DNA of 64,000 nt from an uncultured Planctomycetota bacterium (GCA_963737655.1 CAVTTN010000002.1:3616001-3680000), one strand, 5' to 3'; counted from the first letter of the stretch, positions 1 to 64,000 are shown. Notes: a model not told the origin generated them from the sequence alone. Numbers and translations are program-made.

Positions 1-351
1 CGGATAGAGGTTCCCCTGGAACCGGATCGATCCCCGGATCGCCCCGTCCTCGGCCATCCGGCCGCGGAAGGCGTCCTCCATCCCGTTCACGACCAGGGAG
101 AGAGTCAGGACGTCGTCGGTGGCCGCCGCTCCGGCGACCCTGGGCGGGGTGGGGAAGAAGGGCGGGGCGTACTTAATTGAGGCGAAAAGGTTGGGCGGCT
201 CGCCTTCGAGGTTGAGCAGGAGGAAATCGATCGACTGGAGGGGGGCCACGATGGTCAGCCTCCACGAGCCGGAGAACCCCGGCCCCTCCTCGGCCCGGGT
301 CGGCCCGGCGATCGCGGCGAAGATCAAGCACGGCGCCCAGAGCATCCTCAT
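1..351 (-). CDS. Secreted protein of unknown function, truncated by the window edge
   Basis: Read by hand: ATG at 351 after an AGGGAGG RBS; MRMLWAPCLIFAAIAGPTRA-EE resembles a signal peptide; the frame stays open to position 1. Confidence 0.6.
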   Translation of the reverse strand, partial: MRMLWAPCLIFAAIAGPTRAEEGPGFSGSWRLTIVAPLQSIDFLLLNLEGEPPNLFASIKYAPPFFPTPPRVAGAAATDDVLTLSLVVNGMEDAFRGRMAEDGAIRGSIRFQGNLYP

Positions 352-589
352 GCGAACCTCCCTGTTCGATCGAAATCGGGCGAGGCCGTCGCGCCCAGGG
401 GCCCGCCCTCTCGCGCGGACACCATAATGCGAAACCGGAATTCGGGCAAGGAGAGCCGCTCGGGCACCCCGGGGTCGTTGGCTTCGGAGTTCGGTCGGAG
501 CCGATCCCGTTCCCGGCTCGTGCCGACTCCGAAAGCCCCGCCTCGGCCCTCGACCCAACCGGACGCCTCGCCCCTCGGCCTTCCCGCGA

Positions 590-1039
590 TCACTTCGCCG
601 GGGCGTCGGCCGAGGTGTGGTCGTGGACGATCTTCCACCCCTCGGGCTTCTTGCGGAGGATCACCGTGAACCGCCCTCCGGCCGTTTTTCCGCCGGAGAG
701 GGCCAGCTCCCAGCGTCCCCGGGCGAATGCCGACTCGGGCCCCAGCGCCTCGATTTCCAGGTCGTTGAAAGCCAGGGTCCCCATCTCCTTGCCCTCGCCC
801 TGATATCGCTTGCGGTAGCGGTCTCGCATCCCGTCCCAGCCGACCGTCTTCTCCCCCGACGATTGGAACACCAGTCCGGGCGATTTCCAGTAGCCCTCGC
901 AGAAGCCGTCGAGGTCTTTCCGGTTCCAGTCGGCCACCTGGGCGTCGAGAAGCTTGCGGGCCGCCTCCTCGGGAGTCTCGGCAAGTGCCGGGAGGGCGGA
1001 CATCAGCAGAATTCCGACCGCGATGCCGAAGCGGATCAT
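590..1039 (-). CDS. SnoaL/NTF2-like (YybH/DUF4440-type) exported protein
   Basis: Signal peptide followed by QVADWNRKDLDGFCEGY...GRFTVILRKKPEGWKIVHDHTS, typical of this family. Confidence 0.8.
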   Translation of the reverse strand: MIRFGIAVGILLMSALPALAETPEEAARKLLDAQVADWNRKDLDGFCEGYWKSPGLVFQSSGEKTVGWDGMRDRYRKRYQGEGKEMGTLAFNDLEIEALGPESAFARGRWELALSGGKTAGGRFTVILRKKPEGWKIVHDHTSADAPAK

Positions 1040-1088
1040 GGCGAGGCCCTCGCAGAGGATGCCGGCGGGGTGAAGGGAACGGCCGGAG

Positions 1089-1934
1089 ATGATACCATCG
1101 AAGCACCTCCGAGAGGCCGCCGCGATGCCCATGGCCCCGCTCCTCCTGCTGATCTCCCTGGCCGACGGAATCGGCCGGCTGGACCATCCGGCGATCGCCG
1201 AGGCGTCGGGGATCGTCGCGAGTCGGCGATTTCCCGGCATCTTCTGGGTCCATAACGACTCGGGCAACCCTCCCGCGCTGTTCGCCGTGCGACGGGACGG
1301 CTCGCTCGTCCGGGAATACTCCGTCGAGGTTCCGAACGTCGATTGGGAGGACATCGCCGCCGACGACTCGGGTCATCTGTTCGTCGGCGACATCGGCAAC
1401 AACGGGGGCAAGCTGCCAATCCGCGCGATCTACCGATTCGACGAGCCCGACCCCTCGAAGGCGGCCGACGGCCCGTTGAAACCGTCGCTTTCCACGTTCT
1501 ATCGCTTCCCCAGAACCGGCCGGTTCGATGCCGAGGGGCTGTTCCTCGACGCCGGATCGGCCGTCGTCGTGGCCAAGACCTTCGACCAGAGGGACGCCGA
1601 GCTTTTCGCCGTCCCGATCGACCCGGCCGCCCCCCTGCTCCGCCCGGCCGAGCCGGAGCTCGTCGGCACACTGCCCGGATTCCGCGATCCGGCGACCGGG
1701 GCGGACCTCTCGCAAGACGGCTCCCGCCTGGCCGTCTGCTCGACTCGCGAGGTCCGGGTTTATCGACGAGACCCGGGCGGGCAATGGCTCCTGGAAGGCC
1801 GAGCCGACCTCCCCGGAGGGCAAATCGAGGCGGTTTGCTGGGAGGGATCGAACCTGATCCTGGCGGGCGAGGATCGGCGGGTCCATCTCGTCCCCGAATC
1901 CTCCTGGAAACCCGCGAAGGACGGCCGACCGTGA
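1089..1934 (+). CDS. Exported beta-propeller-like hypothetical protein
   Basis: EASGIVAS...WVHNDSG, VDWEDIA, FVGDIGNN, FDAEGL and GQIEAVCW repeats; stop codon overlaps the next start (GTGA). Confidence 0.7.
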   Translation: MIPSKHLREAAAMPMAPLLLLISLADGIGRLDHPAIAEASGIVASRRFPGIFWVHNDSGNPPALFAVRRDGSLVREYSVEVPNVDWEDIAADDSGHLFVGDIGNNGGKLPIRAIYRFDEPDPSKAADGPLKPSLSTFYRFPRTGRFDAEGLFLDAGSAVVVAKTFDQRDAELFAVPIDPAAPLLRPAEPELVGTLPGFRDPATGADLSQDGSRLAVCSTREVRVYRRDPGGQWLLEGRADLPGGQIEAVCWEGSNLILAGEDRRVHLVPESSWKPAKDGRP

Positions 1935-3070
1935 CGGCCGAGGACGTGGTGATCGTCGGCGGGGGGGTGATCGGGCTTTCGATCGCCTATGTGCTTGCGA
2001 AACAGGGCGTGAGGCCGACCGTCCTGGACCGGGGACCTCTGGGCAAGGAAGCCTCGTGGGCCGGGGCGGGGATCATCTCGCCGGGATCGGAACGGCCGAT
2101 CCGCCACCCGGCGGCGGCCTTGCGGACCCTCTCGGCCCGGCTCCATCTGGAGTGGCACGAGGCGTTGAAGGAAGAGACCGGCATCGATAACGGGTATCGG
2201 AAGTGCGGAGGTGTGGACGTTGCGCTCGACGCCTCCGAAGCCGCGCTCCTGCGCACCTCGGCGGCCCGATGGAAGCATGAGGGGATCGCGTTCGAAGTGC
2301 TCGCCCCGGCCGATATCCGTCAGGTGGAACCGGCCCTCGGGCCCCGGGTCGTTTCGGCCTGTTTCTTGCCGGACCGGGCCCAGATCCGCAACCCGAGGCA
2401 CGTCCGGGCGCTGGCCGAGGCGGTCCGATCTCGCGGAGGGACGCTCCGGCCGGGGCTGGCGGCCTCGGGATTCGTCGTCCGAGGGGGACGGGTCGAGGCG
2501 GTCGTCACTCGCGAAGGGGAAATCCCCTGTGGGTCGGTGGTCGTCGCGGCCGGGGCGTGGTCGGAGACGCTCCTGATGGGGCTGGGCCTGGACGTGCCCA
2601 CGCCCCCGGTCCGAGGCCAGATCGTCCTGCTTCGACCGGATCGGCCGATGCTCAGGAGGATCGTCGAGCACGGCAAGAAGTATCTCGTCCCTCGCGAGGA
2701 CGGCCGGATCCTGATCGGCTCGACCGAGGAACGCGCCGGTTTCGTCGCCGAGACCACGGAGGAGGGAGTCCAATCGTTGATTGCCGAGGCGATCGCTCTG
2801 TGTCCAGGGCTGGAAGGCGTCGAAATCGAGCGGGCGTGGGCCGGCCTACGACCCGGCAGCCGGGACACGCGACCCTATCTCGGCAAGGTGCCGGACCTGG
2901 ACAACCTGGTGGTCGCCACCGGCCACCAGAGATCGGGCTTGCAACTCTCGCCGGCCTCGGCGGAGGTCGTCGCCGATTTGCTGCTGGGGCGAATGCCGCG
3001 GATCGACCTGACGGGATACGAGGTCGTCCGCGACACCTCGCCGGACGACGGGGACGCCTTCCGCTCGTGA
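1931..3070 (+). CDS. thiO: Glycine oxidase ThiO / DAO-family FAD oxidoreductase
   Basis: GTG start at 1931; VVIVGGGVIG Rossmann motif, EASWAGAGII, PVRGQI, WAGLRP, ATGHQRSGLQLSPASA. Confidence 0.85.
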   Translation: MTAEDVVIVGGGVIGLSIAYVLAKQGVRPTVLDRGPLGKEASWAGAGIISPGSERPIRHPAAALRTLSARLHLEWHEALKEETGIDNGYRKCGGVDVALDASEAALLRTSAARWKHEGIAFEVLAPADIRQVEPALGPRVVSACFLPDRAQIRNPRHVRALAEAVRSRGGTLRPGLAASGFVVRGGRVEAVVTREGEIPCGSVVVAAGAWSETLLMGLGLDVPTPPVRGQIVLLRPDRPMLRRIVEHGKKYLVPREDGRILIGSTEERAGFVAETTEEGVQSLIAEAIALCPGLEGVEIERAWAGLRPGSRDTRPYLGKVPDLDNLVVATGHQRSGLQLSPASAEVVADLLLGRMPRIDLTGYEVVRDTSPDDGDAFRS

Positions 3071-3228
3071 CCATCGGCCGGAGATCCTCGACGGAACCTC
3101 GCCCCGGAATCGGGTGTCCATCCGGCGAGTGGCCCCTGACGCGAAGGCGCCGGTTCTGGTGTAATACTGGACTGCCGGAGATTCGACGCCAGAGGCCCGC
3201 CCGACTCGTCCTGGGAGGCTCCGACGCG

Positions 3229-3825
3229 ATGACCGCTTCCGTCCTGGATCGGCCCGCACTGGTCCTGAACCGCAACTGGCAGCCGGTCAACGTGGCCACC
3301 GTGGCCCGGGCCTTGACGATGCTCTGGAACGAGTCGGCCCACGTCGTCGATCCGGACGACTACCGGCTCTACACCTGGGAAGACTGGTCCCGGATGCGCC
3401 CGAAGGACGGCGAGCCGTTCCTCCAGGCGCCGTCGTGGCGGCTGCGAGTCCCCGAGATCCTGACCCTCACGCGGTTCGATCGTCCTCGGGCCGAGTCCGT
3501 CACCTTCAGCCGCCGGAATCTCTTTCGGCGCGATCATCAGATGTGTCAGTACTGCGGGGCGAGGCCCGGGACGGCGGAATTGACCATCGACCACATCATC
3601 CCGAGGGCCCAGGGCGGCGCCACGACGTGGGAGAATTGCGCCCTGGCTTGCGTCCCGTGCAACGCGAGGAAGGCCAATCAGACGCCCGAGCAGGCCGGCA
3701 TGACCCTCAAGAAAAGACCCGTCCGACCGGCATGGAAGCCGCATTATGCCTCGGCGGGGATTCGCCTGGAGAGCTGGTCGCGAGTCCTCAGCGAGGCATA
3801 CTGGAACGTCACCCTGGAGGATTGA
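3229..3825 (+). CDS. HNH endonuclease (widespread McrA-like family)
   Basis: LVLNRNWQP N-terminus, FSRRNLFRRDHQMCQYCG, TIDHIIPRAQGG, WENCALACVPCNARKAN; GGAGG RBS before the ATG at 3229. Confidence 0.9.
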   Translation: MTASVLDRPALVLNRNWQPVNVATVARALTMLWNESAHVVDPDDYRLYTWEDWSRMRPKDGEPFLQAPSWRLRVPEILTLTRFDRPRAESVTFSRRNLFRRDHQMCQYCGARPGTAELTIDHIIPRAQGGATTWENCALACVPCNARKANQTPEQAGMTLKKRPVRPAWKPHYASAGIRLESWSRVLSEAYWNVTLED

Positions 3826-3829
3826 ACGG

Positions 3830-4300
3830 ATGTCCGAACCCCTCCGAACCCCCGAAGCCGGCCTGGAGACCGACGACCGTTTTCCGTCGGGCCCCTGGGT
3901 CGGCTTCTTCCTCCAGCCCGTGGCCCCCGGTCGGCATAAAACCGAACTGATCCTCACGTTCCGGCAAGGCGTGATGACGGGCGAGGGCCGGGACCGCATC
4001 GGGGAATTCCTCGTCCGGGGGCGATATCAGGTCGAGGACGGCCGATGCTGGTGGACGAAGTCGTACATCGGCCAGCACTCGCTGCATTATCAAGGGTACA
4101 ATGAAGGCAAGGGGATCTGGGGCGTCTGGGAGATGGGCCCGAACTGGTCGGGAGGTTTCCACATCTGGCCCGAAGCCATGGGCGACCCCATGACGCCGAA
4201 GCTTGCCGCTCAGGCCGAGGTACCGGTCGAACCGGAACGCGAACCCGCGCCGGCCCCCGAGGTCCTGGAAGAGGTCGGCGTGGGCGCCGGGGCCTCGTGA
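3830..4300 (+). CDS. Hypothetical protein
   Basis: ATG 4 nt after the HNH stop; globular sequence FPSGPWVGFF...GEGRDRIGEF...GIWGVW...GGFHIWP. Confidence 0.75.
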   Translation: MSEPLRTPEAGLETDDRFPSGPWVGFFLQPVAPGRHKTELILTFRQGVMTGEGRDRIGEFLVRGRYQVEDGRCWWTKSYIGQHSLHYQGYNEGKGIWGVWEMGPNWSGGFHIWPEAMGDPMTPKLAAQAEVPVEPEREPAPAPEVLEEVGVGAGAS

Positions 4301-4363
4301 GCGAATCAGGAATCCAGAGGCGTTCCTGGCAGGGCCAACTCTGACCTCCAGACAGACATCTTC

Positions 4364-5332
4364 ATGAAATATCTGATCACCGGAGGCGCCGGATTCATCG
4401 GCGGCCACCTGACCGAGCGGCTCCTGGCCGATGGCCATTCGGTCCTGGTCCTCGACGACCTGAGCACCGGCCGATTCGAGAATGTGGCCCATCTGGAAGG
4501 GCATCCCGGGTTCGAGCTCCGGGTCGCCTCGGTGACCGAACCGGAGATCGTGGAGCGATGCGTCGTCGAGTGCCGCGCGGTGTTCCACCTGGCCAGCGCG
4601 GTCGGGGTCCGCCTGGTCGTCGATGAGCCGGTCAAGACGATCGAGACCATCGTCAACGGCACTGACGTCGTCCTCCGCGCCTGCGCCCGCTATCGCCGGC
4701 CGATCCTGATTACCTCGACGAGCGAGGTCTACGGCAAGGGGGTCAAGATCCCCTTTGCCGAGGGGGACGATTGCGTGATCGGCCCGTCCACGACTCGCCG
4801 CTGGGGTTACGCCTGCGCGAAGCTGCTCGATGAGTTCCTCGCAATGGGCCACTGGACTGAAACCCGGCTCCCGGTGATCGTCGCGAGGCTCTTCAACACG
4901 GTCGGCCCCCGGCAGACCGGCCGTTACGGGATGGTGATCCCCCGGTTCGTGGCCCAGGGCCTCAAGGGCGAGCCGATCACGGTCTTCGGCGACGGTTCCC
5001 AGACCCGCTGCTTCGCCCACGTGGCCGACGTTTCCGCCGCCCTGGTCTCGCTGATGGCCGAACCCCGGGCGTTCGGAGGCGTGTTCAACATCGGGAACAA
5101 TGAAGAAGTCACCATTGGAGAGCTCGCCGAACGGGTCCGGGCCCTGACCGGCGGCAAGAGCCCGATCCGCCGAGTGCCATTCAGCGAGGCGTATACCGAG
5201 GGGTTCGAGGACATGCAGAGGCGAGTCCCCGATCTGAGGAAGATCGGCGCCTTGATCGGCTATCGGCCCACGAGGAACCTGGATCAGATCCTGGAAGACG
5301 TCCGGCGAGAGCAGGAGTCCGCCTCGCCGTGA
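4364..5332 (+). CDS. NAD-dependent nucleotide-sugar epimerase/dehydratase
   Basis: ITGGAGFIGG, DDLSTG, STSEVYGK, YxxxK (YACAK), RLFNTVGPRQ. Confidence 0.92.
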   Translation: MKYLITGGAGFIGGHLTERLLADGHSVLVLDDLSTGRFENVAHLEGHPGFELRVASVTEPEIVERCVVECRAVFHLASAVGVRLVVDEPVKTIETIVNGTDVVLRACARYRRPILITSTSEVYGKGVKIPFAEGDDCVIGPSTTRRWGYACAKLLDEFLAMGHWTETRLPVIVARLFNTVGPRQTGRYGMVIPRFVAQGLKGEPITVFGDGSQTRCFAHVADVSAALVSLMAEPRAFGGVFNIGNNEEVTIGELAERVRALTGGKSPIRRVPFSEAYTEGFEDMQRRVPDLRKIGALIGYRPTRNLDQILEDVRREQESASP

Positions 5333-5379
5333 TCGCGAAGGGCCGTGACCGGCCTCCGCGATGGAGGGTCAGCTCGCCG

Positions 5380-6057
5380 ATGGTCCCGATTCTCTTCGAA
5401 GACAACCACTGCCTCGCCCTGGACAAGCCTGCGGGCTTGCTCACTCAGGGAGACATCACGGGCGAGCCGTCGCTCGTGGACCTGGCCCGCGAGGATCTGC
5501 GGGTCCGTTATGCGAAGCCCGGAAACGTGTTCGTGGGGCTGGTCCACCGGCTCGATCGTCCGGTTTCAGGCGTGGTCCTGCTGGCGAAGACGAGCAAGGG
5601 CGCGTCTCGGCTCTCGGCCCAGTTCCGCGAGGGCACGGTCGAGAAAATCTATCTGGCGCTGGTGGAAGGCCGCCCGATCGATCCGGAGGGGGAGTGGATC
5701 GATGTCCTGAGGAAGGACGAGCGGAGGAACGTCGTCTCGGTGGTCGAGGACGACGAAGGGAAGAGGGCGGGCGTCTGCTATCGGGTCGTGGAAGTGAGTC
5801 GAGGCACGAGCCTGATCGAGCTCCGCCCAGGCTCAGGGCGGGGCCATCAGCTTCGAGTCCAGCTAGCGTCGAGGGGGTTTCCGATCGTCGGCGATCGGAA
5901 GTACGGGGCCCGCTCGGTCGTGACGGCCCGGGACGGCGGCCATCGGATCGCTCTTCATGCGCGATCGCTCACGTTCATCCACCCGTCTCGGAAGGAAGCG
6001 ATGACGGTGATTTCGCCGGAGCCGGCAGACTGGCCAGGGCCCGGCCTCCGAAGCTGA
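5380..6057 (+). CDS. RluA-family pseudouridine synthase
   Basis: ILFEDNHCLALDKPAGLL, VHRLDRPVSG with the catalytic Asp, GRGHQLRVQL, PIVGDRKYG, IALHA. An alternative start lies at 5329. Confidence 0.9.
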   Translation: MVPILFEDNHCLALDKPAGLLTQGDITGEPSLVDLAREDLRVRYAKPGNVFVGLVHRLDRPVSGVVLLAKTSKGASRLSAQFREGTVEKIYLALVEGRPIDPEGEWIDVLRKDERRNVVSVVEDDEGKRAGVCYRVVEVSRGTSLIELRPGSGRGHQLRVQLASRGFPIVGDRKYGARSVVTARDGGHRIALHARSLTFIHPSRKEAMTVISPEPADWPGPGLRS

Positions 6058-7549
6058 TGGCCGAACGGCCGAGGTACGCGAGAGGAACGCCCAGGCCGGC
6101 AAGGACCAGCGTCGCGTATGGCTTCCACGCCGACGTATCGCGAGGAGGCGGGCCGACCGGGGGATTGGATCCAGGCGGCGCCGCTTCGGCCACCTTCTCG
6201 GCCGCGACGGGCACGATGGGCTCCGGCCTCGGGCGCCTCGGCCGACGGGGTCGGAACCGGCTTGGCCGCGGGGGCGTTCGTGGCGGCGAGCGAGCCCAGA
6301 TACGAGGTCGCCGCTTTCCAAGACGGCGAATCACCGGCGTTCAGGTCCTCCACCTGACGTTCTGCGGTCGTCCTCTCGGCTTTCTCGATCGTCACTTCGT
6401 GAACCAGCCACATCGCGGCGGGCCGTGAACCATCGCCGTCGAAGATGTAGATCGGCCGGGCCGATTCCTGGTTCAGCTCCGCGCCGAACCGCTTGACTCG
6501 GGCGGGGTCGATCTTCGAGGTCGAGCAACCGAGGGCGACGTAGCGAAGGCCGTGGTGGTCGATCTCCGCCAGCTCGGATTGCTGGACCTCCGAGGGGCGC
6601 GGAGGTCCAGGACGGTCTTGTAGCCCGACTGGACGAGCCAGGCCCAACCCCGGTCGGTGGGGAGGCTGCCGGCGGCGACCCCGGGCTCGATCACGACGAA
6701 GCGGCGGATGCCCGGGGCGAGACTGGCGATGGCCTCGGCCGGCTTCGGGGGAAGCTCGGCCGAGGCGCCCGTCTTGGAGGTCTCATTGTCCTTCTCCGGC
6801 GCCGGGGCCGGCGACGGAGCGGAGACCCCACCGGCCTCGGGGGAGGCCGGCGAGGTGGCCGGGCTGGGCGACGGGGCCGAGGCCGGCGGATCGCCGGCCG
6901 TCGACGACGCGGGAGGCGAGCCTTCGGGCGTCGCCTCGGCCGGGACCGTCAGCTTGAGCACGTCGGCCATCGCGTCGTCGGCGGAGGGGGCCACCCCCGA
7001 TCCGCCCCGACCCGAAGGCCGCGAGGCGACCTCGCGGCGGGATTCGCCGCGAGGACCGCTGATCTCGGCCTGATAGAACGCCTTGCTCGTCGCCGAGCGT
7101 GCCCCGAGGCCGCGGCCCGAGCCGCCATTGGCCGATCCGCCGGGAGTCGTGCCGGTGGCACCTCCCGAGGGGAGCGCGTCAATTTGCGGATCGGCGTCGG
7201 CCGGAGGGGCGGGGATGACCTGTCCCGGAGCGATCGGGCCCAGGGGAGCCCCTTCCATCGCGGGGACCCCGAGTCCGGCGTCGCAACCGTCGGCGGCGAC
7301 GATCGCCCGATCTCGATGGAACAATTTGCGGCCGAAGCCGCACTTGGCCAGGCCACAGCCGCCCGGCTTGCCGCAGCCTCCTCCGCAGGCGCCCAGGCCG
7401 AGGCCATTGCCCCCGCCAAGGCCGAGCGAGGCGCAGCCGTCGAAGGCCAGGGCCGCCAGGGAAAGCACCGCCAGCGCCCATCGCGGGGCGGCTCGGCGGG
7501 GGGCGGCCCTCCCCGGGCCTCTCGCCCGGATCGGTCGCGGAGTCTTCAT
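5975..7549 (-). CDS. Lipoprotein with a Pro/Ala-rich linker, a protein-tyrosine-phosphatase-like (DUF442-type) domain and a C-terminal TM helix; two apparent frameshifts (~6600, ~6220)
   Basis: Joined from ORFs 6473..7816, 5955..6647 and 5975..6334: lipobox-like AALAFDGC, AGSLPT...GYKTVLDLR, GLRYVAL...RPIYIFDGDGSR, terminal WKPYATLVLAGLGVPLAYLG. Confidence 0.65.
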
Positions 7550-8064
7550 GATCCAGTCCTCCTCGCTCGCGACAACCTCACGAGCCACGCGGATCGCGTG
7601 GACGGGGCCTGCCTCATCGATCCGGACCCGGCGGACCGGGTGCGATCGAGTCAACCGGCCCCGATCCCTCACCGGTGCCCCGGTCTCGGGGGATCGCTCG
7701 AATCCGCCGCCCCCGGCGCGGCGAGCTCCAGCCCAGACCGAAACGGTCTGGCCCGGCGGATCGCCGTCGAGGGGCATGGGGAGGCTCGTGGGTGTCTGGT
7801 TCAAGGTTGCCTTCACTTCCCCTGACCCTCCGGCCTCGTCTCGTCCGGTCTGGTCCCGCCGATCACCGAAGGGCTTCGGCGGGGGCGGTCCGGGCGGATG
7901 GGCGCGGCTCGGGAGGTCGCGTCAGGAGTCCCGTCGGTGAAACTTAGCCGACGATCGGCCGGTTGCAAAAAAACCGAAAGCCTTTCTAGAATGTTTTTTC
8001 GGTCCAGACGGACAAGTCCGCCCGCGCATCCGACACGCCTTGCCCTGAAGGTACAGACGGACCC

Positions 8065-9408
8065 ATGAGCGAGCTTTCCGCCACCCCTCCGATGCGGAAC
8101 CGGAGGGGCTGGACCGCCTGGGGAATCGGTTTCGCGGTGGTCGTCCTGGCCGCAGCCGTCTTTGGTTTCCGGCTCGACGACGAGCCCCATTTCATGGACG
8201 AATCGGCGTATCTCTCCCAATCGTACTTCTTTGACATGTTCGCCTCGGGCCTCTCGAACGATCCCAGGTGGCTCGAGTACCCCGCCTACGACCTGCCGCC
8301 CCTGCCCAAGTATCTCGTGGGCGGGTCGCTACGGCTGCACGACATGCCTCGCCCGGGTCGGGCATCCATGATCGCCTGGTACCGGAACCCGAAAACCCGG
8401 GTCGGTTCGGCCGATCTGCTCCGGGCGGGCCGATGGCCCAGCGTCGTCCTGGGGGCGATTGGTTGCGGGGCGATTTTTGCGTTGGGGACGATGAGCGGCG
8501 GGACGAGGGTCGGCCTTCTCGCGGCCGTCCTCCTGATCGCGAATCCCCTCTACCGACTTCACGCCCGCCGGGCGATGTCGGACGTCCCGGCCGAGTGCCT
8601 GATCCTGGCCTCCCTGGCGGTCGGCATGGCCCTCTGGCGAGGCCTTTTGTCGGGCAAGGGCCGGATCTGGCCGATCCTGGCGGTCGCGAGCGGAGCGCTG
8701 GCAGGGTTAGCTGTTCTGGCGAAACTCAACGGCGGCCTCGGCCTCATGGTCCTCGCCTCATGGGCGGTCCTCGGGTTGGCGCGCCCCTTGCGAGAGAGAT
8801 GGACGGCCGCCCTCCTGTTTTCAGCCCTCGCGATCTCGGGCGTTGTGGCGCTCCTGACGTTCCTCTGCCTCAATCCGTTCGTGACGGCTCGTCCCTCAGC
8901 CCCCCTAGCGGGAGCGCCGGCGCCCGTCTCGGCCGTTCAGACGATCGGAACGAGGCTGGCGGAGGTCGTCACCCATCGATCTTCGCTCTCGCGTCACGCT
9001 CAGGAACAGTTCCCCGAGGATGCCCTGCCGACGGCCTTCGACAAGATCAAGGCGGTGGCCGTCCAGGGGTTCGGCCGGTTCGGGCCGCTGGGACCGGGAC
9101 ATTCGGACTCGACTCGGCGGTTCGAGCTTTCTCAGGATTGGGGCGCGATCGTCTGGCTGCCGCTTTTCCTCCTCGGGATGATCGCCGCGGCCCATCAGGG
9201 GCTGCGACAGGTCCGGGAAGGCCGGCCACCCACGGCCTGGGCAAGCCTCGATCAATCGCTCGTCGCCCTGATCACGGTCACGGCGTTCATTCCCCTGGCC
9301 TGGGACCGCTATTTCCTCTCGATCCAGGCGGGCTGCTGCCTGATGGGGGCGACCGCGTTGTCGGCGGGATGGGACGTGGTCGCGAAGGGGATGGGAGGCC
9401 GGCGATGA
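8065..9408 (+). CDS. ArnT/PMT-like (GT-C fold) membrane glycosyltransferase
   Basis: N-terminal TM then HFMDESAY, DLPPLPKYLVG, RRAMSDVP, GLAVLAKLNG, many TM helices, WDRYFL. Confidence 0.8.
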   Translation: MSELSATPPMRNRRGWTAWGIGFAVVVLAAAVFGFRLDDEPHFMDESAYLSQSYFFDMFASGLSNDPRWLEYPAYDLPPLPKYLVGGSLRLHDMPRPGRASMIAWYRNPKTRVGSADLLRAGRWPSVVLGAIGCGAIFALGTMSGGTRVGLLAAVLLIANPLYRLHARRAMSDVPAECLILASLAVGMALWRGLLSGKGRIWPILAVASGALAGLAVLAKLNGGLGLMVLASWAVLGLARPLRERWTAALLFSALAISGVVALLTFLCLNPFVTARPSAPLAGAPAPVSAVQTIGTRLAEVVTHRSSLSRHAQEQFPEDALPTAFDKIKAVAVQGFGRFGPLGPGHSDSTRRFELSQDWGAIVWLPLFLLGMIAAAHQGLRQVREGRPPTAWASLDQSLVALITVTAFIPLAWDRYFLSIQAGCCLMGATALSAGWDVVAKGMGGRR

Positions 9409-10934
9409 CGCGATTTCGCGGGCCGGCGGGCGTCTTCCTGATCCTCCTCGGGAGCAACGCCTTCTTCTGGCACTCCCGCGACTGGAACGTCTCCAGCCGC
9501 TTGATGCTGACGTATTCGATCGTCGATCGCGGCCAGGTCTCGATCAATGGCCTCGAAGACCACACCCGCGATCGCGCCCGGATCGGTCGAATTTACTATA
9601 GCGACAAGCCGCCAGGGTATTCCGTGTTGGCGGTCCCGGTCTACTGGCTCGCGAAAACGCTCCTGAGGCTTCCGGCCCACCCGCTCCACCGCCGCGGCCC
9701 GGAATTCACCCACTGGCCGAGCGATTACTGGATCACCCTGGGCACCTCCGGCTTGTTGACGAGCCTCACCGGCGCCCTGCTGGCCTCGATGGCCCGTCGT
9801 CTGGGGTGCGGGCCGAGGCGATCGGTGCTCGTGGGCCTCTCCTACGGCCTCTCGACCCCGGCCTGGGTTTACGGGACGCTCGCCTATGGTCATCCGGCAA
9901 CGGCCTTCGGACTGCTCTGGGCGTTCGATCTCGTGAATCAAGCAAGCGGAACGCGTCGGCCGGCGATCACATGCGGGCTGGCGGGGTTCTCGGCGTCGTG
10001 GGCCTCGATCGTGGAGCTTTCGGTCGGTCCCGTCGCCGCATTGATCGGCGGATACCTCCTCGTCCTGGTGATCGGTCGCCGGCTGCCGTCGCGGACGATC
10101 CTCACGTTTGGGGCTGCGGCGGCGCTCCCGGCGCTCGTCCTGGTCGGGTACAACCTGCTGGCGTTCGGATCTCCGTTGGACATGGGCTATTTTCACGAGG
10201 ACCTCGCCGATTTCCGAGGTGTCCATTCGCGGGCAAACCCCCTGGGCCTCCGGGGGATCGACTGGGGACGGGCCGCGGCCTTGCTGTGGGGCGAGCACCG
10301 AGGGTTGCTGTTCTACGCTCCCATCCTGGCGCTGGCCCCGTTCGGATGGATCGTCCTCTTCGCGAGAAGGTTCTGGGGCGTGGCGATCGTCTCGCTCCTG
10401 GCGGTCCTGGCGGTCCTGATGGTGAACCTGAGCTATCCCGAGTGGACCGGCGGCTTCTCGACCGGCCCTCGGCTGCTTCTCCCGGCGATCCCCTTCGCGA
10501 TGCTGGCGGTGGCCGGCTCGCTGGCGGTGGGAGGCCGATTCCTCACGGGCGTCGCGGCAATCCTGGCGGTCGTCGGCTGGGTGATCATCCTGATGTTCCA
10601 GGGATACGGGGGCCGGGTGGCTCCGGCGCCCGACGATCCGAGGATCGAGACCCCCTTTCGATACCCGCTCCGAGGGGTCGTCTGGCCAACCTGGCGCGGC
10701 GATCCCCTGCCGGCGGATCGAGAGGGCGGCCGATTCGATCGAACCCTCGCGAGTCCGGCGGTCTCGCGCTGGAAGTTGCGGGGCGCCTGGCAGGGCCTGG
10801 AGTTCGCCCCCCTGGTCGTTTTCCAGGCGATCGGCGTGATCGCGTTGCTGGTGATGCGTCCCGGACTGGACGCCGGGCCTCCGGACGCTTATCCTGAGAG
10901 AGGGCCAGTTTCGGGCCCGACCCTGACCGGGTAG
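9405..10934 (+). CDS. Polytopic membrane protein, probable GT-C-fold glycosyltransferase
   Basis: ATGA overlap with the upstream gene; YYSDKPPG, GLLFYAP, WTGGFSTGPRLLLP, many TM segments. The stop codon lies inside the tRNA 5' end. Confidence 0.75.
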   Translation: MTRFRGPAGVFLILLGSNAFFWHSRDWNVSSRLMLTYSIVDRGQVSINGLEDHTRDRARIGRIYYSDKPPGYSVLAVPVYWLAKTLLRLPAHPLHRRGPEFTHWPSDYWITLGTSGLLTSLTGALLASMARRLGCGPRRSVLVGLSYGLSTPAWVYGTLAYGHPATAFGLLWAFDLVNQASGTRRPAITCGLAGFSASWASIVELSVGPVAALIGGYLLVLVIGRRLPSRTILTFGAAAALPALVLVGYNLLAFGSPLDMGYFHEDLADFRGVHSRANPLGLRGIDWGRAAALLWGEHRGLLFYAPILALAPFGWIVLFARRFWGVAIVSLLAVLAVLMVNLSYPEWTGGFSTGPRLLLPAIPFAMLAVAGSLAVGGRFLTGVAAILAVVGWVIILMFQGYGGRVAPAPDDPRIETPFRYPLRGVVWPTWRGDPLPADREGGRFDRTLASPAVSRWKLRGAWQGLEFAPLVVFQAIGVIALLVMRPGLDAGPPDAYPERGPVSGPTLTG

Positions 10935-11296
10935 CTCAGTCGGTAGAGCAACGGACTTCAATCGAGAGATCGAATCGGAGCCCCGGGCGGGAAGAACGCG
11001 AACCGCCCGGTGAGCATGCCGCAGTTTGCTGGGACACCCTGAGAGCCCCCGACACCACAACGTCGCCGGCAACGGCAAGCGTGAAGGTCTGAAAAGGCGG
11101 GGGATTGGGCAATCAGCAGGCAAGGGGACGGCGGATCGCCGCCCTCGGCCTCAGAGACTCGACGCGGCACGCCTGCGATGGCGATGGGAGAGTCCAGACT
11201 GCAACGCCCGGAATCGTTCGACGAATCCGGGAGGTCGGCGAGAGCCGATGCGGTAGGTTAATCCGTTGGTCCTGGGTTCGAGTCCCAGCCCGGTCA
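10925..11296 (+). tRNA. tRNA-Lys(UUU), intron-containing; exons 10925-10958 and 11258-11296
   Basis: The spliced sequence GACCGGG TA GCTC AGTCGGTA GAGC A ACGGA CTT|TTAA TCCGT TGGTC CTGGG TTCGAGT CCCAG CCCGGTC A folds into a full cloverleaf; discriminator A73; no encoded CCA. Confidence 0.9.
10959..11257 (+). ncRNA. Group I self-splicing intron (299 nt, no ORF, with a P5abc-like extension)
   Basis: P1 with a U34-G wobble (GGACUU|C pairs with GGAGCCC); P2 CCGGGCGG/CCGCCCGG; P3 UGCCGC 11017-22/GCGGCA 11164-69; P4 UGCUG 11027-31/CAGCA 11114-18; P7 GACUC 11156-60/GAGUC 11190-94; P8; P9-domain hairpins; terminal G at 11257. Confidence 0.92.
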
Positions 11297-11570
11297 CTGT
11301 CTCAACGACAAGCCGAATCACGACTTGCGGATACTCGCCCCCCGCCGGGGCGATGCGGCCCGAACGGTAGAAACCGCGTTGTGAGGCCGCTACCCGATCC
11401 GCATGGTCGGCCCCGAGATCGGGGTTCCGTCGCGATGAACTTCACCATCCGGGCCGATCTCCGACGAGGAGAAGGGCGATCCCGGACTCGACCCGGGATT
11501 TGCCGCGCCGCCTGAATCGGATCAGGTTTGAGGCTTACGATCATTCCGGACGAGGGCCGGAATTCCCGGA

Positions 11571-11978
11571 CTATTCCTTCGGCGCCTTCTTCTTGCGCCC
11601 CTTCGGCTCGCCCGTGCCGACGACCTGCGCGAGCATCGCCGCGAGCCGCTTCGCGGCGTCGCCCGTTCCCCGGGCGAGCTCTTCCATCTCGGCGAAGCTG
11701 AGCTGCGGGTCCGGGAAGGGGAGTCGGCCTTCGGCTTCCATGGCCGAGGTCTTCAGGACGTAGAGACGCGCCTCCAGGCGGACCTTCACGGAACATTTCT
11801 TCAGCAATTCCAGTTCGCGATAGAACGTTCTGAGTCCAATACCCAGGTCGGAGAGCAGGTCCTCTCGCGACTTCGGGCCTCGGCTGAGGATCACCACGAG
11901 GCGATGGAGCCTCGCCGCCCTCGCCAGGGTGATATGGACCGCCGGCCTCCTGCGGGCGCCTCCGCCGCTCCTCTTCAT
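11571..11978 (-). CDS. Small winged-HTH-like DNA-binding protein
   Basis: RAARLHRLVVILSRGPKSREDLLSDLGIGLRTFYRELELLKK resembles HTH_11/PafB-type N-terminal HTH domains. Confidence 0.6.
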   Translation of the reverse strand: MKRSGGGARRRPAVHITLARAARLHRLVVILSRGPKSREDLLSDLGIGLRTFYRELELLKKCSVKVRLEARLYVLKTSAMEAEGRLPFPDPQLSFAEMEELARGTGDAAKRLAAMLAQVVGTGEPKGRKKKAPKE

Positions 11979-12297
11979 CGCCGTCGCTCCCTCGAACATC
12001 TCATGGGCGGCCGATCTCGGGGTCCTCTGGGGATTATCCACGATTGCATGGTTGCATGTCCAGGGAGGATCGTGCCGATTTTGGGGATTGTTTCAAGGAT
12101 GAGGGGCGTGAGGCCCGATGGAAAGGGGTGACTCTCCTGGGCGGGATGAGCCGCCGCGCCGTCGGAACGGAGCGGAGGCGCTGCCCGGGGGGAAGGCCCT
12201 GGTCCGGAACGGTCGCCTCCGGGCGGTCGGGACGGCCCAGGGGCCTGGTCGGGTCGCATTGCCTCGCGGGACGCCCCGCGCCCTGGGAGCCTGGTCC

Positions 12298-13969
12298 ATG
12301 TCGACGCGCCGCATCCACTCTCGGGCCCTGAGGCCCGCGCCCGAAGGCCTGGAGTCTCGTCGGCTGCTCTCCAAGACGATCACGGGGACGGACTACGACG
12401 GCGACACCTGGGCGTTGAAGCTGATCGGGCCGGGGGACCTCCGGGTCACGAAGGTGGCCGACTCCTCGGGCAACCCCCAGACCCTGGACTCCGCCTCGCC
12501 GATCGACACCATTACCGTCGCCGGGGCCGATCCGCTGGTCACCCGGATCGTCGGCCAGGTCAAGAAGGGCCCGAATGGCGATGGCAAGGTGTTCTTCGGT
12601 CACTTGACCGAGCTTGGTGGACGGTCCGAAGGGATCGCCGGCACCAACGGCATCTACGCCATCGACATGAAGGACTTCTGGCTCGGCCAGACCGACACGT
12701 CCACCACGGCCACCGAGCCCTCGATCTCGATCCCCGACGGCATCCAGACCCTTCGATTCGGCGGGGCGGACACCACGTTCACGCCCACCGGGGGGCTCCC
12801 TGAACACGAACGGCAAGGCCGACGCCTTCACGGTGAACCTCGGACTGCCCAAGACGATGGGCACGTCCATCGTCATCAACCAGTCGATCACGTCGGGACA
12901 GGCCGCCCAGTCCAGCGCCTCGTCCACCACGCCAACCCAGGACAGCGTGGTGTTCAACGTCGCCGGCCGCCTGAACACGTTCCAGGCCAACGCGATCCAG
13001 GGAGATACCGATTTCCCCTCCAGCGGGTTCCAGAACGGCGGGGGCACGCTGGTCGTCTCGCAGACGGACACCGCCACGGCGATCACCGGCCAGATCGGCT
13101 TCGTCCGGATCGGCGGCAACGCCACGAACTTCGCCACGCAGACCAACGACAAGATCAGCAACTTCTACATCGGCGGCGAGACGAACAACGTGGCCCTCCT
13201 CGCGCCCAACGGCTCGCGGGCCATCGAGTTCGGCAAGGGGATGGACACCGTCACCATCCTCACCCACTACATCGACAGCCTCCAGGCCAACCGCGGGGCG
13301 CTGAACTCGAACGTGACCGTCGATCGCAACGTCGGCCGGGTGACGATCGGCGGAGACGTCCAGAACACGCAATTCCTGGCCGGGTATCAGCAGGGGCTGG
13401 CGTCGATCTTCCAGACCCAGACGGCCCCCACCACCGCCCCCAACGCCCAGGACGGCGGGGCGATCGACAACGTCCTGATCGCCGGGAGTGTGACCAACTC
13501 GGTCTTCGCCGCGTCGGTCGACCCAGATCAGGGTACCTTCGGCACGGCGAACGACCTGGTCCTGCCCCACGGCCACATCGAGGCCAAGGTCGAAGGCACG
13601 ATCGACAACTCGGCCGCGACCAACACGGCCACGAACGACGCCTTCTTCGGCAAGCTGGTCAAGATCAACAAGGGCGCGGTCCTCCCGCCGAACGTGCCGG
13701 AGCTGCCGTTCAAGGGCGCGGGCGGGCCGCCGACCGGGCCGAGGATCGTCCCGGGCCTGATGCCGACTTATGGCAACGGCGCGAACCTGTTCCCGAGCGG
13801 CCAGCCCAGTGGAACCATCACCGGAGGTCCGTCGCCGGTCCGGCCGGTGGCCACGTCCGCGACGGCGTCGCCGACCAAGGGGCGAGGGGCGACGGTCGCC
13901 ATCGCCAGTGCGAAGCAACACACGAAGGCCACGCCGAAGGGGCCAGCCCACGCCAAGAAGAAGGCGTGA
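12298..13969 (+). CDS. Secreted beta-rich protein with a planctomycete LEPR-XLL-type N-terminus; frameshift at ~12795
   Basis: MSTRRIHSRALRPAPEGLESRRLLS, continuing into ORF 12833..13969 after a G run; T/N/G/S-rich composition. Confidence 0.75.
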
Positions 13970-14091
13970 GGCCCAGGCGCCCGGCCCGGGACCCCGACGT
14001 CCCGGGCGGCGAGGTCGAACGGTCATCGCGATCCGTTGCCTGGCCTTCGCCGAACCCGGAACCTTGACGGGGCCGCCGATCTGCCCCCCGT

Positions 14092-17164
<3,073 letters not shown>

Positions 17165-17326
17165 GGACCGCCCCCTCCTGGACCCACCTGGATCGTCCCG
17201 TCCGTCGGAAGGCCCAGCTTGATCGCCGCCGACGGCCTCTTCAAACCCTCCCCAACCCGCCTGGAGGAGGGCGCCCGGCGGGGCGTCGTCCGCGGGGGGC
17301 TGCCTGGAGATCCCGCGGCAGACCGA

Positions 17327-18835
17327 TTACCGGGCCGCCCGGATCGCTTTTTCAGCGATGTCGCGGCGATACCAGCCGCCGGCGAACCGGATGGCCCGGG
17401 CCGCCTCGTACGCCCGGGCCTGGGCCTCGGCCAGGGAGCCGCCCAGGGCCGTCACGTTCAGGACCCGGCCGCCGTCGGTGACGATCCGGCCGTCCCGACC
17501 GCCCAGGGGGTCGGCCCGGAATGCGGTCCCGGCGTGGAACACCTTCACGTCGGCCATCCGGTCGGCCTCGTCCAGGTTGTTGATGACTCGGCCTCGCTCG
17601 TAATGCCCCGGGTAGCCCTCGGCCGCCATCACGACGGTCACCGCCGGCCTCGGGTCCCATTCGAGGTTGATCCGATCGAGCCTCTCGTCGGCCACGGCTT
17701 CCAAAGCCTCGAAGAGGTCCGACTTCAGCCTCATCAGGATGCACTGGGTTTCCGGGTCGCCGAAGCGGACGTTGAATTCCAGGACTTTCGGCCCCTGGTT
17801 CGTCAGCATCAGGCCCGCATACAGCACGCCTCGGAACGACTTGCGGGCCCTCTTCAGCGCGTGGACGACCGGGACGAGGATCTCTCGCTCGACCTGCTCC
17901 ATCAGGTCGCCCGTCACGATCGGCGCGGGCGAATAGGCGCCCATTCCGCCGGTATTGGGCCCCTCGTCGTGGTCGAACGCGCGCTTGTGGTCCTGGCTGG
18001 ATTCGAGGGGGATGATCGTCCGGCCGTCGGTCAGGGCGAGAATGCTCGCCTCCTGGCCGTCGAGCCGCTCTTCCAGGATCATCCGGTCTCCGGCCTTGCC
18101 GAACTCGCGACGGACCATCACGCGGTCGATGGCGTCGAGCGCCTGGCGGAGGTTGTCGCAGACGAACACGCCCTTGCCGCCGGCCAGGCCGTCGGCCTTC
18201 AGGACCATGCCCAAAGGGCGTCCCAAAACGTGGTCCTTCGCCTCGGCGGCGTTGTCGAAATACCGCTTCTGGCCCCGCTCCTCGATCTCCACTTCCACGC
18301 CCGGCGAGAGCATCTCGTGGGGATCGAGGATGCGGTCGATCGCCTCGATCGTCTCCGCCGCGGTCCGGCACATCATCGTGTGGCGAATCGTCGATCGGCC
18401 TCGCGAGCGGACGGCCAGCGAGACCTCGCGAGACATCACGTAATGCTCGGCGTCGGGCGCCGAGCGGAAGATCCGGTAATCCGCCGTGGGGATGCCGGCC
18501 TGGCGCATCAGGTCCTTGGCGAAGACCTTGGAGCCTTCGAGCTCGGCGGCGTCCTTCCTCGGGCCGAAGACCTTGAGGCCCTCGCGGGCGAAGGCGTCGG
18601 CGATCCCGTTGACCAGAGGCTCCTCGGGTCCAACCACGGTCAGGCCGATGTCCTGCCTCTTGGCGAACTGGATCAGGGCGCGGAAGTCTCCGGGCTCGAT
18701 CGACACGTTCTGCGCATCGATGGCGGTCCCGGCGTTGCCCGGGGCGCAATAGACCGTCTTGACCCGTCGCGACTGCTTGAGCTTCCAGCAGAGGGCATGC
18801 TCGCGCCCCCCTCGTCCGATCACCAGAACGTTCAA
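17327..18835 (-). CDS. purD: Phosphoribosylamine--glycine ligase with a duplicated B (lid) domain
   Basis: TTG start; GRGGREHAL, APGNAG, VVGPEEPL, ELEGSKVFAK, KADGLAGGKGV, QDHKRAFDHDEGPNTGGMGAYSP, EFNVRFGDPETQ. Confidence 0.95.
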   Translation of the reverse strand: MNVLVIGRGGREHALCWKLKQSRRVKTVYCAPGNAGTAIDAQNVSIEPGDFRALIQFAKRQDIGLTVVGPEEPLVNGIADAFAREGLKVFGPRKDAAELEGSKVFAKDLMRQAGIPTADYRIFRSAPDAEHYVMSREVSLAVRSRGRSTIRHTMMCRTAAETIEAIDRILDPHEMLSPGVEVEIEERGQKRYFDNAAEAKDHVLGRPLGMVLKADGLAGGKGVFVCDNLRQALDAIDRVMVRREFGKAGDRMILEERLDGQEASILALTDGRTIIPLESSQDHKRAFDHDEGPNTGGMGAYSPAPIVTGDLMEQVEREILVPVVHALKRARKSFRGVLYAGLMLTNQGPKVLEFNVRFGDPETQCILMRLKSDLFEALEAVADERLDRINLEWDPRPAVTVVMAAEGYPGHYERGRVINNLDEADRMADVKVFHAGTAFRADPLGGRDGRIVTDGGRVLNVTALGGSLAEAQARAYEAARAIRFAGGWYRRDIAEKAIRAAR

Positions 18836-19069
18836 CGCCCGAGCCTCCGACGAATCGACCGGACACGACCCCCCGCATCCTCGCAGGAACCCATTTTACG
18901 ACACCCGAGACGGCCGGCGACAGGCCAAACGGCCGAGGCCCGTCGATGTCCGGTCGCGAGCCGGGTAAGATGGATGGCCCGGGCCGCCGTCGTCGCGAAC
19001 TTTCTCGGAGACGTCGGTGTCTGCCCGGCCGATCCTCGGTCCTCCCGTTCCGTCCAAGAGGTCAGAGCC

Positions 19070-20071
19070 GTGAAGAGCGTTGCCGTGGTCGGGGCCAGTG
19101 GGGCCGTCGGGAGCCTGATGGGCCGATTGCTGGAGGAACGCGGATTCCCCGTCCGTTCGATCAGGTTCCTGGCCTCTTCGCGGAGCCTCGGCCAGTCCGT
19201 CACGTTCCGGGGCGAGCGGCATCCGATCGAGCCCCTCGAATCCGAGAGCTTCCGAGGGATCGACCTGGTCCTGTCCAGCGTCCCGGCGGCGGTCTCCCGC
19301 GAATTCAGCCCGAAGGCGGCGAGGGCCGGCGCGGTCGTGGTGGACAACTCCAGCGCCTTTCGGATGGACCCGGAGGTCCCGCTCGTCGTCCCGGAGGTCA
19401 ATCCGGGCGACATCGCGAAGCACCAGGGGATCATCGCCAACCCCAATTGCTCGACGATCCAGATGGTCGTGGCCCTCAAGCCCCTGCACGACGCCTTCCG
19501 GGTCCGCCGGGTGATCGTCAGCACCTATCAAGCGGTCTCCGGGGCCGGACAGACCGGGATGAGCGAGCTGAAGGCCCAGAGCAACGCCCTGGCCCGGGGC
19601 GAAACCCCACCGAAGCCCGCGAAGTTCGCCCACCCGATCGCCTTCAACCTCGTCCCTCAAATCGACGACTTCCTCCCCTCCGGCTACACCAAGGAGGAGA
19701 TGAAGATGGTGAACGAGACGAGGAAGATCATGGGCGACGACTCGATCGACGTCTGCCCGACCTGCGTGCGCGTCCCCGTGGTCAACTCGCACAGCGAATC
19801 GATCCTGGTCGAGACCGATCGGCCGATCTCGCCCCAGTCGGCCCGCGAGGTCTGGTCGAAGGCGCCCGGGCTGATCGTGGTGGACGACCCCTCGACTCGA
19901 AGTTACCCGCTCCCCCTCGATGCCGACGGCCGGGACGAGGTGTTCGTCGGCCGGATTCGAGGCGATCTGAGCCGCTCCAACGCCCTGCTCTTCTGGTGCG
20001 TGAGCGACAACCTCCGCAAGGGAGCGGCCACCAACGCGGTGCAGATCGCCGAGACGTGGGCCGGACTCTAG
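19070..20071 (+). CDS. asd: Aspartate-semialdehyde dehydrogenase
   Basis: GTG start; VAVVGASGAVG, VDNSSAFRM, IIANPNCSTIQM, STYQAVSGAG, SDNLRKGAATNAVQIAE. Confidence 0.96.
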   Translation: MKSVAVVGASGAVGSLMGRLLEERGFPVRSIRFLASSRSLGQSVTFRGERHPIEPLESESFRGIDLVLSSVPAAVSREFSPKAARAGAVVVDNSSAFRMDPEVPLVVPEVNPGDIAKHQGIIANPNCSTIQMVVALKPLHDAFRVRRVIVSTYQAVSGAGQTGMSELKAQSNALARGETPPKPAKFAHPIAFNLVPQIDDFLPSGYTKEEMKMVNETRKIMGDDSIDVCPTCVRVPVVNSHSESILVETDRPISPQSAREVWSKAPGLIVVDDPSTRSYPLPLDADGRDEVFVGRIRGDLSRSNALLFWCVSDNLRKGAATNAVQIAETWAGL

Positions 20072-20110
20072 CCGAGACGCCGGAGGGTCACCGCGCGAGC
20101 ATGTCACTCC

Positions 20111-20887
20111 ATGGTTATGAGGAACCTCAAGCTCGTCATCGCCTATGACGGCACCGACTTCTTCGGCTGGCAACGACAGCCGGGCTTGCGGACCGTCGAG
20201 CAGGTGCTCGAAGAGGCCATCGAGCGGCTGACCGGCACCATGCCCCTCCTCAATGCGAGTGGACGGACCGACGCGGGCGTCCATGCGCTCGGCCAGGTCG
20301 TCCATTTCCACTCGGCGACCCAGTTGCCCCTGGCGACGATCCTCCGAGCCCTGAACGCGCTGACCCCGGCCGATGTCCGCGTGAACTCGGTGGAGGAGAT
20401 GCCCCAATCGTTCCATTGCACGCTCGACGCGAGGAGCAAGCGCTATCGTTATGTGATCGACAACGGCAAGGTTGCCGACCCGTTCCTGCTTCGCTACGCG
20501 TGGGCGATCCCTCATCGGCTGGACGACGAGGCGATGAACGCCTCGGCGCAGGCCCTTCGGGGCCGCCACGACTTCCGCAGCTTCGAGACGAACTGGCCCA
20601 ACCGGACGAGCAGCGTCCGCACGATCTTCGACATCGGCGTGAGGCGATCGGGCGATCGCGTGGAGCTGGAAGTCGAGGCCGACGGATTTTTGTACAACAT
20701 GGTCCGCGCGATCACGGGTACACTCGTCCTGATCGGCTCGGGCCGCCGGCCGGCAACTTTCGCCGCCGAGGCCCTGGCCGCCGAGGACCGCACCCGCGCC
20801 GGGCCGAATGCCCCTCCGCAGGGATTGTTCCTCGTCCGGGTCCGGTACGACCGCGACGATCCCCCGATCGGAGGCCCCTCGCGATGA
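20111..20887 (+). CDS. truA: tRNA pseudouridine(38-40) synthase
   Basis: IAYDGTDFFGWQRQ, SGRTDAGVHALGQV, GRHDFRSF, FLYNMVR, APPQGLFL. Confidence 0.96.
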   Translation: MVMRNLKLVIAYDGTDFFGWQRQPGLRTVEQVLEEAIERLTGTMPLLNASGRTDAGVHALGQVVHFHSATQLPLATILRALNALTPADVRVNSVEEMPQSFHCTLDARSKRYRYVIDNGKVADPFLLRYAWAIPHRLDDEAMNASAQALRGRHDFRSFETNWPNRTSSVRTIFDIGVRRSGDRVELEVEADGFLYNMVRAITGTLVLIGSGRRPATFAAEALAAEDRTRAGPNAPPQGLFLVRVRYDRDDPPIGGPSR

Positions 20888-21870
20888 CGACTGCCCTGAT
20901 GGTCCTGACAACCCTGGTCCTCGGGCCCGTCGACGGCCCCTCCGCGCCCAGGACGAAGGAGGTCGCGGCGAAGGACGGTTCCTTCCGCGCGACATGGCCG
21001 GGCGAGCCGACCGAGGACTCCCGGACCGAGCGCGTGGGGACAACCAGCGTCGCGGTCAGTTTCGTCCATCTCGAACGCGGCGACGAGCATTTCAGCGTGC
21101 AAAGCCGAGACCTGTCGGCGAACGAAATGAAGGCGATCGACGCCGAAAAGACGCTCGACTCCTCGCTTGAGGCGTTCGCCTCGGGCAACGGGTACAAGAT
21201 CCTCGAACGCAGGAAGATCCAGGTGGATCAATCCCCGGCCCGCGAATTCCTCTTCGAAATCCCCGAGGGCAAGGGCCGGGGGCGGGCGAGGATGGTCCTC
21301 TCAGGCAAGAAGTTCTTCCAGGTCGTCGCGCTCGGCGGCAAGGCCGAGGAAGCCGGCCGGGCCCGGGCGTTCCTCGACTCATTCGCCCTCGGCGCGATCC
21401 CCGAAGCGTCCACGGCCTGGCGAGAATTCGCCTCCGTCCCCGGGCGGTTCCACGTCCTCTTGCCCGGGACGCCGACCCAGGTCGAGAAAACCATCGAGAC
21501 CGACGACGGCCCGACACCCGTGAGGATCGTCCAGGCGGCCGACGGGCCGATGACCTACGTCGTCACCGCGACCGACGCCGCCGAGGTCGCCGTGAAGCGC
21601 CCGAAGGTCCTGATCGACGGCACCCGCGACGTGATCTTGCAGAGGTCGCGGGCCAAGATGGTCCGGGAGAAGTCCGTCCCTCTCGGACGAGTCGCCGGCC
21701 GAGAGGTCCGCGCCGAGTTCCCCGTCGAGGACGATCCCAAGGGAGGCATCCTGACCTGCCGGATCTACCTCTCCGGCCGACGGGTGTATCAGGTCATGGC
21801 GATCGGGCCGAAGGACAAGCAGGACGCGGCCACCCTCGACAAGTTCTTCACCTCGTTCCGGCCGAGATGA
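20884..21870 (+). CDS. Exported protein with two tandem homologous alpha/beta (PsbP-like) domains
   Basis: Signal peptide, then two copies of F.a..PG.P...PAREF/AGREV...F/YQV...FLDSF/FFTSF. Confidence 0.65.
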   Translation: MTTALMVLTTLVLGPVDGPSAPRTKEVAAKDGSFRATWPGEPTEDSRTERVGTTSVAVSFVHLERGDEHFSVQSRDLSANEMKAIDAEKTLDSSLEAFASGNGYKILERRKIQVDQSPAREFLFEIPEGKGRGRARMVLSGKKFFQVVALGGKAEEAGRARAFLDSFALGAIPEASTAWREFASVPGRFHVLLPGTPTQVEKTIETDDGPTPVRIVQAADGPMTYVVTATDAAEVAVKRPKVLIDGTRDVILQRSRAKMVREKSVPLGRVAGREVRAEFPVEDDPKGGILTCRIYLSGRRVYQVMAIGPKDKQDAATLDKFFTSFRPR

Positions 21871-21900
21871 CCCGATTCGCACCTTTTCCTTCGAGCATCG

Positions 21901-23064
21901 ATGAGGATCGTTCACGTCATCACTCGGTTGATCCTGGGAGGTGCTCAGGAGAACACGCTCCTCACCGTCGAAGGGCTCCATCATCGCCACGGCGACGACG
22001 TGACCCTGATCGCGGGACCGGCCGAAGGCCCCGAGGGAGACCTTTTCGACCGGGCCCGCCGCCAGGGGCTGAGGGTCGAGGTCATGCCCGAGCTCGTCCG
22101 GGCCATCCGCCCCGGGACCGACGTTCGCGCCTACCGCGAGTTGCGGCGGTCCATCCGCAGACTGAAGCCCGAGGTCGTCCACACGCACAGCTCGAAAGCG
22201 GGGATCGTCGGCCGGGTCGCCGCGTGGGATGAGCGCGTCCCGGCCGTCGTCCACACGATCCACGGTTTGCCGTTCGGGCCTTCGGAAACGCCTCTGAAGA
22301 ACCGTGTCTACATCGCCCTGGAACGCATGGCCGCGCGGCGTTGCCATGCGATCGTGAGCGTGTGCGACGCCATGACCGCGCAGGCGCTGGCGGCGAAGGT
22401 CGGCAAGCCCGAGCAATATCTCACCGTTTATAGCGGGATGGACGTCGATGCGTTCCTGAGTCCGGCGGAATCGCGCGAAGACGTCCGCCGCGAGCTCGGG
22501 CTTGAGCCTTCCGACGTCGCCTTCGCGACCGTCGCCCGGTTGTTCGAGCGAAAAGGCCACGACGACATCCTGGCGGCGGCCCCGGCCGTCCTCTCGATCA
22601 ATCCGAATGTCCGATTCGTGTTCATCGGAGACGGAATCTTGCGGGATCGATTGAAGGCCGAAGCCGAGCGTTCGGGGATCGGGCACGCGATCCGGTTCAC
22701 GGGCCTCGTCCCGCCCGACCGCATCCCGGGACTGTTGAACGCGGTCGATGCGGTCGTTCACCCCAGCCTCCGCGAAGGGCTGGCGAGGGTCTTGCCGCAA
22801 GCCTTACTCGTCGGGCGTCCCGTGATCAGCTACGACGTGGACGGGGCCCGCGAGGTCGTCCTCCCCGAGACCGGAATCCTGCTCAAGACGAAGGACTTCG
22901 ACGGCCTGAAGGCCGGAATCCTCAAGCTCGCCGCCGATCCCGCGCTCCGACGATCGATGGGCGAGGAGGGCCGGCGACGCTTCGCCCACCAGTTCCGCCA
23001 GGAGACGATGACCGATCAACTTCGATTGCTCTATGAGCGGCTTTTGAGCGCGGGGAGCGCTTGA
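21901..23064 (+). CDS. Glycosyltransferase family 4
   Basis: MRIVHVITRLILGGAQEN, VHTHSSKAG, VARLFERKGH, PSLREGLARVLPQAL. Confidence 0.92.
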   Translation: MRIVHVITRLILGGAQENTLLTVEGLHHRHGDDVTLIAGPAEGPEGDLFDRARRQGLRVEVMPELVRAIRPGTDVRAYRELRRSIRRLKPEVVHTHSSKAGIVGRVAAWDERVPAVVHTIHGLPFGPSETPLKNRVYIALERMAARRCHAIVSVCDAMTAQALAAKVGKPEQYLTVYSGMDVDAFLSPAESREDVRRELGLEPSDVAFATVARLFERKGHDDILAAAPAVLSINPNVRFVFIGDGILRDRLKAEAERSGIGHAIRFTGLVPPDRIPGLLNAVDAVVHPSLREGLARVLPQALLVGRPVISYDVDGAREVVLPETGILLKTKDFDGLKAGILKLAADPALRRSMGEEGRRRFAHQFRQETMTDQLRLLYERLLSAGSA

Positions 23065-23081
23065 GACCGGTCTGGCCTCGG

Positions 23082-24089
23082 TCAACCCTCCGCCGCCGGA
23101 CCGCCCCTCTCGTCAAACAGGCGGCTGACGCTCTCCCGCTTGTGGATCGAGAGGATGGCTCGGGCGAACAGAGGGGCGACGCTCACGACCGTGCAGTTTT
23201 GCGGGAGAGGCTCGGCCCGGTAGCCGATCGTGTCCGTGAGGACCAGCTCCTTGATCGGGCTCTTCGCGATCTTCGAGGCCGATCCCTTCGAGAAGACGCC
23301 GTGGGAGACGCAGGCATAAATGTCCCGCGCGCCTCGCGACTTGCAGGCGTTGGCCATCTCGATCAGGGTGCCGCCGGAGATGGTGAAGTCGTCCACGATC
23401 AGGACGTTCTTGCCCTGGACCTCGCCGATCACCGAATAGATCTCGGCGCGTTCCTTGTGGTCCATCCTCATCTTGTTGCCGATCACGACCGGGGCGTTCA
23501 TCATCTCGGCAAATCGGTACGCCTGCTTGCCGAACCCGACGTCGGGGCTGGCGACGACGAGGTCGGGGATCTCCTTCTGGCGGAAATAGTCGCTGAGGAT
23601 CGGCATCGCGTAGAGGTGATCGACGGGGACCTTGAAGAACCCCTGGATCTGGGGCGCGTGGAGGTCCATCGTCAGCACGCGGTCGGCCCCGGCAGCCTCG
23701 ATGGCGTCGGCCACGACCCGGGCGCGGATCGACACGCGGGGCTCGTCCTTCTTGTCCCCCTTGGCGTAGGAGAAGAACGGGATCACCGCGGTGACCTGGC
23801 TGGCGCTGGCGCGCTTGAAGGCGTCGATCCAGAACAGGAGCTCGACGAGGTTGTCGTTCACCGGGTATTCGGTCCCCTGGATGATGTAGACGTCCCGGCC
23901 TCGGACGTTCTCCAGGATTCGGACGAAAATGTTCCCCTCGCTGAAGATGTGGGTCTCCGACTTCGCCAGGCTCGTGCCGATGTGGCCGCAGACCGCCTTG
24001 CCCAGCGTGCTGCTGGCCCGGCCGGCGAAGATCTTGAGCTCGCCGTAAGGGTCGGCTTGCTTCGAGGTGCAGACCAGCGAGTTGTCCAT
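23082..24089 (-). CDS. prs: Ribose-phosphate pyrophosphokinase
   Basis: FSEGNIFVRILENVRG, IPFFSYAKGDKK, TMDLHAPQIQGFF, VASPDVG, LIVDDFTISGGTL. Confidence 0.95.
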   Translation of the reverse strand: MDNSLVCTSKQADPYGELKIFAGRASSTLGKAVCGHIGTSLAKSETHIFSEGNIFVRILENVRGRDVYIIQGTEYPVNDNLVELLFWIDAFKRASASQVTAVIPFFSYAKGDKKDEPRVSIRARVVADAIEAAGADRVLTMDLHAPQIQGFFKVPVDHLYAMPILSDYFRQKEIPDLVVASPDVGFGKQAYRFAEMMNAPVVIGNKMRMDHKERAEIYSVIGEVQGKNVLIVDDFTISGGTLIEMANACKSRGARDIYACVSHGVFSKGSASKIAKSPIKELVLTDTIGYRAEPLPQNCTVVSVAPLFARAILSIHKRESVSRLFDERGGPAAEG

Positions 24090-24338
24090 CGGTCTCGACC
24101 TCGCGACGCCCGGGAGGGATGGGGGTTCAGCCAATCTTAACAGTGGGCCCGGGTCGGGTACAGGCCGACGGTCCCCCTCGGGGCCTTCCGCCGCGGGCCG
24201 CATAGTCCGTGGTCGGCGGAGGCCCTCGACACCAAGGATTTGACTTTCCCACGAGAATATCGAGAATCATACAACTTTGACGGCCTGGGTCGACACGCCG
24301 ATCGGACGCGAGGGCCGGGGCCGCAAGGATCCAACCTC

Positions 24339-25310
24339 ATGAACTGGACCGAATTCACTCAGGTCCGCGACGACGCCCTGGCGGCCGACTCCTATTGGTC
24401 CCCGCTCTACGCCATCTTCGGGGAGCAGGGCGAGAACAACACCCGATTCCTCCTGGAGCGCGACAAGGCCCTGGAGGACCACAACCTGTTCCCCCTGACC
24501 GAGCTGGACTACGAAAGCTTATTCGGGGATTTCGCGATGGGCCGTGTCTCGGGCGACGGGATCTTCGTCTGCCTGATTCACAAGGGGCGCCACATGATCC
24601 GGACGGGAACGATGAACGCCTCGGGCCACCCCGCCCTGGCCGGAACGGCGCCGGTTTTCTGCGCGGGGGAGATCACCTCGACCGACTTCAAGTTCCAGAG
24701 CGGACACTACCGGCCCACGAAGCGTCACGTCTTCCTCTTCATGTGCAGATTCATCGACAATTCCTGCCAGAACCTCCTCGGGAACGCACGAGACGCGATG
24801 GTCCAGCAGATTGCCGCCATGCCCCTCACGGTCTGGCGAGATGAGAACAGCTCCTATTCGACCCGCTTCGGGGACGTGGGATTTCACGGTAACGCCGACC
24901 TGCATCCGCCGAGCACGCCGACGGTCAAGAGGATCGAGGCCGACCGCTCCGCCCGCGTCCCTCTTCCGGTCTTCGAGAGTCCCGAGCCGATCGTGCCGAC
25001 TCGCTCGCGGTCCAATGCCGTGAGTTCCGAGGGCGGCCTCGGCGTGCCGACGGTTGCGAAGGCCGCGCCGGCCAGCCCGCAGGTCTTCCAGGACTTCTCG
25101 AAGGTCGCGAAATGCCAGCGATGCTCCCAGAAGTTCGGTGTCTTCCGCAGTAAGTACACATGTGGGAAGTGCGGTCGGGCGATCTGCAAGGCGTGCCGAT
25201 TGCCGAAGAAAGCCGTCCGAGACCCGGCCGTCGCCTCCGCGTCCGTGGCCCAGCCGGGGAAGGCCGGCGCGGTCCGGATCTGCCTGGACTGTGGGCCCAA
25301 GGTCTGCTGA
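24339..25310 (+). CDS. Hypothetical protein with a toxin-like N-terminal domain, a Pro/Ser linker and a C-terminal FYVE-like zinc finger
   Basis: [17 protein letters not shown]...SGHYRP; C-terminal CxxC-x3-F...CxxCG-x3-CxxC...VRICxxC with eight Cys. Confidence 0.7.
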
Positions 25311-25453
25311 GTCCGAGGACCCGGAGGGGGGATCGACGATCCATCGGGTCCTCGTCCCTCGGGAACCTGTCCGGCTTCCCCGACGGCCCGGTTTGGATTA
25401 TCCTCAGTGGGCACAGTCCGCATCGCCCGCCCCGGACGGAGGTCTCCCCGACG

Positions 25454-26391
25454 ATGAAGATCATCCTGGCCAATCCCCGAGGCTTCTGCGCGGGGGTGAA
25501 CATGGCCATCGAGAGCCTGGAAAGGTCGCTGGATCTGTTCGGGGCGCCGTTGTTCGTCTATCACGAGATCGTCCACAACAAATACGTCGTCGAACGTTTC
25601 AAGAAGCGCGGGGTGGTCTTCGTCGAATCGCTCCAGGAAGTGCCGGAAGGCGCCCCCTGCTCTACAGCGCCCACGGCGTCTCCCCCCAGATCCGCGCCGA
25701 GGCCCGCGAACGCCGGCTCCGCGCGATCGACGCGACGTGCCCCCTGGTGACGAAGGTCCACCTCGAAGCGGTCAAGTACGCGAGCGAAGGATACACCATC
25801 GTCCTGATTGGACACGAAGGGCACGACGAGGTCATCGGCACGATGGGCGAGGCGCCGGACCGGATGATCCTGGTCGAGACGGCCGAGGACGTCGATCGCC
25901 TGGAGATCAATCCCGCAAAAATTGCCTACTTGACCCAGACCACCCTCAGCGTGGACGACGCGAACGTCGTGATCGACGCCCTACGCCGCAAGTTCCCCCA
26001 GATCGCCAATCCTCCCAAGGATGACATCTGCTACGCCACGCAGAACCGGCAAGAGGCGGTCCGCGACCTGGCGACCCGGGCCGACGTGGTCCTGGTTCTC
26101 GGCAGCCAGAATAGCTCCAACAGCAAGAGGCTGGCCGAGATCGCCGGGGCCCTGGGCCCTCATGCCCACCTGATCGACGGCGTCAGCGAGATCCGCCCGG
26201 AGTGGTTCGCCGGTGCGGAAACCGTTCTGATCACGGCCGGCGCCAGCGCCCCCGAAGACGTGGTCCTGGAGTGCGTCGAATACCTCGAACGCGAGTATGG
26301 CGCGACGGTCTCCGAGGAAACGATCCGCGAGGAGAACGTTCACTTCCCCCTGCCCCGGACGCTTCGCGAGCTTCTGCCGGTCCTGGGTTGA
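25454..26391 (+). CDS. ispH: 4-hydroxy-3-methylbut-2-enyl diphosphate reductase; frameshift in a C run at ~25655
   Basis: [65 protein letters not shown]. Confidence 0.95.
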
Positions 26392-26414
26392 GGTGAGCTG
26401 AGGTCCAGGACCGC

Positions 26415-27158
26415 TCAGGCGAATGGATCGCGTTCCTTCTTCTCCCGGTCGAGCTCGGTGAGCAGGGTGGAGCACTGGACGCAGGCATTGGCGCAGAGGA
26501 ACGTGACGGCGAACGAGGCGACGGTCTGGGCGAAGGTCGAGGCCAGGACGGCCTGGGCGAACAGGGCCCGGCGGCCCATCGGACCGCCCGCGTGCAGAAT
26601 CCCGAGGACCTGCAGCACGAAGAACAGCCAGAACGCCATGCCGAACCACGCCGAGAGTCGCGCGATCTTGCGGGCGGCGAGCAGGTCGTTCCGTCCGAGG
26701 TGAATGAGCAGCTCGGCGGCGAGGTCTCCGTAGAGGATCAGCTCGAAGAGATTCGTGAAGGGCGAGGCAAGCAGCCTGGCCGCGTCCACGTTCGCGTTCG
26801 GCGGGATCGTGCCGAGCCCGAGGATCTGCGAATGATCGACGCACCAGAAGGCCAGGTCCACCGAGTTCAGCAGGGCGAGCAAGACGGCCTTACGCCTCCA
26901 GAGCCGATCGTCGAATCGGCCGATCAGGAGGATCGAGCCGATCAGGCTGCCCCAGGTGATCGGGGCGCCGACGAGCCATTCCCACGCCGGCGAATCCAGG
27001 ACTTGCCGGATGTCTCGGCCGTCGTCGAACATGGCGAAGAGATGGCACAGGCTGTCCAGGGCCAGCAGCCCCAGGGACAGGGCGCCCAGGGCGAAGCTCG
27101 CCCGGCAGAGCCGATACCTCGGGCTCGGGTCGATCGGCGTCGTCCAATCGTCGGGCAT
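26415..27158 (-). CDS. Hypothetical polytopic membrane protein
   Basis: About six hydrophobic helices; start inferred at MPDDW. Confidence 0.65.
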   Translation of the reverse strand: MPDDWTTPIDPSPRYRLCRASFALGALSLGLLALDSLCHLFAMFDDGRDIRQVLDSPAWEWLVGAPITWGSLIGSILLIGRFDDRLWRRKAVLLALLNSVDLAFWCVDHSQILGLGTIPPNANVDAARLLASPFTNLFELILYGDLAAELLIHLGRNDLLAARKIARLSAWFGMAFWLFFVLQVLGILHAGGPMGRRALFAQAVLASTFAQTVASFAVTFLCANACVQCSTLLTELDREKKERDPFA

Positions 27159-27270
27159 GTCCACCGCGATCCCTCCGGGGTCGTCCTCCTGGCAAGACGC
27201 CATTATACCCGTCTCGGGGCACATTCGACCAGGAACGAAACCGTCGGCGATCGAGACCGGGCGTCCCGGC

Positions 27271-27636
27271 TCACCGTTCTCGGGACCGGATGACCAGCGC
27301 AATCCGTCCCCAGGCGGCGCCTCTCGGGATGATGGCCGGAGCCAGGGTCAGGACCAACTCATTTCGGGCGATCCCGAGTTTTTCGATCGGGAAGTCCGCC
27401 CCGGATCGACCTTCAATCGGCAGATCCTGCCCGTTCAGGAGGATCCGGACGACCCCGGCGACCGCCTCGACGCGCAGGAAAAGTTCATCGTCGGCCGCGA
27501 TCGTCGGCCGATGGAAGGAACGAGAGAGGCGATCGGGGATCGGGCCGTCCCAGGTCTCGGGAAGGTCCACCTTGCGGAGGTCGTCGCCGAAGAGGCCAAG
27601 CCAGGCGCGTCGGAGCTGAATCGGATGCTCGGGCAC
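27271..27636 (-). CDS. Small hypothetical beta-sandwich-like protein
   Basis: HPIQLRRAW...RSFHRPT...ILLNGQ...RNELVL...GRIALVI; same orientation as, and adjacent to, the membrane protein gene. Confidence 0.55.
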   Translation of the reverse strand: MPEHPIQLRRAWLGLFGDDLRKVDLPETWDGPIPDRLSRSFHRPTIAADDELFLRVEAVAGVVRILLNGQDLPIEGRSGADFPIEKLGIARNELVLTLAPAIIPRGAAWGRIALVIRSRER

Positions 27637-27900
27637 GGGTTCGGGGCCTCGTTCGTGGGGTCCGGGATTGGTCTGGCCATGATCGGCGAGGGTGGCTATG
27701 ATCGCAAGGGATTGCCGAGGCCCGGGAGCTCACGGAAGGCTCGGGCCGGATCGAGCGACCCCCTCCTCGCCTGGCACCCCCAACCGGTCGGCCTTCCGAT
27801 TGTCCCCCCTGCTCCCGGCGATGTCGCCCGGGTCGGCGGTTTGCCGACATCCCCGGTCCCGCCTCGTCTCGGACCCCGACTTAACCGTCGCGGATCGCCC

Positions 27901-28919
27901 ATGAGTTACGGCCTGCCCCACCTCGATCCGAGGACCCAATCGCTGACCGGGGTTCAGATCCTGGCCACCGGGAGCGCCGTGCCCGAGCGGGTCGTCACCA
28001 ACGCCGACCTCCGCGAATCCCACGGGTTCGACCCGGACTGGATCGTCAACCGCACCGGCATCCACGAAAGGCGGTTCGCCCCGCCTCACGTGGCCACCAG
28101 CGACCTCTGCGCCAGGCGGCCTCGCGGTGCCTGAAGGCCGCCGGTTGCGAGCCGGGCGAGGTGGATCTGCTGATCATCGGCACGATGACGCCCGACATGG
28201 CGTTCCCTTCCACGGGTTGCCTGGTCCAGGACCGCCTGAAGCTGAACTGTCCGGCCTTCGACCTCCAGGCCGCCTGTGCCGGCTTCGTGTTCAGCCTGAT
28301 CACCGCCGCCCAGTTCATCGCGGCCGGGACGAGCAAGAGGGCCCTGGTCGTCGGCGGGGACTGCAACAGCCGGGTCATCAACCCGAACGATCCCAAGAGC
28401 TTCCCCCTGTTCGGCGACGGCGCCGGGGCGGTCCTGCTCGCTCCCGGGCGGGCCGATCAGGGGATGCTGGCCTACCAGTTCGGCTCCGACGGCTCGGGCG
28501 GAGACCTCCTGAATCGCCCCGCCTGCGGGAGCCGGATGCCCCCGACGGCCGAGGCGCTCGATCGCGGCCTCCATTACCTGACGATGGACGGCCGGGCGGT
28601 CTTCAAGTGGGCCGTCCGGGTGCTGACCGACTCGACCAACGACGTCCTGGTCCACGCCGGCAAGACCGTCGCCGATTGCCGATGGTTCGTCCCTCATCAG
28701 GCCAACATCCGGATCATCCATGCCGCCAGCGACGTCCTGGGCTTCCCTCGCGAGGCGGTCTTCAAGAACCTCGATCGCTACGGGAACACCTCGGGAGGGA
28801 CGATCCCGATCGCCCTGGACGAGATGAACCGGGATGGCCAGATCGCGCCGGGCGATCTCCTGCTCACGTCCGGCTTCGGCGCCGGATTGACCTGGGGCAC
28901 GGCCCTCTGGAAGTGGTGA
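27901..28919 (+). CDS. fabH: 3-oxoacyl-ACP synthase III; frameshift at ~28112
   Basis: TGSAVPERVVTN, WIVNRTGIHERR, FDLQAACAGF (Cys), LFGDGAGA, VPHQANIRII (His), YGNTS (Asn), GFGAGLTWG. Confidence 0.93.
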
Positions 28920-28928
28920 TCGCGCGGG

Positions 28929-29204
28929 TCACGCCCCCAGGCGCTTCTCGTCGCGCTCTCGTCGGGTGATTTCCAGGTCGAACCGGGTGAGCTCCAGCTC
29001 CAGGTGGAGCCGCTCGAGGGCCTCTCGCGCCACGAGGAGGGCCCGCCCTCGGAATCGGGCCTGGTCGATGGCGTCGGCCACGGCCGGTGCCAGCTCGTCC
29101 CGGATGTCGGGAGGAAGCGATTGCACCTGCGCCATCAAAGCCGAGAGCTCGGCCGGGGCCGATTCGACGGCTCCGGGCGCGGGCCGTTGGGATGCTGCGT
29201 ACAT
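28929..29204 (-). CDS. Small helical hypothetical protein
   Basis: Coiled-coil-like REALERLHLELELTRFDLEITRRERD; ATG at 29204. Confidence 0.6.
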   Translation of the reverse strand: MYAASQRPAPGAVESAPAELSALMAQVQSLPPDIRDELAPAVADAIDQARFRGRALLVAREALERLHLELELTRFDLEITRRERDEKRLGA

Positions 29205-29445
29205 GGTGAAGTCTCTCGGGTCGTCTTCAGGGAGTCTATCACGGATTCTCGCGAAGGTTTTTCGGTCGTCGGGTTTTTTTCGACTGGGCAAGGAGGGATG
29301 GCTCGGCGATCCCCATCCGACGGGCACAGCTCCTCGATCCGGCCGGTTCGGCGCGAGGGTCGTCGGGGATTGATCTTCTCGACTTGAGGGATCGCCGATA
29401 AATTGCCCGGCCCTTCCCCCGATCGAAGAGACGGAGGCACCCGCC

Positions 29446-32400
29446 ATGCCGCTCCCCGCCATTCGCCCGGTCCTGCTGGGCCTGGTGATCGCCGCCTCGG
29501 CCGTGGCCCAGGACGCCGACCGACCCTCGACGACCTTTCGCGAGGGATTCGAGGGGCCGAAACCCTCGTGGAGACGCGAGGAGACCGACGCGACGGTCAA
29601 GATCCTCGCCCACGAGCGGACCGCCCTCGCCAGCCATGAGGGGAAAAGCTCGGAGCGGTTCGAGTTCACCGCGGGGCCGGGCAGCGTCCTCTATTACAGC
29701 CTGAACGTCCCGAACGTGGCGATCGACGACGAGACCAGGGCGACCCTGTTCGTCCGGTCCAGTCGCTCGGGCATCCAGCTTTACGGACGGGTCGTCCTGC
29801 CCAGGGACCTCGACCCCGACACCGGCCGCCCGTCGTTCGTCCTGGTGGCCGGGACGAGCACCGCCACGGCCGACCGGTGGCAGAAGGTCGAACTCTCGAA
29901 CATGAGGGCCGCGCTGGAACGGGAAGTCCGCGTCCTGAGGATCGGATCGGGCCGGAAAGTGCCGATCGAGGGGGCGTACCTCGAACGCCTGGTCGTGAAC
30001 CTCTACAGCGGGGCCGGCGGGACCGAGGTCTTCCTCGATGACCTGAGCCTCAGCCCGGTCCCGGTCGACAAAGGCCCCGAAGTCGCCGAGGAAAAGCTCC
30101 CCGAGCTGCCGCCGACCCGCGACGGTCGGCCCGGCCGATCGCCCGACTCCGGCCGGGTCCAGCTCGTCCGCAATCAACTCCTGAAAGACGGTTACGACTG
30201 GGTGCCCACCATCATCCACGCCCCCGGGGCAGACCCGGCCATCCTCCGGCAGAACGGCTTCGACGTCCTGGCGCTGGACGCAGACGACCCTCCGGCCGTC
30301 GCCCAGGCGGCGATCAAGGCGGGCCTGATGCTCATGCCGACCTTGAACGCCGGCCCCGGGATCGATCCGGGAGTGGTGGTCGGGCAGGCGGCGACCTATC
30401 CCGAGAAAGATTACGTCGCCATGTGGAGCCTCGGCGACGACCTGGGGACGAACCGCGACCTCTCGGCCCGAAAAGTGGCCCTGGAGCGGCACCGGAGGAT
30501 CGTGGCGGGCCTCCACGACCTGCCGGCCGGGACCTCTCGCCTGGTGACCGGCACCGTCGGCGGCTTCGTCCCGCAATATGCCCTGGCCGGGCGGAGCCTG
30601 GACCTCTTGGGCGTGGAGGCGCCCGACCTGGCGACCGCCCGCGAGCCGATCGACACCTATCGATTCCTGGAGCAGAGGCGGAACCTGGCGATCCCCAAGA
30701 ACCCGCGAATCCCCATGCTGGCGTGGATCCCGGCCTCCGCCCCGCCGGCGATCGCCGAGAACGTCTGGGGGGCCGATCCGCCTCCGACCTGGGGTCAACC
30801 GGAGATCCTGCCCGAGCAAATCCGCATGTACACCTATACGGCGCTCGCCGCGGGATACCGCGCGATCGGCTTCCGTGGCGGGGAGGACCTCACGAGGCCC
30901 GAGGGCGAGCCGCGGCTGATCGAGATGGCCTTGCTGAACGCCGAGATCGACCTGGTGGAATCGGTCCTCGCCCGGGGGGCCGATACCATCCCCTTCGGCC
31001 CCGCGTTCCCGCCCGACCCGGAAATCCCGATGGTCTTCAACCCGCTGGGGACCAGCGGCGGCATCAGCTCGGCCGGCAAGAACACCAGCCAGCAGATGCC
31101 CACCTTGAAAGAAACGCCGGCTCACCCGTCGATCCGAGTGGCCAGCCTCCCCACCAGCGACAATCGCGGCCGGCTCCTCATGGTCATGGACCTCCCGTCG
31201 CAAGGGCAGTACGTCCCGGGCCAGATGGCGATCAATAACCTCAAGCTGATGGTCCAGGGGCTGGAGAGTTCCCAGGCGTTCGAGATCACCCCGGCCGGGC
31301 TGAACGTCCTGAAGAGGGATAGGACCACGGGCGGGATGCGGTTCACCCTGCCGGTCTTCAACGTCACGGCCCTGGTCCTCGTGACCACCGACCTGAGCGT
31401 GAAGGATCGCCTGGAGGCCGACATCGCCCGGATCGCCCCGATGGCCTGCGAGCTGGCGATCCGCCAGGCCCGGGCCTCGTTCGAGCTGACCCGGCAGATC
31501 AACGCCCGCCTGGTCCTCGACGGCCACAGCGTCCGGGACTCCGACGACCTCCTGGCGCAGGCCGACGAGGTGATCAAGGCGGCCGGCGACGCCAAGGACC
31601 GGATGGATTATCCCCTGGCCTGGTCCGAGGCGCAACGAGCCGGCCGGGCCCTCCGCCTGCTGCGTTGGAACCAGTTCATGCAGGGGTGGTTCCGCATCCT
31701 CACCACGACCCGACAACTCGGCAAGACGGCCAGCCCTCCGCCCCCGCCGATGATGCCCTACATCGTGGGCATCCCCCCCCTGACGTCCTGGCACACCCTC
31801 CCCCAGCACGATATCTGGGTCGATTGGGCCAAGGGGACCCAGGGGCCGTTCGGCCCGAACCTCATGCCGACCGGGGAGTTCGAGGTGGAATCGACCGAAC
31901 ACCTCGAATCGCTCGGCTGGAAGGACGTCAGCTATCAGACCGAGGGGGTCGAGGCCACGAAAATCGTCTACAAGGGCCAGGGTTTCGGCCCTCCCAACGC
32001 GGCCTTGCGCTTCACGGTCTCGGCGAAGGACGCCAAGGAGGCCGACCAGGCGATCCCGTTCCTCGATCACCCGGCCGTCGCCCTCCGCACCCCTCCCGTG
32101 AAGACGTTGCCCGGGAACCTGTTCCGGATTCGGGTCCACGTGAAGATGGAGAGGCTCCTGTCCTCGGCCACCGGGGGCGCCATCATCCGGGACTCGATCG
32201 GAGGCGAGACGTACCAGGTGAGGATCACCTCGCCGACGCTCAGTTGGCGAGAAGTCACCATCTATCGCAGGGCCCCGGCCGAAGGGGAGCTGACCGTGAC
32301 CCTGGGATTGGCCGGTTATGGCGAGGTCTGGTTCGATAGCCTCCGGATCGATACGATCGTGGACCCTTCGACCCTGCCGGTTCCTTCGTCCCGGGACGCC

Positions 32401-32508
32401 GACGACACCGTGGCCGAGCGTCGTCAGGCTTCGCCGAGCCGGACGGCAACCCGGCCGACCGGAGAAACGGCGTCCCGTCCCGCCGCGACGACCCGCCCGA
32501 GGCAGTAG
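29446..32508 (+). CDS. Large exported protein (1020 aa), possibly CBM-like domains around a glycoside-hydrolase-like core
   Basis: GGAGG RBS; signal peptide ending AVA-QD; FREGFEG...VFLDDL and NLMPTGEFE...VWFDSLRI jelly-roll-like motifs. Function is inferred only. Confidence 0.6.
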   Translation: MPLPAIRPVLLGLVIAASAVAQDADRPSTTFREGFEGPKPSWRREETDATVKILAHERTALASHEGKSSERFEFTAGPGSVLYYSLNVPNVAIDDETRATLFVRSSRSGIQLYGRVVLPRDLDPDTGRPSFVLVAGTSTATADRWQKVELSNMRAALEREVRVLRIGSGRKVPIEGAYLERLVVNLYSGAGGTEVFLDDLSLSPVPVDKGPEVAEEKLPELPPTRDGRPGRSPDSGRVQLVRNQLLKDGYDWVPTIIHAPGADPAILRQNGFDVLALDADDPPAVAQAAIKAGLMLMPTLNAGPGIDPGVVVGQAATYPEKDYVAMWSLGDDLGTNRDLSARKVALERHRRIVAGLHDLPAGTSRLVTGTVGGFVPQYALAGRSLDLLGVEAPDLATAREPIDTYRFLEQRRNLAIPKNPRIPMLAWIPASAPPAIAENVWGADPPPTWGQPEILPEQIRMYTYTALAAGYRAIGFRGGEDLTRPEGEPRLIEMALLNAEIDLVESVLARGADTIPFGPAFPPDPEIPMVFNPLGTSGGISSAGKNTSQQMPTLKETPAHPSIRVASLPTSDNRGRLLMVMDLPSQGQYVPGQMAINNLKLMVQGLESSQAFEITPAGLNVLKRDRTTGGMRFTLPVFNVTALVLVTTDLSVKDRLEADIARIAPMACELAIRQARASFELTRQINARLVLDGHSVRDSDDLLAQADEVIKAAGDAKDRMDYPLAWSEAQRAGRALRLLRWNQFMQGWFRILTTTRQLGKTASPPPPPMMPYIVGIPPLTSWHTLPQHDIWVDWAKGTQGPFGPNLMPTGEFEVESTEHLESLGWKDVSYQTEGVEATKIVYKGQGFGPPNAALRFTVSAKDAKEADQAIPFLDHPAVALRTPPVKTLPGNLFRIRVHVKMERLLSSATGGAIIRDSIGGETYQVRITSPTLSWREVTIYRRAPAEGELTVTLGLAGYGEVWFDSLRIDTIVDPSTLPVPSSRDADDTVAERRQASPSRTATRPTGETASRPAATTRPRQ

Positions 32509-32574
32509 AGGTTCCCGGGAGGGCGACCGATCGGCGGAGACCTCGTGAAATCGATCGCGGAGATCGGGGGTTCC

Positions 32575-33051
32575 ATGTCCGAGATCGAGCCGGAAGCCTT
32601 CGATGCCTATCGACCTCCCGAGACGCAACCCGAGGGGGGCGGCCCCTCCTCGGACGATCCGGCCCTGGCCCGGAAATTTCGCGAGCAGATGCTCGCCCTC
32701 GGCGTCCTCTGGATCCTGATCGGCGCAGGCGCCGCGGGCCTGGTGTGGCTGGTGGTGCAGGGCAACATGGATCTGGCCTGGACCCTGGGCGGCGAGAGCC
32801 GGCTGCTTCTGATCGTCACGGCCGCCCTGGGTGGGACCTGGCTGGTCGTCGGCATCTTCACCTGCGCGAAGCAGATGTGGGCCGTCTACCTCGGCCTGCT
32901 CCTGAGCTATCTTTCGCTCCTGGGCAATCTGATCCGCCTGAATCTCTGCTCGATCGTCGTGGTCGCCCTGGTGATCCTCCAGGCGCATCGGGTGATCGGC
33001 TGGTCGAGGCAGCTTCCCAAGGCCCGCCAGCTTGATGATCTTGGGGCCTGA
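32575..33051 (+). CDS. Membrane protein with about four TM helices
   Basis: AYRPP N-terminal motif followed by hydrophobic helices. Confidence 0.65.
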   Translation: MSEIEPEAFDAYRPPETQPEGGGPSSDDPALARKFREQMLALGVLWILIGAGAAGLVWLVVQGNMDLAWTLGGESRLLLIVTAALGGTWLVVGIFTCAKQMWAVYLGLLLSYLSLLGNLIRLNLCSIVVVALVILQAHRVIGWSRQLPKARQLDDLGA

Positions 33052-33070
33052 GGCGGATTCCGAGGGATGG

Positions 33071-33148
33071 AGCTCTGGAATCTGGAACTTCTGGGGTGCC
33101 CCCGGTTCTCGAACCGGGGGCACCCGAAAAACTCCAGATTCGGGAGCT
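33071..33148. repeat. Long REP-like palindrome
   Basis: Core GGGTGCCCCCGGTTC-TC-GAACCGGGGGCACCC (33094-33125), extended by GAATCTGGA/TCCAGATTC and AGCTC/GAGCT. Confidence 0.75.
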
Positions 33149-33550
33149 ACACCCGGATTCCGAGCCCAGGCGATCGAATCGCGACGCCCCGCACTGAACC
33201 CCGCCCGCCCCCGGAGCGTATGTTAAACTTACACGGTCCCACCTCCGGAGAGGGGGGGCCGTGTCCTTTCGTCGTCCCTTACCCAGAACGCCACAAACCG
33301 AGATTCCCCCCATCCCGGGAACTTCCGGGCGGCCCGGAGCGTCGAACGGGGTGTACGGGCCTCTTCTCCCGGCCCGCCCGAGACTTCCGGCGGACGCTGG
33401 GGGATGGTAGGCTTGGAGTTGCGTCGAGGGGACGCGGTCCCGCGTCTCCGTCTCCGTCCGTTCTTCCGATCTTCGTTCGTACCGTCACGAAATCCGATCC
33501 GTCCCCGAGTCGGGGCCTCCTCTCGACCGACTGGACAGGAGTTCCGCGCC

Positions 33551-35955
33551 ATGGCGAAGATCCAGCCCGTCTGGGCGATCGACATCGGGCAAGCCGCCCT
33601 GAAGGCCCTGAAGCTCGTCCCCGGCGAGGACCCCGAGAAGCTCCTCGCCGAGGCGTTCGACTTCATCGAATATCCCAAGATCCTCAGCCAGCCGGACGCC
33701 GACCCCGAGGAGCTCGTCCGCGAGGCCCTGGCCACGTTCCTGGGCCGGAACGAGCTCACCGGCTCGAAGGTGGCCATCGGCGTCTCGGGCCAGGCCGGGC
33801 TGGTCAAGTTCATCAAGCTGCCGCCGGTCGAGAAGAAGCGCATCCCGGACATCGTCAAGTTCGAGGCGAGGCAGCAGATCCCCTTCGCCCTGGACGAGGT
33901 CATCTGGGACTACCAGCAGATCGGCGGCGAGGACGAAGAGGAGGGCGAGGACGACGGGTTCACGATGGCCGAGGTCGGCCTCTTCGCCATGAAGCGGGAC
34001 CAGATCAACCGCGCCATCACCCCGCTGAAGAACGCCGGGATCGAGGTCGACATCGTCCAGATGGGCCCGATCGCCCTCTACAACTTCGCGTCGTTCGACC
34101 GCAAGACGATGCAGAAGGAAGTCGGCGGCTCGGTCGTCTATCTCGACATCGGCGCGGACAACACCGACCTGATCATCACCGACGGCGCCGGATCTGGCAG
34201 AGGAACGTGCCGATCGGGGGCAACCACTTCACCCGGGCGTTGACCAAGGAGCTCAAGCTCACCTTCGCCAAGGCCGAGCACCTGAAGCGGAACGCCACCA
34301 AGGCGCCCGATCCCCGGGCCGTCTTCACCGCCATGAGGGGCGTCTTCAACGACTTCTCGAGCGAGGTCAACCGCTCGATCGGCTTCTATTCGAGCGTGAA
34401 CCGGACGGCCAAGATCGCCAAGGTCATCGGCCTGGGCAACGGGTTCAAGCTGCCGGGGCTCCAGAAGTTCCTCCAGCAGAACCTGAGCTTCGAGGTCGAG
34501 AAGCTCGACGCGTTCGACCGCCTGGTCGGGGATGACGTGGTGGCCGCCCCCCAGTTCACGGAGAACCTGCCGTCGTTCGCGGTGGCCTACGGGCTGGCCG
34601 TCCAGGGGCTGGGCAAGGGCCTCCTGAAGACGAACCTGCTGCCGCCGGAGATCGAGCAGGTCCGGATGGTCCGCCGCAAGAAGCCCTGGGCCCTGGCGGC
34701 GTCGGCCTTGCTGATGCTCAGCTTCTCGATCCTGTTCCTCGCGGACTGGGGCGCGTACGCCAAGGTCGCTTCCGAGGAGTTCAAGCAGGCCACCCAGCAG
34801 GCGAAGACGGCCGCCAAGCAGGGCTCGGACCTCAAGAGCGCCTTCGAGAAGGTCAAGGGGGAGTTCGCGGCGGTCAAGAAGCAGGGGGACGACCTGACCT
34901 CGCAGTCCTCGGACTCGACGAACTGGCCGGCTTTGATCCAGAAGGTCAACCAATCGATGCCGGACCCGGTCAAGATCGCCTCCTCCGTGCTGCGGAGGCC
35001 GATCGACCCCGAAGACCCGAAGAACTTCGACCTCCTGGCCAAGCTCCGGGTGCACATCGACGCCATCATCCCCCGATGGCGCGAGGACGTCGGCGCCGGC
35101 TGGTTCAGCGACGCCGACGCCGTGACGGACCAGGCCAAGAGCTCGATGCACGTCTTCGACCGCGGCGAGACGCCCAGCGGGCCGGGCTGGATCATCAGCG
35201 TGGTGGGGCACCACTACAACCCCTACGACCTGAAGTCCGGCCTCACGGCCGACGAGAAGAAGGTCGCCCAGGGGCCGACCAAGTACCTCCAGGCCACGAT
35301 CCTGCCCAAGTTCTGGGACCCGGCGCTCAGGGCCTTCGGCATCCATCACGCCTGCCTCGCCTGGATGCCCAAGCCGGACCGGAACTGGACCACGGCCAAG
35401 AGCGGCGGGTTCAGCATGCTCGCCCCCCTGCCCAAGTACGAATCGGGCAAGGGCTCCAGCAGCGGCGGCACCGCGCCGAGCGGGGCACCGGAGGGCGGCG
35501 GAGGCGGCCGGGGCGGGTTCGCCGGGATGGTCGGCGGCGGCGGGGCCGGGATGAAGATGGCCCCCGGCATGGGCGGGATGGGCGGCATGGAAGGCATGAT
35601 GGGGATGATGGGCCAGAACGGCTACAACATGGGGGGCGCCGCCTCGGCCCCCTCCAAGGAGCAGGAGCTCAAGACCCTGACCCGCACCGACTTCATGATC
35701 TCCTTCATCTGGCAGCCGGTGAGCCCCGCCGAGCCGCCCAAGGACCTCGCCGAGATCAAGAAGAAGATGGAAGAGGCCGTGGCCAAGTCCCCGGGCGCCG
35801 TGACCCTGGACGAGGAGGCGCTGGCCAAGGCGTCGGAGAAGCAGTCCGAGAAGGGCCTCCAGGAAGCCATCGGCGCCGCCCAGGGCCAGGCGCCGACCAA
35901 GGCCGGGCAGGCCGCGCCCCCGGCATCGGGAGTGCCGACCGCCCCGCCGAAGTGA
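33551..35955 (+). CDS. pilM: Type IV pilus assembly protein PilM fused to a PilN-like membrane-anchored region; frameshift at ~34190
   Basis: WAIDIGQAALKALKL, FEARQQIPF, LDIGADNTDLII, IGGNHFT, GNGFKLPGL, AVAYGLAVQGL, then NLLP (PilN-type motif) and a TM helix. Confidence 0.85.
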
Positions 35956-35968
35956 TCCTGAACCCGAT

Positions 35969-36001
35969 CGGAGGTCCGGCCCTCGACTCGCCGGACCTCC
36001 G
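35969..36001. other. Intergenic stem-loop (12-bp stem)
   Basis: CGGAGGTCCGGC (35969-80) pairs with GCCGGACCTCCG (35990-36001); no U tract follows. Confidence 0.55.
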
Positions 36002-36069
36002 GACCGCTCAGCCCACCGGACCCCCGATCTCTCCGGCGGATCGGCCGCCTTATCGAGGAACTCGCGACC

Positions 36070-37951
36070 ATGGACCAGCTCAAGGAATTCCTTCAGCAAG
36101 CGATCAAGTATCGCTTCTGGATCGCCGTCGGGTTGTCCTGCCTCCTGCCCCTGATCGCCTACTTCATGAGCTACGGCGCCCTGGCCGAGGCCGAGAAGAA
36201 GGAAGTCGTCGCGATCAAGAGCGCCGCCGCCGACGTCAAGCCGTACGAGAATGGCATCATCTACAACAACCAGTGGAAGGACGCCGTCTCGGAGAAGACC
36301 ACCGCGCTGACCTCCGACGTCAACGTCTCCTGGAAGAAGCTCTACGACCGCCAGGCCCCCCTGCTGACCTGGCCCAAGGAGGTCGAGGCCGACTTCCACG
36401 CCTGGGGCCGGAAATACCCCGAGGTGGACGGCAAGCCGCTGGACTATCAGCGCGTCAACGAGACCCTGATCCGCTACGGGATGGTCTATCCCAATTACGT
36501 CGACGAGATCTACAAGACGTTCCAGCCGTTCGACACCAAGACGGGCAAGGGGATCGTCGCCGCCCCCCCGGAGAGCCTCCTCCTGGCCCCCGAGGAGTTC
36601 GAGGAGTCCGACCCGCCGACCCTCGGCCGGGTCTGGGCGGCCCAGGAGAAGCTCTGGATCCAGAGGACTCTCCTGGACGTCGTCGCCAAGGTCAATGAGA
36701 AGGCCAAGGCCACGAGCTGGGACAACGCCATCGTCAAGCAGATCCTCTCCATCGAGGTCGCCAACGCCGACGCCCAGGACCAGCGGTCCCTGGCCAAGGG
36801 AGACGTCCTGACGCCCGCCCCCGACATCCTCCGACCCGGGCAGGCCGCGCCGGAGCCGACCAAGGACGCCAGCGGGGCCTTCGGCGCCTCGACCAAGTCC
36901 TCGGGGACCGTCGAATACCTGCCGTCGCCCAACCCGGACCAGTTCTTCGTCGTCCCGGTCGCGATGTCGGTCTACATCGACCAGGATCGGATCAACGACT
37001 TCCTCGTCGAGTTCCAGAACTCGCCGATGGCCATCCAGGTCCTGGAAGTCGAGCTCGATGAGGCCGATCCAGCCCGTGGAGAAGCCGAAGAAGGGCCAGG
37101 ACCAGTCCTCGTTCGCCGGGACGATGGGCGGCGGAGGCGGTCGGGGAAGCCTCCTGGGAAGCAGCGTCCTGGGGAAGATGGGCGGCGGCCGGTTCGACGA
37201 GTCGTACAAGGGCGGCGGCCAGAACGCCCTCTACAGCCAGTTCAGCAAGGGCGGCTCGAACCTCATGGGGGGCGGCGGCCGAGCCAACGAGACCAAGGGG
37301 CCCAAGACCCGCGAAGGCGGCAAGGACGTCGCCTCCGAGACCCTCAAGAACCTCAACGAGAAGAAGAAGCCCGGGGCGAAGAAGGAGGAGGAGGAGCCGA
37401 AGGAGGAGATCCCCGTCTCCAACCCGTATTTCAACGTCGTCGAGGTTCGGATCAAGGGGCAGGCGCGGTTCTACAATCCCCCGAAGGGCGGCCCCGCCGA
37501 GACCACCTCGCCGGGCGCCCCGGCCGAAGCCCCGAAGGCCGAGGCTCCCAAGGCCGAAGCCGGGAAAGAGGACGCCCCGAAGGCCGAAGCCCCCGCCAAG
37601 GCCGAGCCTTCGAAGGACGAACCGGCCAAGGGCGAGGCTCCCAAGAACGCCACGCCCCCCGGCGAGGCCCCGAAGACCGACGCCAAGCCCGAACCCGGCA
37701 AGGCCGACATGCCCAAGGACGCCGAACCTCCCAAGGGCGAGGCTCCCAAGGGAGACGCCGCCGGGAAGGCCGACGACGCCAAGCCCGAACCCCCCAAGGG
37801 CGAGGCGCCGAAGGTCGAGGCTCCCAAGGGCGAGGCGCCGAAGGGTGACGCCCCCAAGGGCGACACGCCCAAGGGCGACACGCCCAAGGGAGATGCCCCC
37901 AAGGACGATCCGGCGAACTCCAAGAACGAAACGCCGAAGCCCAAGGGCTGA
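36070..37951 (+). CDS. Membrane-anchored pilus assembly protein in the PilO position, with a low-complexity tail; frameshift at ~37057
   Basis: N-terminal TM; VPVAMSVYIDQDRINDFLVEFQNSPMAIQV and VEVRIKGQARFYNPP; lies directly after pilM. Confidence 0.65.
37520..37905 (+). repeat. Coding 15-nt repeats encoding PK(G/A)(E/D)(A/T) pentapeptides
   Basis: PKGEAPKVEAPKGEAPKGDAPKGDTPKGDTPKGDAPK; DNA unit of the form cccaagggcgaggct. Confidence 0.8.
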
Positions 37952-38020
37952 TCGGCCCGTCCTTCGCGAATTCCAGTGGACCTGACGAAGTGACCGTCCC
38001 GTGAGGAGACATCCCCGACC

Positions 38021-40246
38021 ATGGCCGCCAATCCCACCGTCGAGAAATTGCAGGAATTCGGCCTCCGCCACGGCGAGAAGCTCGCCATGGGGGTCGTGGC
38101 CGCGGTGTTCGTCCTCTGCGCCTACCTCGCCTGGTCCCACGAATCGCTGCCCATGACGGCCGACGAGGTGGCGACCTCCGCCAAGAAGGCCCAGCAGAAC
38201 ATCGGCAAGCCCCAGAGGAACGAGGACATCCTCGCCAAGCTCGAACAGGACGGCGTGAAGCTCGCCCACTTCGAGAAGGCCGTCGATGCCCGCCTCGCCG
38301 GCGGGGTGGACGCCTCCAAGTACTCCCTCACCGAGTCGTTCGTCAGCCCCGAGCCCGGCGCCGGGCTGATCCGCGACATGCCCGAGTTCCTCGCCCCCGA
38401 GGACCTCTACGTCCACTCCTCGCGAGGGGCCGTGAGGGTCTTCAAGCTCGACGAGGACGGCAATCCGATCCTCAAGCCCACCAAGGAAGAGCCCAAGCCC
38501 AGGCGTAAGAAGAACGCCGCGCGGGGCGGCCTGCTTGGCGGCATGGGAGCGATGGGCGGGTCGGGCAGCCCCAAGAGGAAGAAGAAGACCGGCGCCCTGG
38601 AAGCCCTCCAAAAGAAGAAGGACGAGGAGAACGAGCAGCACCGCAAGAATGCCATGATCGCCGGAGGTGACGACAAGGCCAAGGCCGAGGAGACGGCCGA
38701 GGAAGGCCCCGTCTCCACGAACGTCGAGGATTACGAGCTGGAGAACAAGGGCTATCGCCTCGTCACGCTCGTCGGCAAGTTCGACCACAAGAAGCAGAGG
38801 GAGCTGTACTCCAAGGCGCTCAAGGAAGACCTGGCGTCCTCGAACCCCAATTACCTCCGCCTGGAAGTCGAGCGTCAGGAGCTCCAGGGGGACGGCCAGT
38901 GGGGGGACTGGAAGCCGATCAACCGCGAGGCGTTCGACGAGTTCATGGAGATCAAGACGAAGCTCGAGGACGAGGTCGTCCCGGTTGAGAGCCGGATCGA
39001 GACGCTGATCGACCCCGTCCCGTTCTTCGAGGTCGGCTACATGTACGGCATCCATCACGCCAGCCTCGTCCCCAAGGAGCTGCTCAGGCCGAAGGTCGAG
39101 GCCAAGGCCAAGAACAAATCGGGAGGGGCGGCCGGGTTCCTCAGGCCGGGCGGCGCGATGGGCGGCAGCGAGTTCAACGGCATGGAGGACTACAAGAAGG
39201 CCGGCATGGGCGTCCCGCCCGGCGGCGGCGACTACGGCAAGGGCATGATGGGCGGCGGCGGAGGCGGCGGGGGCGGCCTCGGCGGGCTGGATGGCCCGGG
39301 CGGAGGCGGCGGACTGCTCGGCGGGACCGGGTCCCGGCCGGGAGGGCCCTCGGGCGGCGATTTCCAGAAGTCCTCGGCCGACTTGCTGATGGTCCGGGCC
39401 GTCGATTTCGACGTCGAACCCAACGCCAATTACCGATACCGGGCGCGGGTCGTCTTCGCGAACCCCAATTACGGCTGGGAGAACGTCATCCCGGGCCTGG
39501 ATAACCACTCCAAGGAAAAGGTCGGCCCCTGGTGCGAGACCAGCGACGAGGTCACCGTCCCGGCCGACGTCGCCACCTACGCGATTGGCGCGGCGCTCAC
39601 CCCGGTCGAGAACCGATCCGACGCGGTCCAGTTCCAGGTCGTCAAATGGAACCCCGAGGACGGCCTGACCATCGTGAAGAACTTCGACCAGGTCCCCGGC
39701 CAGGTCATCGGCAGGCCCGAGTCGGCCATGGTGCCGAGGAAGGAAGGCGGCAACCTGACCAGCGCCCAGATCGACTTCACGAGCCATCAAATCCTGGCGG
39801 ACATCCTGGGCGGCACCCACAAGCCCGACGAGATCCAGGGCCTGGGGACGCCGAACTTCAAGTCCCCGACGCTCGCCCTGGTCGTCCGGCCCGACGGGAT
39901 GCTGGTCCTCCGCGACGAGGCCCGCGACGTCAACAACGGCGAGATGGCCGAGCTCAAGGAGATCTACGAGCAGATCAAGCGAGACGCCACCGCCGGAGGC
40001 AAGAAGAAGGGGAGCTCGGCCCTGGGACCGATGGGCCCCCTGGGCGGAGCGGCCGGCGGAGGAGGCCGGGCCGGCGCCGACTCAGCGCGGTGGATCATGC
40101 CTGACGACGGGCGGGCCCCGGCCCGCCCGCCCTGCGTCCCTCGGGACATGGTGCCGGTTCGATCCACCCCCTCGAGGGATCGAACCGGCACCATGTCCCG
40201 TTTCGCTCCCGGGCCGATTCCGGGAAAATCGTCGAAGTACGCTTGA
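38021..40246 (+). CDS. Membrane-anchored hypothetical protein of the pilus assembly cluster; true 3' end uncertain
   Basis: GAGGAG RBS; RHGEK plus TM; VRAVDFDVEPNANYRYRARVVFANPNY; Gly/Met-rich inserts. The last ~55 codons cross a palindrome and may be read-through caused by an indel. Confidence 0.7.
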   Translation: MAANPTVEKLQEFGLRHGEKLAMGVVAAVFVLCAYLAWSHESLPMTADEVATSAKKAQQNIGKPQRNEDILAKLEQDGVKLAHFEKAVDARLAGGVDASKYSLTESFVSPEPGAGLIRDMPEFLAPEDLYVHSSRGAVRVFKLDEDGNPILKPTKEEPKPRRKKNAARGGLLGGMGAMGGSGSPKRKKKTGALEALQKKKDEENEQHRKNAMIAGGDDKAKAEETAEEGPVSTNVEDYELENKGYRLVTLVGKFDHKKQRELYSKALKEDLASSNPNYLRLEVERQELQGDGQWGDWKPINREAFDEFMEIKTKLEDEVVPVESRIETLIDPVPFFEVGYMYGIHHASLVPKELLRPKVEAKAKNKSGGAAGFLRPGGAMGGSEFNGMEDYKKAGMGVPPGGGDYGKGMMGGGGGGGGGLGGLDGPGGGGGLLGGTGSRPGGPSGGDFQKSSADLLMVRAVDFDVEPNANYRYRARVVFANPNYGWENVIPGLDNHSKEKVGPWCETSDEVTVPADVATYAIGAALTPVENRSDAVQFQVVKWNPEDGLTIVKNFDQVPGQVIGRPESAMVPRKEGGNLTSAQIDFTSHQILADILGGTHKPDEIQGLGTPNFKSPTLALVVRPDGMLVLRDEARDVNNGEMAELKEIYEQIKRDATAGGKKKGSSALGPMGPLGGAAGGGGRAGADSARWIMPDDGRAPARPPCVPRDMVPVRSTPSRDRTGTMSRFAPGPIPGKSSKYA
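40142..40200. repeat. Perfect 24-bp inverted repeat with an 11-nt spacer (REP-like)
   Basis: CGGGACATGGTGCCGGTTCGATCC (40142-65) and GGATCGAACCGGCACCATGTCCCG (40177-200). Confidence 0.85.
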
Positions 40247-40496
40247 CCCATCTCTCGCTTCGGAGTAAGACACCGCCTCGTCTTCTCCCTTCCTCGGACG
40301 CACCCTCGCGCCATCCCCCCCGATCCGCGGAAGTCCCGGGCCCCTGCCCGGGCGAAGCCGCAGTCTCACAACTCGCACGGGCTTCGGCCCGCACCGAGCC
40401 GAGGAATCTGGTCTGCCTCCGCGGGGCAATTCGAAATCGAAAGACCGTCGCCAGGGAAGTCGGCGGTCGTCCCGCGAGAGGCGAAAGGAGGTCGCG

Positions 40497-43400
40497 TTGG
40501 GAAGGCTCAGAACGCTCACGATCCTCATGACCCTGGGCGCCTGGGGGGCCACCTCGTTCGGCGCCCCGCCCGACGACGCCCCCCCCGATCAAGGCTTGGC
40601 CCCGGCCCCGGCCGAACGGCCCGCCCCGCCCGTTGATCCGTCGAGGTACGTCAAGGCGGCCGCCAGTCTGGCGAAGAAGGGCGACCCCAAGGCCGCCGAC
40701 TACATCGAGGCGGCCGATCGCTATCGCGACATGCTCTCGGCCGACGACCAGGCGACCCTGGACGGCCTGAAGACCAGCCGGACCGACCCGGCCCCGGCGA
40801 ACCCTCCGGCCGATGCGCCCCCGGCCCTCGGCGGCGGATTGACCGAGCCGGCGTCGGCCCCGGGCGGGACGACCAAGGATCGGGCCGTCCGCATGCTCGC
40901 CCAGGCCCGGATGGCCCTGGCCGACGGCCAGATTGAGCAGGCCCGCCGGTTCGCCCAGGACGCCCAGGCCCTGAAGGCCGAGTTCAAGGCCTCCGAGGAC
41001 CATCCCGGCCGCGTCCTGGACGACATCGACCGGGTGGCCTCGGGCATCTCCACCCGGGGCGGCACCCCGACCGACGCCAAGCAGCAGGCCCGCTGGCTCC
41101 TCCAGGGCGCCCGCGAGCAGCTCGCCGCCGGCAACTACGAGGAATGCGAGAAGAAGGTCAACGAGGCCCGGGCGCTGAACATCCACTGGACCCTGTTCGA
41201 CGACACGCCGTCGAAGGTCGCCGCCGACCTCGCCAAGCTCAAGCCCAAGACCACCGCGCCGGGGACCCGGGGAGACCGGACCCAGGCCCAGGCCAAGCTC
41301 AAGCAGGCCCGCGAGATGCTGGCCAGCGGCGACTACGACGCGGCCGAAGGGATCGCCTCCGAGGTCGCCTCGTGGAACGTCCGCTTCTCCCTGCTGGGAG
41401 ACAACCCGCAGAAGGTCGTGGCGGCGGCCCGGGCCCTCCGCAAGCGCGACCTGACCCGCAACGCCGGGAAGAACGCCCAGCCGAGCGAGGCCCTGTACAA
41501 CGCGGCCGTGGCCCAGGCCCGGCAGTTCTACAACGCCGGGAGGCTGGACGAGGCCGAAGCCCAGGCCCGCCGGGCCCTGGCCATGAACGTCTCGCCGTCG
41601 CTGACGGCCGAGCGGGCCGAGTCCGTCATGCACGACGTCTCGATCGCCCGGGAGCGGGCCGCCACGCCGTCGCCGTCCCCGACGGCCGTGGCTTCGGCCC
41701 CGGCCCTGGGCGCCGCGCCGAGCGACCCGGCGGTCTCCCCGGCCCAGGCCCCGGTGCCGATCGTCCCGGCCGAGCCGCCGTCGGCCGCCGCCGAGAAGGC
41801 CGGCACCCAGCTGCTCGAACAGGGCGACAAGGCCGGGGCGATGGCGAAGTTCGACGAGGCCCGCACGCTCCATCAGCAGGAAGAGGCCGCCGCCACCGGC
41901 CTGGCGGCCCCGGCCGCCCCGCCGGCCCTGGCCGAGGCCCCGCCGGCCCAGGCCCCGGGCCTTGGCGACGCCCCGCCCGCCCAGCCCCCGGCGCTCGCCC
42001 CGGTCGGGGAGCCCGCCGCCGCTCCGGCGCTGTCCGGCCCGGCCGCCGAGCCTCTGGCCTCGCCCGCCGGGCCGGGTGGCGACGCCCTGGAACAGGCCCG
42101 GGCCCTGCTGACCAACGGCAATTACCCGGCCGCCCGGACCGCCGCCCTCCGAGCCAAGGATTCCGGCGCCGGCCTGGCCGCCGACGAGATGCTCGCCCAG
42201 ATCGGCCAGACCGAGCAGCAGGCCGCCTTGCAGATCTACGAGTCGGCCATCGCGGCGATCCGCAAGGGGACCGACGCCGACATGGGCCACGCCCGGATCC
42301 TCCTGAACGAGCTGACCTCGCTGGAGGGCCTCGATGAGTCCACCCAGCAGAAGGTCCAGGACCTCCTGTACAAGCTCGCCCCCGAACGAGCCGGCAAGGC
42401 CGAGATCGGGACCGTCGAGGACAAGGACGCCGTCGAGGCCCAGAAGCTCAACGCCGAGGTCGGGACCAAGGTCGCCGAGGCCCGGCGGCTGATGGAGACC
42501 GACCCCGAAAAGGCCATCGCCCTGCTCCTGGCCACGGTCGACCAGGTCAAGGCCTCCGGCTGCAAGCCGGCCGTCGTCAAGAACATGACCCACCGCCTCG
42601 AGCTTGCCGTCGAGACCGCCAGGAAGGACAAGGCGGCCTTCGACAACAAGATGAAGGAGAAGGGCTTCCGCGCCGAGATCGAGCGCAAGAGGCTCCGCAT
42701 CCTGGAGGCCGACAAGGCCCGCAAGGAGCGGATGAAGGACCTCATGGCCCGGGCCGAGGAGGCCACCGCCGCCGGCCGCTACGAGGACGCCGAGAAGTTC
42801 TACGGGATGGCCGCCGACCTCGACCCCAACGAGGTCGCCGCCATCGCCGGGCGGACCATGTCGCGGATCAAGCGGCACTATGAGCGCGACCTCCGCACGA
42901 AGTCGGCCAAGGAAGAGACCGCCCTGGAAGCCTGGCAGCTCGTGGACGAGTCGGCCATCGTCTCGGCCAACGTCCAGAGGAACGGCATCGAGTACGACAA
43001 GGGGTTCGTCGCCCTGACCAAGAGCCGTCGCGACCTGGCCCGCCGGATGGCCCCGGTCAAGGCCCCGGAGATCGTCGAGACCGAGAAGGTCCTGAACAAG
43101 CCGATCTCGCTGAACCTGGAGAAGAAGACCCTGGGCGAGGCGCTCCAGTACCTCTCCGAGATGACCGGGCTGAACATCGTCACGGACACCCGGGCCCTGG
43201 CCGAAGAGTCCCTGACCATGAATTCCCCGGTGGATTTCAAGGTCAATGACCTGAAGCTCAAGACGGCCTTGAAGCTCATGCTCAACAACATGAGCCTGAC
43301 CTACCGGGTCGATGAAGGCGGCGTGGTGATGATCACCAGCCCGCAATCCAACCGCCAGAAGACCGAGACGCGGGTCTACCAGGTCGCCGACCTGGTCATC

Positions 43401-44915
43401 CCCCTGACCAACCGCACGCAGAACAGCGCGGTGAACGCCAACCCGCTCGGCCCCCAGATCCCCGGCGGGGTCCTGGACCCGACGAACCTCCAGGTCCAGG
43501 CCGCCGCCATGAGCAACGGGGGCGCCTTCACGCCTCCGGTGGCCATGAAGACCGAGGAAGGCCAGACGTTCGAGAGGACCGACCGGCCCGATTTCATGCC
43601 CCTGATCAACCTGATCAAGGCCTCGGTCCAGCCCGGGACGTGGAATGACTTCCACGGTTCGAGCGACATGAACGGCGCCTACGGCCAGGGGGCCGGCATG
43701 GCCGGCGGAGGCGCCGGCGGCGAGCCGGATGCCCAGATCGGCACGATCACGCCGTTCTACCTCAACATCAGCCTGATCATCCGCCACACCGCCGAGGTCC
43801 ACGACGACATCGTCGACCTCCTCCGGCAGCTCCGGCGGCTCCAGGACTTGCAGGTCTCCATCGAGGTCCGGTTCATCACCGTCAGCGACAGCTTCTTCGA
43901 GCAGATCGGCGTGGACTTCGACTTCTCGATCCAGTCCGACGCCATCGGCCGCAAGAGCACCCTGGCGAACGTCAACCCGGCCGTCCTGCCCGGGGCGAAC
44001 ACCACCGGTACCAACGTGACCGGGGGCACCACCGCCACCACCGCCGGGACGAACGATTACATCGTCAACCCGATCCGCGACCACGCCATCGGCAGCAAGG
44101 CGCCCTTGATCGTCGGCCACACCGGGGCGAGTACCGGCAACGGCAACCCGGGCGACTTCACGCCCGACTTCCAGTTGCCGTTCACCCAGGGGTCGGCCGG
44201 CGTGATCTCGCCGTTCAACGCCCTGACCGGCAACACGGCGGCCACCTTCGGGATCGCGTTCCTGAGCGACCTGGAAGTCTACCTGTTCATCACGGCCGTC
44301 CAGGGAGACACGCGGTCGAACATCGTCCAGGCGCCGAAGGTCACCTCGTTCAACGGGGCCCAGGCGTCGGTGTTCAACTTCACCTCCCGGAACTACGTGG
44401 CGACGCTCACGCCGATCGTCGGGGCCGGGGCCGTGGCCTTCTTCCCCACGATCGGCCAGGTGCCCGACGGCGTGACCCTGATCGTCACCCCGGTCGTCTC
44501 GGCCGACCGCCGGTACGTCCGGATGACGCTCGCGCCCAACTTCATCACCTTCACGCAGTTCGACACCTTCACCATCCCGGCGGCCGTCGGCGGCGGCGGC
44601 CTGGGCGGCCAGTCCTCGGCGATCAACGCCCAGGTCCAGCTCCCGGTCTTCTCGCTGACCAACGTCTCGACCACGGTGACCGTGCCCGACGGCGGGACGG
44701 TGCTCCTGGGCGGCGTCAAGAGGCTCCGCGAGCAGAGGATCGAGGCCGGCGTGCCGATCCTGGCCAAGACCCCTCTCATTGACCGCTTCTTCCGCAACAT
44801 CGGCATCGGCCGGACCACCGACAGCCTGATGCTGATGGTCACCCCGCGGATCATCATCCTCGAAGAAGAGGAAGAGAAGCTGGGCATCCCGCCGGTCCAG
44901 AACGTCACGTTCTGA
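40497..44915 (+). CDS. Giant secretin (PilQ/GspD family) with N-terminal helical repeats
   Basis: AAGGAGG RBS then TTG; signal peptide; QVSIEVRFITV, IVQAPKVTSFNG, GVTLIVTPVVSADRRYV, TTVTVPDGGTVLLGG, GVPILAKTPLIDRFF, LMLMVTPRII. Confidence 0.9.
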   Translation: MGRLRTLTILMTLGAWGATSFGAPPDDAPPDQGLAPAPAERPAPPVDPSRYVKAAASLAKKGDPKAADYIEAADRYRDMLSADDQATLDGLKTSRTDPAPANPPADAPPALGGGLTEPASAPGGTTKDRAVRMLAQARMALADGQIEQARRFAQDAQALKAEFKASEDHPGRVLDDIDRVASGISTRGGTPTDAKQQARWLLQGAREQLAAGNYEECEKKVNEARALNIHWTLFDDTPSKVAADLAKLKPKTTAPGTRGDRTQAQAKLKQAREMLASGDYDAAEGIASEVASWNVRFSLLGDNPQKVVAAARALRKRDLTRNAGKNAQPSEALYNAAVAQARQFYNAGRLDEAEAQARRALAMNVSPSLTAERAESVMHDVSIARERAATPSPSPTAVASAPALGAAPSDPAVSPAQAPVPIVPAEPPSAAAEKAGTQLLEQGDKAGAMAKFDEARTLHQQEEAAATGLAAPAAPPALAEAPPAQAPGLGDAPPAQPPALAPVGEPAAAPALSGPAAEPLASPAGPGGDALEQARALLTNGNYPAARTAALRAKDSGAGLAADEMLAQIGQTEQQAALQIYESAIAAIRKGTDADMGHARILLNELTSLEGLDESTQQKVQDLLYKLAPERAGKAEIGTVEDKDAVEAQKLNAEVGTKVAEARRLMETDPEKAIALLLATVDQVKASGCKPAVVKNMTHRLELAVETARKDKAAFDNKMKEKGFRAEIERKRLRILEADKARKERMKDLMARAEEATAAGRYEDAEKFYGMAADLDPNEVAAIAGRTMSRIKRHYERDLRTKSAKEETALEAWQLVDESAIVSANVQRNGIEYDKGFVALTKSRRDLARRMAPVKAPEIVETEKVLNKPISLNLEKKTLGEALQYLSEMTGLNIVTDTRALAEESLTMNSPVDFKVNDLKLKTALKLMLNNMSLTYRVDEGGVVMITSPQSNRQKTETRVYQVADLVIPLTNRTQNSAVNANPLGPQIPGGVLDPTNLQVQAAAMSNGGAFTPPVAMKTEEGQTFERTDRPDFMPLINLIKASVQPGTWNDFHGSSDMNGAYGQGAGMAGGGAGGEPDAQIGTITPFYLNISLIIRHTAEVHDDIVDLLRQLRRLQDLQVSIEVRFITVSDSFFEQIGVDFDFSIQSDAIGRKSTLANVNPAVLPGANTTGTNVTGGTTATTAGTNDYIVNPIRDHAIGSKAPLIVGHTGASTGNGNPGDFTPDFQLPFTQGSAGVISPFNALTGNTAATFGIAFLSDLEVYLFITAVQGDTRSNIVQAPKVTSFNGAQASVFNFTSRNYVATLTPIVGAGAVAFFPTIGQVPDGVTLIVTPVVSADRRYVRMTLAPNFITFTQFDTFTIPAAVGGGGLGGQSSAINAQVQLPVFSLTNVSTTVTVPDGGTVLLGGVKRLREQRIEAGVPILAKTPLIDRFFRNIGIGRTTDSLMLMVTPRIIILEEEEEKLGIPPVQNVTF

Positions 44916-44951
44916 CCGGGGGACCGCGCGTCGTCTCACTTCCCGCGACCG

Positions 44952-44990
44952 GCCGCCGGGGGAATTCGTTCCCCCGGCGGCTTCGCGTTT
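44952..44990 (+). terminator. Probable intrinsic terminator after the secretin gene
   Basis: 13-bp stem GCCGCCGGGGGAA-TTCG-TTCCCCCGGCGGC followed by TTCGCGTTT. Confidence 0.65.
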
Positions 44991-45041
44991 GATACAGTCG
45001 GTCAAACGCCCCGAGCCGCCTCTCGCCGAGGACCCGGACCC

Positions 45042-45743
45042 ATGACCGCCGCCCTCCTGATCGCCGTCTCGCTCGCCCTGCCCGGCCAGAGGACCGATGG
45101 CCCCCCGCCCGATACTTACAAGCCCGACCCGGCCCTCAAAGCCCTGGACAAGAGCGGCGCCCTGTTCTTCGATCCCCGGGACCGCAGCCTCCTGATCCGG
45201 GCCCGGGTCTGCCTCCGCGAAGGCTACCTGGAGCACCTCCTCTGCGCCGAGAGGACGAAGGAACACGAATCGATCCTCGCCACCAAGGCCGACCCCCGGG
45301 CAGTCAAGGCGGGCCTGATCCTCACCGGGGCCGAGGAAGGCCACCCGGTCCGCTATCAGCCCAAGTTCGAGCCGCCGGCCGGCTCCTCGATCCTGATCCG
45401 CGTCGATTGGCTCGACGGCGACAAGACCCGGACCGCCAACGCCCGCGATTGGGTGAAGGACGGCAAGACCGGCAAGCCGATCGACAAGGATTGGGTCTTC
45501 GCCGGCAGCCAGCTCTTCCCCGACCCGGAGAGGCCCGGCAAGACGATCTTCGCGGCCGACGGCGGCGACCTCTTCACCGTCGCCAACTTCACCTCGGCGA
45601 TCCTCGACGTCCCGTTCGCCAGCACCGGCAACGACGCCGAACGCTCCTTCGTGGCCAATACCGACGCGATCCCGGCCAGGAACTCCTACGTCTCGCTCAT
45701 CCTCCGCCCCTCGAAGCCGGACGGAGCGAAGTCAAAGCCCTGA
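45042..45743 (+). CDS. Exported YdjY-domain-like protein
   Basis: Signal peptide; LEHLLC...TKEHESIL, AGLILTGAEEGHP, WVFAGS, GDLFTVANF, NTDAIP. Confidence 0.7.
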   Translation: MTAALLIAVSLALPGQRTDGPPPDTYKPDPALKALDKSGALFFDPRDRSLLIRARVCLREGYLEHLLCAERTKEHESILATKADPRAVKAGLILTGAEEGHPVRYQPKFEPPAGSSILIRVDWLDGDKTRTANARDWVKDGKTGKPIDKDWVFAGSQLFPDPERPGKTIFAADGGDLFTVANFTSAILDVPFASTGNDAERSFVANTDAIPARNSYVSLILRPSKPDGAKSKP

Positions 45744-46254
45744 GCAGGACCTCCACCGAGGGCCGATCCGCCGGATCTTCGGAACGGTAAGCGAAGACGA
45801 GCCGGCGATCGGCGGCGATCACGAAATCGCCCCCAAGCTGGTGAACGTCCCCTCCCGATCGGCTCGGCCGGCGGCCCCGGAGGATCGCGCGGACGTATCG
45901 CCAGACCACGCGAGGGCGGAGGAGCCGCCCCCACCCCGCCGAACCGAGCCCGAACGCCGAATACGCGGCGAGCTGGGGGTCCGAGACCACCGGAAACGAC
46001 CAGCCCAACTGCTCCCGATAGCCCGGGAGCCGCTCCGGAGGCTCGAACGAGACGACGAGCACCCTCGCGCCCTGGGCAAGAATCGCCTCGTAACCGCCTT
46101 GCACCTCGCCGAGGTGCTCCTGGCAAGGCAGTCAAGCCAGGTGACGGAGGAAAATCAAGAGGAGCGGATGGCCTTCCTCCTCCGAAAGGCGGATCGGAGG
46201 GCCGTCGCCGCTCTCGAACTGGAAATCCGGGACGACCCGGCCGATCTCGATCAT
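45697..46254 (-). CDS. Peroxiredoxin-like (AhpC/TSA, SelL/SelU-related) selenoprotein with a UxxC motif, 185 aa
   Basis: ORFs 46132..46401 and 45697..46104 share a frame and are separated by one TGA (46132-46134): IFLRHLA-U-LPC-QEHL...VVSDP...AYSAFGL...QLGGDFVI...DPADRP. Confidence 0.8.
46094..46131 (-). promoter_or_regulatory. Candidate bacterial SECIS hairpin
   Basis: Directly 3' of the UGA: lower stem CUGCCUU/AAGGCGG, upper stem GCACCUC/GAGGUGC, apical loop GGC starting 21 nt after the UGA. Confidence 0.65.
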
Positions 46255-46394
46255 CGATCTTCTCCCGAGCGAGAACACATCCGCCACGAGCGTCCGAAAG
46301 GCCGTCATGCCCCGCCATGATATGGGCCCGGCGGCTGCCGACGGCGAGGAAAGTCCGCCACTTCCGAGCGATCCTGGCGTCGAATCGCTCAAAG

Positions 46395-46423
46395 TTGACA
46401 TTCCTCATCAGGATGGTTATGAT
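46395..46423 (+). promoter_or_regulatory. Sigma70-type promoter for cysH and sat
   Basis: TTGACA (46395-400), a 17-nt spacer, then TATGAT (46418-23). Confidence 0.7.
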
Positions 46424-46461
46424 TCGACGAACCTCAGAGGACCATGAGGCCGGGGGATGCG

Positions 46462-47187
46462 ATGACGACGATGGTGGAGGCCGTGCCCTCGATCGATCTC
46501 GAAGCGGCAAACCGACTTCTGGACGGAGGAACGCCCCAGGACGTTCTCCGCTGGGCCGTTCAGACCTATTATCCCAGCCTGACGATGGCCACGGCGTTCG
46601 GGCCCGAAGGCTGCGCGATCCTGCACATGCTCTCGGAGATCGAGCCGAGGGTCCGGGTCTTCAACCTCGACACGGGCTACCAGTTCGAGGAGACGCTGGC
46701 CCTCCGCGACCGGATCGCCGAGGAGTACGGGATCGAGGTCGAGCTCGTCCGGGCCGAACAGACGGTCGCGGAGTACGAGGCGGCCAACGGCGGAGCGGTC
46801 TATTCGCACGACCCGGACCGCTGCTGCCACGATCGCAAGATCGTCCCCCTCCGCCGGGCGATCGTGGGCTACGACGCCTGGATCTCCTCGATCCGGGCCG
46901 ACCAGTCGTCCCACCGAGCCCGGGCGGCCACGGTGGCCCTCGACGCCAAGTTCGGGCTGGTGAAGGTCAACCCGCTCCTCCGGTGGTCCCATCGCGACGT
47001 CTGGGCCTACGTCGTGCAGAACAAGGTGCCGTACAACCCGTTGCACGACCGCGGGTACCCCTCGATCGGCTGCTGGCCCTGCACCCGGGCCGTCTCGGCC
47101 GGCGAGACCGACGAACGGGCCGGCCGATGGGCCGGTCAGGCCAAGACCGAATGCGGGCTCCACTCGATGGACAGCAGCCAGTTGTGA
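46462..47187 (+). CDS. cysH: APS/PAPS reductase with the Fe-S-type Cys motifs
   Basis: TAFG, LDTGYQFEET, RCCHDRK, KVNPL, YNPLHDRGYPSIGCWPCT, ERAGRW, KTECGLH. Start could be 46444, 46462 or 46471. Confidence 0.92.
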   Translation: MTTMVEAVPSIDLEAANRLLDGGTPQDVLRWAVQTYYPSLTMATAFGPEGCAILHMLSEIEPRVRVFNLDTGYQFEETLALRDRIAEEYGIEVELVRAEQTVAEYEAANGGAVYSHDPDRCCHDRKIVPLRRAIVGYDAWISSIRADQSSHRARAATVALDAKFGLVKVNPLLRWSHRDVWAYVVQNKVPYNPLHDRGYPSIGCWPCTRAVSAGETDERAGRWAGQAKTECGLHSMDSSQL

Positions 47188-47327
47188 TCGGCCCGCCGCC
47201 GACGATGAGAGCGGGCGAGCGGGCGGCGATTCGTCTTGTCGGATCACGAGAGATCGGCGAAAAGACCTCTTGAGATCATGGATCGACGCCCCGGATCGGC
47301 GGCGATCGTCGTTGGTTGAATCCCCGA

Positions 47328-49100
47328 ATGTCCGTCCGACCCGAAAGGAGTCCTCCCATTTCCGCGACCACCCTCAAGACGCCGGGCCTGAACACTCCGT
47401 ATGGCGGGACGCTCGTTGACCTGATCGTGGACGAGGCCCGGGCCGCGGAAATGAAGGCCACCTCAAAAGACTTCGCCAGCGTGGTCCTCGATGAGCGGGC
47501 CCTGTGCGACCTCGAATTGCTCGCCACCGGCGCCTTCTCGCCCCTGACCGGGTTCCTCGGCAAGGCGGATTACGACCGGGTGGTCGCCGAGGCGAGGCTG
47601 GCCGACGGCACGCTCTGGCCCTTGCCGGTGGTCCTGCCCGTGAAGCCCGGCGACGGCGTGGCCGAGGGCAAGACCCTGGCCCTCCGCGACGTCTACGGCA
47701 ACTTGCTCGCGTTCCTCCACGTCGAGGAGCTGTATCAGCCCGACAAGGCCGCGGAGGCCCGAGGCGCCTACGGGACCGAGGATGCCAAGCATCCCGCCGT
47801 GGCCTACCTGAGCCGCTGCCCCGACCACTACGCCTCCGGCCGGTTGGAAGTGTTGCGGACCCCTCCGCACTACGACTTCGTCGAGATCCGCCGGACGCCC
47901 AGCGAGCTCCGAGAGCACTTCCAATCGCTCGGCTGGTCCAAGGTCGTGGCGTTCCAGACCCGGAACCCGCTGCACCGGGCCCACGAGGAGCTGACCAAGA
48001 GGGCGGCCGAGCAGATCGGCGGCGGGCTGCTGATCCACCCGGTCGTCGGCGTGACCAAGCCGGGCGACGTGGACCATTACACCCGGGTCCGCTGCTACCG
48101 GGCCCTGGTGGACAACTACTACGAGCCCGGTTCGGTCGTCCTGAGCCTCCTGCCCCTGGCCATGAGGATGGCCGGGCCTCGCGAGGTCCTCCTCCACGCG
48201 ATCATCCGCCGCAATTACGGCTGCACCCACTTCATCGTCGGCCGCGACCACGCCGGACCGGGCAACGACTCCTCGGGCAAGCCGTTCTACGCGCCGTATG
48301 CCGCCCAGGAAGCGATGGCCGAGCACAAGGCCGAGCTCGGCATGGAGATGGTGGACTTCAAGCAGATGGTCTACCTGCCCGACGAGGCCCGATACGCCCC
48401 CGTCGATGAGGTCCCGCCCGGGACCAGGACGGCCGACATCTCCGGCACCCAGGTCCGCGACAATTACCTGGCCAAGGGCCTTCCGCTGCCCGAATGGTTC
48501 AGCCGCCCGGCCGTGGCCGAGATCCTGAACGAGACCAGCCCGCCGAAGTTCCGCCAGGGGCTGACGATCTGGTTCACCGGCCTCTCGGGGTCGGGCAAGA
48601 GCACCGTCGCGCACGCCCTGGTCGAGCGCCTGGCCGAATACGGCCGGAACGTCTCGATGCTCGACGGCGACGAGATCCGCACCCACCTCTCCAAGGGACT
48701 CGGGTTCAGCAAGGAAGACCGCGACACGAACATCCACCGCGTCGGCTACGTCGCCGGACTGGTCGCCCAGCACGGAGGGACGACGATCTGCGCCGTGATC
48801 AGCCCGTATCGCGAGACCCGCGACCACGCGAGGAAGGCGTCGAAGGGGAACTTCGTGGAAGTCTTCTGCGATACCCCGATCGAGGAATGCGAGAAGAGGG
48901 ACGTCAAGGGCCTGTACGCCAAGGCCCGCGCCGGCGAGATCAAGGGGTTCACGGGCGTGGATGACCCCTACGAGGCCCCCCTGCATCCCGAGGTCACGAT
49001 CGACACGAGCAAGCTCTCGGTCCAGGGATGCGCCGACGCGATCGTGGAGAAACTCCTGGAGCTGGGCTTTATCCTGCCTCACGGCCACATCGCCGACTGA
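47328..49100 (+). CDS. sat-cysC: Bifunctional sulfate adenylyltransferase / adenylylsulfate kinase
   Basis: PYGGTLVDL, GAFSPLTGF, AFQTRNPLHRAH, HFIVGRDHAG, then WFTGLSGSGKST, LDGDEIR, RDVKGLY, FTGVDDPYE. Start codon uncertain (see findings). Confidence 0.93.
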   Translation: MSVRPERSPPISATTLKTPGLNTPYGGTLVDLIVDEARAAEMKATSKDFASVVLDERALCDLELLATGAFSPLTGFLGKADYDRVVAEARLADGTLWPLPVVLPVKPGDGVAEGKTLALRDVYGNLLAFLHVEELYQPDKAAEARGAYGTEDAKHPAVAYLSRCPDHYASGRLEVLRTPPHYDFVEIRRTPSELREHFQSLGWSKVVAFQTRNPLHRAHEELTKRAAEQIGGGLLIHPVVGVTKPGDVDHYTRVRCYRALVDNYYEPGSVVLSLLPLAMRMAGPREVLLHAIIRRNYGCTHFIVGRDHAGPGNDSSGKPFYAPYAAQEAMAEHKAELGMEMVDFKQMVYLPDEARYAPVDEVPPGTRTADISGTQVRDNYLAKGLPLPEWFSRPAVAEILNETSPPKFRQGLTIWFTGLSGSGKSTVAHALVERLAEYGRNVSMLDGDEIRTHLSKGLGFSKEDRDTNIHRVGYVAGLVAQHGGTTICAVISPYRETRDHARKASKGNFVEVFCDTPIEECEKRDVKGLYAKARAGEIKGFTGVDDPYEAPLHPEVTIDTSKLSVQGCADAIVEKLLELGFILPHGHIAD

Positions 49101-49346
49101 TCCCGGAAGGGACGGCACGTCCCTCCGACCGACCTGACCTGGGCCGAGGGCCCGCCTTCGATCGCGATCGGGGGCGGGCCCTCGGCCCTTGTGGGATTCT
49201 GGGGCGTCGAGGAAATTGGGCACTTGAAGGTGACGGGCCGCTCCGCTATCAATCGATAAGGATGATCCGCCCGGGGCCCTCCCCTCCATCCCGGGCTTTC
49301 CGTCGAGGGAGAACGTGACGACGCCGCATCGCGAGGGAGGACCCTG

Positions 49347-49622
49347 ATGGATCACTTCGTCGAGCTGGACCGCCTTCCCGAAGGTTTCGCGATCCCCGAA
49401 GACTGCCGAGATCGCCTCCGGTTCGAGCCGCAATCGCGCCGGCTCCTCCATTCCGGATTCATGAGCAAGGCCGATTACGATCGCCTCTGCCTGCTCACGG
49501 ACGACTGGCCCTTCCGCCGGAAGCTCGACGAGCTTTTCCGGCTCTGCTCGTCGGCACCCTCCCCCCGGCCGAAGGGCTTGCGCCGCCTCGTCTCGTCGAT
49601 TTCCGCCCTCTGGATGGCCTGA
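49347..49622 (+). CDS. Small hypothetical protein
   Basis: GGAGG RBS before the ATG; globular-looking 91-aa sequence (GFMSKADYDRL). Confidence 0.65.
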   Translation: MDHFVELDRLPEGFAIPEDCRDRLRFEPQSRRLLHSGFMSKADYDRLCLLTDDWPFRRKLDELFRLCSSAPSPRPKGLRRLVSSISALWMA

Positions 49623-49799
49623 CGCCCCGGCTTGCCGACCTCTCCGGACGATCGCTTCGAGCCGCATTCAGAAAGGCACGCGAGTTGCTGCGAATGGGTC
49701 GCGACCGGGTCTCACCCCCGCCTCGCCCCGCCCGTTCGCCTCGACTCGTGGAACCCATCTGGACGCGGCAACTCGACGCAGCCCGTCAGGGAGGTCGGC

Positions 49800-51669
49800 A
49801 TGCAACTCGGAGCGGTCTCCGTCGCGAAGAATGGCATGTGGGTGGGCGGGGAGCCGATCCCCGGATTTCGGCTCCTCCGCCAGCTTTCCGGCGAGAATGA
49901 CCAGGAAACTTGGATGGCCGAGGGGCCGGGCCAGGTCGCGGTGTCCCTGACCTTCCTTCGAAGTCGTCCGGGCGAGGCTTCCACCGAGCCCGACCTTTCG
50001 GCGGTCCGCGCACCGCATCATCCCAACGTCCTGTGCGGATTCGGGTCGTGGACGAGGCCCGAGGGCGTCCTCGTGGGCCTGGAGCCTCACGAGCGAAGCC
50101 TCTGGGACGTGGTTCGGGAGAGGATCGAACGGGGCGCCACCGGCCTCGATCGGCAGGAGGCCCTGGACCTCCTGGCCGAGGCCGCCCGGGGCCTCGATTC
50201 GGTCCACGGCTCGGGCCCCGGATCGGGGCCTCGGTGGCTCGCGCCCACCCCGAGCCGCCTGTTCCTGGTCGGCGGCGTGGCGAAGGTCCGGCCCATCTTC
50301 GCGGACGTCGATCACATCGAGACCCGCAACCTCGCCTTCGCCCCGCCCGAGGCGATCCAGGGCCACCCCTCGGCGCTTTCCGATCCTTACGCCCTGGCCG
50401 TCGTGTACTGCGTCCTGGTCGGCGGCCGTCCTCCGTTCGTCGGGTCGGTCGAGGACGTGACTCATGGGCACCTCAACGACCCGCCCGACCTGAGCATGCT
50501 CTCTCCGGTCGATCGGCCGATCGTCGCCCGCGCCCTGGCCAAGGCCCCGGAATCGCGGTGGGCGAGTTGCGGGGCCTTGATCGCGGCCCTCCAGGACGCG
50601 GGACGCCCGCCCGTCGTGACCCCGGAACCGCCCACGCAAAACTTCAACACGCTGGCCCGAGAGGTCTTCGCCCACCGGGCCGCGTCCGTCCTCCTCCTGG
50701 GAGGCGCGGTCCTCTGGGCGTCGGGGTCGCTTCCCAGGCCCGTCATGAAGTCCGTCCAGGCGCGCGTCGAGGCCTCGGCGCCTTCGCCGTTGCCCTCCCG
50801 GCCCAGCATCCGGGCGGAAATCATCGAGCCCCGACCGGCGGCGAACCCTCTCGTCACGATCTCCGCCCCCGTGGCGCCCTGGAAGGTGAAGGCGAACCAG
50901 GAGGAACCAGCCTCGCGAGTCGTCCCGCTCTCGACAGCCTCGACCCGGCCAGCCCTCGAATCCGTGCCGGCCGGGGTCTTCACCGAAGGGGTCTATCCCG
51001 AGACGTTTCCCGCCTTCGAGAAGCCGGGCTCTCCACGAGCGCCTCCCGCCTCGGGGGAGCTTCGTCCCGAGCCTGCCGCCCATCACCGTGCCGACGGCCG
51101 AATCCTCGCCTCCGCCCGACGCCGATCGCAAGATCCTGGCCGAACGGGCCCGCGCCCAGGGCGACGAACAGTTGCGGGCCGGGAAGGTCGCCGAGGCCAT
51201 CGCCCGCTTCACCGAATGCATCCGCCTCGTGCCCGAGGACCCGATCGCCTTCAACAATCGCGGGGTGGCCTATCGCTATCAGGGCGAGTACCCCAAGGCG
51301 ATTTCGGACTACAGCGAGGCCATCCGGCTGAAGCCCTCCGACGCCGCCCCCCGGTATAATCGGGCCTTCGCCTACTTCCAGCTCGGCGATCTCGTCGGGG
51401 CCGGGGGCGACCTGGACGAGGCGTTGAAGCTCGATCCCGCGCATGTCGGCGCCCTGAGGTTGCGGAGCAAGCTCCACGCCCGTCGGGGCGACACCGCTCG
51501 CGAAGCGGCCGACCTGGCCGAAGCCGAACGGATCGATCGCTCGACCCAGGCTCGCAACGCGGCCCCGGCCACCGGGTCGGGCCGCTCCCTGGCGTCTAGC
51601 CCCGTGGGGCCGACAGGCACTCGGCAATCGATTGGCGATCCACGGGGCGAATCACCCCTCGTTCGGTGA
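49800..51669 (+). CDS. Degenerate Ser/Thr kinase-like domain, TM helix, Pro-rich linker and TPR repeats; frameshift at ~51070
   Basis: [51 protein letters not shown]; TPRs [30 protein letters not shown] and RYNRAFAY. The 3' end is uncertain. Confidence 0.7.
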
Positions 51670-52681
51670 TGATCCCGGCGATCAGCCCGGCCGGCGTCAC
51701 GTCGAATGCGGGGTTATACACATCAATTCCCTCGGGGGCGGTCGCGAGGCCGAACCCCCGGGTGACCTCCTTGGGGTCTCTCTGCTCGATCGGGATCGCC
51801 GAGCCGTCGGGGATGGTCAGGTCGAACGTGCTGGAGGGCGCCGCGACGTAGAACGGGATCCCGTGGGCCCGGGCGAGCAAAGCCACGCCATACGTGCCGA
51901 TCTTGTTCGCCGTGTCCCCGTTGGCCGCGATCCGGTCCGCGCCGACGACGACCAGGCGGACCTTCCCCTCTTTCATGACCTGGGCGGCCATGTTGTCGCA
52001 GATCAACGTCACGGGGACGCCTCGCCTCTGGAGCTCCCAGGCGGTCAGCCGCGAGCCCTGGAGCAACGGCCGGGTCTCGTCGGCGAACACCCGGAACGAC
52101 TTGCCCTGCTCGTGGGCGGCGAAGACGACGGCCAGGGCGGTCCCGTAATCGGCCGTGGCGAGCCCCTCCGGCATTGCAGTGAGTCAGGACCCCCTGCCCC
52201 GGCTCGATCAGCGCGGCCCCGAACGCCCCGATCGCCCGGCACATGGCCTTGTCTTCCTCGGCGATGGCCCGGGCCTCGGTCAGGAGCCGGTCCACCAGGG
52301 CCGGGCCGTCGAGGCCATCGGCCTCCGTCTCGGCCACCCGGTCCATCCGGTCCAGGGCCCAGAAGAGATTCACGGCCGTGGGGCGGCTGGTGCGGAGGTG
52401 AGCCGAGGCCCGGAGGAGCGCCTCGCGGACCCCCGCCCCCGTCTCGCCGCCGGACCTCGCGCCGAGGACCGCCCCGAAGGCCGCGCCGATCCCGATGGCC
52501 GGCGCCCCCGGACCCGGAGGGATCGAATCGCCTCCCAGACCTCATCCACGGTCGTCAGGTCGATCCGGAGGAACTCCGTCGGCAATCGGGTCTGATCGAT
52601 CAGGCGGACGGACCCCGAGGCGGCGTCCCCGGCCCATCCCACGGTCTCCAGGGGGCCGCCTTCGGGCGTCGGGCCGGTCAC
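51596..52681 (-). CDS. mtnA: Methylthioribose-1-phosphate isomerase; several frameshifts
   Basis: [82 protein letters not shown], spread over different frames. Confidence 0.92.
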
Positions 52682-52977
52682 AGGTCCTCGTCCCCTTCGT
52701 CCTCGTCGTCGCTCTCCTCGGGGTCGATCCACGAATAGAACTCGGCGTAGATCTCCCAGATGTTCTTCATCGCATGCTTCAGGTCGCCCGGCTTCAGCGG
52801 GCCGTGGCCGGGGGCATATCCGGCCACCTGCGCGGCGATCTTCAGAAGGTCGAGGTTCTGGCCCCTCATCCGCAGGAAGATTCGGCTCTGGGTATCCAGC
52901 TCCATCTCCAACGCCTCGTCGCCGTCCGGCGTGTGTTCGTGCTCGTGTTCGTGTTCGTGGCCAGCTTCGTCGATCAT
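52678..52977 (-). CDS. Small acidic hypothetical protein with an HEHEHEH N-terminus
   Basis: GAGG RBS; MIDEAGHEHEHEHTP...WEIYAEFYSWIDPEE; its stop overlaps the mtnA GTG start. Confidence 0.65.
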   Translation of the reverse strand: MIDEAGHEHEHEHEHTPDGDEALEMELDTQSRIFLRMRGQNLDLLKIAAQVAGYAPGHGPLKPGDLKHAMKNIWEIYAEFYSWIDPEESDDEDEGDEDL

Positions 52978-53033
52978 GGGATTCCTCGGACAGGAGAGGG
53001 GAATTCGAGCGGTCTTCAAGTCGTCGTGATGGG

Positions 53034-54133
53034 TCAGAGCGAGGCCAGGGGCAGGCCGAACGTGGAGGCCACGGCGCGGTTGGTGACGCGGCCCCGGTCG
53101 ATATTCACGCCGTCGGCCACGCCCGGGTTGGACGCGGCCACCTCGCGCCACCCGGCCCGGGCGAACTGGAGGACGTAGGGCAGCGTCACGTTGCAGAGAG
53201 CATAGGTGCTGGTGCGGCCGACGGCGCCCGGCATGTTGGTCACGCAGTAGTGAACGACGCCGTCCACGAGATAGGTCGGATGGCGATGGGTCGTCGGCCG
53301 GCTCGTCTCGACGCACCCGCCCTGGTCGATCGCCACGTCCACGATCACCGCGCCGGGCTTCATCCGGGACAGGTCCTCGCGGCGGACGAGCCGAGGGGCC
53401 CGGCCCCGGTGATCAGGATCGCGCCGATGACCAGGTCGGCCCTCTCCACCGACTCGCGAATCGTGTGGCGGTCGGAATAGAGGGTCGTCACGTTCGGCGG
53501 CATGATGTCGTCGAGGTAGCGGAGGCGGTCGAGGTTGATGTCGAGGATGCGGACGTTGGCGCCGAGGCCGGCGGCGACCCTCGCGGCGTTGGTGCCGACG
53601 ATCCCCCCGCCCAGGATCGCGACCTCGGCCGGGGCCACGCCCGGGACGCCCGCGAGCAAGATCCCCCGGCCTTCCTGGGGCCGTTCGAGATACTTGGCCC
53701 CTTCCTGGATGCTCATCCGGCCGGCGACCTCGCTCATGGGCGTCAGCAACGGCAGGCCGCCCCGGGCGTCGCGGATGGTCTCATACGCGATCGCGGTGAT
53801 CCCGCTGCGGATCACGGCGTCGGTCAGGGCCTCGTCGGCGGCGAAGTGGAAGTAGGTGAAGAGGACCTGGCCCTCCCGCATCCGGGGCCATTCGTCCTCC
53901 TGGGGCTCCTTGACCTTGACGATCAGGTCGGCCCTCTTCCAGATCTCGGCGGCGTCGGCCACGATCTCGGCGCCGGCGGCCTCGTACAGCGAGTCCGGGA
54001 TGCCGCTGCCCAGGCCCGCCCCGGCCTCGACCAGGGCTGTGTGGCCCGAGGAGGAAAGCTCCTCCGCGCCGACGGGCAGCATGGCGACCCGATACTCGTC
54101 CGACTTCACCTCTTTCGGCACACCGACAATCAT
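53034..54133 (-). CDS. ald: Alanine dehydrogenase; frameshift at ~53402
   Basis: MIVGVPKEVKSDEYRV, VKVKEP, FTYFHFAA, PLLTPMSEVAGR, VDVAIDQGGCVETS, HYCVTNMPGAV. Confidence 0.95.
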
Positions 54134-54373
54134 CGCGGCCTCTCCTCGGGCTCTGGCGTCTTCCGGCCGGGGAGGGCTCGGACGCACCCATTCGACCAAT
54201 TCATTACGGATTTGGCAAGGGACGCGGCGCCGTGCCCTCCGCGACCCGCGAACGGATGCGATCATGTAGAAAATCGGAGAAGTCGAAATTTTTTCCTTTG
54301 CATCGCGCCGCAAATCGGCGAAATAGATGACCTGCTGGTCGATGAGGACGCCCAGAGGCAGGAAAGGTTCATC

Positions 54374-55360
54374 ATGCGTCCACCCCGGCGCCGAGAGGCC
54401 GCCGTCACCGCCCGCCGACTCGACGACCGGATCGCGATCGACGCGCCCGAGTACTCCGCCGCGATCCGCACCCGGGGGTACGTCTCGGGGGTGGCTGAGG
54501 GGTCATTCCTCGACAGGAAGACCGGGGCCCGCGACCTCGGCTTCGGCCTGGACATCGCCGATTTCCTCCTCGAACCGGCCGACCCCGACGCGCCCATCCC
54601 GCCCGGCCAGTACGACTTCGGCAAGGACAACCCGGTCCACGGCAACCTGGCCAAGCGGTACGTGGAAGGCCCGCAGATCTGCACCCAGGCGAAACGCCTG
54701 GAACCGACCGTGATCGAAGGAGACGGGTTCGTCGCGGTCCGCCAATCCTTCAGCTGGAACGTCGCCTACGCCCCTCGCGACCACGCCGGATCGACCTGGG
54801 AACAACTGCTGATCTTCCCGGCCGAGGGACGATTCTTCCTGGCGAGCGACCGCGTGACCGTCGCCAACGCCTCGCCGGCCCTGTTCCTCCGGGTCGATCT
54901 GCCGGGCCACATCAAGCATCGTCGCGGGGCGGGCTTCGAGCACCTGTACCTGAGCTACAACGACCCGCCGGTGATCCCCTCCACCGAGTTCGCCGACGAC
55001 TTCCCGCCCGACGCCCGGTTCCTCTACCGCCGAGGCAAGGACCCGAAGCCCGAGCGATTCATCCGCGCCTACCAGACCGACCTCGGCCCGGAAAAAGGGG
55101 ACGGCCCCTGGCTCGCCGGGATGACCCTCAATCCCGACGACGTGTATCAAGCCTGGTGCCACCAGAGGGGTTACGTCTGCCTGATCGAAGAGATCGGCGG
55201 CCGGGCCGTGAAGCCGGGCGACAGCTTCGGCGCCGCCTACCTGATCGGCTGGTTCGACGACCGCGCCGCGATGGAGGCGGCCTACGACCGGTTTCGGGGC
55301 GTTCATCGCTGGGAACTCGACGGCCCCGCCGATCGACCCTCGGGATTCCGAGGAACTTGA
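54374..55360 (+). CDS. Hypothetical protein
   Basis: Globular ORF (GYVSGVAEGSFLDRKTGARDLGFGLDIADFLLEP...AWCHQRGYVCLIEEIGG); ATG start inferred. Confidence 0.7.
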   Translation: MRPPRRREAAVTARRLDDRIAIDAPEYSAAIRTRGYVSGVAEGSFLDRKTGARDLGFGLDIADFLLEPADPDAPIPPGQYDFGKDNPVHGNLAKRYVEGPQICTQAKRLEPTVIEGDGFVAVRQSFSWNVAYAPRDHAGSTWEQLLIFPAEGRFFLASDRVTVANASPALFLRVDLPGHIKHRRGAGFEHLYLSYNDPPVIPSTEFADDFPPDARFLYRRGKDPKPERFIRAYQTDLGPEKGDGPWLAGMTLNPDDVYQAWCHQRGYVCLIEEIGGRAVKPGDSFGAAYLIGWFDDRAAMEAAYDRFRGVHRWELDGPADRPSGFRGT

Positions 55361-55414
55361 ATGATTGGGGATTGCAGATGGGATGCGAGAATGGGATAAA
55401 ATAGGTGACTTGGG

Positions 55415-55442
55415 TTGACAGGGTTATCGGCGCGGGTAGGTT
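55415..55442 (+). promoter_or_regulatory. Possible sigma70 promoter for the Calx-beta gene
   Basis: TTGACA (55415-20), a 16-nt spacer, then TAGGTT. Confidence 0.4.
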
Positions 55443-55517
55443 TGCGATGGTCGTACTTCCTCCGAGCCGAGGAAGCCCGCTCTCTTCTTTGCCCCTCTCC
55501 CACGAAGGCGTGACCTC

Positions 55518-58500
55518 ATGAGACCTCGTCCCAAGACGTCTCGGCCGACCCGGAGCGTCGGACGGCGGACCATGTTCCTGGAGTCCCTGGAGTCCCGGAC
55601 GCTGCTGGCCGGGCCGGTCATCACGTTGATCCTCACCAATTCGAATGTGGACGAGAAGGGCGGGACGGCCCAGTTGTACGCGGCGGCGTCCACGACCTCG
55701 ACCAGCGACACCATCATCACCCTGGCGATCTCCGGCACGGCAAACCGAGGCAGCCAGTACACGATCGACGACACGAAGCTGACGATCCCGGCGAATACCA
55801 GCTTCAGCAACACGGCGAACATCGCCGGCGTGGACGACATGACGTTCGATCCCAACGCCACGGTGATCTTCAAGGTTGCCGGGATCAATTCGACGGATGG
55901 TGCGACCTGGGACGGCAACAGCCAGACCGCGACGATCGTGAACCAGGACCCCCAGCCGACGGTCGGCCTCACGACCTCGGCGACGAGCTTCTCGGAGGCC
56001 GGTGGGGTCGCGACGATCACGGCGACGCTCTCGGCCGCCTCGGGCTACGCGACGACCGTGAACCTGGCCTACTCGGGCCAGGCGCAGCAAGGCCAGGACT
56101 ACTCGGTTTCTCCGGCCGGCCCGATCACGATCCCCATCGGCCAGACGGTGGCCACAACGACCCTGACGGGCCTGGACGACAACAAGTACGGGACGGACAA
56201 GGCCTTCTCGGTCTCGATCGCCTCGGCCACCAACGCCACCCCGGCCGGCGCCGCGCTGTCGGAGACCGTGACCGAGGCCGACCCGATGCCGACCGTCACC
56301 CTGACCTCCAACCCCTCGTCGTTCAACGAGAGCGGCGGGTCGGCCAAGGTGACCGTTGCGCTCTCCGCGGCGTCCTCGCTGGCGACGACCGTCAATCTCA
56401 GCTTCGCCGGGACGGCCGTCCAGGGGACCAACTACACCGTCAACACGCAGAGCGTCACCATCCCCGCCGGCCAGGTCTCCCAGCCCGTGACGATCACGGG
56501 CCGGGACGACAACGCCATCACCGGCCCCCTGAGCTTGACCGTCACGGCCAGCAGTGCCACCAACGCCTCGATCGCCAACGGCCCCGCCGTGACGCTGACC
56601 GAGAACGACACGACCCAGCCGCCCGGGATCTCGGCGGCCGACACGACCGTCACCGACACCACGCCCGACGCCACCTTCGTCGTCAGGCTCGACCGCGCCG
56701 TGAATTCCTCGACGTCGGTCGATTATTTCACGCAGAGCGGGACCGGCACGAACGGCGCGATCGACGGCGTCGATTTCAAGGGCGTGAGCGGGACGCTCAC
56801 GTTCGCGCCCGGCCAGACGGCCCTGACCGTCGCCGTGCCGATCCTCGACGACAAGTCCTACAAGCCGACGAAGTCCTTCACCCTCAACCTGATCAACCCG
56901 GTCCACGGGGTCGTGACCGACCCCCAGGCCACCGGGACGATCCTCAACACGGCGACCCCGCCGGCCGTCTCGGTCGGCGACGGCTCGGCCGTCGAGGGGA
57001 ACTCGGGCACCACCCCGCTCACGGTCACCATCTCGCTCTCGGCGCCGAGCGAGATCGCCGCGACCGTGAACCTCTCGACGGCCGACAATACGGCGGTCGC
57101 GGGGGTCGATTACATCGCCTACAACGGGTCGGTGACGTTCAATCCGGGCCAGGTCACCCAGACGGTCACCCTCCAGGTCATCGGCAACACCAAGCCCCAG
57201 CCCGACCGCACGTTCTTCCTGAACGCCACCTCCTCCACGAACGCGTCGATCGCCAAGTCTCAAGGCGTCGAGACGATCCACGACGACGACCCGGCCGTCG
57301 GCGTGTCGATCTCCAACGCGACGGTCGCCGCCGGCTCGTCCCCGACGACGGCCACCTTCACCGTGACGCTGGCCCAGGCCAGCGGCCAGACCGCCTCGGT
57401 CAACTACGCCACCGGCGACGGCACCGCCAAGGCCGGCACCGACTACACCGCCACCAGCGGGACGCTGACCTTCGCCCCCAACGTGACGTCGCAGACGATC
57501 ACCGTGCCGATCTCCGCGACGAGCGTCCCCGGGCCGACGAAGCAGTTCTCCGTGACGCTCTCGATGCCGGTGAACACGACGATCTCCAATTCGCAGGGCA
57601 CCGGCACGATCACCAACTCGATCGCCGCCCCGTTCCTCTCGATCGGCGACGTGACCGTGGCCGGCAGCGCCACGCAGTCCACCAACGCCACGTTCAACGT
57701 CATCCTCTCGGCCCCGAGCGGCCAGACCGTCACCGTCAACTACAACACGGCGAACGTGACGGCGCTGGCCGGGACCGATTACGGCGCCGTCTCGGGCCAG
57801 CTCGCGTTCGCCCCGGGCCAGACCGTCCTGCCGATCACCGTGCCGATCCTGCCCAACACCGCGATCGAGCCCTCGCTCGTCTTCAGCGTGAACCTCAGCG
57901 GTGCGACCAACGCGACGATCAGCGACACCCAGGCCCTGGGGACGATCCTCCCCCGGAACATCCCGTACAACGTCACGATCAACGACGTGAGCACCCCTCA
58001 CGGCCCGGCCGGCGCGATGCCCGACGCCACGTTCACCGTGACGCTCTCCTCGGTCGCCTCCCAGCCGGTCACCGTCCAGTACATGACCGCCGACGGCTCC
58101 GCGATCGCCGGGCAGGACTACATCGCCACCCAGGGAAGCGTCACCTTCCAGCCCGGCCAGACCAGCCTGCCGGTCTCCGTCCCCCTGATCGGCACGAACC
58201 TCGACGAGCCGGTCAAGACGTTCTCCTTGATGCTCACGGGAGTGACCAGCAACGCCACGATCGCAATCCCCAAGGGCACCGGCACGATCCTCAACGACTC
58301 GACCACGCCCGACCTGTCGGTCAATAGCGTCGGCGTGGTCGATTCCACGCCTTCCGCGATCTTCACCATCACCCTCTCGTCGCCCAGCGCGAAGACGGTC
58401 ACGGTGAACTACTCGACGACGGACGGCTCGGCGGTGGCCGGTCAGGATTACACCGCGACCTCCGGCACCCTGAGCTTCGCCCCGGGCGAGACGGCGAAAC

Positions 58501-61500
58501 AGGTCAGCGTCCCCCTGATCAAAGATCCTCAGTACACGACGACCGCCCGGACCTTCACGCTCAACCTGACGAACCCCCTGAACTCCACGATCCTCTCCGG
58601 GACCGGCACGGCCTCGATCACGAGCACCGCGGCCGAGCCCTCGGTCACGATCGACGACTTCAGCCGGACCAAGAGCACGTCGGGCACCGTCCTCGCCTCG
58701 ACGGTCGTCCACCTGAGCGCCCCGAGCGCCGTGACCACGACCGTCTTCTATTCGACGTCCGACATCACCGCGATCGCCGGCACGGATTACGTCCAGACGA
58801 TGGGTTCGGTCACGTTCGCGCCCGGCCAGACCGCCGCGATCATCAACGTCCCGATCCTCGGCTCGACCACGCCCGAGGGGACGCGGACGTTCGCCGTGAA
58901 CCTCGTGATGGCCACGAACGCCACCATCGCCGACGCCCAGGCCATCGGCACGATCCTCGATCCGAACGCGCCGGCCGGGATCATCTCCGACAATCCCACG
59001 ATCACCCAGGCCGCGACCCCCCAGCCGATCACGTTCACGATCCACCTGGCCGAGGCCAGCGCCCTGCCGATCACCGTGAACTACGCGACGGCCAACCTCA
59101 CCGCTCAGGCGGGGACCGACTATCTCCAGACCAGCGGCGTCCTGACGTTCAACCCGGGCGAGACGGTCAAGACCGTCCAGGTCGAGGTGCTCGGCTCCAG
59201 CGTCCCCCAGCCCGCCAAGCAGTTCGCCCTGGTCCTGTCGAACCCCGTGAACTCGACGATCGAGACGACCCAGGGGATCGGCACGATCCTCAACGGCATC
59301 GCCAACCCGGCGATCTCGATCGACGACGTGAAGGTCGAGCAGTCGGCGACGGCCACCGTCAACGCGATGTTCCACGTCACGCTCTCCAACGCGAGCACCC
59401 TGCCGATCACGGTCGGATATTCGACCCGGGACGGCGACGCGATCGCCGGGACCGACTACCAGTCCACCTCGGGCACGATCACCTTCAACCCGGGCCAGAC
59501 GGTCCAGACGATCTCGGTCCCGGTCCTGCCCAACATCAACCCGCAGATCACCAAGACCTTCCTGGTCGTCCTGAACGCCCCGACGAACGCGACGATCGCC
59601 GACACCATGGCGACCGGGACGATCGTCAACGACAACCTCGCCCGGTCCCTCACCGTCGATGACGTCCAGGTCGCCAACGGCCCGGCCGGGACGCAGACCT
59701 CGGCCACGTTCACGGTCGTCCTCTCGTCGCCGTCGGCCCAGCCGGTCACGGTCCAGTTCGCGACGGCCGACGGCACCGCCAAGGCCGGGACCGATTACCT
59801 GGCCGTCGGCGGCCTGCTCACGTTCAACCCCGGACAGACCTCGATGACGGTGACGGTGCCGGTCCTCGGCTCGTCGCAGAACAAGGCGAACCTCTCGTTC
59901 ACCCTGAACCTCTCGGCGCCTCAGAACGCGACGCTCTCGCGGACCTCGGCCACCGGCACGATCGTCAGCGGGGTGACCGTCCCGCAGCTCTCCGTCGTGG
60001 GGACGACGGTCGAGGACGTGAGCCCGGCCGCCACGTTCGTCATCAGCCTCGCCGCGCCCAGCGGCCAGACGATCACCGTGAACTATTCGACGTTCGACGG
60101 CACCGCGGTGGCGGGCAAGGACTACACCGCCACCACCGGGACGCTCACGTTCAACCCCGGCGACACGAGCAAGACGGTCTCGGTGCCGGTCCTCCGCGAA
60201 TCGACCTACGGGCCGCCGACCCGCTCGTTCACGCTCGTCCTGAGCAACCCGATCAACGCCGCGATCTTCTCCGGGACCGGGACCGGGACGATCCTCGACA
60301 CCGTGACGCCCCCGACGGTCACCATCGACAATTTCAGCGTGACCGAAGGCAACTCGGGCCAGACGCTGGCGACCACCACGGTCCACCTCTCGGCGGCCAG
60401 CCAGCTCGCGGCGACGGTCTCCTACTCGACGGCCGACGTCTCGGCCATCGCCGGGACCGATTACGTCGCCACGGCGGGACTCGTCACGTTCGCGCCGGGC
60501 CAGACGTCGGCCACGATCTCGATTCCGATCATCGGCAACACGATCCCCCAGCCGAACCGGACGTTCGTCGTCAACCTGACCAATCCCACGGGCTCGACCC
60601 TGGGCAACTCGCAGGCGGTCGGCACCATCGTCGATGACGACCCGGCCTCCGGTCTCTTCGCCGACAACATCTCGGTCCAGCAATCGACCACGCCCACCAC
60701 CGCCACGTTCACGATCAAGCTCGCCCAGGCCAGCGGCTTCCCGATCAGCGTCCAGTACGCCACGGCCAACGGCACGGCGATCGCCGGGACCGATTACCTC
60801 CCGACCCAGGGCACGCTCACGTTCGCCCCCGGCGAGACGAGCAAGACCGTCACCGTGAACGTCCTGGCGGCCACCGTCCCCAAGTCGCCGACGACCTTCT
60901 CGCTCCTGCTCACGAACCCGGTCAACACCACGATCACCACGCCGACGGTCACCGCCACGATCGTCAACGTCGTGACCAATCCGAGCCTCGCCATCGCGCC
61001 GGTTTCGGTGGATGCTCCGACGACCGGCACGGCGATCGCGCTCTTCAACGTCACCCTGTCGGCCCCCAGCGGCCAGACGGTGACGGTCAACTACCAGACC
61101 AGCAACGGCACCGCCTTCGCCGGCACCGACTACGTCGCCGCCCAGGGCACGCTCACGTTCGCCCCGGGGCAGACCATCCAGCAGATCCCGGTGACCGTCA
61201 ACGGCACCATGCAGCTCCTGCCCAATCGCACCTTCACCGTCACCCTCTCGGGCGCCTCCGACGCCACCATCGGCACCGCCTCGGCCACCGGAACCATCGT
61301 CAACAGCAACCTGCCCCACGTCGCCACCGTCTCCGACGCCTCCGCCTCCACCCCGCCCGTCGGCACCACCGCCAACGAGGCGTTCACCGTCACCCTCTCC
61401 AACGCCAGCGATCTGACCGTCACGCTGCAATATGCCACGGCCGACATCACGGCCAAGGCGGGCGTCGACTACGTCAACACCACCGGCTCGCTGACGTTCG

Positions 61501-64000
61501 CCCCGGGTCAGACGACCCAGACGATCAACGTGCCGATCCTCGGCCAGTCGGTGAACAAGCCCAACCTCACCTTCGCCCTGAATCTGACCTCCCCGCAGAA
61601 CGCGACGATCGGCCGGGCCCAGGGCATCGGCACCATCGTGAGCAGCGTGGCCGAGCCGTCGGCGACGATCGCCGGCTCGAACGTCGATGACACCGCCACG
61701 TCGGCCCCCTTCACCGTCACCCTGTCGGCCGCGAGTGGCCAGACGATCACGATCAACTACACGACCCAGGACGGCACCGCCGTCGCCGGGACCAACTACA
61801 CGGCCGCTTCCGGGACGCTGACCTTCGCGCCGGGGTCACGAGCCAGACCGTCAACGTCCCGATCATGAAGGACACCCTGTACGGGCCGCCGACCAAGACG
61901 TTCACCGTGGTGCTCTCGAACCCGACGAACGCCACGATCCAGACCCCCTCCGCCACCGTCACCATCAACAACACCGTGCCCGCGCCGACGGTCTCGATCG
62001 CCGACTTCAGCAAGACCGAGGGCAACTCGGGGACGTCTCTGGCGACGACCACCATCACTCTCTCGGCCGCCAGCAACGTCCCGGCCACCGTCAGCTACAC
62101 CACGGCCGACATCTCCGCCGTCGCGGGCGTCGATTACGTGTCCACGAGTGGGACCGTCACCTTCGCCCCGGGCCAGACCTCGGCGACGATCTCGATCCCG
62201 ATCATCGGCAACACCACCCCGCAGGCCAACCGCACCTTCGCCGTGAACCTGAGCGCTCCGACCGGCGCGACCATCGGCAAGGGCCAGGCCATCGGCACCA
62301 TCGTCGATGACGATGCCCCCGTGGGCCTGTCGGCCGACAACATCTCGGCCAATCAGACGACCACGCCGACCACCGCGACGTTCACCATCGTCCTGACCGA
62401 GGCCAGCGGCCTGCCGGTGAGCGTCCAGTACGCCACGGCCAACGGCACGGCGATCGCCGGGACCGATTACCTCTCGACCCAGGGCACCCTCACCTTCGCC
62501 CCCGGCGAGACGAGCAAGACCGTCACGGTCACCATCGAACCCGCCACGGTGGCCAAGGCGCCGACGACCTTCTCGCTCCTGCTCACGAACCCGGTCAACA
62601 CCACGATCACCACGCCGACGGTCACCGCCACCATCCAGAACACGGTGACCGCCCCGAGCCTGGCCATCGCCCCGGTGATGGTCGAGGCGCCCACGACGGG
62701 GACCGCCACGGCCCTGTTCAATGTCACCCTGTCGGCCCCCAGCGGCGAGACCGTCACGGTCAACTATCAGACCAGCAACGGAACGGCGACGGCAGGCACG
62801 GACTACGTCGCCGCCCAGGGGACCCTCACCTTCGCCCCGGGGCAGACCGTCCAGCAGATCCCGGTGACCGTCAACGGCACCATGCAGCTCCTGCCCAATC
62901 GCACCTTCACCGTCACCCTCTCGGGCGCCTCCGACGCCACCATCGGCACCGCCTCGGCCACCGGAACCATCGTCAACAGCAACCTGCCCCACGTCGCCAC
63001 CGTCTCCGACGCCTCCGCCTCCACCCCGCCCGTCGGCACCACCGCCAACGAGGCGTTCACCGTCACCCTCTCCAACGCCAGCGATCTGACCGTCACGCTG
63101 CAATATGCCACGGCCGACATCACGGCCAAGGCGGGCGTCGATTATGTGAATACGACTGGATCGCTGACGTTCGCCCCGGGTCAGACGACCCAGACGATCA
63201 ACGTGCCGATCCTCGGCCAGTCGGTGAACAAGCCCAACCTCACCTTCGCCCTGAATCTGACCTCCCCGCAGAACGCGACGATCGGCCGGGCCCAGGGCAT
63301 CGGCACCATCGTGAGCAGCGTGGCCGAGCCGTCGGCGACGATCACCGGGACGACGGTGAATGACACCGCGATGACCGCGCCGTTCACCGTCACTTTGTCG
63401 GCGGCGAGCGGCCAGACGATCACGATCAGCTACGCCACCCAGGACGGCACGGCCATCGCCGGGACCGATTACACCGCCACGTCGGGCACGCTCACCTTCG
63501 CTCCCGGAGTGACCTCTCAGACCGTCAACGTGCCGATCTCGAAGGACACCGCCTTCGGGCCGCCGAGCAAGACGTTCACCGTCGTGCTCTCCAACCCGAT
63601 GAACGCGACGATCCAGACCGCCTCGGCCACCGCGACCATCAACAACACCGTGCCCGCTCCCACGGTCTCGATCGCCGACTTCAGCAAGACCGAAGGCAAC
63701 TCGGGAACGTCTCTGGCGACGACAACGATCACGCTGTCGGCCCCCAGCAACGTCCCGGCGACGGTGAGCTACGCCACCAGCGACATCTCGGCGATGGCGG
63801 GCGTGGATTACGTCGCGACGACCGGCACCGTCACCTTCGCCCCGGGCCAGACCTCGGCGACGATCTCGATCCCGATCATCGGCAACACGACGCCTCAGGC
63901 CAACCGCACCTTCGCCGTCAACCTGAGCGCGCCGACCGGCGCGACCATCGGCAAGGGCCAGGCCATCGGCACCATCGTCGATGACGACGCGGCCCCGGGC
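55518..64000 (+). CDS. Giant Calx-beta repeat surface/adhesin-like protein with a LEPR-XLL-type N-terminus; frameshift at ~61835; runs off the window
   Basis: LESLESRTLLA, then about 25 domains of ~110 aa with FTVTLS...TVNYxTxDGTAxAGTDY...GTLTFAPGQT. The same repeats continue in the shifted frame to 64000. Confidence 0.9.

Follow-up and report, generated by a model that had tools for sequence, protein, structure and literature searches.

A group I intron without an ORF at site 34/35 of the tRNA-Lys(UUU) gene of Isosphaeraceae (Planctomycetota)

Introduction

The cyanobacterial tRNA-Leu(UAA) intron is a group I element that lacks an open reading frame and has long been inherited vertically. 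In the Anabaena pre-tRNA, the anticodon stem formed by the exons was reportedly found by Zaug et al. in 1993 to align the 3' splice site. More recently, Nakagawa et al. are said to have surveyed complete bacterial genomes (2025) and to have described group I introns that interrupt Patescibacteria tRNA genes, those of Asn and Asp being located at 35/36. The number of intron-split bacterial tRNA types was raised from 4 to 21 with tFind, on the basis of 5,292 introns in a January 2017 set of 80,413 genomes (Williams 2020, 10.1101/2020.01.27.920355); the Rfam model RF00028 was used in phase I of that survey, and its main text names only the Leu, Arg, fMet and Ile2 types. The list of hosts given in the initial annotation of the locus described here (Leu, fMet, Ile(CAU), Arg(CCU) and Asn/Asp) is therefore out of date.

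Some of these elements encode endonucleases, as in the case of the tRNA-fMet intron, whose product I-Ssp6803I is a PD-(D/E)XK homing endonuclease (PMC1995217). Nawrocki et al. (2018, PMC6125680) describe archaeal IB4 and IA3 introns that were found by subtype models and had no significant RF00028 match, and tRNAscan-SE 2.0 is, by its own account, not built to detect introns of this kind (PMC8450103). Here, a stretch of 64,000 nucleotides from an uncultured Planctomycetota bacterium (GCA_963737655.1, CAVTTN010000002.1:3616001-3680000; hereafter the window, whose own numbering is used unless a contig is named) was analyzed, together with the rest of its genome (7.6 Mb, 87.7% complete) and related loci.

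Results

Two exons of 34 and 39 nt, separated by an insert of 299 nt, form a split tRNA-Lys(UUU) gene at 10925-11296 (plus strand, as for all the window features below). The 5' exon (10925-10958) comprises positions 1-34 and ends in U34, while the 3' exon (11258-11296) comprises positions 35-73, with A73 as discriminator and without an encoded CCA, which was absent from all 86 loci compared. Joined, the exons correspond to the intronless alleles of the same family, and the product carries the features of tRNA-Lys(UUU): the UUU anticodon, A73 and a body common to intronless Lys genes. The coordinates, the exons, the U.G pair of P1, P3, P4, P6, J6/7, P7, P8, P9.0 (ACUGCA/UGCGGU), the terminal G11257 and A73, all proposed in the initial annotation, were present in the sequence, and the presence of a group I intron at 34/35 of tRNA-Lys(UUU) was confirmed.

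The stop codon of an upstream ORF (8268-10934, plus strand) lies within the first 10 nt of the tRNA-Lys gene; the 3' half of this ORF resembles LA_3751 glycosyltransferases (E 1.6e-10), and its first half overlaps a membrane glycosyltransferase-like ORF (8065-9408). Neither a promoter nor a terminator was found by scanning, and no conserved upstream motif was detected at 84 loci.

The insert (10959-11257) was assigned to the group I introns, as had been proposed, on the basis of its core pairing, covariation, omega-G, a profile match and the RF00028 matches of orthologs. In P1, C32-U33-U34 and the first intron base C (10956-10959) pair with the guide GGAGCC (10977-10982), and the 5' splice site is indicated by the wobble pair U10958.G10978; in a local fold, this pair and U10957-A10979 had a probability of 0.98. 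A variable extension hairpin with a GAGA loop (10962-10973) is followed by the P2 stem-loop (10983-10990 with 11003-11010), with two-sided changes at four pairs. P3 (11017-11022 with 11164-11169) showed a two-sided change at one pair, while P4 (11027-11032 with 11113-11118) and P5 (11037-11039 with 11107-11109) were both invariant. A branched P5 extension (11046-11103) ends in a GCAA hairpin (11065-11076), and its P5a helix had two-sided changes at all six pairs. P6 (11119-11121 with 11148-11150), with P6a/b, and J6/7 (UCA, 11151-11153) lead into the P7 pseudoknot (11154-11160 with 11190-11195), which has a bulged A11155 and a putative guanosine-binding pair, G11156-C11194, and encloses P8 (11170-11183), where a G-C/A-U change occurred in 4 of 23 orthologs. 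The P9 domain (11198-11257) consists of a covarying P9.0 (11198-11203 with 11249-11254), a variable stem (11205-11233), a GNRA hairpin (11235-11248) and the omega-G at 11257.

In the alignment of 23 orthologs, P3, P4, P5, P6, P7 and P8 were each 100% paired, and two-sided changes were found in P2, P5a, P6a/b, P8 and P9.0. Over the whole structure, 93.5% of cells were paired, against 28-42% in slid controls, and two-sided changes occurred at 23 pairs, a count reached by none of 500 shuffles; both figures are lowered by two pairs of the P5 extension that were mis-set and still counted. P1, P4, P5 and most of P7 were invariant and contribute no covariation; the U.G wobble at the 5' splice site, for instance, was kept in 23 of 23 orthologs and thus has no covariation support, and the guide read (G/A)GAGC(C/U) in all 84 family loci. 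The last pair of P7 was C-G in 12, A-U in 10 and U-A in one of the 23 aligned sequences, and C-G in 19, A-U in 65 and U-A in one of 85 loci, covarying in 85 of 85. Within the family, the GACUC/GAGUC form of P7 seen in the window, which had been described as a compensated variant of the usual sequence, is indeed in the minority, with 19 of 85 loci against 65 for GACUA/UAGUC, yet it is not unusual, being also the usual form in tRNA-Leu(UAA) introns.

A P7.1/P7.2 insertion between P7 and P3', which defines subgroup IA, was absent, J7/3 consisting of three bases in the 23 aligned orthologs; the intron does not belong to that subgroup by this criterion. The core, UGCUGG...AAUCAGCAGG, looks like the IB-type P/Q consensus rather than that of IC3. 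No intron-encoded endonuclease was found among 84 distinct introns (223-355 nt), in which the longest ATG frame was of 97 aa. P10 was short, with at least three of its four pairs in 51 of 84 loci. All the catalytic elements and the GNRA loops are kept, and the intron fits each group I feature examined except the RF00028 cut-off in the window copy.

With regard to gene finders, the expectation that standard scans would miss the gene was borne out. ARAGORN in default mode found no tRNA in the window and made no Lys call at the 84 family loci; with option -i, it reported a tRNA-Asn(gtt) with a 299-nt intron in the window, and 45 Asn and 17 Lys calls at the family loci. The Asn call arises since both possible registers leave a 7-nt loop. 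The lack of a covariance-model match had been named beforehand as evidence against a group I intron: an Rfam scan of the region gave no RF00028 match (only chance miRNA and plastid matches), and a genome-wide RF00028 search left the Lys intron unmatched and found a different intron, that of Ile2. However, 4 of 10 family orthologs were matched, at 54.1, 44, 37.3 and 35.2 bits (cut-off 50, one above), the remaining 6, including all five cultured strains scanned, being unmatched. Lys introns of the same lineage outside the family scored 70.1 (L505) and 67.9 bits (L237), and a profile derived from five Lys introns of non-planctomycetes had the window intron as its sole match in the 7.6-Mb genome (E 3e-14). 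The RF00028 miss on the window copy is not a refutation, since archaeal introns are missed likewise (Nawrocki et al. 2018, PMC6125680).

In order to be read as tRNA-Asn(GUU), the gene would have to be spliced at 33/34 (CU|GUUAA) instead of 34/35 (CUU|UUAA). Both registers give a 7-nt loop and, in the window copy, both have a U before the 5' site and a G at the 3' end, the intron ending in GG; moreover, the ARAGORN -i calls at the window and in 45 of 84 family loci favor Asn. Comparison among loci separates the two registers. Of 90 loci in GTDB genomes that matched the core pattern, 85 with both exons were counted, leaving out L088, L091 and L125, which were truncated at contig ends or wrongly parsed, as well as the 23S rRNA introns L084 and L101. 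In the 34/35 register, the intron ended in G in 85 of 85; the preceding base, which would be the omega-G for Asn, was G at 34 loci, A at 24, C at 22 and T at 5, so that the G needed at the 3' end was missing in 51 of the 85. In addition, P1 sets U33 opposite A and U34 opposite G, the discriminator is A73, and the genome has a separate intronless Asn(GTT) gene. In all 23 orthologs, the product of 34/35 splicing was identified as Lys(ttt). Among eight intronless alleles of the family, six had no mismatches to the 34/35 product of the window, and the other two, with 4 and 5 mismatches, were one base nearer to it than to the 33/34 product; these alleles, and intronless orthologs in sister families, read CTTTTAA. 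An Asn product is thus practically negligible as an alternative, and the proposed splice site at 34/35, with anticodon UUU and Lys identity, stands.

In the window's genome, the split gene is the sole tRNA-Lys(UUU) gene found, as had been suspected, in an assembly of 87.7% completeness. No CTTTTAA anticodon arm was found genome-wide, and the only split tRNAs retrieved in orphan-half scans were the Lys gene and an Ile2 gene. An intronless Lys(CTT) gene is also present. Lysine codons numbered 49,520 in 2,722 crude ORFs, with 5,282 AAA vs. 44,238 AAG. Splicing should be essential, given that standard wobble does not allow Lys(CUU) to decode AAA. A second Lys(UUU) gene could nevertheless be unassembled, since the assembly is 87.7% complete and genes for fMet, Val(GAC) and Ser(CGA) were not found in it either (ARAGORN, RF00005 and custom patterns). 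GTC and TCG are frequent codons despite the unfound Val(GAC) and Ser(CGA) genes, which may be unassembled.

The Ile2(CAU) intron (contig C2:3573862-3574192), in a gene about 53 kb from the Lys gene, is inserted at 36/37, scores 48.9 bits with RF00028 and is of the classical type (L001). Other tRNA-like sequences were observed on the same contig: a gene with an expanded anticodon arm and an encoded CCA (C2:52385-52469, minus strand; RF00005, 39.5 bits), a tRNA close to tRNA-Trp that has an unusual loop and is called as Ile(TAT) (C2:6624238-6624309, plus strand), and 3' fragments of Lys(CTT), Arg, Val, Gly and Ser tRNAs (C2:1543087, 616949, 2637682, 6524281, 7114446 and 4658944), which are typical scars of genomic-island integration.

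The intron-bearing family is the Isosphaeraceae (Singulisphaera, Paludisphaera, Aquisphaera, Tautonia and Tundrisphaera), in agreement with the planctomycete host that had been proposed. The whole split gene was present in 22 of 24 same-family genomes of a first sample, and the intron in 99 of 121 family genomes, or 44 of 47 at completeness of at least 90%. Of the 22 genomes without it, 14 had neither form and eight had an empty allele: seven of the eight genomes of genus g340, and G815 of genus g347, whose remaining eight genomes are all intron-bearing. The flanks of the intronless alleles match those of intron-bearing loci, and the exons are nearly invariant across 23 genomes. More than one copy of the intron-bearing gene was observed in some MAGs (L052 and L067; G750 and G781, with two copies, by duplication or strain mixture). 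Family-type Lys genes with the intron also occurred in MAGs whose titles read Alphaproteobacteria, Terriglobia, Thermoplasmata and Kuenenia (L042, L059, L105, L091, L114, L119 and L125). They were not taken for transfers, as the tRNA body is that of the family and, on the Terriglobia contig, a flank matches the window as well; these loci are probably mis-binned or mislabelled.

Six of the eight empty alleles look like precise losses. In recA trees, g340 joins the intron-bearing G017 and G023 (100/99 in the protein tree) and G815 lies elsewhere inside the family, so that at least two precise losses appear likelier than late gains. Repeated recent horizontal gain could also generate a patchy distribution, and same-site introns in phages and Patescibacteria would offer a source; the intron-core tree is, in addition, weakly resolved, with G007 outside the family clade and three cores mis-trimmed (G015, G013 and G009). 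Nevertheless, that tree unites 22 of the 23 family introns (94/90), intron-core distances correlate with recA distances (rho 0.55, p 0.004, n = 17 genomes), the intronless genomes are nested, and the family introns, of up to 355 nt, hold no endonuclease-sized insert, which makes repeated gain quite improbable. The preferred history is a single gain at or before the Isosphaeraceae ancestor, followed by mostly vertical inheritance without an endonuclease and by two or more precise losses.

Occupation of the 34/35 site extends sporadically beyond this host lineage, to other Planctomycetia, Patescibacteria and phages. With one pattern, it was filled in at least 7 of 302 other Planctomycetia genomes, a count restricted to the other guide type, because the pattern was too strict for the family guide and found only 2 of 98 family genomes. 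It was also filled in at least 2 of 301 genomes of a Patescibacteria sample, among the loci viewed, and in large phage contigs (L237; L350/L430). A phylum-wide BLAST search with the intron gave 7 weak matches in 400 genomes; that in G735 was real, and five others, on inspection, proved to be chance matches to coding DNA. Metagenomes yielded at least 118 loci, 33 of them split calls: 11 of the family type, 8 other Lys 34/35, 8 fitting Lys 35/36, 1 Arg(UCU) 34/35 and 5 false. Introns that fit the 35/36 type of tRNA-Lys(UUU) differ in their core; they were recognized by eye in metagenomes (L456, L457, L471, L488, L494, L511, L537 and L541), with U at +1 and a G followed by TAA at the 3' end, and also occurred in phages (L429 and L431). 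Within the P6 region of the 602-nt intron of L429, a 149-aa PDDEXK_5 endonuclease is encoded (E 3e-30). Among INPHARED phages, only short core matches were obtained, and none was annotated as a tRNA intron.

Other observations concern relatives of the lineage. The phage tRNA-Lys(UUU) intron at 34/35 of L350/L430/L502, of 612 nt, carries a frameshifted HNH-like gene in P2, and the tRNA-Arg(UCU) gene of L445 has a 233-nt intron at 34/35 whose core is of the same lineage as those of the Lys 34/35 introns. Patescibacteria-type tRNA-Lys bodies (L058, L266, L505, L524 and L303) end in U73, both in the split UUU gene and in the intronless CUU gene of G041. In Patescibacteria/Peribacteria, 23S rRNA group I introns (L084, L101, L278 and L289) share P3/P4/P7/P8 motifs with the Lys lineage; the rRNA site is presumably 1951 by E. 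coli numbering.

RNA evidence was sought in public runs from relatives (24 runs, each with a share of at most 0.07), four of which were examined. Contigs covering the gene numbered 46 (X1), 92 (X2) and 76 (X8), mostly representing the intron core with scant flank. No contig joining 10958 to 11258 was found in the four runs; two joints belonged to intronless Lys(UUU) genes of other organisms, three X2 contigs crossed the border between the intron and exon 2, and in five X2 records the end was CCA followed by adapter, with no tie to intron-bearing genes. These contigs neither show nor exclude splicing.

Discussion

The evidence points to a group I intron, devoid of an ORF, that separates U34 from U35 in a single tRNA-Lys(UUU) gene and would be removed by splicing, a reading to which a probability of roughly 0.92 is given. 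The precursor would fold P1 with the U34.G wobble, and free guanosine bound in P7 would cut after U34; omega-G11257 would then replace it in P7, and ligation of the exons would yield a 73-nt tRNA to which CCA is added. These steps follow the standard group I pathway, as set out by Williams (2020, 10.1101/2020.01.27.920355) and Hausner et al. (2014, PMC3984707). Since P10 is short, base pairing between the exons within the anticodon stem probably helps to align the 3' splice site. Modification of U34 would have to follow splicing, as the splice site is at the wobble base itself. The need for splicing in order to read AAA would keep the ribozyme under selection.

A decayed relic that no longer splices, AAA being read by another tRNA, would be consistent with the lack of an RF00028 match for the window copy, the absence of a spliced junction among the RNA contigs and the incompleteness of the assembly. 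It is hardly reconciled with near-invariant exons and a covarying core across 23 genomes, and only one of the 99 intron-bearing genomes showed an intronless pattern (G775, in which it belongs to a different tRNA fragment); this explanation is considered very improbable. A variant of the favored reading keeps the same intron and product and makes excision dependent on a host protein or RNA chaperone. The high GC content, the long branched P5 extension and the short P10 would fit such a dependence, which very old vertical inheritance could have allowed; yet the catalytic elements and GNRA loops are all kept and there is no direct evidence of a cofactor, so that the variant appears rather unlikely. 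Removal of the intron from the single Lys(UUU) gene is the preferred reading, and the endonuclease-bearing phage Lys introns may offer a route of spread for elements of this kind.

As regards annotation, ARAGORN in default mode is blank, its -i option mostly calls Asn and RF00028 misses most copies, so that Isosphaeraceae genomes look as if they had no tRNA for AAA, or acquire a spurious second tRNA-Asn. The nested losses in g340 and G815 would allow a test of the cost or benefit of the intron to its host. The intron is a candidate second example, after that of cyanobacterial Leu(UAA), of long vertical retention in a tRNA gene that is essential and single-copy.

A literature search, which covered subscription journals thinly and mostly at title level, found no report of bacterial tRNA-Lys group I introns or of planctomycete tRNA introns. 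Given RF00028 scores of about 70 bits for some Lys 34/35 introns, it is fairly likely that the Lys(UUU) host and the 34/35 site are already tabulated in the surveys of Williams (2020) or Nakagawa et al. (2025). Near-fixation in Isosphaeraceae is less likely to have been described, since RF00028 misses the copies of cultured strains. It is possible, if doubtful, that Lys(UUU) is an unreported host and hotspot, with two adjacent sites, at least two core types and endonuclease-bearing phage copies, and with a 23S-like, non-IC3, ORF-less lineage near-fixed in Isosphaeraceae; AAA decoding in the whole family would then hang on a ribozyme unseen by Rfam, with the precise-loss lineages as natural controls. 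In any case the intron reveals no new mechanism, being a familiar kind of element that stands out mainly for escaping gene finders or passing as an Asn tRNA.

Among described systems, the introns of Nakagawa et al. resemble the Lys intron in that tRNA genes are hidden from annotation by an intron in the anticodon loop. The Peribacteria 23S introns (L084 and L101; cf. PMC11270868) match this core pattern as well and form a loose group with the Lys 34/35 lineage, their host being rRNA. The endonuclease of L429 belongs to the family of I-Ssp6803I (PMC1995217); unlike L429, the window intron has no ORF, and the L429 core differs and occupies the adjoining site (35/36). The Azoarcus-type tRNA-Ile2(CAU) intron (Ile2.5Ug), one of which is present in the window's own genome, is likewise a bacterial tRNA group I intron, but its site is 36/37, its core is another and it is distant in the tree. 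The types of Williams (2020) are of the same class and obey the same U-1/G-omega rule, under which the present gene would be Lys.3Ug, while RF00028, the phase I tool of that survey, left the Singulisphaera acidiphila copy unmatched here. Finally, the cyanobacterial tRNA-Leu(UAA) intron is also a group I intron of the anticodon loop inserted after U34 (34/35), with U at -1 and G at omega, and the absence of an ORF and long vertical inheritance are common to both; the Lys intron differs from it in its host, tRNA-Lys(UUU), in a core that looks IB-like rather than IC3, and in its branched P5 extension.
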